Notes under the pieces: model-generated
Database searches by the model: none
What the model was told of the DNA's origin: nothing
The model's input: the letters and a program-made list of their open reading frames with translations, nothing else
Part shown: piece by piece, positions 1 to 64,000 of the stretch
Layout: each line of letters starts with the position of its first letter
Numbering within the stretch: position 1 is the stretch's first letter
Source: Alloascoidea hylecoeti
Taxonomy: Eukaryota
Length of the DNA: 64,000 nt
Direction: 5' to 3'
NCBI GenBank assembly: GCA_001600815.1
Contig: BCKZ01000004.1
Coordinates: forward strand, 434,001-498,000
Made by a program: the position numbers and the translations under genes

Positions 1-691
1 GTTGCAGTCGCAGTCGATAGTTTGATTGGGACGGTTGAATATCTTTATACATTATAATTAGTCATCATAATGATAGTCTTACTGAATATTGTAGTACATT
101 ATCGATTGAATATCTTCAGAAATATAGACATTTAACCCCGATATATACTGACGTGAATCATTCTCCGGTGTCTTGGGATGAATTTTATGAGTCAATTGCA
201 AGGAACTTTTTATGCATATGGATTGTCAAAATCAGTACTGATATAAGAGTTTATTCCATTGGTACTTATAATCTTGTTACTAATACTAGCAATTAGGCGA
301 AGGTCACGTGCTTGCTCCAACGCCATTGCAGTACCATCGCATCACAGCCCACGCTCCTTCGTTATTATTGCCAACATCAACCATAGGGATTCTGCGGTGG
401 TATTGCCTATAATCACTAAGTAGCAACCTCTTACATGATCCAATGTTCTAAAATAAGCGGGAACGAATGCTTCCAACTAGCACATCATGTTAAAGTGTAT
501 AATTATCAAGTTGTTATAATTAGCTATAAGCATAAATTTAGACATTAATCGTGACTCACCGATTTCCGCTACAACTTACCGTATGTGAATCTTAAAATAT
601 CAAATCACTCGTAATATAAAAATTGAGCTTTCTATATAATGGTTGAAATTCCCGTTTATAAATTTATAATTATATCAGCCATCATAAAATC

Positions 692-2749
692 ATGAGGCTC
701 AATAACTCCTTGGATAATATTAGCCTTAGATCCACTGCTACAGAAGCTACATCTAGTAATAGATCTACAACCTCAGTTACTAACACCTCAAGCAATTGCA
801 ACACTCTTTTGAATTATTCAACGGAAGAGAAATATACAAATGTTCCTATCACTGGAAGCCCACAGTGGAACACTGCAATAGATTCATCAATTAGATTAAA
901 AGATCCAATTACAAATAAAACTTCTTTAGTTTCTGAATATACTAACGGCGATACAATAGAGGGAGAACTAATGATCTCTCTACCACCAAGGAAAGAGTTT
1001 ATTAATGGTGTAAAATTAGCGGCTGCTTTGATAACTTTTGATGGCAAATGCGTCGTTGATGATTTTGTTGACCTGCCTTGTATTCAAACTCGAAGGTTTA
1101 GTAAACATTCAATAACCTTTTTAAGAATGAGAAATCACGATGATAGTTATATATTTAATGAAGAAGATGCAATTGATCATCATGATTGTAAATTTCATAA
1201 AGATACTGATGGGACATATATTGGATTACCAAATGATGGAGTTTTAAGGACAAAAACACAATATAAAGTACCATTTAAATTTAAAATACCATATATGTTG
1301 CATGAAGGAGCAAGTTCATTAAAAACACACTACTCATCACTTCCTCCAACATTTGGAATTAATAAAAAATTTGGAATGAAGATAACCGATTGGAAAGGTG
1401 ATTATCCAGATGAAATCAATCGCAATATATCACCAGTTTTAGGTTACAGTAGAATTCATTCAAATAATACATGCCTTTTAATAGTGAATGACCTTAGTCC
1501 TAAATACCCATCAATTTCATATGCAGTTAATGTTGAACTAATTGGATATAACCTTTTCAAAGAATCAGCTCCTTTAGAAGTACTAAAATCATTTAATCAG
1601 GATGTGAGAATTATCCCAACTGGGTTTTTTTACTGTTTGGCAGAAGAAATGGCACAAGATTTAATCCTGAAAACTTTGAAAGAAGATGCCATGCCACAGG
1701 TAAATGATCATGAATGTCGTGTTCGCCATGAAAAACAACAGTATTGCAAGAGATATTCAATACTGGATAATACTATATTATCTTTGGAAAGGGAAAAGGC
1801 TATTAGCAATTTCAAAATCATGCAAAAAAAACGAGCAAGTATCTCATCATCAAACTCCCAATTGCAATCTATTTTCAAAGGGTCATTAAACATGACTTCT
1901 GAGATACCAAGACAAGGATTTCAATATGTTGCCCCAAATTTAATCAAAAAGTTTAGAGATAGAGAAAAACAAAAAGGATGTACTGAACCTCCACCAAATT
2001 ATAAGTTAATTATGGGAGATGCAATGGAACTCATACCTTCAGATTCAAAAGAATTATCAGATATTGAAATACAATTAAACTTCCGTCCAAATGATCATAT
2101 GAATGGTGATAATGATATTGATATTATACGTTCTTATTCTTCAAATGATTGTTATTCATCAAAATCAAGAGAATCGCCATCAATACAAAATTCTCAAATA
2201 GATATGTCACCACCAGTCTTAAAGAGACTTAAACTTTCATTCAATTCATTTACTGTCTATAATCATACTGTTAATCCAATTTTATTTTCCACCGATATGA
2301 TTAATAATGGGAAATTAGATGAGTCAGAGATTTCTAATATAAAAAAATTGAAAGATTTGAAATGGTTAAAACATAGCATTCTCTTAATTAATACCAAGAT
2401 TCCAACAAAAGAAAAATTAAAGAAAGGTGGCTTTCTATCTACACTTTTACCCAAACAATCAGAATCAACGTCGACTGATCCAATATTGATAGATCATCTA
2501 CCTTGGACGCAATGCCCTGATAAATCATGGTCTAAGGATTTATATCTGAAAATAAAAATGAGTGAGTTGATGTTAAATAAACATATTTGTCTTGTTCCTA
2601 GTTTCCAGTCTCTGATGATTTCTAGATTATATGAATTAGTTGTGGAATTGGAGTTTGAAGACTGTTATGCTTTAAGCTGTAAATGTTCAAGTAAGTCGAA
2701 ACAGTTAATACAGTTGAAAATCCCCGTTAGAGTTCGTAATATAGAGTAG
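692..2749 (+). CDS. Divergent Bul1/Bul2-like arrestin-related ubiquitin-ligase adaptor
   Basis: 685-aa ORF with Bul1-type motifs EYTNGDTIEG, PFKFKIP, LPPTFG, DLS..SISYAVNV and C-terminal LVPSFQSLMISRLY..LKIPVRV. Confidence 0.7.
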   Translation: MRLNNSLDNISLRSTATEATSSNRSTTSVTNTSSNCNTLLNYSTEEKYTNVPITGSPQWNTAIDSSIRLKDPITNKTSLVSEYTNGDTIEGELMISLPPRKEFINGVKLAAALITFDGKCVVDDFVDLPCIQTRRFSKHSITFLRMRNHDDSYIFNEEDAIDHHDCKFHKDTDGTYIGLPNDGVLRTKTQYKVPFKFKIPYMLHEGASSLKTHYSSLPPTFGINKKFGMKITDWKGDYPDEINRNISPVLGYSRIHSNNTCLLIVNDLSPKYPSISYAVNVELIGYNLFKESAPLEVLKSFNQDVRIIPTGFFYCLAEEMAQDLILKTLKEDAMPQVNDHECRVRHEKQQYCKRYSILDNTILSLEREKAISNFKIMQKKRASISSSNSQLQSIFKGSLNMTSEIPRQGFQYVAPNLIKKFRDREKQKGCTEPPPNYKLIMGDAMELIPSDSKELSDIEIQLNFRPNDHMNGDNDIDIIRSYSSNDCYSSKSRESPSIQNSQIDMSPPVLKRLKLSFNSFTVYNHTVNPILFSTDMINNGKLDESEISNIKKLKDLKWLKHSILLINTKIPTKEKLKKGGFLSTLLPKQSESTSTDPILIDHLPWTQCPDKSWSKDLYLKIKMSELMLNKHICLVPSFQSLMISRLYELVVELEFEDCYALSCKCSSKSKQLIQLKIPVRVRNIE

Positions 2750-3775
2750 CATATAATTAGACAGAACATAATTCTCCATTAATAAATATAATAGCTATAA
2801 CTTATATATTATCCCCATATAATATAATTATTAATCATATCTATAATTTAGAAGTTTTGAATGACAGAATTACTTTAGGAAGTGGCGACTCAATACTTTT
2901 CGAAATTTCGAAATAGTGGTCTTCACTGACGAATTATTTAAAACAATATAACGTAATATATTTTAGTAACTAAATAGTTGTCACTATAAATGTCAATCTG
3001 TTCCCCTACAAATTGTTAAAATACTTTCACATTTCTGTTAAATTAAGTGACAAATATAAAGGCAAACATAAGCGAACCCTTTGTCACTCCTACAACTAAC
3101 CATTGACTGCACTTAAAGGTGAAGCTATACCTCATACATTTGCCAAATTCAATTGAGTGATGAAATATACTGAGACAATATTACGAGCTAATGCACACTC
3201 AAAGAACTAATTTTTAATTTTTAATTTCCAATATTCTCAAATTATACATACTGAGATGATGAAATATTCCCTCCATTAAGGCGAATTTAGAGTGGAAAAG
3301 CTGTGTTGTATTTGAATCTTCACACGTATCTTCTCTTTAATACAGTTATTTCATTTAACATGAGCCATAATCAGTAATCAATGTGACCCAATTTTTAAGT
3401 GAAATGACTGTATATTATACTCACACCTACACGTGTGTTTGATATAATTTATCATTATTAATAAAACTTAGTGTTTAGTCCAAGCAAAATTCATCAGCTT
3501 CCTTTGTACCTTTCAAAGATTCAAAATAAAAAAATACCATTATCAACAGGTTAGAAAGTTTTTGACTACGAGTACAATATTCAATAGGGACTGACTCTGA
3601 CAAGATATTGATTACCGATATTAATCAAAAAACATATAAATTACACAATATAATTAATATCTTGATGAGGATCTATCTATAGCTATCTAATTATAAGCGT
3701 CAGAATAGTATTCCAAAACATATAAAAGTGAATATTGGTGCAATTCCGTAAAAGTTAATGTCTGATCGTGAGCGC

Positions 3776-5800
3776 TTAATTAATATTTGTAGATTTGGCG
3801 AGCTGTCTTGATAATTTTACTACAGTTGGAGAATAGTGTTTTTCTAACAAGACTGTTTCCCATATCATTGCGGCTTCAGGGTTACTTTGTTCAGGATGTG
3901 ATGCTTCCATTAAATACGACCCATTAGCAATTCTATCTTCTGTTGAATACAATCCTCCAATAACAGGATATCTAGCCATCATTTGTTCAAAGAATCTTAA
4001 AACCGCAATATCTGATTTTTCAGGGAGTTGTAATAAGCATGTGTAGAGTTTTTTTGTGAATGCTTCTACTCTTAACTTGTTCGTTGTGTGACCAGAAAAG
4101 AAAATCCGTTCGAGCGCTTTTAATACAAGTTCAGTTTTTGTTGATACATTAAACAATCTTCTCCTTTTTTTGGCCGAATTATCTTCTAATGGATCATCCA
4201 ATCGTAATGACTTCCTTGATAATTCAACATCTGCATCTATTGATACAATATATAGAATATCATAAAGTTTTACAACGAAACTTGTTAAGTCCACTGGAAC
4301 TTTATAATGTGCTTGGCCTGTTATTAACGAAAAGGCAGTGACGATACATAACAATGTCTGTCTCAATACAGTTTCGTTATTATCTCCAATATCTAGCTCA
4401 CCTGTTAATTCTCTTAGAACCTCTAGAAGATCACCTAGCATATCTGCATTTGCTTTATGACCAAATTTCACTAGACCTTCTAAAGCAGCACCGATGAGAT
4501 CTGAATTTCGACCTTTTAGGATATTTAAATATGTTATCATTAACATTTTTAAAATTTCACCTTGATACCTATCCAATGTTTCGGCTGAAACAATAGTATC
4601 AGCTTTATTTATTTCTTCATCAATCTTCTTTTGTTCTTTTCTTGCCTTTCGTTGTTTTTTAGAAAGGTGAACTCTATCCTTCTTTTTCATTTTTGGTTTT
4701 TGTGATTCTTCTTCTTCAATTTTATTTGGATCATAATCCGTTAAAATATTCAAAGATAAAAAAATAGTAACAACATTTTCATTAATTTTATAATTTAAAT
4801 TTCTAAACATTTTAGTAGTTTGTCTTAAAATATCAAAACTAACTTCACCAGTTAAATCATCTTTCAATAAATTTTCAAAAGTTGAAACACATTTCCAAAA
4901 AGTTTTATCAATTTGTGATCTTCTTCCTAATTTTCGAACAATTAAAGATATTAAATCATTCGCAAAATTAAATTGTGAAAAATTTGATAATAATTCACAT
5001 GCAACAGATATTGTTGTATTTGATAATAAAAGTAAATTTATATTATCATCACCTTTTTCACATTGTGTTTTTATACAATTATGATATGTTTCTGATAATA
5101 AATCAATATATGCTTTATAATTTAACGCCAATGATTGTTCAAAATTTCTTCTTAATTTAACTTCTTTTGAAGCCTTTTCTTTCTCTTCCAATGGAGTTAA
5201 TGGTTTAATCTTATAACCAGGAATTAAACCTTTAAAAATTGGAATTAATGATAAAAAAACAATACGTTTTATTTTTATATTTTTCGTCGATGCCATTTTG
5301 CGAATTTTTGTTAGTGATGAAATTGAATTCTCAGAATCTGAGAATAATAACTCAGCTAAAGAGGCAATTTCTTCTTTTGTCGCTGTTAATGCCTTTTCGG
5401 ATATATCCTGGAAGTCGAATATCTTATCATTTTCTTCATTATCACTCTCATCATCATCATTATTTTCTTCTTCATCATCATCATCTTCTACTTCTGATTC
5501 TGATTCTTCTTTTTCTTCTTCAACCTTTTTGGGCTTTCTAGGCGCTTTAGAAACTCTTTGAATTTTACCATCAGCAGTAATAATAGGTAATGCTTCAGCG
5601 ACCTCATCCTTTTGGACTAATTTCCTTGGTCTTAATTCATAATCTTGTTCTTCATTATCCCAATCAGAACCTGAATATTCTTTATCCTCTATATCATCAA
5701 GAGCATTCCATGAAGAATTTAAAAGTTTATCTTGTTCCTCTAAAATCTTCTTTCTTTTAGCAACGTTAATATGATCATTTTTTCTTGCACGTTTCCCCAT
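3776..5800 (-). CDS. NOC3: Nucleolar complex protein Noc3
   Basis: Motifs EEQDYELRPRK, FKGLIPGYKIKPL, KKKDRVHLSKKQRK, EDRIANGSY, WETVLLEKHYSP; likely start MGKRARK at 5800 (ORF track starts at 5854). Confidence 0.92.
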   Translation of the reverse strand: MGKRARKNDHINVAKRKKILEEQDKLLNSSWNALDDIEDKEYSGSDWDNEEQDYELRPRKLVQKDEVAEALPIITADGKIQRVSKAPRKPKKVEEEKEESESEVEDDDDEEENNDDDESDNEENDKIFDFQDISEKALTATKEEIASLAELLFSDSENSISSLTKIRKMASTKNIKIKRIVFLSLIPIFKGLIPGYKIKPLTPLEEKEKASKEVKLRRNFEQSLALNYKAYIDLLSETYHNCIKTQCEKGDDNINLLLLSNTTISVACELLSNFSQFNFANDLISLIVRKLGRRSQIDKTFWKCVSTFENLLKDDLTGEVSFDILRQTTKMFRNLNYKINENVVTIFLSLNILTDYDPNKIEEEESQKPKMKKKDRVHLSKKQRKARKEQKKIDEEINKADTIVSAETLDRYQGEILKMLMITYLNILKGRNSDLIGAALEGLVKFGHKANADMLGDLLEVLRELTGELDIGDNNETVLRQTLLCIVTAFSLITGQAHYKVPVDLTSFVVKLYDILYIVSIDADVELSRKSLRLDDPLEDNSAKKRRRLFNVSTKTELVLKALERIFFSGHTTNKLRVEAFTKKLYTCLLQLPEKSDIAVLRFFEQMMARYPVIGGLYSTEDRIANGSYLMEASHPEQSNPEAAMIWETVLLEKHYSPTVVKLSRQLAKSTNIN

Positions 5801-5863
5801 TTTCTTTTGTTTTAATTGCTTTATGGTATTTAAAAAAAAAATATTTATACCCATAAAAAAAAT

Positions 5864-5893
5864 AAAATTTCAAAAGGTGAAAATTCCGGGTAA
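5864..5893. promoter_or_regulatory. RRPE-like elements and Reb1 site upstream of NOC3
   Basis: AAAATTTCA and TGAAAATT next to CCGGGTAA (5886-5893), the usual ribosome-biogenesis promoter arrangement. Confidence 0.55.
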
Positions 5894-6324
5894 CACAGAA
5901 ATATAGAATCCTTTTTCAACGTTTTTCTTTTTGTCTAGAAAACTTTTCTTTTCCAATTCCCTTGAATCTTTTTTGGATTAAATATTTATGATTACGGTAT
6001 ATATTTTTAATATACAATATTTCTAATTTCTGGCTCACAATTATTATATAAAAATATCTATGAAAGCCCTGTGCCTCGCTCAGTGTATACCTCCTTTATA
6101 CACTTTGAGCTGGATACCAACAAGCGCGAAGATACTTCATCTTAAGCATTTGTCAGTAATGGGCCATAATAACAAACATGTTTTTGAGTGCGACTCCATC
6201 GTTCAGTTTCTGGTGGTGGAATTGTAATTATAAAACCTGACATTTTATGTAATTGTAATGTTCATTGTACTGTAACATCTTATCATCTATTTTAGAACTC
6301 ATTCTTTGTATTATACATTATATT

Positions 6325-8406
6325 ATGAGTCTAGCGAATTCACTAAACTACCAAGGAGAAGAAACTCCTGGATCAGCTCCAAACCAAAGTGTTACAAATT
6401 CTTGGAACCTGTCGGAAGCTCGTGATCAGTCACAGACACGATCGTGGAGCGGCAATATTCAGTTAGGTCACGGAAGATTATCATTAAGCGATGATGATAG
6501 AGTCTCCAGAAAAAAAGACACCACTAAAAAGACCACAATGGGAAGTCCATTAAGATATGATTTTAGTGAGCCAAACTTATTCAAAAGTGGGGATATTGCT
6601 AGTAGTAGTAGAGATACACGACAGCGTACTTTTAACACTTTCAGGACCGGGATACCTAGTTCAGAGAGTGATGACGAAGACGAGGAGGATGAAAATATGA
6701 TAACGCATACGTCACATGCTTCAGCTTCAAATAATACTGGACCTTTAATAGTTGATTCTAACGGGGAGAGAAAATCAGATAGTGATAACGATAGCGTTAT
6801 GTTTCAAAATGGCAGGTATTTGGAAGAAGGATACGGGCCTCAACTCGATCATCATACAAATACCGATTATCCGAAACCATCAAGATCTACAAAAACAAGT
6901 CTGTTGAAGAAGAACAATCCAAAGTCTTATGAGCGAAAAGTGACATACTCATATTACAACAATTATGACGAAGATGATGAAGATAGCGATGATTCTATGA
7001 CTTTTTCCCAGTGGCCAAATTTCCCTGATATAAATACAAATTCACCAATACAATCACAATTACATCATGATCAATCAATTTATGCTTCTAGACATCAATA
7101 TCGACAATCTCCATTAGATATAAATCCACTTTCACAATCAATCACAGACTTTTCCTATAAAAAACATATACCAATAATTCCAAATCCAGAATTAACAACT
7201 GATCCTTTACATTTCTTAACTCAACAAATAGTTAAATTTGAAAATAAATTACAAGATCTATTACAAGAACAACAATTTGTATTAAAATCAGGTATACCGT
7301 CAAAACAATATGGATCAATTTATAAAATTCGGAAATTAATATTAATAAATTTTGAAAAATTAAAAGAAATGCATAAAGCAAAAAGTGAAATTTATTATAA
7401 AGATAAAAAATCATCATCAATTTTTTTAAAAAACTTTAATAAAATTGAAAATAAAAAGAAAAAATTAATAAATGTAATTAATAATATTAATAATATTGAA
7501 ATTAATGAAGGTAAAAAATTAACATATTTAAAAATTGAAAAAACAAAAGTAAATGATGAGATTTTAATTTTAGAATCAAGATTACAACAATTAAGATCAA
7601 AGGATAATATTTTACAAATTGAAATTGATCAAACACAAAGTGTTCTTGATAGTAAATCAAGTTCATATCTAGAAAGTATATCACAATTAGAGAAAACTGA
7701 AATTAATTTATCTAAACAATGGCTAAGAGAAAATGGTGATGGATATTCTAAAATATCAGATGATGATTTAAATATATCTCAACAATTTCTTTCACATCAT
7801 GATGATGATGATCAAGATAATGAACAGAAAATTGCTCCAAAACAAATGGATCTTTTAGGAATTGCTGATAGTATACTTTCTACAAAAGATAAACTCTCAA
7901 GTTTGTTTACTCCAAGGAAAGTATCTGGAGATCATGAATCAATTCCAAATAGGTCTTCATTAATCGATGTAACATCTATTATTGAAATGATAGGACTACA
8001 AACAAAAGCATTAGAAGATCAAGTTGCTGCAGAAGAAAAAAAAATGGAAGAATATGAAAATAGTTCTGTCATTTATAGTGATGTTTGTCGTGCAGTCAAT
8101 GAGATGGAAACCAGTCTCCATCATTTAGCTATTAGTAAAAAACTTAATAAGAATCCTCCAGATAAAATACTCGAATCATCTTTATCTGTACTTCAATCTA
8201 GATTAGATACTGTCGAAAACTTTGGTTGGAATACGGCAACATTAGCAGTTAAAAATGAAACGGCGGCTGTTCAATCTGGGTTGGAACTAATTAAGGGACC
8301 ATTAGCAGTAGAGAATTCAAATGAATTTCTAACGGACAATAATGATAAATCAAGGACTGATAAAGACATTTTAAATCAGGGGAGGAAAGTGAAAAAAAAT
8401 GAATAA
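6325..8406 (+). CDS. Coiled-coil protein, probably Atg28-like autophagy protein
   Basis: Disordered N-terminus, long coiled coil with LQDLLQEQQ and SVLDSKSSSYLESISQLE, C-terminal GWNTATLAVKNE; resembles fungal Atg28. First ATG at 6325. Confidence 0.6.
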   Translation: MSLANSLNYQGEETPGSAPNQSVTNSWNLSEARDQSQTRSWSGNIQLGHGRLSLSDDDRVSRKKDTTKKTTMGSPLRYDFSEPNLFKSGDIASSSRDTRQRTFNTFRTGIPSSESDDEDEEDENMITHTSHASASNNTGPLIVDSNGERKSDSDNDSVMFQNGRYLEEGYGPQLDHHTNTDYPKPSRSTKTSLLKKNNPKSYERKVTYSYYNNYDEDDEDSDDSMTFSQWPNFPDINTNSPIQSQLHHDQSIYASRHQYRQSPLDINPLSQSITDFSYKKHIPIIPNPELTTDPLHFLTQQIVKFENKLQDLLQEQQFVLKSGIPSKQYGSIYKIRKLILINFEKLKEMHKAKSEIYYKDKKSSSIFLKNFNKIENKKKKLINVINNINNIEINEGKKLTYLKIEKTKVNDEILILESRLQQLRSKDNILQIEIDQTQSVLDSKSSSYLESISQLEKTEINLSKQWLRENGDGYSKISDDDLNISQQFLSHHDDDDQDNEQKIAPKQMDLLGIADSILSTKDKLSSLFTPRKVSGDHESIPNRSSLIDVTSIIEMIGLQTKALEDQVAAEEKKMEEYENSSVIYSDVCRAVNEMETSLHHLAISKKLNKNPPDKILESSLSVLQSRLDTVENFGWNTATLAVKNETAAVQSGLELIKGPLAVENSNEFLTDNNDKSRTDKDILNQGRKVKKNE

Positions 8407-8504
8407 TAGCTTTTCTATAAAATATTTTCTTCATGTACGCACAGCATTATACGGCTCGAGCTTGTGGTACAGAAAGGTTTAATTTATAATTAATACTACA
8501 ATGG

Positions 8505-8629
8505 GAAAACATTGTATTCGATGTATATTCTAAGTTTAAGAAGCTATTCAAAATTTAAAATACGGTAAGAAAACATTGTATTCGATGTATATTCTAAGTT
8601 TAAGAGGCTATTCAAAATTTAAAATACGG
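8505..8629. repeat. 64-bp tandem duplication
   Basis: GAAAACATTGTATTCGATGTATATTCTAAG...AAAATACGG begins at 8505 and again at 8569, nearly identical. Confidence 0.95.
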
Positions 8630-9863
8630 GAAACTGCCAAACGTAAGCTATATACCAATTTTTGGATCAGCGGATGATAAAAAAATTTAAATACATAAAA
8701 TAAAAATTTTCAGTAAAACTTTATCTCCATAATGATAAACACCTTCTCTATAAATCGAATTTTCCTGGATGGGGGATCAACTAAGGGAGATACGTAATTT
8801 CCACTGGATCCAGGACCTTCCAGGACTTCCCAACATCCCCAGGAATGCAATTAGTGTTTTCCGAATTGTAAATGTTGCATGGGTTCTATTTATATTTGTC
8901 TCATAATCATTTCTGTCATTTGAATCAACTTTGCATGTTATCCTTTCCCAAGAATCTACCAGAATCTTCTCATATCTATCTAAAAAGGTGGCAACTCATT
9001 GGCTGACTGCTCATGTAATGCTCATTTGTTATTGACATCTGTTTAAAACGTCGTAAAGCTAAATTAAGTCGCGTATTAATATATTGCAAAAATTATTGCA
9101 ATTGCGTTTTAGTTATTTCCCGAGTGTGCTGCGATATCTCCTCTTCCCGAGAAACCCAATGTTTTTGTTTTATTTTATTAAAATCCTCGGTATCGTAACT
9201 TTGTAAGGGTTTATTTATATCCTATTTCCTTGTGGATGACGGGCGAAATCTTCTGTGAATTTGCTACGGCATTTTAGTTTGGTTGTGCATAATCGATGAT
9301 CCCTTTGTCTGTTTTGAATTAAAGTTTATCTGGGGATGGAGGTGGAGATGGTGGATTAAAAAAAGAAGTTAAGCTTTACGTGTCGCATCTTTTGAAGGTG
9401 TACTTTTCCCTTGTTCACATATATACTTAGTTTATGCATATATGTATGTTTCTAATAGGGAATATTTTAAACAAGCACTTTTTTTTTTTTTGAATATATG
9501 AAATATAAGTTTAGCGCTAGTTACTCAGTTATCAGGTATTGAAAATGAGAGCAAAATTAACACCGATTTTGTGAATTATATGAATTACGGAACTAACCAA
9601 CCCCCCATTAATTGTGTAATTGGCAGCCGCCATATATAGCGTTTAATGTATGTAACCCCAACAATTTTTGCGAGCTAACTTCTTTCAATATTTGAGGCTT
9701 TGAGTCATTCGATTTGATATAGATCTTTACCCGTATCTTAATGTTTTAAAAATAAATTTATTTATTTAGGAATTTTTGTGCAATAAGATCTACCGGTATA
9801 GAACACGCTAATAATGGGTGTACTGAGATGATAAATACTTGAGGGGGATAAGAACATAATTAA

Positions 9864-9919
9864 AAATTAGAAATTAGAAATTAGAAATTAGAAATTAGAA
9901 ATTAGAAATTAGAAATTAG
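9864..9919. repeat. (AAATTAG)8 heptamer tandem repeat
   Basis: Directly visible perfect array. Confidence 0.95.
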
Positions 9920-11080
9920 CAATTCACTATTTGAAGATATAATAAATAGACTTGAATATTAAAGATTAGAAAGATACGAACAGTAAATAAATAGTTAATA
10001 ATTGTTTTACTCTTTTTTCATTTAAAAAAGAAAAAATATTCGCTATTAATTAGATACTACAGTACCGTACCTCCAAACTCTTACTTGTCCGAGGTTAACT
10101 GTTTTCTCGGCTTGTGGCTAAGTTCGAACTTTGAATTCTGTATAACAGTTCAATTATTCACTTAAATGTTTTAGCCGCGGACAGGTTCATTATAATTTCT
10201 TAACAGTTATTAAAAATAATAGTAAAGTTTTATGGATCGAATTCACCAGACTTTTGCATAATCATGATCAAGAAATAGTCATTCTTGAGATCTCGGATTT
10301 TAAGTAAGCAGAATAGTCTCTTATGACTACCCGAAGCTATTATAATATGTACTTGAAAAAGAAGAAAAAAAATTTAAACGATGTAAAGATATATATATAT
10401 ACATGTACATGTATATACAAATAGAATCTTTTTATATAATTTTTGAATAAATGATCAGCATAGTTTTTTTCATTTTTTGATATTATTAATTATTTTAACG
10501 GATTTGGAGTTGTAATTAATATTGTGGGGTTAACGTTAAGGACAGTTTTTTTTCTTGGTATTTTAAATTTTAAATGTATTGAGGAGTTCAATTAATAACG
10601 ATTAGTAAGATATCGCTTTTGCGTTAAAGATAACACTCTGATTCCAAATAAAATAAAACCTTGTAAAAGTAGTTGCAATTGTGTTTGGATAAGTTAGAAA
10701 AATTATTTGCAAGGAAATATTCAAGAGCAATGGTAGAGAAGATTAGAAGATAATGAGTGGAGTGATGCAGTAGCTCATCTTTTAAAGGTTAAGTCTACAA
10801 CGTTGATGGGGGAACTTAAAAAAAACACAATATTTTAAGTTCTGGAGGTGCTTATAGCTAAGGTTTACAATAGCAGGGTGCATTGCATGAATTATAATTG
10901 TCGTCGAACAATGGGCCTCTGCCACAGCCTCTGCCACGTAGAACGGGAAAACAAGCAGAGCGAGCGGAGGGAAAGGAGGTTGGAGGCTTGCGAGCGTACC
11001 TGCAGAGGCCGTGAGACAAAGAGAGGACACAAGTAAAGCGAACGGAGGGATGAGGTTAGTTGCTGGATTGCATTATTATA

Positions 11081-11197
11081 TGACTCACCGGTCACGTGCG
11101 CTCACCGGCCAATCAGCGGCGGCCACGGAGTCCGGGTCACGTGCCCGAACGCGATGGAAGGCAGCCGAACTTCCGGGTAACCGTCCGGGTAACGCGT
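11081..11197. promoter_or_regulatory. Dense TF-site cluster in the GC-rich kinase promoter
   Basis: TGACTCA (11081), GTCACGTG (11091, 11136), CCAAT (11109), CCGGGTAA (11173, 11185), ACGCGT (11192). Confidence 0.6.
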
Positions 11198-11421
11198 CCC
11201 GCATTTGTTGTCATTTATACTTAAAGTCGCAGATTCGCCGGCCTCCCCAAATCCAAATCTCTGAAACACAACGAAACCTCATTTATTTCATCTTCATCCA
11301 CCCGATTCTGATTCTCCTGTTTTGCTGCTTCTTCAACCTTTTTGTCTTCTCCTTCGTCTCTACGTCCTCACTACACTTAATTACTTTCTGCAAATTCCCG
11401 ATTTGACAATTAGATCTTGTG

Positions 11422-13332
11422 ATGTCCTCATATGCACATTTTGAAAATGGCGGAATGCTCAACAACCGCTACTCAAAGATCGCCGACATTTCCCATGGCT
11501 CTTATGGTATCGTAACCCTAGCCCATGACTGTCTCGATGATGCAAAAGTCGCCGTAAAAGCTCTCCCCAAAACTGACCCTGTTCGTGATGAGCAGGCCCG
11601 GCAAGAAGTCGCTATCTTGTCGAAATTAGGCAACCATCCCGCCGTAACTGCTTTAATTGATCATTTCGAAACCCAAGATCATATCTATATGGTCATGGAG
11701 TACTGTCCTTATGGCGATTTATATGATACTTTAAGAGCCGGCTTAGGTCCTTCCACTTGTGATGAAGTTGTTGATGTTATGACTCAATTAATTGATGTGG
11801 TTGCTTATGCTCATTCGAAAGGTGTTTATCATAGAGATATTAAACCCGAAAATATCTTAATTGCTGATAACGGAAATATAAAATTAGCTGATTGGGGCTT
11901 AGCAACTACAGTTAGAAATAATGATGAATTTGAAGTTGGCACTGAAAAGTATATGGCTCCTGAATTGTTTAATGATGATGAATCAACAAATATTATGACT
12001 TCTTCTGATTTAAATTCTTATGATGCTTCAAAAACTGATATATGGTCTTTAGGTATTGTTTTTTTAATGATTGTTTTTGGTAAATGTCCTTTTACAATTG
12101 CAAATTTATCTGATAAAGTATTTTGGGAATTTGCTTCATCAACTGATGTTTTATATGATATTTATCCAACAATGACTGAAGATACTTTTGAAGTATTAAG
12201 ATGTGCTCTATGTGTTGAAGCTGAATATAGGAGTCTATCTAAAATGAAAACAAAATTAAATGATTTAATTGATTTAACAATTGATGATATTTTATATGGT
12301 GATGAGGAAGAATATTTATCAAATGATCATATTAATCATGATGATGATAATGAAAAGAGTAATAAAAAAGAAGAAATTGGTGGTGATATTTTTGTTATGG
12401 ATAATCATGATTTATCTTCAACTTCATCACAAAAATCAGAAGTTTCTTCATCATCTTCAACTTCTTACGGTTATGAACCAAATTATATTCCTGGACAAGC
12501 ATTTTCTGTTGCTTCTGTTTCTTCAGTTCCTTCGTTAATCTCTGGTAATGGTAAAAATGATAATATTAAACCAATTGTTCGTCAAATGGTTTTACCAACT
12601 GATCATTTATCAACTTTAAGGACTCCAAAACAACCAAAACAACAACAACAAAATTTAAATTTATCACAATCTTATTATCAACCGCCAATGTCTGCCCCAC
12701 AAGCAATTGTTAATAATAATAGAAGTCAACAATCTTCATCAATTCCAGCAGCAAATAAAGTTTCTTCTTCAATACCATCTCATTTTTACGGTTCAAGTTT
12801 TAAATTAGGAAAATCTTGGGATGAATATGATGATGATGATGATGATGATGATTTTGAAGAAGATATTTTTTCTTCTTTTAAAATGAAGAAGAATTTAAAT
12901 TCAAATTTTTTAAGTATTAATACAAGTACAGAAAATACAAAAAATATTAAAAGTATAAATATGAATACAAATAACAATAACAATAACAACAATAACAGTA
13001 ACAGTAACAATAATAATAACAATATCAATAACAATAATAATAATAATAAAAATGATTATACATTTAATTCATATAATCAAATTTTTAATAAAAAATCGAT
13101 TTCAATTGATCAGGATCAAGAATTAATTTCAAAATTATCAAATTTAGATTTAACAAAAACTGTTACTTCAACAAATAATTCAACAGTTACAAATTTACCA
13201 AAATTAAATTATGATATTAATAGTAATATTGGTAATAATCATGATAGAAGTTATTTAGGTAAACATTTAACTGATTCTTCTGTTAAAGTACAAGAAATTG
13301 ATTCTAATTATGAATGGCTTTCTTATTATTAA
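11422..13332 (+). CDS. Ser/Thr protein kinase, Ksp1-like
   Basis: GSYG loop, VAVK, HRDIKPEN, DWG, YMAPE; N-terminus GGMLNNRYSKIADIS and PFTIANLSDK resemble Ksp1; low-complexity Asn/Asp tail. Confidence 0.85.
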   Translation: MSSYAHFENGGMLNNRYSKIADISHGSYGIVTLAHDCLDDAKVAVKALPKTDPVRDEQARQEVAILSKLGNHPAVTALIDHFETQDHIYMVMEYCPYGDLYDTLRAGLGPSTCDEVVDVMTQLIDVVAYAHSKGVYHRDIKPENILIADNGNIKLADWGLATTVRNNDEFEVGTEKYMAPELFNDDESTNIMTSSDLNSYDASKTDIWSLGIVFLMIVFGKCPFTIANLSDKVFWEFASSTDVLYDIYPTMTEDTFEVLRCALCVEAEYRSLSKMKTKLNDLIDLTIDDILYGDEEEYLSNDHINHDDDNEKSNKKEEIGGDIFVMDNHDLSSTSSQKSEVSSSSSTSYGYEPNYIPGQAFSVASVSSVPSLISGNGKNDNIKPIVRQMVLPTDHLSTLRTPKQPKQQQQNLNLSQSYYQPPMSAPQAIVNNNRSQQSSSIPAANKVSSSIPSHFYGSSFKLGKSWDEYDDDDDDDDFEEDIFSSFKMKKNLNSNFLSINTSTENTKNIKSINMNTNNNNNNNNNSNSNNNNNNINNNNNNNKNDYTFNSYNQIFNKKSISIDQDQELISKLSNLDLTKTVTSTNNSTVTNLPKLNYDINSNIGNNHDRSYLGKHLTDSSVKVQEIDSNYEWLSYY

Positions 13333-16300
13333 TAATTACTCAATTATATTTACACACACTTATACATCTCTTTGTTTTTGTCTTTGTTTTTGGTTTGCAT
13401 TAGGTTTAAAGGATTATATCTTACTGGTTTTGAATGATATCTAAAGCTTATTTATTAATGATTGTTGGAATTTTTAAGTTTTGTTGGGGAAGTTTTAAAG
13501 AAACTTAAAAATAACAGCACATAACCTTAAACTGGATAAAATCAAAACATGATGTGTATCAATGTTTCAGATTTTTTTTTTTTTTAATTTTTAATTATTT
13601 TTTGGAAGGCTCCTAAAAAAAAGCCTTACAATTTATAATATTCAATTTTTCCTTCGTTTTAAAATTTTAGTAAGTATCAGATTATGATATTATATTATAT
13701 GAGATTATAATTATACACACAAGAAGAAAACAAAAAAAACATTATAGAAAAACAAAACACTTTATTTGAATTGAATTTTTTTTTATATTATTGCATGTTG
13801 TTTATTATTTGCTACTACTACTACTATGGTTATGATTAATGATCTATTAAATTATTTTTTTTCTACTCAGTTTGATTTCAACTTTGATTTAACTTGAATT
13901 TGATTTAGTTTGATTTTCTTTATTTTTGGGTGTTTTTTACAACTTTTATTTATTATATTGGTTTCCTTTTTTTTTTTATTTTTGTTAATTTTGAATACTA
14001 CCACTATTACTATCATAAAAAAATTTAAATAAATGAGAAATCAACTTTTTTTGAGTTTTTTGCTTGTTTATTTATACGACTCTAATTTTTAATGCAATAC
14101 TATTTTTTTTTTATATATATATTTTTTTTTTACAGGTTTTTGAGTATCATTTGATTTTCACATTATTTATTACTATTAATACTCCATGTATGTTTCTTTT
14201 TTTTTTTATGTTTATATATTTATTGTTAAATTTATTAATACACTCACATACAAATGAACAAACTGAAGAAGAAGAAGATTAAGGCAACAACAACAACAAC
14301 AAGAAAGAAAAACTGCAAGACAACAATAACAATCAGAGAACAGCAAGATAAAAAAAAAAAGAAAGAAAAAACCAAAAAGTTCTATAAATTATTTTTATTT
14401 TTATTTTTATTTGTTTTAATATAAATTTTTTTTTTTTAACATATACAATATTTCCTTTTTTTTTTTGCATGTTTTATTTTCAGTCTTGACTTATAAAATT
14501 ATGATTTTGATATGAGCATACCCCACACTTTATAAATATGTATTGCTGTTTTCAACGTTATAAAATGATAATAGAAAAAACATCCAAGATCGATATCCAA
14601 AGTTCAAAATAGATTCAAGGTTATGAAAATAATGATGGGATTGATTTACTTTTATATTTCAATTTTTTTTTTTTCTCATCTAGAAAATATATCATCATAT
14701 CTCACTGGTTTTAAATTGAAACAAACTATTATTACATCATCATGATGCGATTTCAAGATGAAAGGTGAAATCGTTGGGATTAATGGTTCTTTCACGTTTT
14801 TAAAAAAATGGTGTAATCGTTTGATGATATTAACAACAATCACGCCAATGTTAACTTGTTTATTATGATTGGTAAAAAATGGATTGAATAAGATTATTAT
14901 TCACTATCCTATCCTTTTTTTTTTTTTTGTTTTGTTTAAAACTGTCTTGCTGGAATGATTGTTAATGTTATGTTGCTGGTTAACCAGTTGTAAATGTATG
15001 TGTGTTTATTATTATTCCTGTCCCTCTTTTTTTTTTACTTTTTTTATTTTTTTAATTTTTTTTTTTTGTTAGTTCCATATATTATAATGATTAATTAATA
15101 TATATTATTATATTTTTAAATCGTGTGTGAGTTTCATGATCTAACTTTCCTTTTTGGCCAGTCAATTCAATTCAACTCAATTATAAAATGTAACGTTAAT
15201 ATTATCAAACGAGATAAAATGATTATATTAAATTGACATCCTTTATCGGGATAACGTTTACAAATTGAACGCTATAACTAAATATAGTTTCGTAAAAATC
15301 AAGGGGCTCCATGTCTTCATTAACATTCACTCCTTAATTAAGTTTAGTTTATAATTAGCCAGCAGTGCCCAATAATATAAATAGCATAAGCTGTTCAAAT
15401 AAATTGTTAAACGTGTATAACATAACTGTGGAGATAGAAATAGTATCTAGGGGCTTTAAATTAAATCTCTTCGTAACTGCATTCAAGTCGTCTGATATCT
15501 CCTAATATATATTAATTTAATCTCAATTTCAATTGGTTTTATACTAATTAATATGAATCTGTATCATGAAACTTGTTATAAGTTTAAATGTAATGTTTAT
15601 TTATTTATATCTAATAAAAATAGAATAATTATTTCCAAAAGTAGGTCTTCTTTATCAAAATTAGGCCATTTTTAGATCCGTAACTGATATCACTTCATTT
15701 AAAAACTAATTAATAGAATTAACTTATATAATTGGTATTTACATGGTTATAATTAAATCATTTCTGTTTTCTCTCTTGATTGATTCAATTTGATTGATTG
15801 ATTGATAAGCTTTTTATTCTATTCTTATAAATTAAAAAGGCGAATTTCTCTTAAATTAATCAATCTAATGACGTCGTTTAATGTAGTCATATTCATTTAA
15901 CCGTTTATGTTGCAGGGTAAATACAATTTGCAATTGATAGGTTTTATTAACTTGGATGTATATTTGATATCGATATCTATCCTTAAGAATATAAACATGG
16001 AACCAGTCTGTGCATAATTAATCGAGTATAATAATATCATGGAGAAAGAAGACAAATCATAAATTAAAGAGAATGTTGAATATACATTTAATTAGCTTAA
16101 TTTAGTTGTTGAGCTATCATTGGGTTCAACAGACCTTCCCAACTTTTAATCCATTTTAATATCATCATTTATCCATGTATTGTTCATGACATATAATTGT
16201 TGAGGAATCATGATGTTTAAGTCAGTCGGAATCCGGAGAGATTATTGAAGCCGTAATTTTATACCTTATAGGTATATCTTACGAAAATATATAATTAAAT

Positions 16301-16545
16301 ACCGTTATATGATTTTAAGCTCATACACCGGCCCAATCATATATGGAAATACGTATTAATCTATTAATTGGAATATTTATTCTATAAAAATTTGATTCCT
16401 GAGGATCCGGAATATATAATTGTCGGGGCTATGACAATATTAAATATTAACACCTATTAATCATGGAATCATAATTTATATAATATTATAGAGATTTAAA
16501 GACAAATTAAAATCAAAGAAGAATTTTGTTGAATTTTGTTGAATT

Positions 16546-16697
16546 TTGTCTCTACTTTGTGATCGGTATTTAGTATTTACTTGTACCGGCCATGGTAATA
16601 TACCCCCGTACATATATTGGGGTTAAGCGTTTAAGCTTGAAACTGGGATTCCATAAAGATTTGCTATAGAATTATATTTGAAAGAATAATCCACATT
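16546..16697. repeat. Degenerate direct repeat, left copy
   Basis: TACCGGCCATGGTAATATAC..CCGTACAT and CTGGGATTCCATAA..TTGCTATAGAATT align with 18662-18812. Confidence 0.7.
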
Positions 16698-16707
16698 AGG
16701 CCGCCCA

Positions 16708-18066
16708 TTAGACAAAATCTTGTAGTCCGAGGGCTCTCGGGATACCCAATTGCAATTCCGAGGAGTCAAACTCTTCAGACGATTCATTTTGGAAATGTGA
16801 TACTAGTTTATTTGCTGTTTCTTTGTCGATATTATGGTTAACCCGCAGATGTCTATATAATCGATCAGTCGCACCTCCTGCCGAATCTAGTTTATCGAGG
16901 ACAAAAGTACAGTCTTCAATTCGGCAATAACATTCTCTCTTTGCCTTATCATAATTGTAAAAAAACCAGCAAGAACTTGATAGTTTAGCGGTGCTCATAG
17001 TAGAGTCCTTAGGCCTTAATGTTGGTATGATTATATTGCCCAATGTATGTTTTTCTGCTGATGTTTCTTCTGACTTGTATTGTTTATTCTTATTCTTCAC
17101 ATTATTAGAAGGGGATGATGACAATAGAAACCGAGTAAGCTCCTTGAACTCTTTAGTATCAGCGAGATTCAGGGAACACTTACATTTAGAAATCATACTC
17201 ATAACAAGTCTATAAATCTTTTGCTGAGGAGTAATAGAAGGTGTCGGTACCTTAACTCTCTTGGAAGAATCAACTATAGTTAGTTGATTTCCAGATCTGA
17301 ATCTAGATACCAATTCACCTGCTACTACTCTGTCGATATCATGTTTAGATTGTAGATGTCTATATAATCGACCAGTTGCACCTCCTGCTGTATCTATTTT
17401 ACTGATTACAGATGTACAGTCTTCAATACGACAATGACATTCTCTCGATTCCTTATCATGGTTGAAAAAAAACCAACAAGAACTTGATAAATGATCGATG
17501 TTCATAGTAGTGTACCTAGGCCTTAGTGTTGGCATGACCGTATTGTCCAATGCACGTTTTTCTCCCGACTTAGTCTTAACTTTATCCAAAGGGGATGACA
17601 ATAGATACCGAATAAGCTCCTTAAACTCTTTAGTAGCAATGAGATTCGAAGAACAGTTACATTTACCAATCATATTCATAACAATTTCATAAATCTTTTG
17701 CTGAGGAGGAATAGATCTAGAAGTTACCTTAGCCCTCTTGAAAGAATCAAAGTCGGTTGATTGAGTTCCAGACGTTGATTCATCTTGAAAATGTGCTACC
17801 AGTTCATCTGCTGCTACTCTGTCGATACTATGTTTAGATCGTAGATGTCTATATAATCGACCAGTTGCACCTCCTGATGTAACTATATTACCGATGACAA
17901 TTGAACAACCTTCAATTCTGCAATGACATTCTCTCTTTTCTTTATCATGATCGAAAAAAAACCAACAAGCACTTGATAGACTAGTGGGGTTCGGAGTAGG
18001 GTCCCTAGGCCTTAGGGTTGGTATGGTTATACCGATCAATGTATGTTTTTCTCCCGAGCTATTCAT
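16708..18066 (-). CDS. Triple BED zinc-finger protein derived from a hAT transposase N-terminus
   Basis: Three internal repeats (spacings 489 and 507 bp), each CWFF..C-x4-C..GGATxRLYRHLxxxH; repeats 1 and 2 are followed by a helical NLxxTKEFKEL segment; no DDE domain. Confidence 0.7.
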   Translation of the reverse strand: MNSSGEKHTLIGITIPTLRPRDPTPNPTSLSSACWFFFDHDKEKRECHCRIEGCSIVIGNIVTSGGATGRLYRHLRSKHSIDRVAADELVAHFQDESTSGTQSTDFDSFKRAKVTSRSIPPQQKIYEIVMNMIGKCNCSSNLIATKEFKELIRYLLSSPLDKVKTKSGEKRALDNTVMPTLRPRYTTMNIDHLSSSCWFFFNHDKESRECHCRIEDCTSVISKIDTAGGATGRLYRHLQSKHDIDRVVAGELVSRFRSGNQLTIVDSSKRVKVPTPSITPQQKIYRLVMSMISKCKCSLNLADTKEFKELTRFLLSSSPSNNVKNKNKQYKSEETSAEKHTLGNIIIPTLRPKDSTMSTAKLSSSCWFFYNYDKAKRECYCRIEDCTFVLDKLDSAGGATDRLYRHLRVNHNIDKETANKLVSHFQNESSEEFDSSELQLGIPRALGLQDFV

Positions 18067-18360
18067 TATTTAGCTCAAATAAAAAAAATATAAATAGTTA
18101 TTCAAACTCAAGAAATTCTAGTAAATGAGATAGAAATTTTATTAAGAAACAGTAAATAAGCAAGACCAAAAGAAGTGTATTTGGTATTTGACTTTTTTTC
18201 TGTTGCTATTATGGTACTAAAGTGGGCAAAAATTTTAGGATAGAGGGTACTCGAGCACCCGAATTTTGGGCGTCGAGCACGCTCGGCCCGGTCTGTGATA
18301 ATTGTGTGTACTCGTCTTTAGCCCGGCTTACAATTTTTCTGGATTAAAAATAGGCAGCTC

Positions 18361-18599
18361 ATAGCCGAATACTCGACCCAGATTTTGGAATTTTGGCTAG
18401 CATCAGAGCAAAGACTAACGATTTCTAAATGGCGAACATCGAGGTGATTGTGGAGCGAGAATTGAATTTTTTTGGCCGGGTTGTGCATGAAGGAGATCGC
18501 CAAAACTCACCTCGATGTTCGCCATTTAGAAAAATATATCGTCAGTCCTTGCTCCGATGCTAGCCAAAATTCCAAAATCTGGGTCGAGTGTTAGGCGAT
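18361..18599. repeat. Long inverted repeat (about 90-100-bp arms, about 46-bp spacer)
   Basis: Perfect 34-bp block 18371-18404 vs 18556-18589 and perfect 26-bp block 18422-18447 vs 18507-18532. Confidence 0.95.
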
Positions 18600-18661
18600 A
18601 CGTCCCCTAGTGCTGACCTAGGACTCATGGAGACATAATATAAGTTTGAAGATTGTCTCTA

Positions 18662-18812
18662 GCTCTATTTGTGAGCATGATTTGTGGATTCACTACTACC
18701 GGTCATGGCAGTATACCCGTACATGTACGTCATCTTGTTGCCTTGTTGGGCCTAAGCTGGGATTTCATAAGCACTTGCTATGGAATTCTATAGAATAATT
18801 AATGCTGCACAT
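18662..18812. repeat. Degenerate direct repeat, right copy
   Basis: TACCGGTCATGGCAGTATACCCGTACAT and CTGGGATTTCATAA..TTGCTATGGAATT align with 16546-16697. Confidence 0.7.
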
Positions 18813-18969
18813 AAGTAAAAACCGGAAATTTATTTAACATTGGAAGTTAATGGAAACCTGGGGTAATTACTAGGAGATACAATACTGTATCGGGTTATCT
18901 TTATTCAATTTCAATATTCATTCATACAACTAAAAATAATATATTTATAAAATCATTTATTTAAATAAG

Positions 18970-20209
18970 TTAAGCAAAATCTTCCAATTGCAAGACAATT
19001 TTTCCATGAGCTCTTCTCGATACTAATCTTTTAAAAGCTCTATTAATATCAGACCATTGGTATTCAGAATCAATAATGATCTTAAGCTTTCCTTCTTCTA
19101 ATAATTTTGCACCAACTTCTAGCCATTTCCCATAAGTAACATTATGAACAATATATCTTATTCCCCAAAAAGGACCAAACCATTGACGCCCAAGCATACT
19201 AAGACTCAATCGTGATGGAACCGCTTCAGGTGAATCTTTACTATCTCCTACTATTGTAACATATGCTGAACCTTTATCACTTAGTTCTAAAATATCATCA
19301 CAAATTTCAAAAAGAGATCTACCACCAACACAATCAAGAATCATATCAAACTTCTTCTTCTCATGTTTAACGTATTCTTTTAATTGATCATTTAAATTGG
19401 TTGTATTAAGACGATAATCAATACATGTATCAGCACCCAAAAATTCACATAATTCTTCTGAATCACTAGAACATGTAACAACAACATTACTAAATCCAAA
19501 TTGTTGTTTAGCTAATTGTATAGCCATTATTCCAACTGAAGTCGCACCACCGACGATTAAAAGACTTGAATATTCTAGACTACCTGTATCGACATATTTC
19601 AAGGATTGGTATGCTGTACCGAATGTCATTGGCCATGCCGCCGCTTGTTCTGGTGTAATTAGCGATGGTACTTTTACTATATATTCAACAGATGGATTCA
19701 CGACAATATTTGTGGATAGTGTACCCTCACCCATCTATTATTTTGTTGATATCGATATTATTAGTAAAAAGAAATGTTGAATATATAATATTTATTATAC
19801 TTACCTTTAAATACATTCCGCAAACCAAATCACCAACTTGCCAAACTTTTTTGAGATTATCACCAACCTCCATTATTTCACCACAATAATCTTTTCCTAT
19901 TCCTTTTGAACCAGGGTATGACCACTGTGAATTTTTCAATTTATAATCCAATGGATTTAATGCTGCATATTTAACACTAATTACAACAGAATCCGGATCA
20001 ACTGGTAATGGAGTTCGACCATATGTAAATTGTAACAGTGAATCAGGACCAGATACTTCATAAGTAATAGCCTTTTTAGGAATGTACTGAATAGGGCGAA
20101 GGGGGCGGGGTACTCGTTGAAGATAGTTTGATGATTCGGCCTCGGTAGATATCACAGGTTGATATGAGCCCAATTGATGTGGACTATTATGCTTAAGAGT
20201 AGTAGTCAT
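18970..20209 (-). CDS. MDR-family quinone-oxidoreductase-like protein (YIM1/AST family), 2 exons
   Basis: Exons 20209-19805 and 19734-18970; 70-bp intron GTAAGT..TACTAAT..TAG joins them in frame (389 aa). Motifs AALNPLDYK, GKDYCG, GGATSVG, DCVGG, RAHGKIV. Confidence 0.88.
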
Positions 20210-22085
20210 TTCTTTTTGTTAATAAAATCTATGTAATATACTCTGTAATTTATTTGTACCCTTTAAGAGAAAACCTTAAGAATCTTGCAATCGAGATTAT
20301 TCGATATATATATATATATATATAAATCTCAAATCTGAATAGTATCATGGTCAGAATATGATTGATTATATGCATCCATGAATTTGTATTCGCATCAATC
20401 GACCCTTAATTTTATATTATAAGGTAGAATTTCAAATTTCTTAGATTTAGAACATATATGTTTAGATGTAACAAAAGCTTTGATGCACTTAGATCTAAAG
20501 TTATATATGCATATATGCATATTCATTTTAATTTAAATTCGTAAACCTGCAGCATATATAAAATTTAAAACGACCTTGATTAAGAAGCTTATCATTATGG
20601 ACCTTTTGTTCAAAAAGATTGCAAGATTCATAGTATAAGGCTTTAATACACAATTAACATCTAAATGACAATTCTTGATCATGAAATAACAAATCGGATA
20701 TTACATTTTGCATACTTCGCAGAAAAGCTTGGAAGTGGATAGTATTAACAAAATAGATCAGCTAGTAGAACAAACGCAATCGGTGCATTACTCTCAGTTA
20801 AATTCAATAAATACTTTGTCTATTGTTAACTGATACAAGCTTGCACATAGTATAGTGACAGATAACAAATAGAAGCGTTATTAATACTAAATAAAGCAGC
20901 TATAGCTTTACTGAAGAATTAATATTAAAAGAAAAAACATCATAAAAATAATTGTCAAAGTATACGCTGTATCTATAGTTAGTCAAATGAATTGCTCTGC
21001 GAAGTATTTGTACAACAAGTAAATTTAAAATAATTCTGGATCTTGGTGAAATTAAATTTCGAAATGAATACCACATCTTGATTCACATCTACAATATAAA
21101 GGACAACAAGAGCACAGAAATACTTTTACAATAGGTCTTATTGTAGATTTTGAATATTGCTATACTGCATTATACATGTATTTCTTTTCATTTTTGAATA
21201 ACTAATAAATTTAATCAGAATATAAGCTTATAGTTTAAAAGTGGCTCTCTTTAAAATTCACTTTTTCTGTGAGTATTTCATGTTCATATGCCATATACAT
21301 TGTAAATTCGATCTAATTGTCTTTTAAAATTGGTTTATCTTTTTTGTAACTTATGACCAGTTTGATCTATATTAATAATTAAAGCAATTGTGTTATAAAA
21401 TAAAACCAATTAGTTTTGTGTTCACCACGATCAATATGATATTTACCTCGTCTATATACAGGCAATGGGCATATGTGCCTATATAATTACTGCAGCACTT
21501 CTATTATATATGAGAATTGCTATGGATATCCACAGATTTGACTATCGGCGCTACTTCATATAGCTTATATGCCAGAGCCACGCAAAGCACTCAATCCACT
21601 GTAAAACTTGAATATTCCATCCTCTAAGGTTAATGCATTTGTGAAGGTATTTCCAAGATTATGCTACTCTTAACATTAATGAAATCGTGGAAAATTGAAA
21701 ATGGTGGATTATGCGCTCTTATCGTCGTGTATTCTACCTGCTGGACGACACCAAGGACTTCTAAAATCTATAAAATAAATAGCCAGATTCTCCTGTCTCA
21801 TTAATTATTAAGATATAGGCCTGTATACATGTATACAGTACATATATGCATACATTTTATGTAGAGAATAATGTTTTTAGATTTTAAACAATGTTTTAGT
21901 TCTTGTGGCTTGAACGGTTGTTAGTCAACTAACCCTATAGCAAACTCAACTATTATCCAAATCAACTACTCCTCAATACCAATATTGTGAGAAAACATAA
22001 ATTTATATTAAGACTATATGAACTCTAGCTATCTTTATTAAATACTTGGGAGAAAATGCCTCGTCAAAGCTTTGAATGAATGGTA

Positions 22086-22212
22086 TTGCTACCGGTTTTA
22101 CTTAATTAATATTATATTTCAATGTCCACTGAACGAGATCAAAACTAGTTGAAAACGGCAAAACAAACATCGAAAAAAAGGAATATTAACCAAGTATTAA
22201 AACCGGTAGCAA
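22086..22212. mobile_element. Small inverted-repeat element, MITE-like
   Basis: TTGCTACCGGTTTTA (22086-22100) is perfectly inverted at 22198-22212, with an imperfect inward extension ending TTAATATT/AATATTAA. Confidence 0.4.
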
Positions 22213-23058
22213 CGTTAGAATGAAAAAAAGTTTTAACTCAACTTCCAGTCACCTACTGTTCACAGAAAACTTTTCCTATAGTTAAGAATGTTAGCACTTA
22301 TTTATAAATGGGAAACTTGTCACAATCAAGTTGTTGCATCATAAATGATCTATATTCTGAATCAGGAAAGCAAATTATTATCCGCAGAATCCAAAGGATT
22401 ATTTGGAACAGGTCTGTGAAAATGTTTTTCATCATAAAAAAAATATAGGCATTTATAAATGAACTATTAACGGGTGTAGGTTTTACTTACTCAAACTCAT
22501 ATAAAAATAAAGAGTTTCTCTTTTCTTCGTCACTTTGAAGTAATATTGATATCTAAAAGAAGAACAAATCGTTTAAAAAATTTGAGTGGAAAAATATAGT
22601 GGAGCGAATATTTCAGAATGTGTAAATATTATACCAATTAGGGTTATGCAGGCGATTCACTTAATTTCGCCCACATGGTAGATTAAGTATTCAGCCATTT
22701 CAGGGCTCTTTTTGGCTGCATTTAGCGCCCACAATTTTTCGTATCCAGGCCTACTTAATAAATCACACTGGTAAGAGAGGCCGATAACTAGTATTCATAA
22801 CTTCCAAATACTTAGTGTAATAATAGACGAAATTAAGTGGAATAATGGTACAGCAAGTGATCTGCCCTGTCATTTCTGAATAGCATACATTTTACAAAAC
22901 ATAAAATCTTGATTAAATAAAGGAGCAATATTTAAGGAAATAGTGCTTTCTCCTTAACTCGTCTAAGTATCGCTAGATACAATTCACTTATAACAATCAC
23001 CAAAAACCATAAATATAAATATATTAGAATGACTAACAATATATTGTAAATGATAGAT

Positions 23059-23820
23059 TTAGAATGGTAATGATTCTCCATTGTAACTTAAAAATGATCC
23101 CGACTCCTTAATAGTAAGACCGCTTGTAACTTTCAAAATAGAAGAAACAGATTCATCGGTGCTTAAGACCTTGAACTTAATATTCGAGAATTCAGTTTCA
23201 TCACCTTCCTTAAGACCAAACTCTTTAAGAAATCCCTGGCTCATATCAGTCGCTACCAATCCCGGGTGAATCGAAGCAACAATGATACCATCACCCTTTA
23301 AATTTATAGATAATACCTTCACATAATAGTTAAGCGCTGTTTTTGATGCTCCATATGCTGCAATAGCATCAGTGGCGGTTGAACCAATAGATCCTGCAAT
23401 ACTAGAAATGAAGATTATTTTAGGTGATATCTTATTTGATAAAAACGGATGAAGTGCTTTAACAAGTAAAACTGGACCAATTGAATTGACTATAAATAAT
23501 CTGCTAAATTCAGAAGCCGGTGTCTTTAGGATTGGTCTAGGTTTCTCGCTAGAGATCCCAGCATTTGAGATTATAACATCAATTCCATCAGTAAGCTTAG
23601 AGACCTGAGCAGGTAAATTACCAATACTGTCCTCACTTGAAACATCAAGTTTGACGATTTTAGTATTAGGATGTTCCTTGGACCATTCTTGTAACTCTGT
23701 AGCTTGATCTGGATTTCTTGCGGAAGCAATCACTAAATTATTAGAATCTAGGGATAATTGTTTAACGAAGGAAAACCCAATTCCTCTATTTCCACCAGAG
23801 ATAAAATAAACTTTTGTCAT
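23059..23820 (-). CDS. Short-chain dehydrogenase/reductase (CsgA-like classical SDR)
   Basis: SGGNRGIG, SNAG, YGASK, HPGLVATDM; ATG at 23820. Confidence 0.93.
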   Translation of the reverse strand: MTKVYFISGGNRGIGFSFVKQLSLDSNNLVIASARNPDQATELQEWSKEHPNTKIVKLDVSSEDSIGNLPAQVSKLTDGIDVIISNAGISSEKPRPILKTPASEFSRLFIVNSIGPVLLVKALHPFLSNKISPKIIFISSIAGSIGSTATDAIAAYGASKTALNYYVKVLSINLKGDGIIVASIHPGLVATDMSQGFLKEFGLKEGDETEFSNIKFKVLSTDESVSSILKVTSGLTIKESGSFLSYNGESLPF

Positions 23821-25189
23821 TCTTAGAATTGCAATATGTAGACTTTGATTAATATTTAAAGGTGATTTCAAATTTAATATGAATTAAATCAAGTTTATAA
23901 CTAAGAAGAAGGAAGGGAATTGAATGCTATTTATATTCATATCATATATTTCAAAATACAATTTAATGATATATTCCTTAGTAATATGGGGCTTTACATT
24001 TTGAAATTTGAATCACAATTTTAACCTGAGGTGGAATTAACGGATTATTGCCTAATTTGTAATTAACAGTTTAATTATTAGTATGGAATTAGCGGAATAA
24101 TTATATTTGTGTTACGTTGTCATAGAATATGTATGTGTGCTTGCCAAATATAACATATCGAATCTCTATCTAGACCTATATATTTATGAACAAAAAGACA
24201 AAAAGCAAGAGAACTTAAACTTAGATAGTGGTAAAACAAAAAATTAGCTAGTTACAGGGAAATAAGGCCTAAGGTGATAATCGAGAAATGCTCTTGAGCT
24301 TAAAATTGGAACAAGAAGCTTAAGAAATTGTATTGAAAAATTGTGTCCTAGCTATACCTGTGCGAGACTTCCTTCACTTAATTATGGTGGCAACATTTAA
24401 AATGTGTATGGTATAGTCGGGGAGCATTGATTCTATGAATATCCCCGTGGAGTCAGTGTAGACCAAGATATGCTTTGAATCTTAGATGCTCAATGCATCA
24501 AGAATTCAAAATCTGTAAGCATGCATTTTGTTTTTAGACACTGATGATCTGAATCGCAATGATTATTCTAATCTCGTTAATAGGAAGCGGTATACTTTAG
24601 GTTCAACACCTCCAAAAAAACCCATCGTTTTAAATATACCATAGAATGCATATGACTTCTAGAATCCCGTTAAGAGATATATTACGCAATTGTAATTCTA
24701 AAAGGAACTTGAAACCAAGCATGCTAATTGAAACTTTCAATCCAACTTAAAGTGGATTCTCAATTCTCGAAATAGGAAGAGAAATTGATATCGCAACTTC
24801 AACTGTGTGATTCATTGTAAATAGATACGACAACAGCTCCTCTAGCACAACACCTTCCCGAATAAAAGAGCCTAAAACACTTTCTCAAAGGACATTAGAT
24901 CATATTCTGAGAATTTCAAAAGTTTCCTCCTTAAATTTGAGGGGCTAGCTTCAAAGTTTCAACATCAGAATTTTAAAGACTACGTAAGAAACCTTCTGTA
25001 AAAACATATCAGGAATCAGGATAAATTGGAACGGACTAATCATGCTCTCCTCTAGTATAAACATAATCATGCCCTACTACTATTAAACCAATTAATCAAA
25101 CTTCTAAAACATGAATATGCAAAATTCTCGTAATGTAAAAGGTATTCTCTAAATGAGAAGAACTAAATTTGAAGGAATAAAAAGATAGA

Positions 25190-25750
25190 TCAGTGATTTT
25201 TGGACGGTGGTTACACGATCCGAATCTAGAAAAGTATATGTAATCCTTATACGCGATAACAGCAACGCCAGACCGTTGGATTTCAAAATATGTATAATAA
25301 ACTATCAAAGGAAATCTGAGTCTATAAGACGTACGCTTATGGTGTGGACTGAGGTTTGGAAAGAAGATGGTATTTCACTATATTGAGATCAAGTGGTTGG
25401 TCCTAATACCAGCAAAAAGAAGAACCACCACACATGCCTACGTAGAACTTCTGCCTTTGATGAGATTCATGAGGGTGTCATATTCAAGCAGAATAACGCA
25501 TCTATCCATAAAGTTGGAATATCGATGAATTGGTTTCATGATGAAGAGAGGAGGTAGACCGCCTTTTTCGCCGGACCTGAATTCGATTGAGTTCATCACA
25601 AGTAACTACTTATATACCATGTTGAAATGGGTAAAGACCTATAATTTATGTCTCCAAAGTATTGGGACCCCATGGATAAGAATATCATTGATGATCTGAT
25701 TGACTTTATGCTTCGTAGGGTGGCAGCTGTTTATGGCCAACACTAAATGT
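25190..25750 (+). pseudogene. Decayed Tc1/mariner transposase, copy 1
   Basis: Frameshifted pieces LMVW, IFKQNNASIHK (QDNAPxH-like), PPFSPDLNSIE (SPDLNPIE-like), LIDFMLRRVAAV; contains stops. Confidence 0.8.
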
Positions 25751-26069
25751 CAAGATGCCATTTATAAGTATAATTTCTAGTATAAACTTTATACTGAACA
25801 CTATGGATCACTTTAAGAACAGTTCAATATACTATCGGCAACTTAGTGGCTGGTTATAATACTATATCAAAATTTTGGAGTGTATCTAAAAGGAAAATAG
25901 ACACTTCCATAATTGGTAACTACATATTTGACCCCATGCATATACATAATTACTATGTGGGGGAATACATAACTTACACTTCATACACACAAAAATTGAG
26001 CGCAACTTCTTTTATACTACCGTCCAGAAATTCATTTTCTAAGATTACCTTTATCATCTGAATGTAAAT

Positions 26070-26390
26070 CATTATCATTATTAATGCTACGATGCTTGGC
26101 AAACCTCATTACTGCACAATACAAAACCTCACCATGATTGTGCCCTTCAATAAATTGCCAAGCGCTTCTTTTAATAATCTAGATATCTGATATTGCAAGC
26201 CTTACGTCACACAAAGCTCTTGCTATCCTTTTTATCTTAGCTCATACTCTGAACTTTGAAGTGTAGTTGACATCCGACCAAATTTCGAAAATACGGTATC
26301 TTTCATTAGCGGCTTTTGTTTCCAACCCGAACGCCACTGCCACCAACTCATCCTCAGGTATAACATTATAATTCAAGATAAACAACTACG
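26070..26390 (-). pseudogene. Possible decayed transposase N-terminus (MULE/FAR1-like)
   Basis: Stop-interrupted frame containing C...AWQFIEGHNH...AKHR; weak motif evidence only. Confidence 0.25.
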
Positions 26391-28122
26391 GGAAATGGAG
26401 CAAATATTAGATCTTTTTTCCAAACAAATAGCAAATACGATTTTTATGCATCGTTAAGAAGAGTCAAGGACCAATTAAAACCCTAATTAGGTTATGGGTG
26501 TTGAATTACTAAAGTAGGAACCTATTAACTGAAATTATGGAAAAGGTCAATATATTTTGAATAACTACACTCAAATATAAACCAAAAAATAAAAATAAAA
26601 AGGGAATGATTTAAAATTTTATTTGTCAATGTTGGATATTCACTATTGAATAGCCGGCAAGGAGTCGTTTGACTTTTTGATGTTAGCTTTTTTGAGAGAT
26701 GAGTCCCTGGCGATAAAATAACGAAAATAGATCAACAAAATGGAATACACAAATCCGAAAAAAAAGAAGTAACTCACCCAATCTATTAAAATAGCAGTAG
26801 CATTTCTAAAGAAACTACATACGAATTGAATACATTTTAATAGTCACTCATCTACCCGCTGTGGTTTTTAAAATGCCATTTGATGTTGTTAGTGATTGGT
26901 ACCAATAGTGGTAAGGATTTCAAAAGAAAATGTGGGGGAAAACTTCCATATGCAATTCATATCTCTATCTCTATGTACTAAAATTCACAGCTAAAACTAA
27001 TAATGGAATAAATATATTTTATTGAAATATCTCTTACAGAAAGGAATATCTTATAGCTTAATATTAATCATGTTTATTAATTAATCCATAAAATTTTCAT
27101 AAAATTTTTATATGAAGAACTGCATTATTTGTATATACATATTATTATCGTTGGGTTGATTTGTTAACTTTTGATATGATTACAACATCACAATATTAAC
27201 ATACACACTATATACATGTCATTTAAACATGAGGCAAACTATCATGTCCCTGCGTCTATCAGACTTTATTAATTGAAAATGTGTTTTAAAATTTTAAACT
27301 TTGTTATGGAACCTATTATTTAAAATTAATTTCTGTACGTTACAAATATTCATATTGTAGGATCGGACTATATAATATCCAGGAACTTTCGCCGTATAAA
27401 GAAATACTATATAACACTAGATTAAAGAAGACTATGTGTATTGAGGATTAAACATTGCAATTAAATGAAGTACAGAAGAAAAAATCCCAACTTTGGAGGA
27501 GGATTAAGATCCAAGATCAGGGTTCCAACTTAATCAAATTTATTCCACAGCTAGGGTTTACTGTTTACACTCTGAAACAATACATAAATATTATATATAC
27601 GTATTATTACGTATTACTACGTAATATCTCATTAAATCACCATATCAAACTTGAAAAGATTCTGTCATACCATAGATAATTACCAGTAGTTTGAGAGTGA
27701 AATGTCAGTCAGCCTCACAAAGCTGCTGACTATTATTACTATATTATTCGTGATCAATCATAAGTATAACAAACTTATAACCAATCTAGTAGAACAAACT
27801 TAAATGTCCAACTCTATATGTGTTGTATCATATTTATTAACACACATTGATTAAAAATTAAAACAAAAATGAATTATTAAATAAATAGCTATAGCTATAG
27901 AAATATATAAATGATGCAATTGCAATTAGATATTTATGTATATATAAATAAGGCATAATCTATTTCAATATTATCAACATCAAATTTAAAGATGATTTAT
28001 ATGATTAAACAGAGTTAATATTATACATATATTATCAAATCAAGGGTAAAAAAAAAAAAGAAAGGTTATGTTTCAAAGAAAATGCAAGTATGAGTATGAT
28101 TAATGATTAATTGGAAGTTTAA

Positions 28123-30315
28123 TTACCAGTAAGAATTTGCATTACCATTTTTTTCGATAAGATCTTTATTAATGCCCCATGGATCAGGCTTTAAAGCTTT
28201 ATTTAATAAATTTATTGGATTTCCAATAAATTCATAGGTATTATTACCTTCATTTTTTTCAATCATTTCCATTTCTAATGAATGCAAATCTAATGCTTCT
28301 TTTGCATCATTATATTCATTCATATAAGCTTTACTTCCACAAGCTCCTTCTAAAGTTAATAAACCATCTGAATCAAATCTTGTATCAGTTGGTGGGAAAT
28401 CTGAACAAATATATCCAGATACCCATAATTTTGTATCTTTATCATAATTATAACCAGCATATGAATCTTTTCTTGTATAACTTATTTCACCATATTTACG
28501 ATCTAAAATTCGTTTATGATTATAAGGAACTTGTGCTTTATAACCTTCAAATAAAGTTCTTCTAATTGGTGAAACATCTTCAAAAAGCATCCAATTCCAA
28601 CTTTTACATACAATAACAGTACTTGAATTTTTTGTATAATTACTATTATCCCATAAATTTTCAGGTGGTTCACTATCATAAAATTCTGTAGATTGGGTTG
28701 AAATATCAATATAAATACCAGTTCTAATATCAATTATTCTTGCATCAATTGTATTAACACGATTACCAAGACCTAAAAACCAAGGAGAAACTTCAAAATA
28801 AAATCTACCATTACCAATTCTTGGATCTTCAACAATTAATGTTTGATTATAATGTTTACCTAACCAAGCCAAATGTTGAACAGGTAAGATTACATCAATA
28901 TCAGTATCATAAGGTAAATTTAAACCATTAAAATGCCAACCAATTAATGAACCAGCCCAAATCCATGTAGCAATATCATGAGCCATACAAAATTCAAACC
29001 AAGCTCTTGATAAACGATTTAAAATATAACCTCTTTCTTTATCAGTAATAGGTTTTTTATAAAAAGGATAAGCAATATGATCAACTAAATGATGAGGATC
29101 ATTATTAACATGAGGATAACTAAACCATTCTTTTTGATTATGCATATTAGGAACAGCATATTTTAACATATCTAACCATTTTTGATCAACTTTATCTAAA
29201 ATTGGTGATGATTTTTCTAATTCTAACATTTGATCAAGTTCTTTTTGTGGATTTAATTCAAATGAAGATAATGGTATATCAATTAGGGATTTTTTTGATA
29301 AATCATGTTTTGATTTTAATGATTCTGGTGTATAATTTGGAAATTTATTTTTATAAGTTGATATTAAATCAACAATTTCATCTTCAATATTAAAAGAAAT
29401 TGGAAATTCACCTGTATTATTTTTTAAAGCTTTTCGAATTTTTGAATATTTTTTTGAATCATTTTGATAATATAATTCATATAAACCTTTTTTACCATAT
29501 CTTTTTTTTTTTGATATTGGAATTTCAAAAAATTTCTCTTCTGTTAAAATTAATAATTTTTGTGGAATTAATCTAACACTATAAAGATTGATTGCACCGC
29601 GTAATGCTTGACGGGATGATTCTTCTCTTTCAGTTGGATTATAAGGACTTAATAATTTACCAATTTCTTCATCAATTGCATAAATATCATTACTTGTATC
29701 ATTTCCTTTTGACGATTGGCCGGGTACATAAACTTCAGTCAAATCCGAAAAATATGGTGAAGAAATAATAGCAAAATTTTTCTTTTTATCTTGATCATTA
29801 ACAATTGTTCTATAAGCATTAAATAGCGCACCAACATCACCTAAATCCATCCAATCATCCCAATGGAAATCAATTGAAAATAAATCATCATCAGTAAAAG
29901 CATTTTCATCAGTCATTTCAGCAGATTTTATAAAGTTTTTTAATGTTGATATTGTAGCACCTAAAGATAATCTTGGATCAAAAGGATCAATTCTTTTATT
30001 TGTAAAAGATTTAGCAAAAGGAGCCAAATAGTCAGTATCTAATATTTTTTCATTTGATAACACAACAAATTTCTGAATATTTTTTTGATTTCTTAAATAG
30101 AACATATAATTTGAACAGGAAGTTGATATTAATGATATCGAAACAAAAGCAAATAAAAATAGAAATAGCAATATGGCCTGGAATTTGAAGTATGGCGATC
30201 TACAAGATTTTCTATATCTATTTTTTAGTTGCAGTTCAGGGTCGATATCCAGATTAGAATACTTTGAGCGAGCAGAACTAAGCAGTCGCCGGACAAGACC
30301 AAAGAAGAGCCGCAT
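28123..30315 (-). CDS. Mnn4-like LicD-family mannosylphosphate transferase/regulator
   Basis: N-terminal TM anchor, FDPRL, FHWDDWMDL, GSLIGWHFNGLNLPYDTDIDV, NTIDARIIDIRTGIYIDI; first ATG at 30315. Confidence 0.88.
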   Translation of the reverse strand: MRLFFGLVRRLLSSARSKYSNLDIDPELQLKNRYRKSCRSPYFKFQAILLFLFLFAFVSISLISTSCSNYMFYLRNQKNIQKFVVLSNEKILDTDYLAPFAKSFTNKRIDPFDPRLSLGATISTLKNFIKSAEMTDENAFTDDDLFSIDFHWDDWMDLGDVGALFNAYRTIVNDQDKKKNFAIISSPYFSDLTEVYVPGQSSKGNDTSNDIYAIDEEIGKLLSPYNPTEREESSRQALRGAINLYSVRLIPQKLLILTEEKFFEIPISKKKRYGKKGLYELYYQNDSKKYSKIRKALKNNTGEFPISFNIEDEIVDLISTYKNKFPNYTPESLKSKHDLSKKSLIDIPLSSFELNPQKELDQMLELEKSSPILDKVDQKWLDMLKYAVPNMHNQKEWFSYPHVNNDPHHLVDHIAYPFYKKPITDKERGYILNRLSRAWFEFCMAHDIATWIWAGSLIGWHFNGLNLPYDTDIDVILPVQHLAWLGKHYNQTLIVEDPRIGNGRFYFEVSPWFLGLGNRVNTIDARIIDIRTGIYIDISTQSTEFYDSEPPENLWDNSNYTKNSSTVIVCKSWNWMLFEDVSPIRRTLFEGYKAQVPYNHKRILDRKYGEISYTRKDSYAGYNYDKDTKLWVSGYICSDFPPTDTRFDSDGLLTLEGACGSKAYMNEYNDAKEALDLHSLEMEMIEKNEGNNTYEFIGNPINLLNKALKPDPWGINKDLIEKNGNANSYW

Positions 30316-30460
30316 TACTGGATACACGGCCGGTGAGCAGAGAAGAGACAGCTGGATTTAAAGGGGGAGCTTCGTAGTTTTATATCTTCAGGGTCCCGTA
30401 AACATTTCGGTTTGGGATTAGGTTCCGCGAGCATGCACACCCTGCGTATCCGTACAGACA

Positions 30461-31282
30461 TCACACGCCTCCATGCATAATCTGCAAATCGGCCTGCCCA
30501 TACAGTTTTCCGACAACAGCACAAACACACGAGCAGCTCGCGCCGAACGGGTCGTCCGGGTCGTCGCCCGCGTCGTCGCCCGCGTCGTCCCCCCGAACCC
30601 GGATGAACTTCTTGGCCAGCTCCCTCAGCACAGAAACGTCGTCTCCGGTAAGGACCTCCGGCGCCCGGAGGAGTAAACTGTGTATCCAGACCGAGAGTGG
30701 CACCGGGAAATCTGTTGGGGCCGTTATGAGTTCGGTGCACTGTCTGATCAGCAGGAACACCGTCTCGTGGCTGATCGAACGCAACAACGCCGGCGTAGGG
30801 ACGTTCGCACTGTCCAGTATCCATTTTTTCATTGCATTTTTTGGCGGAATCCGTTTGACCTCTTTGGCATTCTCTGCTCCTCCCATTTCGCCCCGGAAAA
30901 GATCCATTTTCTGTTGTTTATATAGTTCCAAATACTCGGTTTCCCAGCTTGCTTTTTCTTCACCTTTGGCGTCACTGTTTTGTACCTCCAAGTCTGTCTT
31001 ATGGTATGGTTTCACCGAGTCTTTCTCCAGATGCTGTTCCTCCTCCTCACCTTCCCTCTCAACAAATGCAAATACTCCTCCATTTTCCGCTTCATACCTA
31101 ACCATCCCTAAATATGTTTCGACGTTACTTGGTGGTTCACCACTTTTGATGTATTGTTTAATATTTTTGACATTGGTATTCACTGGAAATGCACTTCTTT
31201 GCCCAAATAATTCGTCTAACGGCCCCTGTGTAAACTGCCTATTCTCATTATCTGTTTTCTGTTTCTTTTTTGGTGGGGCCAT
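30461..31282 (-). CDS. Gemin2/Brr1-like snRNP assembly factor
   Basis: FGQRSAFPV, YLGMVRYEA, WIHSLLLRAPEVLTGDDVSVLRELAKK, VGKLYGQADL. Confidence 0.75.
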   Translation of the reverse strand: MAPPKKKQKTDNENRQFTQGPLDELFGQRSAFPVNTNVKNIKQYIKSGEPPSNVETYLGMVRYEAENGGVFAFVEREGEEEEQHLEKDSVKPYHKTDLEVQNSDAKGEEKASWETEYLELYKQQKMDLFRGEMGGAENAKEVKRIPPKNAMKKWILDSANVPTPALLRSISHETVFLLIRQCTELITAPTDFPVPLSVWIHSLLLRAPEVLTGDDVSVLRELAKKFIRVRGDDAGDDAGDDPDDPFGASCSCVCAVVGKLYGQADLQIMHGGV

Positions 31283-31561
31283 TTGTCTTTATAGATGTGA
31301 AAATGTGACGGTGGAAGTGAACGGATGTTTAAGGAGTGTGGGTAGGAGTCCCCCGGATACATTTATTTCCGAGACGTGTGCGTATATTCGCCATACCGGG
31401 TTCGGGCAAAAACGTCATGTTCTAGACACCGGCCAAACGTGCTAACCGTGTGTCAAATCTCTCTAACTACGTCCCCCAAACTCATCGTAAACAGGTTTAT
31501 AAATAGAATCACCTCCATTAGCTAACTTATAGCTATACAACTGATTTACTTAGTATTTATT

Positions 31562-31983
31562 TCAATAGTGAGCAAATAAAGGCAAACGTTGAAGTGAACC
31601 TCCCTCCCAATCAATATATTCAATTCCATCTTTCAGACCTTTGTTATAAAAGTTTTCCAGCAGGGTATTGGACAAAACTGGTTTAATTGTGTTATCTATA
31701 GTGCCAATTGTAATATGGACAAAATTCTTTGTTCTTAATTTTTGTGGTTTTATTGATTTTGGATCATTTTTTAATCCAGTTGATGTATAATTATCCACTT
31801 TAACTTGTAAAACCATTAATTTATCATCCCATAATAATCTTGTTGGTGTCACATTTGCTGTTAATCCATCAATAAAATATTCTGATCCAAATTTTGGTTG
31901 AAGAAATCGATTTATATTTATACCATTTAAATGAACTGTTAATTTAAGAATATTCATATATTCATTATAAATTTCTAAACTAT
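31562..31983 (-). CDS. TRL1: TRL1 3' fragment (second half of the cyclic phosphodiesterase domain)
   Basis: LLWDDKLM, VHITIGT (second HxT motif), IKPVLSNTLL; in frame with the 5' part once the 329-bp insert plus TSD is removed. Confidence 0.85.
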
Positions 31984-32307
31984 TGTTGTTATTTCAATTT
32001 TAATTAACTTATTTCATGCTTACATATCCGATATGCAGTGCAGATCAATCATCAAATGATCTACATATGTTTCAGATTTATATTAAACTACATGCCTTGC
32101 ATATTAGATATGCAGGGGTTACGTGGTCATTCATATACTACAGCAAGCCCCTTAATATTATTGCCACCTCCTTATTATTATTTAGCCTATATAGTTACAT
32201 ATATAAGACAGTTAAATCCATTGGATTTAACTCTCTACTTTTTCTTATTCCTATTTAATATACTATTTACTTTATCTTTTTTACTCTATCAGTTTTACCG
32301 ATTAATA
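31984..32307 (+). mobile_element. Solo-LTR-like insertion (324 bp) inside TRL1
   Basis: Starts TGTTG and ends TTAATA; flanked by direct repeat ACTAT (31979-31983, 32308-32312); internal TATATAA at 32200 and pyrimidine-rich 3' end; removal restores the reading frame. Confidence 0.8.
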
Positions 32308-34842
32308 ACTATGACTTGTCTTTTCTGCAATATGTGATAATGTAACATGTTTATCATTTAATATAATTCTATTATTTTTCAATAAATTTTGTAAAAAATT
32401 ATAACCATTCTCATTTGACATAAATAATTGATTTGAAATTTTATCAATTAATAAATTTGCATTTTTAATTTTAATTCCAAAATAAATTGGTTTCTTAAAA
32501 TCTTTAAAATCATTTGTTTTTGGTATTTTATTTTTATCATATACATCAGTTTTCATATTTTTAAATTTTTTAAATTTTGGTTTGTAATTTAATGATAATT
32601 TAAATGAATTTTCAATTTTTGATGAATTATTTAATTGTTCTGTTGTAACTAATTCTGAATAATTTTCATTTATAATTTTTAAAATATATTTTAAATTTTT
32701 TAATGATATCAAATCTTTTCCTTCATTATAATTATTAATATTATAATTATTATTGTTATTATTATTATTATTATTATTATTAATATTATTATTTGAAATT
32801 GACCCTTTAAAATCTTCATGAGTTGTAGCTTTTGATAAATCAATAATTAAATCAAAATTACTATCTGGTGATTGATTAACATCAACAGGTTGATATCTTT
32901 TAATAAATCCATTCATAATTTTTTCAACATTATTCCAATTCTCACTTCTTGCATCAATTGTTTGATGATTATCACCTCTTTTAAAAACTCTATCTTGAGT
33001 TAAATTCCATAAATCATTTGATATTCTTTTTGAACCAATAAAATCAAGTGCAATGAATTTATAATGATAATCTTTTAATGATTTTTTAATTTGATTATTA
33101 TTATAAAAATCATTGAAAATTTGTTCTCTTTCACAATACATATGATTATTTTTATCAATTATAACTGCTGGTGTATTCTTATCTAAAATTAATTTAATTG
33201 CATCTTTAACTAATCCTAATGACCCTTTTTTACCACCACCTCTTATATTATCACTTTGAACATGTCCCCATGTTGGAAATAATGTTCTTAATGATTGAGA
33301 AATTGTTGTTTTACCACAACCAATTGTTGCAATTGATACAAATACATATTTTGTTTTTTTTTCAATTCCATTTTTATTAACATTTTCATTAACATTATTT
33401 GATCCATTTTGAATTTTTAATTGTGAAAATAATTTGTTTGTTTGTGAATCTGATTCATTTATTACTTCAGTTTCTTCTTCATTAGCTAATTCAATACCAG
33501 TTTTACCAACATGATTTAAAAATCGGTTTCTTAATTCAATTATTGCATGACCTTCCTTATATCTTGTCGTTAACTCCTTATCTTTTGATAAAATTGGACC
33601 AACAAATTCTAAATATTGACTTGTTATAACTTTTTGTTTTCTAATAGTTAATGGTTTACCAGATATTAAACTTTTTGTTAATTCTCTCCATTGTCTATAC
33701 ATTAAATATGGTTCTTCAAATTTATATTTAAAAAACCAATCATTTAAATGATTATCATTTTCACCTTCTAAATGTTTTGCTTTACATCTTATAACAAAAC
33801 CTTCAATATCTTCACCATTCCAACTACCAGTTTCTGAACATTTTTCTAAAAAAAATTTTAATTCTTCAATATTTTCTTTAACAAGGAATTTTGTTTCTTT
33901 CATACCGAAAATTTTAGCAAATTCAGATACTTGATCACATGGATAAGTTTTAAAAATTGGAATATTTAAATTTAATCCATGTAAATATAAACCTGCTTTA
34001 TCACCAGTATATTCTAAAACATGTTCTTCAAATTCATCATCACATAATTCAGCAACTGCAGTGACATTCATTTTATATAAAGTTTTTGCCAATTGATTCA
34101 TTGAAATTCCTTTCTTATTTAAACATTTTTCAATTGATTTTAAACCAACAAATGAATGATTTTTCCAATTTGCATCAGTATCTTGTCTTGGACCAGTTGA
34201 TCTTTTACTACATACATTAATTGTACCATCTTTAAAACCTGAAATAAATATAATACATCCATTTTCTTTTTGTGATATAAAATATGGACCTTTTGTATTA
34301 TTATTTATCCAACTCCATGATGTTGTTTTAACTTCATCAATATTGAAAAACTTTTCATAACCACGAGTAATTATTTTTTCTTCATTTCCATTTTCAATAT
34401 CTTCATATGTAAATAATCCACGAGCATTTGATGGTAATTTAATTGATCCATAATCCCATTCATTAAATTTCCAACCTTTTATTTTTTTATCTGAATTCCA
34501 AACTGGGAAAGTTGAAAGTTTAACTTTTCCTTTACGTGATGATTTTTCTTTTGATTCATTTAATTGTTCTATTAATTCAGATGTTGAAATCCCCCATTCT
34601 GGTGGTGATAATATTGGGAATGGTAAATCAATTGATTCGTTAGACATTAAATTTAAAGGAGATGATTTAGAAATAGAATAAAAAGATTGAAACTGATGAT
34701 GTTGTTGAAGAATGAAAACTGGGGCACGTGAAGAAATTTTAACAGAGTAATTGAAAAAGCGCAAATATGAGAAAGTTGGGAGATATTTATATCCTATCAA
34801 TTTTTGTTTAAAACAATGGAAAAAGATACCTGAATTTATCAT
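32302..34842 (-). CDS. TRL1: tRNA ligase Trl1, 5' part (ligase, kinase, first half of CPD), truncated by the insertion
   Basis: KFNEWDY, ARGLF, KENGC (adenylated Lys), EGFVIRC, FFKYKFEEPYLMYRQWRE, IATIGCGKTT, RGDNHQ, HVT; the stop codon comes from the insert. Confidence 0.95.
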   Translation of the reverse strand: MINSGIFFHCFKQKLIGYKYLPTFSYLRFFNYSVKISSRAPVFILQQHHQFQSFYSISKSSPLNLMSNESIDLPFPILSPPEWGISTSELIEQLNESKEKSSRKGKVKLSTFPVWNSDKKIKGWKFNEWDYGSIKLPSNARGLFTYEDIENGNEEKIITRGYEKFFNIDEVKTTSWSWINNNTKGPYFISQKENGCIIFISGFKDGTINVCSKRSTGPRQDTDANWKNHSFVGLKSIEKCLNKKGISMNQLAKTLYKMNVTAVAELCDDEFEEHVLEYTGDKAGLYLHGLNLNIPIFKTYPCDQVSEFAKIFGMKETKFLVKENIEELKFFLEKCSETGSWNGEDIEGFVIRCKAKHLEGENDNHLNDWFFKYKFEEPYLMYRQWRELTKSLISGKPLTIRKQKVITSQYLEFVGPILSKDKELTTRYKEGHAIIELRNRFLNHVGKTGIELANEEETEVINESDSQTNKLFSQLKIQNGSNNVNENVNKNGIEKKTKYVFVSIATIGCGKTTISQSLRTLFPTWGHVQSDNIRGGGKKGSLGLVKDAIKLILDKNTPAVIIDKNNHMYCEREQIFNDFYNNNQIKKSLKDYHYKFIALDFIGSKRISNDLWNLTQDRVFKRGDNHQTIDARSENWNNVEKIMNGFIKRYQPVDVNQSPDSNFDLIIDLSKATTHEDFKGSISNNNINNNNNNNNNNNNYNINNYNEGKDLISLKNLKYILKIINENYSELVTTEQLNNSSKIENSFKLSLNYKPKFKKFKNMKTDVYDKNKIPKTNDFKDFKKPIYFGIKIKNANLLIDKISNQLFMSNENGYNFLQNLLKNNRIILNDKHVTLSHIAEKTSHSY

Positions 34843-35348
34843 ATTTCATAAATTACTCATATATATGTGTGAAAGTTGGATTAAAGTTGAGCTAACGTTG
34901 AGGGTATATTTTTTTCTTTGACAAAAAATTGGTCGATTTCTTTCTTAAATTTATGTATAATGGAAATAAAAAAAGATTCAACAACCACAAGAAATGTAAA
35001 AATTCAATTGATATGAAATATATATATATATATATATATATTGATTAAACCTGGATAACTCAACAGAGAGTATAAATTTATAATTGATCAAAGATGTCAT
35101 TTGAAAAAGTATCAATATTAATTTCAACAATCATCACGTGGACTAGCTACAAGTTTTCATATATTTTATATTCTTTTTTTTACTTATATAATAATATCCT
35201 ATAGTATAATGTAAATAATTATAAATAATTATAAATATTGTTATTTCATTTATTGACTATTATTAAAAAAATCGTGTTGCATATTATAACCATATCAGAT
35301 TTCTATGAATAGAATAGTAAAAGTATCTTTGGGTGGAGAAATAAAAAA

Positions 35349-37483
35349 TTATTCTTTTTTCAATAATGTTTCAATTTTACTTTCTAAACTTGAAATTCTT
35401 TCATCTTTTTCAAGATTTGCTTCAACTAATGTAGTAATAACACCTTCTAATTTACTTACAATTCCATCAAGACGATCCACAGTTCCTTTCAAAGTTGTTC
35501 CTTTGGCTTTAACGGCACCTGATACAACAGGAGCAGGTGATAATTCAGCTTTAGTTGAAACTTTAGGAGTTGATACAACAGCAGCAGGAGTTGAAACTTT
35601 AGGAGTTGATACAAAAGGAGCAGGAGATACTTGAGAATTTGTTACTTTTGGTTCACCTCTTGATTTATTTTTAATATAATCAGGTAACGAATCAGATGCT
35701 GATGGTAAATTTTCTGGAGTATTATCAATAACAGGTTTATCATCACCTTCACCCCAACTATTTTTACTATCACCAACAACATCTTTAATACCTTCAGTTA
35801 AATCATTTGAAGTTGCTTTATCTAATAAAGAATCAGTTTTATCACTTTTAAAAAGTTCATCAGATTTAGGTTGAACAAAACTAGGCTGTTTTGGAGTAGC
35901 TTTAACAGAATTAATTGGCTTAGATTCAATTTTAGGTTCAGGTTTAGATTCCAATTCAGGTTCTTCAGAATCTTCTTTAACAAAATCTTTAATTTCTGGT
36001 TGTTCACCTTCATATAAAGCTTCCATTGAAATCATTTTTGGACCATCAACACTTTTCCCAGCAAACCAATCATTTGCAGATATAGCAGCTTCTTTAGCAG
36101 GAGCATCAGGATAAATATCAAATTGAAACATTTCAGATCTTCTTGGTACAATAAAAGAAATTGGTTCAAGAAAATGATCATCAACAGTTTTAAAAAATCT
36201 TGTAACTTCATTTTCATGAACATTAACACCTCTTTTTGGTAACATACCAATACCTCTTTGTGGTTCAGTTGAAGAATATTCACTTAATTCAAATAATTCA
36301 TCATTTTCAAATTCATAATATCTAATATTACCATCACCTTTACCAGCAAGAAATAACATTTTTGTTGATTCATCATAAAATGGCATTGTAATACCAGATG
36401 ATACATCTAAATTATAAAATCCACCAATACATCCAGCTTCAATATTATTTGAATCCCAAACAGCAATTTGTCTATCCGAAAGTCTTGAAAACCCAGTTGT
36501 AACTAATCTATTTGTATTACCTAACCAAACAATTCTTGAAGATTTTGCACCAGCATGACCAGGACCTTCAGAAATTATTTTTCCAGATCTTATATCCCAT
36601 ACGCGAATTTTTTTATCACGACTAACAGAAGCAATTTGATTACCATTATAATTAAAAGCAAAAGAAGTAATTAAATCTTTATGTTGTAAAGTTAATTTTG
36701 GTTTATCAGATTGAATATCCCAAATTCTAATTGTATAATCATTACTACTTGATGCTAAAACATTTTCAACAACTGGAGAAAATTTAACATGACCAACTTT
36801 TCTTGTATGACCAGACAATTTTTTTAAAGGTTTTAAATCTTTAATAAATTCAATATCTTCATAATGTAAAGTAAAATCTTCAGGAATTTCCCAAATACCA
36901 ATTTTCCCGTCATCAGAAGCTGAAGCAATGATTTGATCATTAAACGGATTAAAATCAGTGTCAAGAACAGCAGCTGTATGTCCACGACATAAAGGAATTA
37001 CATCAGGGAGTTTACCAGCTTCATTAATTGGTATAACGGCAAATGAACCACCACCCGAGGTATCCCAATTGACTGAAATATATTTCGGATTAGCCTAAAT
37101 TTAGTATGATAAATGTCAGAATGTCAGAATGTTAAAATGTCAAAATGTCAAAATGTCAAAATGCTAAAATGTCAAAATGTTAAAATGTTGCTATTTGTGC
37201 GATGGATGCTTACCTTTACGATGTTTGAGTCCCAAGCATTTTTACTGAATAGGAGAAAAGTAGCCAAAAAACAAGCAGTTAGCAGACGAGGGCATTGACC
37301 AAGAAGCGAGAATCCCGATAACTTACGTTACTCTGATGTTATCGTAGCAGAGTTCCTTTTTAGCAGGTTGGCCATAAACATGACGAAACTTGGATTGGCG
37401 AATGAAACTATATATCGACACGTCAGAAATTAGAAACACAGAAGACAGTCCGGATGAACGCGTGGGAAGTTATCATACCTCAT
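35349..37483 (-). CDS. CRN1: Coronin, 4 exons
   Basis: Exons 37483-37479, 37407-37327, 37244-37214, 37094-35349 (GT..AG introns of 71, 82 and 119 bp) give MSFIRQSKFRHVYG..NAWDSN..GHTAAVLDTDFNPFND; WD40 repeats, VPRRSEMFQFDIYP, C-terminal coiled coil; 620 aa. Confidence 0.93.
37112..37189. repeat. 8-bp tandem repeat (AAAATGTC-like) in CRN1 intron 3
   Basis: About 10 imperfect copies fill most of the intron. Confidence 0.9.
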
Positions 37484-37701
37484 ATGAGGATATAAAAAGA
37501 AGAAAGAGAGGGTTGGTGAAGGAAGAACAGGATGGAGTTGGGCAATGCATATGGTATAAATATAGCAGACACCCATACATTCCTTTGATGGTTTCACTTC
37601 TAAATTCAAACCGTATATCACAGCTTATTATGGGACTTGTTATAAGACACAGAGGGTTATAAAACAGCCGTCTAAGACACGGATATTATGTACCACTTAA
37701 T

Positions 37702-37742
37702 ATTTTCTGGAGCATTTTCTGGAGCATTTTCTGGAGCATTTT
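37702..37742. repeat. 12-bp tandem repeat ATTTTCTGGAGC x3 in the CRN1/NUM1 divergent promoter
   Basis: Directly visible. Confidence 0.9.
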
Positions 37743-37968
37743 TCTGCGGCAGCTTTCTCCAGAAGATTTCTGATTATTTCGTGTTTGCATTTAAGTTCGG
37801 CAAAACGGCGGGCACGGTTGGCACGGCAGTAGTGCTGTGGTTCGCAGCCGCAAATAGTCGTACGACCCGGGCCCCGCATACATTGGGCCATGCAACCCGG
37901 CCGGACAATACTTATTTATTTATCTTTTCCACACTGTTCGTTCGTTATTTTCTCCCAACTTCTTTGCA

Positions 37969-39130
37969 ATGGGAGATCCGACTGACAAAAAGGATGAGGA
38001 CCTGGCTCCGTCGCTGTTGTCTCATCTGAATTCCATCCGGGGCATAATATCCGGTTCTTCCTCCGCTCCTTCGTCTGGAGATCCGGCGGGGACTGGGCAA
38101 ACTTCTTCCCTGGATTTTATAAAACAGATGGCTGCAGACACACCTGATGCTGAAATTGATCAAGTATGTCCATTGTCTTGAATATTCCGGAAATATCGAC
38201 TAACCTTTTCGATAGTCTTCCATAATATCAAATAACCGTAAAAATTTACGTCTAAATTCTTCAAATTCATCCTCAACTTCTCAAATTAGAGATTCAAAAG
38301 CAAAGGATTTACAGTTCGTTTCTTCTTTGGGTGAATCTTTGCTCATCGAATGTAGAAAATTACAACATGCTTTACAAGAAAAAGAGAATATTTTAAATAA
38401 AATAGTATCTGAAAAGAATCTAATTGAAGATGATAATAGAGCTTTAAAAGGGAAAGTTACTGAATTAACTGAGGCTGAAGGTAGGTACTTTTATCTTTAT
38501 TTTTTTTATTTATTTATCCATTCAAAACTAATATGTATGTATTTGATTTATAGAAAAAGTAAAAGATTATACCTGGGATCTAGAAATGAAACTTCAATCA
38601 TTAAATTTAGAAAAATCAACTTTAGAATCTGAATTAGATAAATCAAAATTAAATTTATCAAAATTAAATAATTTAAAATCTGAAGATTTGATAATTATTG
38701 AATCATTAAAATTAAAAGAATCTGAATATTTAAAAAAAATTGATTTTTTAAAAACTAAAGAAATTGAAAATGAATCAAATAATCAAATAATCGATGAATT
38801 ATCTGAAACAAATGAATTATTAACAAAAAATTTAGAAGATTTAAAATTTAAAATGGAACATGATAATAAAAATCAAACAAATAATTTAAAAACTTCAAAT
38901 ATACCAAATTTAAAACATAATTATGATTCTGATATTGATATTGATGAATCTTTTAATACTCCAAGGTCTTCTCCTCCAATTTCTCCTGTAAAAGAAACTC
39001 CTTCAACAAATACAATTTTGGAAACTGAAACTACAAAAGCTGCATTATCAAGAGCTCAACGTACAATTCAAAAATTAAGAAATGAATTAATTAAATCAAA
39101 ACAATCTTTTCAACAACAACAACAACATAC

Positions 39131-39184
<54 letters not shown>

Positions 39185-42100
39185 CAGCAATAATCTTAAA
39201 GATAAAAAATCATCTAATTTACATGGTCCAACTTCAAGATTATATATTTATGATAGTTCTTCAGTTACTGATTCAAATGAAGAATGGGAAAATATTGATG
39301 ATGATAATATTCAATCACCTCCATCATTTAATAGATCATCAACATCAGATTCAATTAATAGTAACAACTCAAATTATAAAAATCGTTCAACAAGTGATGC
39401 ATTTTTATCTGCTCAAGAATCAATGTCTGATTTTGGTACATCTCATTCAATAACTACTGATGATGATGCTTATTTAACTGCAAGAGATGATGATGATGAT
39501 GAAACTGGTGAAGAAACTGATGGTCCATTTTTAAATCGTAATAGATTATCAAAAAGATCTTCCTCTACTTCTTCATCATCTTCTGAATTTATTTCAGATG
39601 ATAGTTCAGATGATGGTTCTTTAATTATAAGTAGACAAAAATTAAATCGTGCGACAAAAATTCCTCTTACTTTTTATCAAAGAAATAATAATAATAATAA
39701 TAATGTTAGATCAAATCCTTTACTTTCAACACCAATTAATAAACATACAACATCAATAAATGATAATACAATAATTCATTCAAGTCCTGAAACAACACCA
39801 CAAAATTTATTTAAAGAATTAAATTTCAATTCTTCTTCAACTTCAAATAATAATTCAATTTTAGAAAATGATTCAAGTTCTCATGATTTAATAACACAAT
39901 CTGATTTTGATAATTATGCTCATGAGAATAATTTAATTGCTTTAAGTATATCAGATTATAATAAATTAACTGAAACAACAAGCGAAAATTTAATAAATGA
40001 TAATGAATTAAATGAAGAAGAATTAATTAAATATGGAGAAAAATTAGGATTAATTACAATTACAAAATTAAAATATGATGAATTAATTAATAAAAATATT
40101 CATTTAGAAGATAATGTCGAAAATCCAAATTTAGAAACTATTATTTTAAATGTTAAAAAAGCTGGATATGAACCAATTCCAATTGATGATTATAAAGATC
40201 TGGTTAATAAAGCTGATAAACCAGATTCCAATCATATCATTGAAAAAGCCGCTGCTATTGGATTAACAACATTAAGTGTTAAAGAATTGGCTGATTTGAA
40301 ATCAAAAGCAGAAACACCTGATGCTGAACATGTCACTAATAAAGCTAAAGATTTAGGATTGGTTACTGTTCCAGAAGTTGATTATGAAAATTTGATTCAT
40401 CCAAGTAAAGAAACCATTGTAACAAAGGCCAAAGAAGCTGGTTATGAATCAGTTCCNATTGNTGAATATAAAGACCTTGTTGGAAAAGCAACCAAACCAG
40501 ATGTTGAACATATCACTAATAAAGCTAAAGATTTAGGATTGGTTACCGTTCCAGAAACTGATTATGAAAAATTAGTTCATCCAAGCACTGATTCCATTGT
40601 TTTCAAAGCAAAAGAAGCTGGATATGAACCAATTCTAATTGATGATTATAAAGATCTTGTCAATAAAGCAGATAAACCAGATTCTAATCATATCATTGAA
40701 AAAGCCGCTGCTATTGGATTAACAGCACTAAGTGTTAAAGAATTAGCCGATTTGAAATCAAAAGCAGAAACACCAGATGCTGAACATGTTACTAATAAGG
40801 CCAAAGATTTAGGATTGGTTACTGTTCCAGAAACTGATTATAAGACATTGATTAATCCAACTGTTGATACCATTGTAACAAAGGCCAAAGAAGCTGGATA
40901 TGAATCAGTTCCGATTGGTGAATATAAAGACCTTGTTGGAAAAGCAACCAAACCAGATGTTGAACATATCACTAATAAAGCCAAAGATTTGGGATTGGTC
41001 ACTGTTCCAGAAACTGATTATGAAAAATTAGTTCATCCAAGCACTGATACTATTGTTTTCAAGGCCAAGGAAGCTGGTTATGAATCTGTTCCAATCGAAA
41101 AATACAATGATCTTGTTGAAAAAGCAACCAAACCAGATGCATCTTATATTTCTGAAAAGGCAGCTGCCATTGGATTAACAACATTAAGTGTTAAAGAATT
41201 GGCTGATTTGAAATCAAAAGCTGAAACTCCAAATGCTGATCATGTCACTTCTAAAGCTAAAGATTTAGGATTGATAACTGTTTCACAAACTGATTATGAA
41301 ACGTTGGTTCACCCAAGTACAGAGATTGTTATATCAAAAGCTAAGGAAGCAGGATATGAATCTGTTCCAATTGAAAAATACAATGATCTTGTTGAAAAGG
41401 CAACTAAACCAGATTCTAATCATATCATTGAAAAAGCAGCCGCTATTGGATTAACAGCACTAAGCATTAAAGAATTAACCGATTTGAAATCAAAGGCAGA
41501 AACACCTGATGTTGAACATGTCACTAATAAAGCTAAAGATTTAGGATTGGTTACTGTTCCAGAAACTGATTATAAGACATTGATTAATCCAACTATTGAT
41601 ACCATTGTTTTCAAGGCTAAAGCAGCTGGTTATGAATCAGTTCCAATTGATGAATATAAAGACCTTGTTGGAAAAGCGAATAAACCAGATATTGAACATA
41701 TTACTACTAAAGCTAAAGATTTAGGATTGGTTACTGTTCCAGAAGTTGATTATGAAAATTTGATTCATCCAAGTAAAGAGATCGTTATATCAAAGGCCAA
41801 AGAGGCTGGATATGAATCAGTTCCAATTGATGAATATAAAGACCTTGTTGGAAAAGCTACCACACCAAATGTTGAACATATCACTACTAAAGCCAAAGAT
41901 TTAGGATTGGTTACTGTCTTAAAAATTGATTATGAAAAATTAGTTCATCCAAGCACTGATACTATTGTTTTCAAGGCCAAGGAAGCTGGTTATGAAGCTG
42001 TACCAGTTGAAAAATACAATGACCTTGTTAATAAAGCAGATAAACCAGATTCTAATCATATCATTGAAAAGGCAGCCGCTATTGGATTTACAGCATTAAG

Positions 42101-45100
42101 CATTAAAGAATTAACCGATTTGAAATCAAAAGCAGAAACACCAGATGCTGAACATGTCACTAATAAAGCTAAAGATTTAGGATTGGTTACTGTTCCAGAA
42201 GTTGATTATGAAAATTTGATTCATCCAAGTAAAGAAACCATTGTAACAAAGGCCAAAGAAGCTGGTTATGAATCAGTTCCNATTGNTGAATATAAAGACC
42301 TTGTTGGAAAAGCAACCAAACCAGATGTTGAACATATCACTAATAAAGCTAAAGATTTAGGATTGGTTACCGTTCCAGAAACTGATTATGAAAAATTAGT
42401 TCATCCAAGCACTGATTCCATTGTTTTCAAAGCAAAAGAAGCTGGATATGAACCAATTCCAATTGATGATTATAAAGATCTTGTCAATAAAGCAGATAAA
42501 CCAGATTCTAATCATATCATTGAAAAAGCCGCTGCTATTGGATTAACAGCACTAAGTGTTAAAGAATTAGCCGATTTGAAATCAAAAGCAGAAACACCAG
42601 ATGCTGAACATGTTACTAATAAGGCCAAAGATTTAGGATTGGTTACTGTTCCAGAAACTGATTATAAGACATTGATTAATCCAACTGTTGATACCATTGT
42701 TTTCAAGGCTAAAGAAGCTGGTTATAAAGTTGTTCCATCAACCGAGTTTGAGACCTTGGTTGAAGCAGCTGTTCATCCTTCCTATGATGTTATTTTCAAA
42801 CAAGCATCATCTACTGGTCTTACAGTCATACCAAATGAAGAATTCAAATCCTTGCAAACTAAAGTTAATGATGCAATGAATCCAACAGAGGATCATATAA
42901 AATCTATCGGTGCTGGATTGGGTCTTTCAGTAATTTCCAAATCAGCTTATGATGAACTTACCAAGAAAGCAGAAACTCCATTGACTAAAGAAAATTTAAT
43001 TTCTAAAGCTGAAGATTTGGGATTGATTACAATTACACAAGAAGAATTTGATGAATTAAATTCAAATAAATCGAGATCAATAGCTCCAGTACCAATTCCT
43101 GTACCAGTTCCAATTTCAACTTCGAAAAATATTTCAAAAACAGATGGGTTTATTACTATTACTGAAACAGAGTATGATGATTTGAAAAAATCTGTCACTA
43201 CACCAAAAGTTATTAGTGATAGTGAATTTGTTAGTGAAGTTAAGAAACGAAATTTAACTGCTATTTCACCAGATGAATATAATTCATTATTGACAGTTTC
43301 TAAAGCACCAAAGACTTTTGATGATGATGAATTTAATTCAGAGATTAAGAAACGTAACTTAGTTGCAATTCCACCTGTTGAATTAAAGAAAATACAAGAA
43401 CCTGATGTTAATTCTGTCAAAGAAAAAGCATCACAATTTGGGTTTGAAATGGTACCAAAGGGAGAGATTAAACTTTTACGTGATCCAACACTACCTTTTA
43501 TAACTGAAAAGGCTAGTATTCTTGGATATGAAACCTTACCAAAGGCTAAATTAAATGAATTGACAGAAGAAGTTGAATTTTTAAGAAATCCAAAGATTGA
43601 TTATATTAAAGGAAAAGCAGCTGGACTTGGATATAACACTATTCCAAAAGATGTATATTCAGAACTTGTTGATAATGTTGCTGAATTAGAAATTTTGAGA
43701 GATCCTAAATTAGAATATATTTCTGAAAGAGCATCTGGACTTGGTTATAAGACCATTCCTAATGATGAATATTCAGAATTGATTGATAATGTTGTTGAGC
43801 TACAGATACTACGTAATCCAAATATTGATTATATTAAGACAAAAGCAGATAATCTTGGATATGAAACTATTCCAAAGGATGAACATCAAGAATTAATAAA
43901 TACTATTAAATCTCCAAATAAAGAATTTATTATTGCTGGTGCTTTAGCTGCTGGAATGATTGCTCTAGGTAAGGGGGATTATGATCGATTAATTAAAACA
44001 GAACAGGAACCAAGCAAAGAATTTATCAAGTCCAAGGCAGAAGCAAATGGTCTTGTAGTTATACCTAAAGAAGAACACGAAAGATTTGTTAATTTAGAAT
44101 CTGCTCCAAGCAAAGAGTTTATTGTTTCTAAGGCAGAAGAATCTGGATTTGCTGTTGTACCCAATGCCGAACTTGAAAGATTGTTTAATATTGAGACATC
44201 ACCAAGCAAGGAATTCATTGAGTCCAAGGCAGAAGCAATCGGTCTTGTAACTGTTCCCAAAGACGAGCACAAGAGATTGGTTGAATTAGAAAATGCCCCA
44301 AGCAAAGAATTCATCGAATCTAAGGCGCATGCATCTGGTTTTGCCGTTGTACCTGCTGTAGAACTTGAAAGATTGATCNGCGTTGAAAAATCACCAAGTA
44401 AAGAGTTTATTGTATCTAAGGCAGTGGAAACTGGTCTTGTTGCGGTACCTAAAGAAGATCATGAAAGATTGGCCAATTTAGAGAGCACACCAAGCAGAGA
44501 GTTTATTGAGTCAAAGGCACAAGAATCTGGATTTGCTGTTATTCCCCAAACAGAACTTGAAAGATTAGTCAATGTTGATAAATCACCAAGCAAAGAATTC
44601 ATTGAGTCCAAGGCAGAAGCAGTCGGTCTTGTAACTGTTCCTAAAGAAGAGCACAAGAGATTGGTTGAATTAGAAAATGCTCCAAGCAAAGAATTCATCG
44701 AATCTAAGGCAGAAGAATCTGGGTTTGCAGTTGTTCCCACAGCTGAGCTTGAAAGATTAGTCAATGTTGAGAAATCACCAAGCAACGCGTTTATTGTTTC
44801 TAAGGCAGAAGAATCTGGATTTGCTGTTGTACCCGATGCCGAACTTGAAAGATTGTTTAATATTGAGACATCACCAAGCAAGGAATTCATTGAGTCCAAG
44901 GCAGAAGCAATCGGTCTTGTAACTGTTCCCAAAGACGAGCACAAGAGATTGGTTGAATTAGAAAATGCCCCAAGCAAAGAATTCATCGAATCTAAGGCGC
45001 ATGCATCTGGTTTTGCCGTTGTACCTGCTGTAGAACTTGAAAGATTGATCNGCGTTGAAAAATCACCAAGTAAAGAGTTTATTGTATCTAAGGCAGTGGA

Positions 45101-47573
45101 AACTGGTCTTGTTGCGGTACCTAAAGAAGATCATGAAAGATTGGCCAATTTAGAGAGCACACCAAGCAGAGAGTTTATTGAGTCAAAGGCACAAGAATCT
45201 GGATTTGCTGTTATTCCCCAAACAGAACTTGAAAGATTAGTCAATGTTGATAAATCACCAAGCAAAGAATTCATTGAGTCCAAGGCAGAAGCAGTCGGTC
45301 TTGTAACTGTTCCTAAAGAAGAGCACAAGAGATTGGTTGAATTAGAAAATGCTCCAAGCAAAGAATTCATCGAATCTAAAGCGCAAGCATCTGGATTAGC
45401 TGTCGTGACCGAAGCCGAACTTGAAAGGTTGATCGGTATTGAGAAATCACCAAGTGAAGATTTCATAACTCGCCATGCTGAAAATATCGGCCTTATTGCT
45501 GTGCCCAAAGAACAACACCGGGAATTGACTGATACCTTAGCGACTCCAAGTACAGATTTCATTAAATCAAAAGCACAGGATGCCGGTCTAATCGTCATTT
45601 CAAAGGAAGATCATGACATCCTACTCCATAATATTGAAGAACCTCCAGTCGATTACTTGACTAAGAAGGCAAACGAAGTCGGGTATGCTGTTGTACCAGT
45701 GACTGAATGGGACAAGCTTAATCAACCCACTGAAGAATATCTAAAGACAGCTGGAAGTGGTCTTGGCTTAATGGTCATCGGTCAATCAGTTTATGATGAA
45801 CTCACGAAAAGGTTAGAATCAACTCAAAGAGATTTAGAGGAATCTAGGAAACCTTTAACTAAAAAAGAATTGGCTGATAATGCTGACTTTTTTGGTTTAG
45901 CACTTATTCCTGAACATGAACTTGAATTTTTTAGATCGCAGCATTTAACACCCGACAAAGAAATTATTGTGGAAAATGCAAAGAAATTGGGCTTAGTCGT
46001 CATTCCAGGTACACAATATGATCAATTACAAGCAGAGGCAAATCGAGAAATTTCCGAACGGGATATTTTCAACGCAGCTGAACATTTCGGTCTTGTAGTT
46101 TTACCATATGATGGTATCACTGAAAAAGAGGTCAATGAGTGGGCAGAAAAGAATAATTATATTGTTGCTCCTGAACAAGAATATGATAATGCTATTAAAA
46201 CTGCTCCTGTACCCTTTGAAAGATTATCCAAGAGAGCAACTGAACTAGGTTTACTTATGGTATCAAAAGATGAATATCAAAAGAATTTGACAACATTTCA
46301 AAATGCAAGTAAGAAAGATGTTATTCAAAGATCTACGGCACTTGGACTTGTTACAATCACACAAGAAGAATATAATTCACTTGTTCGTAGTTCCAAGAGC
46401 AAAAGTACACCAATTCCCCTGGTTGTTCCTACGAATTCAAGTTCTGATAATATTTCAAGAGATGTTATTTCTCAACGTGCTTCTTCATTGGGTCTTGTAA
46501 CCATTCCAAAATCTGAGTATGATGCTCTTACGCGTGCCTCTAAGGCATATAGTGTGCAATCGCCAACTTTAGCCCAATCAAATATACAATCAACAAGCCT
46601 TGTTTTGAACTCCGATTTGAGTAAGCCTAGTGAATTGAATTCTCCAGTTGGTAGTAATAGCCCTGCTGGTCCAACAATTAAAGAAGTGAAAGGTACGCCA
46701 AGAATGTCCGATTCAATTGTTGTTCCACCAAAATTACATAGAGAATTATCTGGAATCGTTGTGGAGGAAGAACAGGAGGGTGTAGACCCTGTTTCAGTTA
46801 GTCGTACTATGGATACACCTAAATCGAAGGTTAGTCGCAAGAAACCATCCACCTATTCTTCGAGATCAGAACAAACCAAAGGATTAGCTGCAGCATATAA
46901 TGAAGACGATGAAGGAGATAATATTATTCTTCCATCCAATATCACTATTGCTACCAATCCATCATTAAATGAACAAAGTATGATACCTGCGGTTACACAA
47001 ACAGTTATTGGTGAATTTTTGTATAAATATTACAGACGCATTGGAGGAGTTAGTGGGATTTCTGAAAATAGGCATAAACGTTATTTCTGGATACACCCAT
47101 ATACGATGACATTATATTGGTCAGAGACAAATCCAGCTGTTGGTAATCCTTCGAATGAGAAGACCAGAGCTGCAGCAATTTTAGGAGTTAGAAGTGTCGA
47201 GGATTCCAACCCATTACCCCCAGGTTTATGGCATAAAAGTATTATTGTTAAAACTCAAGGACGAGATGTTAAAATTACTTGTTCAACAAGACAAAGACAC
47301 AATATCTGGTATAACACTTTACGGTATCTATTAGAGCGCGCTGATGGTATTTTCCATTATGATCCTGAGATGAGTCAAGATAATATTTCTACAATCGATG
47401 AACGATATGGGCAAACGAACGAAATGTTACCTCCAGTCATTCATCCTCGTGCGTCGATGAGTTCTAAGAGAAGTGGTAGTCTTAGACCCCAACATTCAGT
47501 CCCTGAACTGCCAAAAAAGGCCAGCCGAGCTTCAGTAAGGCGCATTTCATCAGTCTTAAAAGGTGAGAGATAA
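37969..47573 (+). CDS. NUM1: Num1/ApsA cortical dynein and mitochondria anchor, 3 exons
   Basis: Exons 37969-38163, 38216-38480, 38554-47573 (introns GTATGT..ACTAAC..TAG and GTAGGT..ACTAAT..TAG), about 3159 aa; N-terminal coiled coil (SLGESLLIECRKLQ), central repeats, C-terminal PH domain (TQTVIGEFLYKY..RHKRYFWIHPYT..RHNIWYN). Confidence 0.93.
40130..42730 (+). repeat. NUM1 coding repeat array A (28/32-aa units, 152-aa higher-order unit)
   Basis: Recurring KAKDLGLVTVP / KAKEAGYE / EKAAAIGLT units; near-identical blocks 1824 bp (4 x 456) apart. Confidence 0.9.
44005..45465 (+). repeat. NUM1 coding repeat array B (32-aa, 96-bp units)
   Basis: PSKEFIESKA units; near-identical blocks 672 bp (7 x 96) apart. 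Confidence 0.9.
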
Positions 47574-48096
47574 CCGTTTTTTACTGTGGTGTAATTTTGA
47601 TTATGTCGATTAATGGAGTATAGAACAGTTTGAGTTGGTATTTGTTTTTTGATGTTGATACTTTTCAATTCTTTGTGATATTATGTATATTCTACTATCA
47701 TTAATTATTTTTTTTCATGTATGTATACTTTCTTGTTTTGTTTCAAAGCTATGTTTTTAATAAAGAATTTATTTAATTAATATTTAAATGAGTTTTATTG
47801 TATGATACGTCATACTGATATAAATATATTCCATTTACGTAAACAAAGGGCCCAAGCTGTGTAATAAGTTTGACCATGACCAGCAACGTTGACGGAAATG
47901 TGATTGATCATAAAGCATTAAAAAGCAAACATATTCCTGCCAATGATATTATGTGGTTGGCCGGTTTTTCTAAAATTTATCTTTCGCTGCGCTGTCTATT
48001 AACATTATATAATTATTTGCAATAGTCGACATTTTTTATTTCTCATCTCTTCCTTTCCACCATTTGGTTTCCTACAACCATCAATATTAGATTTAA

Positions 48097-50694
48097 ATGT
48101 CTTCCGGAAATGCTGAGAATGCTGAAAATCTCCCAAGATCCTCGCAATTCCTGGGACAGAGCTCACCACAGAATTCTCTCACACCTCCCCGACTGAGACA
48201 AACTCCCTCCGTGCTGCGAAGAGTCTTTTCAGATGCTCGGCGCCCGCAGCAGACCAGCAACGCCCGCACGCGTTTTGGGCGAACAGCTAGTTCGGAGAAT
48301 ATCGCAGCGAGGCGATTCCAGGAGACTTCAAGTGGTTATATTATGGCCACGGGTCAGACGATTCGCGAAATGGAAACCATGCTTCAGTATTCATTGGACA
48401 CCTCCAGCAACAACAACAACAACAACAACGCGGTTTCTCGGTCACCAACTCCAACTCCTCCATCCAGAGAGCTTCGTAGATCCCAACAGACTATGAATTT
48501 AGATAATACCCCCATTTTAAATCCCACCCGTCCAAGAGTATCCACTGATATGGATGCCGCCTTGGGCGCATTATCGTCCTCCTCTACAACAATCACACCA
48601 TCTCCTATTTCCCCAAGACATTCAAAATCTCCTGAGAGCAAAAGTGGAAGAAAATCTACAGCATCCTCCTTAAATGAATTCATCTACAAAAGAGGCTTTT
48701 TAGAAGGTGCTTGTTCGGATGTCACCGTTAATGCCTTTGGGAAAAGTTATGCGTTTCATAAGTTGATTCTTGATAGGAGCTCTTATTTTTCCTCATTGTT
48801 TGGAGGACTATGGCAAGACTCGGACGCTAGGTCCCATGAGCTGGATTTTTCAGACGATCCTAATATTACAAAAGAGGCCTTTGAGTTGGCTATAGCAAGG
48901 TTATATGGAGTAGAGAATCAAAGGAGAGAATCAGAAATCGCAACGTCAATGATTGCTATTGGGTCCTATTTGGATTTACCAGATGTTGTTTATTCTGGTA
49001 CTGAATGGGTAGTTAGATCATTGGATACTTCAAATCTGTTACAGCATCTTACTTTTTCAATGTCCAATAACTATGGTCAAGCAAGCGACAGGATTATTGA
49101 CAGTTGTAAAGGATGTCTTTCAATAGATGGTTGGCAAATAGGTGCAGCAAAATGGGATGGAATTCCCGAATCGATAATAGCGGATGTTGTTGGATCAGAC
49201 TCTTTTTTTGTTCCTTCTGAATGGGATCGATGTATATTTATAATTGAATTAATCGAACGAAGATTACTGGGAGATGATAATGTATCTGTTTCCGAAGAAG
49301 GGTCTGAAAATGACAGTTTGAGAAAATTCAGTGATACTGCCTCTGACATTGAATCATCAACTCATTGTATTGAACAAGAAGAGAACGGAATTGAACTTTT
49401 ACGAACAGCTTTAAATACTAAGGTTCACTACTGCCATATGTCACCAGAGGATCTTCAAGAGCTTGATGGCATGAAGGATCCAGTTGGGAAAAGATATGTT
49501 AACAAATCTGTACTACGAGAAGCACTGTGGTTACAAGTCAACCTTCATCAAAAAATCGCCTCAGCTCCTAATGTTCCTAAGTTGGGTTTGGCTATCCCCT
49601 GTGCCACAGAGCCTGATGAAGAAGAAGGTCCTTGGTATACTGTTCCAGAATCTGATGCAACAGTCTCAGGAACCCCAGATGTTTTAAAGAAACAGATATT
49701 AAACGGTAAGAATGAAAATAGTTCTTCAAAATCATCATCAAAACGAAATTTGAAGCCAGAACAATCTAATAAATTATTTACAAAATTTCCACCTTATAGA
49801 TTTTCAATTGCTTTTACTAATATTTCAAAATTAAAGATTGGAAAACGGGTTTATACTCAAACCTTTTGGTATGCTGGATCATATTGGAACTTGTATATAA
49901 CGATTCAGAGACCAAAATCGGATAAAGGTTTTCAAATGGGGGTTTATTTACATCGAGTTCATAATAATACAGCATCATCAAAACAGTCTAGTAGCAATAT
50001 TGCCAGCCGTTCATCAAGTTATATGGCAGATCGTTCAATGTATGACAATCGTTCAGCTAATTATATTGCCGATCGTACATTGTATGATAACCCCGATGCT
50101 TTAGTTCAAGTACCCGACGTTACAGAGACTGATCGAGAAGGATTTGATTTAAGTCAAGTTAATGATCAAGATGAGGACATTCTTGGTGGGGATGGGAATG
50201 ATGCAACAAGGTTGTTGGCAAGTTGGTCAACTGAAGTTCAACAACCAAATTTTATGCTAAGATCCGTTCCAGATGAATTTGATCCTGAATTAGATGAAGA
50301 TGTTACTGCATTAATGATGGAAAACCTTACTATGAATAATACACAATCTCAACAAAACTCCTTTTCCAACAGTCATTATACTTTTAAAACTTCAATGTCT
50401 AATGAACGTTCAAGATCAGATGGGAAATCACCAGATAGGAGTGCTTCGCGTAAACAATCAATTCTAACTTATAATGATCCAAGATCTGTAATTTCGGTAT
50501 ATTTTGTTATTTATACACCGTCAAGAAAAAGAAAAGCTTCACTTACTTGTTTTTCTTCTTCTCCTGATTTATTTAATTTATCTCAAAGTTGGGGTTGGAG
50601 AAGTAATAGTATGTGCTCATTTAATGAAGATGGAACTTTAGAAGAAAGTCATAATCGTTTATTAAAATTTATGGTTGTTTTGGGGCAAGTATAA
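48097..50694 (+). CDS. BTB/POZ-domain protein with C-terminal MATH-like region
   Basis: SDVTVNAFGKSYAFHKLILDRSSYF (BTB), FPPYRFS, FWYAGSYWNLY, SSPDLFNLSQSWGWRS. Confidence 0.8.
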   Translation: MSSGNAENAENLPRSSQFLGQSSPQNSLTPPRLRQTPSVLRRVFSDARRPQQTSNARTRFGRTASSENIAARRFQETSSGYIMATGQTIREMETMLQYSLDTSSNNNNNNNAVSRSPTPTPPSRELRRSQQTMNLDNTPILNPTRPRVSTDMDAALGALSSSSTTITPSPISPRHSKSPESKSGRKSTASSLNEFIYKRGFLEGACSDVTVNAFGKSYAFHKLILDRSSYFSSLFGGLWQDSDARSHELDFSDDPNITKEAFELAIARLYGVENQRRESEIATSMIAIGSYLDLPDVVYSGTEWVVRSLDTSNLLQHLTFSMSNNYGQASDRIIDSCKGCLSIDGWQIGAAKWDGIPESIIADVVGSDSFFVPSEWDRCIFIIELIERRLLGDDNVSVSEEGSENDSLRKFSDTASDIESSTHCIEQEENGIELLRTALNTKVHYCHMSPEDLQELDGMKDPVGKRYVNKSVLREALWLQVNLHQKIASAPNVPKLGLAIPCATEPDEEEGPWYTVPESDATVSGTPDVLKKQILNGKNENSSSKSSSKRNLKPEQSNKLFTKFPPYRFSIAFTNISKLKIGKRVYTQTFWYAGSYWNLYITIQRPKSDKGFQMGVYLHRVHNNTASSKQSSSNIASRSSSYMADRSMYDNRSANYIADRTLYDNPDALVQVPDVTETDREGFDLSQVNDQDEDILGGDGNDATRLLASWSTEVQQPNFMLRSVPDEFDPELDEDVTALMMENLTMNNTQSQQNSFSNSHYTFKTSMSNERSRSDGKSPDRSASRKQSILTYNDPRSVISVYFVIYTPSRKRKASLTCFSSSPDLFNLSQSWGWRSNSMCSFNEDGTLEESHNRLLKFMVVLGQV

Positions 50695-51251
50695 TATTAA
50701 TGGTCTAAAAAAATGTCTACTTTTTTTTTTGTTTTCATAATTACACTTAATTGATTTTTCAATTTCTCGTATATATATTCATACATCATCGGAATAATTA
50801 ATACTACTGGGTAACTGGATGTGTGTGGTTTAATTTTTTGTTTATAGCTAAGATTCATTTTTGTTGTTTTATTCCCTTTTCATTTTTTTTGCTTAACTTG
50901 TGTTCCTTGGGGGTGATTGAGAATTGAATATGTTATGTCATTTAATTATAAGTTTATAATCATTTTGTGTTTTTTTGCCTTTACTTATTATTTTTCTTAT
51001 ACTTTTTCACTCTATATCATATATGATAGCATTGCATTATGTATGGAAAAAAGAAAATCTCAATTGCAATTTGACATGAACTCTTCACCTTGAAACAGAG
51101 GCTGTTATGCCGTATAATATCTCGTATCATAAATTTATAATAAAAATAAGTAGTTTTATTTAAAAAGCCAACTGCAATTAAAAGTTTGAGAAAGAAGTTT
51201 CATCATCTACATCTATTTTATTAATTTATATTATAAAAATATTATCTATGC

Positions 51252-52415
51252 TTAATCTCTCCATTCTATTGACCATTTAAGTGTTTCTCCTGCTTTGAAT
51301 GGAACTACACCGTCATCACCCGTGCCAATCAATCGTGGAACTACTATATCTTTTTTGGTCAATACCACATGTTTTTTGGAAATAAGATCTTCATCTTTAA
51401 TGCCATAGAATTGTTGACCATAAGTGCTAACAAAATTTTTTAGCAAATTTAATTTGCCGGCATTTTCAAAAATCTCTGCTAAATAGGATAAAGCATGGCT
51501 TTGAGTATATAGACCAGCGGGTGGATGATCTCTTTTCATTTTATTTACAACAGGATGAGGAGCACTATCAGAACCAAAGAAGAACCATGGTTTTCCCGAA
51601 ACAGCAGCACTAACAACGGCAGTTCTATCCAATACCCTTTTAGCAACAGGTTTACAAAAATTAAAAGGATTTCCTGCCCAATCATCTAAAGTTAGAAATA
51701 AATGATGAGCAGTAATTGAAGATGCCACATAAACTGTGGCATTGGGATCTTCAGTTGGATTATCTGCTAAATTGATTTCATTTATAATATCAACAGCAGC
51801 TTTTGAAGTAGTATGTTCCAAAACAATTTTCAATTTTGGGAAAGCAGTATGAATTGCTTTTAAAATTGGTAAAAACTTCTCTTCAGCATTTAAAATATCA
51901 ACGTCTTCATGTGTGCCATTACAAGTACATCCTAGTTCTCCATGTAAATTTAAATAAATTCCAACTTCTTGCATGGCTTCGAAAACTGGGAAGAATTTTT
52001 CATATTGTGTAGGATCGACACCTTGTGAAGAATTTGTTGTGACACCAGAAGGATACCATTTGATTCCTTTAACGACATTGGTTCCTTTCAAACTTCTAAT
52101 ATATTCTGGTGTCAAATCTGCTGTTAAATATAATGTCATCAGAAAAGTTGTATTTGGAGCTGCTTTTTGAATCCTTTGTTTATATGAGACTACCTGTTCG
52201 AGTGTCTTAACTGGTGGAACCAAATTTGGCTATATTTATCATTAATATTTATAGTCAAATCTAACGTTCGAAGATACCATTTCAGAACATACCATGATAT
52301 AAGCAATAGATATTCCACCCTGTTCAACAGTAGGGGCAATTAATTCAAGCATTTTCCCATCTCTCAAATGAACATGGAAGTCCCCTGGTTTCCCCAAATC
52401 AATTTCTGTTGTCAT
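51252..52415 (-). CDS. URA4: Dihydroorotase, 2 exons
   Basis: Exons 52415-52293 and 52229-51252 (63-bp GTATGT..TAG intron); DFHVHLR, MPNL, GVTTNS, FCKPVAK, GSDSAPH; 366 aa. Confidence 0.95.
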
Positions 52416-52830
52416 TTTTCAATTAACTATTAATTAGAGGTTGTGGAGTAAAATGAAAAATAGCTGCAGGAGGTTTAAATTTTAAATCAGAAAAAAATTT
52501 ATGATTTTAAAATTGACGTATAATTATAATTCCAATTCGTGAACCTCTATATGATCAAATTCGTTTGTTCTCAAACACAAATTTACACGATTTTAGTTCT
52601 AGTTTACTTTTGTGAAGATGCAAACTAAATAGCATACACGTTGTTATAACTAGATGATTGCTGTAACACATGTAATATCGATAATAAGATTTTAAATTAA
52701 TTATAGTAGAAGGCTTATAAGGAATTCGAAAATGATGAAAATTGAGATTTGACTATTCCATTTCACCAAAAACCAACTAAATTTAATGTAAATAAATATA
52801 TGTGATGATATTATATCTAATACATGTAGT

Positions 52831-53838
52831 CTAAAATGTAAGATATTTTTGTTCAGGAACTGGGGAAATAATACATTTCTTTTCTAATAATGATCTAATA
52901 TTCTCAATAACTAAGCATTCCATTTTATACTCGGTTTCTTGTGTATCTGTTCCGACATGTGGTAATAACAATACATTTTCATTCTTCAATAGTCCTGGAT
53001 GGATTGTTGGCTCATTTTCATAAACATCAGAACCAAAAGATCTAACATGACCTGAATCTAAAGCATCAACCAAAGCATTTTCATCGATAACCGCTCCTCG
53101 TGCCGTATTGATAATAACAACACCTTCTTTACACTTTTCCAGCTTTTCTTTGTTAATGTAATGCCGAGTTGACGGATATAAAGGAATACTAATAGAGATG
53201 ACATCTGAGGTTTTTAATAAAGTATCAAGATCAACATATTCAGCTCCATCTTCCAACATTGGGCTTAATTTGTTCCTATTATGATATATTACTTTTTCGA
53301 ATCCTAGCGGATCAATTCGCTTTTTAATGGCACGTCCAATACCACCCATTCCAATTATACCCAATGTCTTACCTTTGGGATCATGACCTACTGGTATTCC
53401 TGTTTTCCAATTACCTTTTCTAAGATTGGTGGCAGCAAAACTAAAGTTTCTCAAAGCGCCGAGTAATAAATATAAATGAGTGTCTGCAGTAGCATCATTG
53501 ACTAGATCTGGTACATTTGATACATAGATCTTTTTTTCTGTCAATAAATGTATGTCCACTTGGTCATAGCCAGCACTATTATGTGCTACTAATTTTAAAG
53601 TTTTGGGGAAATGATCAGAAAGATCTTTGTCAAATCGTCCAGTAATTGTTTTCGAGTCAAAGGTTTTATAAAATGCTGTAACATCATGATATTTGGTGTG
53701 TAAATCGTCAATAAACTCGGATCTATTAGCCGAAGTAGCAGTATCTTTGCGTGCAATGGACGATAAGGCATCCCATTCCTTGGTTGCGTATTTGATCTTA
53801 CCAAGAAGAACAACTTTTGGTAATAAAGGGACTGTCAT
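52831..53838 (-). CDS. D-2-hydroxyacid dehydrogenase / glyoxylate reductase (Gor1-like)
   Basis: AGYDQVD, GIIGMGGIG, INTARG, DVYENEP, LLPHVGT. Confidence 0.9.
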   Translation of the reverse strand: MTVPLLPKVVLLGKIKYATKEWDALSSIARKDTATSANRSEFIDDLHTKYHDVTAFYKTFDSKTITGRFDKDLSDHFPKTLKLVAHNSAGYDQVDIHLLTEKKIYVSNVPDLVNDATADTHLYLLLGALRNFSFAATNLRKGNWKTGIPVGHDPKGKTLGIIGMGGIGRAIKKRIDPLGFEKVIYHNRNKLSPMLEDGAEYVDLDTLLKTSDVISISIPLYPSTRHYINKEKLEKCKEGVVIINTARGAVIDENALVDALDSGHVRSFGSDVYENEPTIHPGLLKNENVLLLPHVGTDTQETEYKMECLVIENIRSLLEKKCIISPVPEQKYLTF

Positions 53839-54449
53839 TATTCAAATGTTTTCTCAATTGAACGTTTGACAACAAATTGGTTACAATGAAAAATTAATTA
53901 TGAAAGCTCATATAAGATCTTATAATGATAAAATAAACAGGAGGGGACTAAAAATAAGGTTTAAATATATTTCCTTATCTGTCGGACGTTCTGAAAACGC
54001 GATATAGTTTAATTCATTGATAAAAAACACTACCTCATATATAGGCTTATAACTACTCATAAGGTAAAATTATAATGCATATTATTGGACTTATAGAAAC
54101 TAAAATTTCTACTAAAAACTAAAACTGTGTAAGACTAGAGAAAAGAATGAATATTAAGGTGATTTTCCAATTAGGCCTACATGACAGTTATATCAATATC
54201 CTCAAATAGATGTATTCACTTTTTGTATACTACGTGACTGAATTTTCACTCTCAATATAAGAATATCAATGATGATCAAGAATTTCTTTATTACTATGTT
54301 CAAAATGATAAATTGTTTGACAAAAACCTGAGAGACTACGTACTCTTGTGGCCCTTCAAAATATCTGTTTTGGGTGATTCGCCTAACTTATAGCTCTGAA
54401 CTTTTTTCTTCGTTTAAAATATTCAAAGAAGATAAAGACTATCTCAAAC

Positions 54450-55060
54450 TAATGGAAACTGGCTTCCTCAGGGTAGCGCGTAGCTCTGCTTAAATAAGCT
54501 GCCGGAAATAGTATAGACTGAATTTTCAGCTATAGGAACGAGAATCCATAGCGTGTAACTAAAAGAAAATCTCTCTTCATATTTTTAGGTTGTCAATTGG
54601 ATTCAGATCCACTCAAAAAGACGACTGCGACAACTCTATCTCATTGTCACAAAACCAACTCATCACGATTCCAACTTTATGGATAAGTGCATTATACTGC
54701 TTGAATATGATACACTCAAAAGTCTCATAAGAGGCCTCTTCCAGAAGTTCTATGTAGGTACGTGAGGTGACTCCAACCACTTTATACAGCAAAGCACCAC
54801 CTCCTTTCCAAATTTCAGCACATACCGTAAGTATTACAGATCCAGAAGTCCTTATTTCATAAATATTTTGAAGCTCGAAGGTCTGACATGACTGTCGTCA
54901 AACATATACTTTTCCAGATCCGGCATCTAAACTTTCGTCACTAAATACAACACCATTCTGGCCTGAAATCATCCCAGTATGATATTTTAGATTACCTTCT
55001 GCTCCTTTGAGTTTTTTCAATCAGATAGAGGCTTTCATATGCCGGAAATCTTCCATATTA
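54450..55060 (-). pseudogene. Decayed Tc1/mariner transposase, copy 2
   Basis: GVVFSDES (54931-54954), TYIELLEE, IFKQYNALIHK, DLNPIDNL (54588-54610); DNA collinear with the copy at about 25.2-25.6 kb. Confidence 0.8.
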
Positions 55061-55507
55061 ATATTTTTACAGAGAGGTTCTTAAGCACTAGTGGTTTTTG
55101 AAGCCAGCGCCTCAAATGTATTCTAAGGGGAAGCTTCTACAACTCAGAAATTTATTTACCGGCCCTTCAATAAATTTTATAGGTTTGATTGTTTGAGTAG
55201 GTGTACACCAGAGCATGTACAGTTGAGAGACTATATTACTTCCTATTTCGGGAATTGAGAAGCCATGTTTACTCATATTACATATTTTAATGCGCTTTGT
55301 TGGTTAAATTTTTTTACAGATTTACAATTGCTTGAAATTTATCTTTCAGCGAATTCTAGAAGTCATTCTATGTATTTTGGATGGAGGGTATTCCGAAGAG
55401 CTTAACAACTTAAGGTTTTACGAGGGCAGCTAGAGAACGTAATAATTACAAGTGTATCAATACTTCATGTTGGGTTCGACTGTTTATATATTCTATTTAA
55501 CATAATT

Positions 55508-57534
55508 CTAATCTTGAAGTAATTGTCTAATAACATTTAATTTCATTTCTATTAAGTCCGAGTATTCTTTTAATTCTTCTTTTGAATAATTATTAATATC
55601 TTTAGTTTTAGAATCAATATTAATAACAGTACTACTCTCTATAATTTGAGTTTGAGTTTGAGTCTGTTTTGAATCTTTCGTTGTAATTTTGTTACCATCT
55701 TTCAAAATATTTGATAACTTTCTAGTTATTATATTATTACCAACTCTATCATCTAACCAATTACATAATGTAACATCATCAACACCTGAAAACCTTTGAT
55801 TGAAATTTTTACTTTGACAACCATTTGAACCATAATCATTGTAATTAATTATTACATGATTTCCACGTATGTGATCCGTTGATAATACAGTTGAATGTAT
55901 AATATAAGATAGATATGATGTACAAATCAAGATTATTATAAGTAAGATAATGATGATATTTGATGGTGAAAACAGAGCTGGTGAAGAAGAGGTATTGTTA
56001 GAATTAAGATTATTATTTTTATCACTGATAATCAATGATTGTTGGGATTGTTTACTAGATGGTGATTTTATTATAATAGTTTCTTCCATAATTTCATCAT
56101 CAATAGATTCTGCATCTTTATATTTCTCATTTTTACTTAAATTATCCAATTTTCTATCTTCAATTTCTTTTTGAATTAATTTAATTAAATCATTGGCACT
56201 TTCTTGTTGTCCCCTTTTGGATTGTGATTCAATCATTCCTTTTATCCAACTAGATCCAGTCCATTTTATAAAACATGATATTGTTAACATTGAACAATTT
56301 TTTTCTGTCCAATTAAATCCATATCTTGTATTTGTTGTAAATGATGAACCACTTGGTACATCAGGGGTTTCAGTAACAACAAGAACATCAATATATGAAT
56401 CATAATTTAAAAATTCAATTGATTCAATTACATTACATCTTGTTTGTTTTGGACCAATAGAATAATTTAATTTTTTAATATATGAATAAGTTCTTTTACT
56501 ACCTGTTGTATTTAATTTTGGTGAAAAATCTGTAAAATCACTTATATTAATTGAATTATGTGATGATAAAAATTTTAACCATAATTCATTATTTTTACCA
56601 AATATTAATTCAAATAATAGGTATATTGGTATATTAAATTCTTGGTTAATTAATAAAATTTCTTTATTTTTCTTTAAATCATAACCAAGAGATGTTGAAG
56701 GATGATAAATAATAGTATTTTTATTCTCATTATTTTCTTTCAATATATTATTTGTAATTGATTTCTTAAATAATGAATCTAAATTATATTTCTTAATATA
56801 GTTTGAAATTAAAATCATATAATCATCAGCAGCTAATTTTTGAGCTTCTGTTGATTTTTTTTCAATTGTATTTTTAATCCAACTTGATCCAGACCATTTT
56901 ATAAAACATGATATAGTTAAGATAGTACTATTATTTGGACCCCAATTAAAACACCATCGTGTATTAGTTGTGAAAATACCACCATTTGGTACATCAGGAG
57001 TTATTGTACAAGTAAGAATATTAATATAGGATTCAAAATCATAATGTTCAAATGTTTCTGTAATTTGACATGATGTTTCTTTTGGACCGATTATAAAATT
57101 TAAACCTTTTTTATAATTATATTTTCTAAATTTTTGATTTTTATTATCAATTTTAAAACTTGGAATTTCTGAAATATCAAATGAATCATGTTCTTTTAAA
57201 AATTGTAATAATAAATCATTATTATTATCACCAAATATTAATTCAATTAATAATCCCATTGGTATATTAAATTGTTTAGTTGATAATTTAATTTCATTAT
57301 TTAATTCAATATCATATTCACATGTTGTTATATTATGATTTAAAGGACCTTCAAATAAATAAGGTGAATTTGTCTTCCATTTTCCATTTTCTTGTAATAA
57401 TGGTAATTTATTTTGAAAAGTTAATGTTTCATTAAGATCATTAATATCATTAGTTTCTTCTTCTATTTGATCAGTTGATTCTTCTAAAGAAGAAGGTTCA
57501 TCTTCATCATCAGAATCACATCCTTCTGAATAAG

Positions 57535-57582
<48 letters not shown>

Positions 57583-58033
57583 CGTTAGTATCATTTTTAG
57601 CGCATTTCCAAATATTAAACATTAAATCAAATACATTATCTCGTTTTAAAAATTTTGTAAAAAAATATTCATAATTTCCAATTGTATTTATATTAATCCC
57701 ATTATTAAAAAAATCATCAACAGTTGAATCAGTAAATTTATTTTGATTATTTTGATTATTTTGACTATTATTTTTCTTATCAAATTGAGTTATATCATTA
57801 AATGATATAATTGTTGTTGTAATACACCCTAAAATATTTGAATAAAATGATATATTATTTTCTGATATATAAATTGTACCATTTAATAAAGTAAGATTAT
57901 CTTTATTAAATGAACATAAAAATTTATCAATTAATCTATCATTTTTGGGAATTTTTTTATTGAATAGTTTATGAAATGATTGATTTGAAATTTTATTTGC
58001 ATATTTATACCGTGTTGATGTAACAAATTCTAT

Positions 58034-58070
<37 letters not shown>

Positions 58071-59137
58071 ATATTGCTGTTATTGTTGATGTTGTTTAAT
58101 AAATCATTTGAGAATGAAAATACTGGATCTATTAATGAGGATATTGATAATTGTGTAGTTTTTTGCCTAGGTGACCTTCTATTTGATGTTTTAGCAGTAG
58201 TAAATTCATTTAGATGCTGTGACATCGAAGTAGACGCTGATCCCGATCCCGATCCCGAAGCTGGAGAACTACTTTGTCTAGAATCTAAAGAATCATCACC
58301 AGGTGATCCGGATAATCGCTTCCTAGGAGCATTAATATTAAATGAGTTGTTATTTGAGCGAAGAGTTGTATTATAATTAGATTTTACAATATTTTGAGTC
58401 TTTTTAACAATATTTGATATTGAAAATACTGAATATGAAGAAGAATCATTATCTGAAAAAGAAGTAATATTAATATATGAACCGTCTGTTTCGTTACCAT
58501 TTTCTTCTTCATCTATTGCATCTAAATTTGGAGAATTGGAATTATTATGATCTACCTTTAAGCATCCAGAATCTGTAATGGTTACCTTGGGATAAGTTTG
58601 TTGAATACTAGTAGTAGCGGATTTACGATTTGTAACCTGTGATTGAAGATTATTAAAATTTTTATCAGTCTCCACTTTATCTCCGGTTTGTGTAGCATTG
58701 ATAAGTCTTATATTATTGAGCAATGAAACAGCAGAAGGTCTAGTTGAAATGCCAGCATTTAAGCCACGACCATGATTAGTTCCATAGTTGTAACTCCTCG
58801 TTGAAAGTTCCCGAGAGTCTCCATTATGCACTGTTTCTAGACAAGTTGAGGTCGTGGTCGAGGCCAAAGCTAGTTGTGGTAGGTTTAATACCGATGAGCT
58901 TTCACCCGAACATAAACTTAACGTACTAATAATACAAATCAGTAAAAAGCCACATCACAGGGGGTTTATAGAAAATAATACATACCGTGCTTTAGAAGAA
59001 AATGATTTATAACTGATGATAGAAGGTCTTCTGCTATCATTCCGTGAGCTCGCTTCTGATGAAGTTGAATATTTTATATCATCACCGGATTCTTCGATTG
59101 AATCCGTATCGTTACCGAAGAATCTACCCTGAGACAT
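55508..59137 (-). CDS. Lam/Ysp2-family sterol transfer protein (GRAM + two StARkin/VASt domains + TM), 2 exons
   Basis: Exons 59137-58986 and 58925-55508 (60-bp GTATGT..TACTGAT..TAG intron, in frame); GRAM GTIYISENNISFYSNILG; two GPKxT..TPDVPxG..WIK repeats; C-terminal hydrophobic helix. Confidence 0.88.
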
Positions 59138-60054
59138 GGTAAATAGCGATTAAAAACAGAAAGAGAAGAAGAAGAAGAAATTTGAAGAAATGAAGAAGGA
59201 GGTTTATAATTATTTTAAATTTTAAATGTAGTTTTTTGATATTTATTTTATGTATAAGATAGAACTGATTTATGTGTGGCCACGTGACCAAGTAGTCGCC
59301 CAATAAGGAGGGCCATTTGGGAAACTTAATGTCAGGTCATAAACAGGTCATTTCCATTAGAACATTGATTGGAGATGTCTATGGTCCTTAAGCAGGTATA
59401 AGGTATTCGGAACTATAAATCAAGGCCTGTATTCTGTGTATTCTGTTAGTTGGACATTTAGTGCTTAATTAACTACTGGTTGGCTGGTTGACTCCTTCTA
59501 CGGTCATGAGCATGGTACTTGGGGCTCAAAGAACGAAGTCATATTCAACTTTTGGTGTCGATACTTCTTTTTTGCCTGCTCATTTTCTACAACAGAACGC
59601 TATTCAATATTCTATTTTGTAATATTGGTCTATTTTGTATGTAAGAATTTCGAGTTTCTACAGAACAAATTTCTGCCATTTGCTATTTTAAAGTTTTCAG
59701 AGATGTTTTATCATCCCAAATTGTCTTTTTTTTTGGCGGCAGCTTGCTTTCGCAGATAATGTCAACAAAAAAATTAACAGGAGGTTATACATGTAAAACA
59801 TTAACTGCTTCATACTCCTCGTTCGTAATTTTGTGTCACTAATTCCTTTTGCTAATTATCGTTATCAAACATTCCATTCTTAATGATTTCCCATTCATGA
59901 TAGCCCTACTGTGTAAATATCAGCACATATTGCAGTAAACCTCAGTACTCAGAAGAAAAATAAATCCAATTTTTTTCAAACCTGCAACTCTCTAACTTTT
60001 CAATTTTTTTCTCTTTAACTAATTATAATGCTGTTGATAATAGTATAGTAACAG

Positions 60055-60305
60055 GTAAGATAATTCTATCCTTTCTAATGATTTAAATGAATAGATTATA
60101 TTTCCCCCTTTTAAGATGATGATGATTTATTTTATTTACCCAGAGCTTTACTGAATTCCGTCTTGGTTTATTCACTTGCAATGATTCTTAGAATTTTATG
60201 TCATAGTTACACTGATTAATAATAGGGGAATAATAACGAATTTATAATCAATTATCATTTATAAATTTTAAATTTATGTTTAACTAACTTTGTGTTGTTT
60301 ATTAG
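60055..60305 (+). other. Intron of a putative non-coding snoRNA host gene
   Basis: CAG|GTAAGA donor at 60055, AACTAAC branch at 60282, TAG acceptor at 60305; no flanking ORF. Confidence 0.65.
60112..60219 (+). ncRNA. Box C/D snoRNA, snR63/SNORD46-like
   Basis: Box C ATGATGA, D' CTGA (60151), C' ATGATT (60181), guide GTCATAGTTAC then A-CTGA (box D 60212-60215), TTAA terminal stem. The guide is antisense to conserved LSU rRNA GUAACUAUGAC, and the D+5 rule points to the A2256 equivalent. Confidence 0.85.
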
Positions 60306-60846
60306 GGATGAATAGAATAAAAACTGTTCGCAATATTTTTTTAGGAATTAATCAGTTTTAATTGATTGATCTAGATCAATATTAATGGTGTGCCTTGTTT
60401 ATATATTTTCATCTATAGGTGACTTAATCTGATTTCGTCTTATCCGCTTTGTTTAAATTTTAGTTCTGTTTTTATATAATCCAAAATATTTTTAATCTAA
60501 AATAAAATAATATTCATGATCACAACTGAACATTGTAAACAATATCGTTGTAGGATTTGAAATACATTGTAAGTTACATTTACCTTAGAAGTTATATTCA
60601 AATTTTAACGTAACAATCATGTATGTGATATCACAAATTAATGAAATGTTTGTTCAAGCTTATATTTAGTTTGGGATTATATTTCTCTTGTTAACAAAAC
60701 TACGATATTTAAAAACTGAAACTACTCAATATTAGTTCTGAATATTTCAATTCAATTGAGCCATGTTATATTATGAGGAGAGTTAATATTATTATTTCTA
60801 GAAGGATACATTATTTCTAAATTTCAAAAAATTATGAATTTTATAT

Positions 60847-61168
60847 TTAATTATCTTCAACAACAACAGTTTGTAAGCCTTTTGGATTTGCAACATTAAC
60901 AACTTCAACATAAGAAAATAATTTCTCTTTAGCATCTTCCTCTTCATTTCTCTTTCTTGAAATTTTAACACGGAGTCTTCGTGGAACACCTTGGATACCT
61001 CTTGACCAAATAGCAGTGTTTAATTTGGGGTCAAGACGAACATCATTTGTACCTAATTGTAATTTAGCAAATGATTTAATGGCTTTGACGGCTTTAGGTG
61101 CTCTCTTCTTGAATTGGATTCCGTGAAGCTATTTACAAAAGTTAGATTTTATTGATAATAATAATAAC

Positions 61169-61200
<32 letters not shown>

Positions 61201-61675
61201 TTATAAAGTTAATTCGATGTAGTGAAGATGATGAATTTGGTAATAGGAATCAAAAACCGTATACGTTTAAGTACATTAAAAAAGAGTGACTTCAGATTAT
61301 AATGTTGTTCTTATCATCATTATTGTAATTAAAGAATACGAAGCTTTGTGATTATGTTGAAAATACAGACTGTTGGTTATTGCTTTTTTTCTGAAGTTAA
61401 ATACATCTCGATAATCATTTAATTCCTTTTAGAAGTAGGAATATTCTAGCTTCGATGGTATCCAATATTTTTCTTTGCATTTCAGTTTATTTGGCTACAT
61501 TTGTTTCCAACTATTCCTTCATTGTTGTAGATTTGATTCCTTCCATTCATCATTCTTCATCATCTTAAACCAATTTAATTTAATTTATTCAAAATAAAAT
61601 AAAACATACTCTCTTGTGTAAGTTGATTGTGTACTCACGAGTAACAACGTCGTTTAAAGCGTTTTTGCCGGCCAT
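60847..61675 (-). CDS. RPL31: 60S ribosomal protein L31 (eL31), 2 exons
   Basis: Exons 61675-61610 and 61128-60847, 481-bp GTATGT..CTAAC..TAG intron; [35 protein letters not shown]; 115 aa. Not captured by the ORF track. Confidence 0.97.
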
Positions 61676-61826
61676 TTTTTTGTATGTTTAATTGTTGATG
61701 TTGCCAATTACGTCTTTCAATCCAAAATCTGGTTCTGAGATTTGGAGGTGGTCGGTATACAATATACGCTTCAGAAAACCACGAGGAGAATAGTTGAGGA
61801 CGATTGCCTTCCAAAATGAGAAATGG

Positions 61827-61857
61827 CAGTCACAATAACAAAGTATATTGTCACGTG
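61827..61857. promoter_or_regulatory. Homol-D box and Cbf1 site in the RPL31 promoter
   Basis: CAGTCACA (61827-61834) and GTCACGTG (61850-61857), about 150-180 bp upstream of the ATG. Confidence 0.6.
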
Positions 61858-62269
61858 CGTATTCATAATAAATGTCTAGCTTTGGTGGTGTATTAATTAT
61901 AATGATTTCACACAATTTGAGCTCTGGCGGTACTATATTTCAATTTCAACTACAACTAAGAATTCAAAATAATATTATAAATATAATCGGTTTAAACAGA
62001 ACATTTTAGGTAAAATGATAACAATCAATGATATAATATTATAAATAGTATTAATAGCACAAATTAAACAAGAAATATGAACTTTTAAAAAAACTAATTA
62101 TAAAATAAACAGTCAAAAAAATAAAAAATAAAATTAAGAACAATATACGAAAAAGGTTGTGTTTGAGAATTAATTAAATGATCATGAGTAAATAATTTTT
62201 TAAAAAAAAGGAACAAATATAAAGATTTATAATGTTAGTGTTAATGTTTAGTACTTATAATAATTATGA

Positions 62270-63590
62270 TCAACTCAATAATGATTTTAAAGATATTTGT
62301 GTTGGTGATTTTGAAGTTCGATTATTTGACTGAACCTGTGATATATTTGGAGAATTTTGATGTGTATGTGTTTGAGATTGTTGTTGTTGAGGTTTTGGTA
62401 ATAAAACTGGTAAATGCTTCCCATTATCTTTAAACTCATTTGAAGTTGAAGGAGTAGAAGGTGTTGTTGATAATATATTTACACCATTTGTTGTGTTTGG
62501 AGCAATTTTAGAATCTTTACTTGGTGTTTGATTATTTGACTTTGAATCTTTTTCTTTGGTCACTTTTTTTGATTTCCTTTGACTACTGTCTTTTCCGCTT
62601 TCTCTTCTTTTGCTATTATTATTATTATTGTTATTATTGCTATTGTTTTTACCACCACTACTATTACCACTTCCTTTACTATTATTAATATTACTGACGT
62701 TATTACCACCTCTTGCTTTACCCCTCTTAATTGTACCATCAGCTCTTTCAATTCTTGGTTGTTGGCCTTCTTCAATTAATGGTCCCCAATAAACAAAAAA
62801 TCCATCTTTTGTTGCAGCCGCTTGTTCTTCCCACATTAATTCAGAATCATCTATAAAAGGATCATTTACATCATATTTCCCTTCAACTTTTCTTCTTTTT
62901 TTAGCTGGTTTGCTGTTACTATTATTATTAGTATTTGGATTATTATTCTTATTATTTGTATCATCAACGATAATATCATCATCATCATTATTTTCATTTT
63001 CATCATCGTAATCATCATCAACATCATTTAATAAATCTAATGCATATTTTGCATTTGGATGAACGGCATTCCAACCATATTTATCTTCAGCCATTTTCAT
63101 TACATTAATTATACGTTGATTTTTTGAATTTTCATCACTTGATGAATCATTAGTTGAAGATGGTTGTGGAATATCATTTAATGGAATATGTAATATAATA
63201 ATTGGTTGTTTATCATTATTCGAATTTGTTAAAGATTGCCTTAGTTGTTTTCTTTTTGATGATGATGTTCCTTTTTTTGATGTTTGTGGTTGTGTTTTTG
63301 GTGTGTTTTGATTTTGATTTTGATTTTGATTTTGATTTTGATTTTGATTTTGATTTGACTCCGTGTAATCATAACGTAAATTTGATGAATTTATAGGTGT
63401 AGAATCATTTGTTTTATGGGACTGAGATATATCATTTAGTGTAGGTGTTGACGCTTTTGGAGATAAAAGAGATGATATTGAAATGGCTTCTATTTATCAT
63501 TAATAAAAATAAATTTAAAAACAAATATAAATATAAAAAATAGAATATAAAAATGGTGAAGATATGTAAATATTTACCTCTGTTTGTCAT
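62270..63590 (-). CDS. HPC2: HIR complex subunit Hpc2, 2 exons
   Basis: Exons 63590-63578 and 63489-62270 (GTAAAT..TAG intron), open frame, 410 aa; ISISSLLS, IIILHIPL, MAEDKYGW and HUN domain KYDVNDPFIDDSE..KDGFFVYWGPL. Confidence 0.9.
63307..63356. repeat. (TTTTGA)n hexamer repeat encoding (NQ)n in HPC2
   Basis: Directly visible. Confidence 0.9.
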
Positions 63591-63900
63591 TTTCCCTGTT
63601 ATTCTATTTTAGACACAATAAGAAGTCAAACGATAAGATTCGAAGGGTGAAGCATTACAATTGGGAAATATTGTGGGAGGGTAACACATGGCAATCTACT
63701 TGGTTCACCAAGTGGGCGGAATTAAGTGAAATAGTCGACAAGTAGGTCGTGCGACTTTGAACTTCTAAAACATATTCTTCTTATATTAAAAGTATAAAAA
63801 TAAACAAAAAAAATCCATATATAAAAAAATCCATTCTAAATATCCATAACAAAATAGTTATAATATATAATTTAATGTTTCATTAAAAAAAACATTAACT

Positions 63901-64000
63901 TTAAAGAACATGAAATTCATCCTTTACAGCTTCAATCATTTCATCAATAGCATTAATCTTATTAATAATTGGTTTAAATAAATTATTTTCACCAATGGCA
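63901..64000 (-). CDS. 3' end of an unidentified gene running off the window
   Basis: Open frame AIGENNLFKPIINKINAIDEMIEAVKDEFHVL-stop with coding-like codon usage. Confidence 0.45.
   Translation of the reverse strand, partial: AIGENNLFKPIINKINAIDEMIEAVKDEFHVL

What the first reader, a model, noticed from the sequence alone, without database searches (positions are those of the whole stretch)
31562..34842. Essential tRNA ligase TRL1 is split by a solo-LTR-like insert between the two catalytic HxT motifs
Seen: a 324-bp element (31984-32307, TGTTG...TTAATA) flanked by ACTAT duplicates interrupts TRL1. Removing 329 bp restores one 983-aa frame reading HVTLSHIAEKTSHS-LEIYNEY...VHITIGT, and both halves remain open. 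Known: Trl1 is essential for tRNA splicing and HAC1 ligation in S. cerevisiae, and the 2H phosphodiesterase needs both HxT motifs. Inference: this is a heterozygous null allele, or the CPD activity is supplied elsewhere, or the insert is bypassed by splicing or by split expression (an ATG at 31957 opens a 131-aa C-terminal half).
Basis: partly seen in the sequence, partly recalled or inferred. Interest (0 to 1): 0.82.

Follow-up and report, generated by a model that had tools for sequence, protein, structure and literature searches.

The report
Insert splits yeast tRNA ligase gene
A 324-base insert that looks like the footprint of a mobile element cuts a budding yeast's tRNA ligase gene inside its last catalytic domain; it is most likely a broken copy carried beside an intact one, but that could not be checked here.

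Summary
TRL1 lies on the minus strand (34647..31562). It is interrupted at 31984-32307 by 324 bp flanked by a direct repeat, ACTAT (AACTAT if one more base is counted). Removing 329 bp gives one open frame, colinear with 14 homologues, with both HxT motifs in place. As the DNA stands, the protein stops two codons into the insert. It keeps the ligase and kinase domains and the first HxT, and loses the second.

The insert is a transposition footprint. Its size, the 5-bp duplication and the TGTTG tip fit a yeast solo LTR. The other tip is TTAATA rather than CA, the terminal inverted repeat is weak, and no second copy could be found, so I call it LTR-like only.

It is not a normal intron. It has no GTAWGT and no branch point, whereas a likely intron in the same window has both.

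Whether an intact allele or paralogue exists is the decisive question, and I could not answer it.

Best reading, at 0.5: a recent recessive null allele masked by an intact copy. A fixed, tolerated split remains possible at about 0.12.

The parts
32302..34842 (-). TRL1 5' part. The open frame is 846 aa, and the probable real start is M66 at 34647 (781 aa). It holds the ligase (adenylyltransferase) domain, the kinase domain with the GCGKTT P-loop, and the first half of the CPD domain. It ends ...TSHS-Y-stop, with the last two codons read from the insert.
32341..32349 (-). Proximal HxT motif (CAT GTT ACA = HVT) of the 2H phosphoesterase (CPD) domain.
   Evidence: coordinates worked out
32308..32312 (.). 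Right copy of the duplicated target site ACTAT (AACTAT if 32307 is counted).
31984..32307 (+). The 324-bp insert, TGTTG...TTAATA, 28% GC. It has 17, 15 and 10 stops in the three TRL1-sense frames. On the + strand it carries a TATATAAG at 32200-32207 followed by a 15-nt-arm palindrome at 32206-32236. It is LTR-like, and its + orientation is antisense to TRL1.
32302..32304 (-). Premature TAA stop of the upstream TRL1 frame, inside the insert.
31979..31983 (.). Left copy of the duplicated target site ACTAT (AACTAT from 31978).
31562..31978 (-). TRL1 3' part: 138 codons plus stop, in frame with the 5' part once 329 bp are removed. It is the second half of the CPD domain. A 131-aa ORF opens at the ATG 31957-31955.
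31709..31717 (-). Distal HxT motif (CAT ATT ACA = HIT). Changing the equivalent histidine to alanine is lethal in the C. albicans and S. cerevisiae enzymes and in the plant enzyme AtRNL.
   Evidence: PMC7145591 passages

Best explanation
A mobile element, most likely a Ty-like LTR retrotransposon later reduced to a single LTR, integrated into the coding sequence of TRL1. It duplicated 5 bp of target (ACTAT). The insertion lies between strands beta2 and beta5 of the cyclic phosphodiesterase (CPD) domain. The allele encodes a Trl1 that stops two codons into the insert. Ligase and kinase are intact, and the CPD lacks its distal HxT motif, so on its own it should not heal the 2',3'-cyclic phosphate ends of tRNA exons. 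Both halves are otherwise undamaged and the duplication is perfect, so the insertion is recent. The organism most likely lives on an intact copy that this assembly does not show, either a second allele in a diploid or heterozygous strain or a paralogue. That would make this a recessive loss-of-function allele. Shown: the insertion, the duplication, the truncation and the absence of intron signals. Inferred: the LTR identity, loss of function, and the existence of an intact copy.
For: Removing 329 bp restores one frame. That frame is colinear with 14 homologues, and H-x-T is present at both motifs in 15 of 15 rows. The Pfam CPD profile is split 2-134 and 163-235 between the two ORFs. The 6-bp repeat and the TGTTG tip at the boundary are each rare: 36 of 63590 positions, and 0.002 per position. 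Yeast LTRs run 127-780 bp, mostly with 5-bp duplications and TGTTG/CAACA tips (PMC4139406 passages; bioRxiv 10.1101/2025.04.25.647736 passage). The insert has 10-17 stops in each TRL1-sense frame. The HxT motifs sit in beta2 and beta5 of a single eight-stranded sheet (PMC7145591 section 12), and alanine at the distal histidine is lethal in three tested orthologues (same paper, passages). The 918 codons carry no other stop or frameshift, which fits a recent event.
Against: No intact allele or paralogue was seen. No genome is held, no reads were laid, and tblastn finds no second TRL1-like stretch in the 64-kb window. The ploidy of the organism is unknown. The 3' tip of the insert is TTAATA rather than CA, and the terminal inverted repeat matches at only 9 of 20 positions. 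No second copy of the insert was found in the window, in metagenome contigs or in viral contigs. An intact open frame on both sides fits equally well a gene that still works as two pieces.
Confidence: 0.5

Rival explanations
1. The insertion is fixed and this is the only TRL1, and the yeast tolerates it. Either the truncated Trl1 and a separately made C-terminal fragment reassemble into a working CPD domain, or another enzyme opens the 2',3'-cyclic phosphate.
For: Both halves are fully open and keep their conserved motifs. A 131-aa ORF with its own ATG starts 27 nt past the insert. Trl1 modules work when encoded separately: SceLIG plus SceKIN-CPD are viable, Mucorales have a stand-alone ligase with no recognisable KIN-CPD homologue, and Branchiostoma encodes healing and sealing enzymes separately (PMC10946426 passages). 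The active site has pseudo-two-fold symmetry, with one HxT on each side (PMC7145591 passage).
Against: The cut runs through one beta sheet, not between domains. Known natural and engineered splits fall between domains. The ATG at 31957 has T at -3 and is preceded by ATGs at 32066, 32052, 32025, 32017 and 31965 that open very short frames (frames read). Reinitiation after a 781-codon ORF is inefficient in eukaryotes (general knowledge). No promoter evidence exists. A recent insertion explains the intact frames equally well.
Confidence: 0.12
2. The insert is removed from the TRL1 transcript, either as a newly gained spliceosomal intron or by unconventional splicing, so a full-length protein is still made.
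For: Seven GT...AG pairs around the insert would restore the frame, for example GTTATT...TTTAG of 335 nt.
Against: None of the 7 has a GTA 5' site. Upstream of the stop there is no GTATGT or GTAAGT. Nowhere in 31900-32400 on the TRL1 strand is there a TACTAAC, ACTAAC, CTAAC or TACTAAT-type branch point. A likely intron in the same window (19804..19735, ADH-like gene) reads GTAAGT...TACTAAT...TAG, and 3 further stretches fit GTAHGT...WACTAAC...YAG. Folding the insert with its flanks gives z = -2.0 and does not bring the two junctions together. By eye, no Ire1-type loop motif lies at either junction; that motif is recalled, not taken from a call.
Confidence: 0.04
3. The insert is an assembly artefact and is not present in the organism's TRL1.
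For: The assembly has ambiguous bases in collapsed repeats elsewhere (6 single Ns). I have no independent read-level confirmation.
Against: A misjoin would not create a 6-bp duplication of the target whose removal restores a 918-codon frame exactly.
Confidence: 0.04
4. The insert came by transposition or DNA capture but is not an LTR. It could be a non-autonomous DNA element, a fragment of another element, or captured organellar DNA.
For: The 3' tip is not CA, the terminal inverted repeat is weak at 9 of 20, no other copy was found, and neither gag-pol nor any transposase lies nearby.
Against: A 5-bp duplication with a TGTTG tip is the yeast LTR signature. A TATA-like box followed by a palindrome lies two-thirds along the + strand, where an LTR promoter would sit. 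Captured DNA does not duplicate the target (general knowledge).
Confidence: 0.25

Closest known systems
Solo LTRs of Ty/Tca-type retrotransposons in budding yeasts
   Same: The length of 324 bp falls within 127-780 bp. It has a 5-bp target duplication, a TGTTG 5' tip and a TATA-like box inside (PMC4139406 passages).
   Different: The 3' tip is TTAATA rather than CAACA, the terminal inverted repeat is weak, and no sister copies or parent element were seen. It sits inside an essential coding sequence. By recall, S. cerevisiae Ty elements mostly land near tRNA genes; this window has 0 tRNA genes.
Recessive deleterious or lethal alleles carried heterozygously in diploid yeasts (Candida albicans; PMC5061868, search listing and start of abstract only)
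   Same: A disabling lesion in one copy of a gene, tolerated because the other copy is intact, and visible when an assembly reports one haplotype.
   Different: Heterozygosity is only inferred here. Neither the ploidy nor the second allele was observed.
Naturally separate tRNA-ligase modules (Mucorales stand-alone RNL; Branchiostoma RNL plus PNK/CPDase; engineered SceLIG plus SceKIN-CPD)
   Same: The heal-and-seal activities need not be on one polypeptide (PMC10946426 passages).
   Different: Those splits fall between whole domains. This one cuts the CPD domain itself between its two catalytic motifs, and it was made by an insertion, not by gene architecture.
Spliceosomal introns of this genome
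   Same: A stop-filled segment inside a coding frame whose removal restores the frame.
   Different: It has none of the 5' splice site or branch-point signals seen in the in-window intron, and it has a target duplication.

Membership tests
Fungal trifunctional tRNA ligase Trl1 | N-terminal RNA ligase (adenylyltransferase) domain with the KxNG lysine motif | tested here: met
   PF09511, 5.9e-86. 'KENGCIIFISG' aligns to solved tRNA ligase chain 9r3w_A.
Fungal trifunctional tRNA ligase Trl1 | Central polynucleotide kinase domain with a GCGKTT P-loop | tested here: met
   PF08303, 1.3e-55. 'IGCGKTT' is aligned.
Fungal trifunctional tRNA ligase Trl1 | C-terminal 2H phosphoesterase (CPD) domain with both HxT motifs on the same polypeptide | tested here: not met
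   As the DNA stands, HVT (32349-32341) and HIT (31717-31709) lie in different ORFs separated by 324 stop-filled bases. The feature is met only after removing 329 bp. The locus is a disrupted TRL1 allele, not an intact member.
Solo LTR of a yeast LTR retrotransposon | Length in the range of yeast LTRs | tested here: met
   324 bp, against 127-780 bp in C. albicans families.
Solo LTR of a yeast LTR retrotransposon | Short (mostly 5-bp) target-site duplication | tested here: met
   ACTAT on both sides. A 5-bp match at this spacing occurs at 134 of 63590 positions.
Solo LTR of a yeast LTR retrotransposon | Terminal 5'-TG...CA-3' (TGTTG...CAACA) within terminal inverted repeats | tested here: not met
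   The 5' tip TGTTG is present. The 3' tip is TTAATA, and the ends match at 9 of 20 positions as an inverted repeat. A single C-to-T change would give ...AACA; that is an inference only.
Solo LTR of a yeast LTR retrotransposon | Other copies in the genome, or a parent element with gag-pol | not testable with these tools
   No genome is held. There are 0 further copies in the window, 0 in metagenome contigs and 0 in viral contigs. No transposon domains appear in 18 of the 22 ORFs of 150 aa or more that were scanned.
Spliceosomal intron | A 5' splice site GTAWGT, a branch point (T/A)ACTAA(C/T), and a 3' YAG in frame-restoring positions | tested here: not met
   No such 5' site lies upstream of the stop, and no branch point lies in 31900-32400 on the TRL1 strand. 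All 7 frame-restoring GT..AG pairs start GTTATT, GTTATA, GTCATA or GTCAAA.

The most novel reading that the evidence does not exclude
The insertion is the only state of the only TRL1 in this yeast. The organism splices its tRNAs with a tRNA ligase whose 2H phosphodiesterase domain is physically cut between its two catalytic HxT motifs. Either the two fragments reassemble in trans, or an unrelated enzyme heals the cyclic phosphate end. The second route would parallel Mucorales, where no Trl1-type CPD homologue was recovered.
Probability: 0.12. Interest if true: 0.85.

Novelty: new member of a known kind. Interest (0 to 1): 0.4.

Why it matters
If this is a masked null allele, it is an ordinary example of a transposon-made recessive lethal in a yeast. 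Its uses are as a marker of ploidy or heterozygosity and of a recently active element in a poorly known lineage. If it proved to be the only TRL1 copy, it would show one of two things: that the CPD step of fungal tRNA splicing can be supplied in another way in a budding yeast, or that a 2H domain can work as two chains. Either would bear on Trl1 as an antifungal target and on how 2H enzymes evolved.

Tried and rejected
1. Whole genome: none is held. I therefore could not search for LTR copies, a second TRL1 or a stand-alone 2H enzyme beyond the window.

2. Reads. The look-up of sequencing runs listed 10 runs. X1 and X2 (one sample, possibly the source) hold 0.97 of 471 sampled words. X3 (another sample of the same organism, another study) and X4 (a wood decay metagenome, a third study) each hold 0.93.

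I tried to read the insert's presence from the shares. About 37 of the 471 words should touch the insert. The 0.93 shares fit an empty site, a filled site with a few substitutions, and an empty site with copies elsewhere, so they decide nothing.

4. Same-species proteins. The best hit to residues 400-846 is 37% identical (Pachysolen tannophilus), out of 131 hits. Exact look-up found 0 of 4 window proteins. No intact allele could be found that way.

5. Metagenome contigs. The C-terminal fragment produced 184 pattern matches, of which 0 were confirmed. A 24-nt piece of the insert gave 0 matches, and 0 in viral contigs.

6. The intron reading was rejected.

7. Unconventional splicing found no support. 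The Ire1 motif was checked by eye only, and the motif itself is recalled.

8. Solved structures by sequence. The CPD halves are too divergent: the C-terminal half found nothing better than E = 0.94. I located the cut from the paper's description instead.

9. The single Ns as a sign of heterozygosity: rejected. They sit at identical positions of repeat copies 1824 and 672 bp apart, which points to collapsed repeats.

10. I did not run complex prediction on the two CPD halves. By the tool's own text, halves of one domain tend to pass through likeness to solved structures, and a pass would say nothing about expression.

11. In print: a search for TRL1, tRNA ligase, retrotransposon and insertion together found 2 reviews and no report of a transposon-split TRL1 (listing only).
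Full report
**What is there**

The minus strand of 31562-34842 encodes a fungal tRNA ligase. The upstream open frame (32302-34842, 846 aa) matches three Pfam families: RNA_lig_T4_1 (5.9e-86), tRNA_lig_kinase (1.3e-55) and tRNA_lig_CPD, positions 2-134 of the 250-position profile. The downstream 131-aa ORF (31562-31957) matches tRNA_lig_CPD at positions 163-235.

Similarity to solved tRNA ligase chains begins at residue 69 of the long ORF (9r3w_A, 1.1e-142). The real start is therefore probably M66 at 34647, and the 65 residues before it are probably read from the leader.

Between the two ORFs lie 324 bp (31984-32307, 28% GC) that begin TGTTG and end TTAATA. They are flanked by ACTAT on both sides. 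The repeat is actually 6 bp, AACTAT.

A script that removed 329 bp obtained a single frame of 983 codons, or 918 from M66, with no other stop or shift.

I aligned that product with 14 of the 120 listed homologues: P0001-P0010, P0012, P0013, P0016 and P0018. I left out P0011, P0014, P0015 and P0017 among the top 18, and I did not use the rest. The product is colinear across the junction. H-x-T is present at both catalytic motifs in 15 of 15 rows. The junction falls 13 residues after the first HxT histidine, in a stretch where the homologues differ in length. The two histidines are 101 residues apart.

**Is it more than chance?**

A 5-bp match at this spacing occurs at 134 of 63590 window positions, a 6-bp match at 36 of 63590, and TGTTG at 0.002 per position.

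One result weakens the naive argument. A loose scan for TGTTG with any 5-bp repeat 150-700 bp further on gives 335 hits in the window. The repeat is convincing only because it sits exactly where its removal restores the frame and the homology.

**What the insert is**

A target duplication marks integration by a transposase or integrase. Passages of a review of Candida albicans elements give LTR lengths of 127-780 bp, mostly 5-bp duplications, and TG...CA ends. They give TGTTG...CAACA as the conserved tips of Ty1-like elements (PMC4139406). A preprint passage calls TGTTG and CAACA the characteristic yeast LTR tips (10.1101/2025.04.25.647736).

The insert meets the criteria of size, duplication and 5' tip. 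On the + strand it also has TATATAAG at 32200-32207 followed by a palindrome with 15-nt arms. That layout would suit an LTR promoter pointing antisense to TRL1.

It fails on the 3' tip, which is TTAATA. It also fails on the terminal inverted repeat, which matches at 9 of 20 positions.

I found no sister copy: none in the window, none in metagenome contigs and none in viral contigs. The window holds no tRNA gene. No transposon protein appears among the 18 of 22 ORFs of 150 aa or more that I scanned.

I therefore call it LTR-like and do not file it as an LTR.

**What it does to the gene**

In the TRL1 sense the insert has 17, 15 and 10 stops in the three frames. The upstream frame ends ...TSHS-Y-stop.

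The Candida albicans CPD structure paper places the two HxT motifs in strands beta2 and beta5 of one eight-stranded antiparallel sheet (PMC7145591, section 12). It reports that alanine at the distal histidine is lethal in the Candida and Saccharomyces enzymes and in the plant enzyme (passages).

The cut therefore goes through the core of a single domain, and the truncated product lacks a residue that is essential wherever it was tested. That this allele alone cannot heal tRNA exon ends is an inference from those orthologues.

**Could the cell bypass it?**

*Splicing.* Upstream of the stop there is no GTATGT or GTAAGT. Nowhere in 31900-32400 on the TRL1 strand is there a TACTAAC, ACTAAC, CTAAC or TACTAAT-type branch point. 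The 7 GT...AG pairs that would restore the frame begin GTTATT, GTTATA, GTCATA or GTCAAA.

The same window gives a comparison. An alcohol-dehydrogenase-like gene is read as two ORFs, ADH_N and ADH_zinc_N. They are joined by a 70-nt segment, 19804..19735, reading GTAAGT...TACTAAT...TAG. Three further stretches fit the canonical pattern but are not verified as introns. This yeast appears to use ordinary signals, and the insert has none.

Folding the insert with its flanks gives z = -2.0 and does not pair the two junctions.

*Split expression.* The ATG at 31957 has T at -3. It is preceded by ATGs at 32066, 32052, 32025, 32017 and 31965, and the sequence printed shows these open frames of a few codons only. 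A TATAAA lies about 125 nt upstream, but in DNA this AT-rich that means little.

Natural and engineered splits of Trl1 are known, but they fall between domains (PMC10946426 passages).

**What could not be settled**

The decisive question is whether an intact TRL1 exists in the same cells. No whole genome is held.

Near-identical DNA of this locus is held by another sample of the same organism and by a wood decay metagenome, which makes 2 studies besides the possible source. Whether those carry the insert cannot be read from the word shares.

The species is absent from the protein collection. The best hit is 37% identical, and exact look-up found 0 of 4 window proteins. tblastn finds no second TRL1-like stretch in the 64 kb.

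**Verdict**

- The most likely account (0.5) is a recent insertion of a mobile element that made a recessive null allele of TRL1, masked by an intact copy not shown in this assembly.
- A fixed, tolerated split is the interesting alternative (about 0.12). In S. cerevisiae the essential role of TRL1 is tRNA splicing, since intronless tRNAs bypass its deletion (PMC5824351 abstract). A fixed split would therefore require another way to heal the cyclic phosphate, or a CPD that works as two chains.
- Splicing of the insert (0.04) and assembly error (0.04) are unlikely.
- Separately from these, the insert may be a non-LTR element (0.25). That concerns its identity, not the state of the gene.

All translations used the standard code. 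A reassigned CUG codon would change some residues, but no stop.

Noticed in passing
window 18970-20209 (-): An ADH-like gene appears as two overlapping ORFs, ADH_N at 19727-20209 and ADH_zinc_N at 18970-19734. A 70-nt segment at 19804..19735 reading GTAAGT...TACTAAT...TAG joins them in frame. This is most likely a normal intron and not a frameshift.
   Followed up: partly
window 30300-30900: GC rises to 60-63% in a window that otherwise averages about 30%. The rise sits right next to TRL1 (24% GC) and covers the 3' part of a SIP1/Gemin2-like gene (30461-31282, -). Long ORFs are open on both strands there. The cause is unexplained.
   Followed up: no
window 38586-47573 (+): A 2995-aa ORF has a C-terminal Mcp5/Num1-type PH domain. 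It contains long internal repeats, and single Ns sit at identical positions of the repeat copies: 40457/40462 against 42281/42286, 1824 bp apart, and 44379 against 45051, 672 bp apart. This suggests that repeat copies were collapsed or polished together in the assembly.
   Followed up: partly
window 6064-6245 (+): The H/ACA snoRNA snR36 is matched full length (79.4 bits, gathering score 43). It was the only Rfam match in the window.
   Followed up: no
window 32720-32795 (-): An asparagine-rich run ([22 protein letters not shown]), encoded by AAT repeats, lies in Trl1 just before the start of the CPD profile match. The aligned solved chain has no match in this stretch.
   Followed up: no
window 16708-18066 (-): A 452-aa ORF has a weak BED zinc-finger match (E = 0.0008, below the Pfam cut-off). 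It could be a transposase-derived gene.
   Followed up: no
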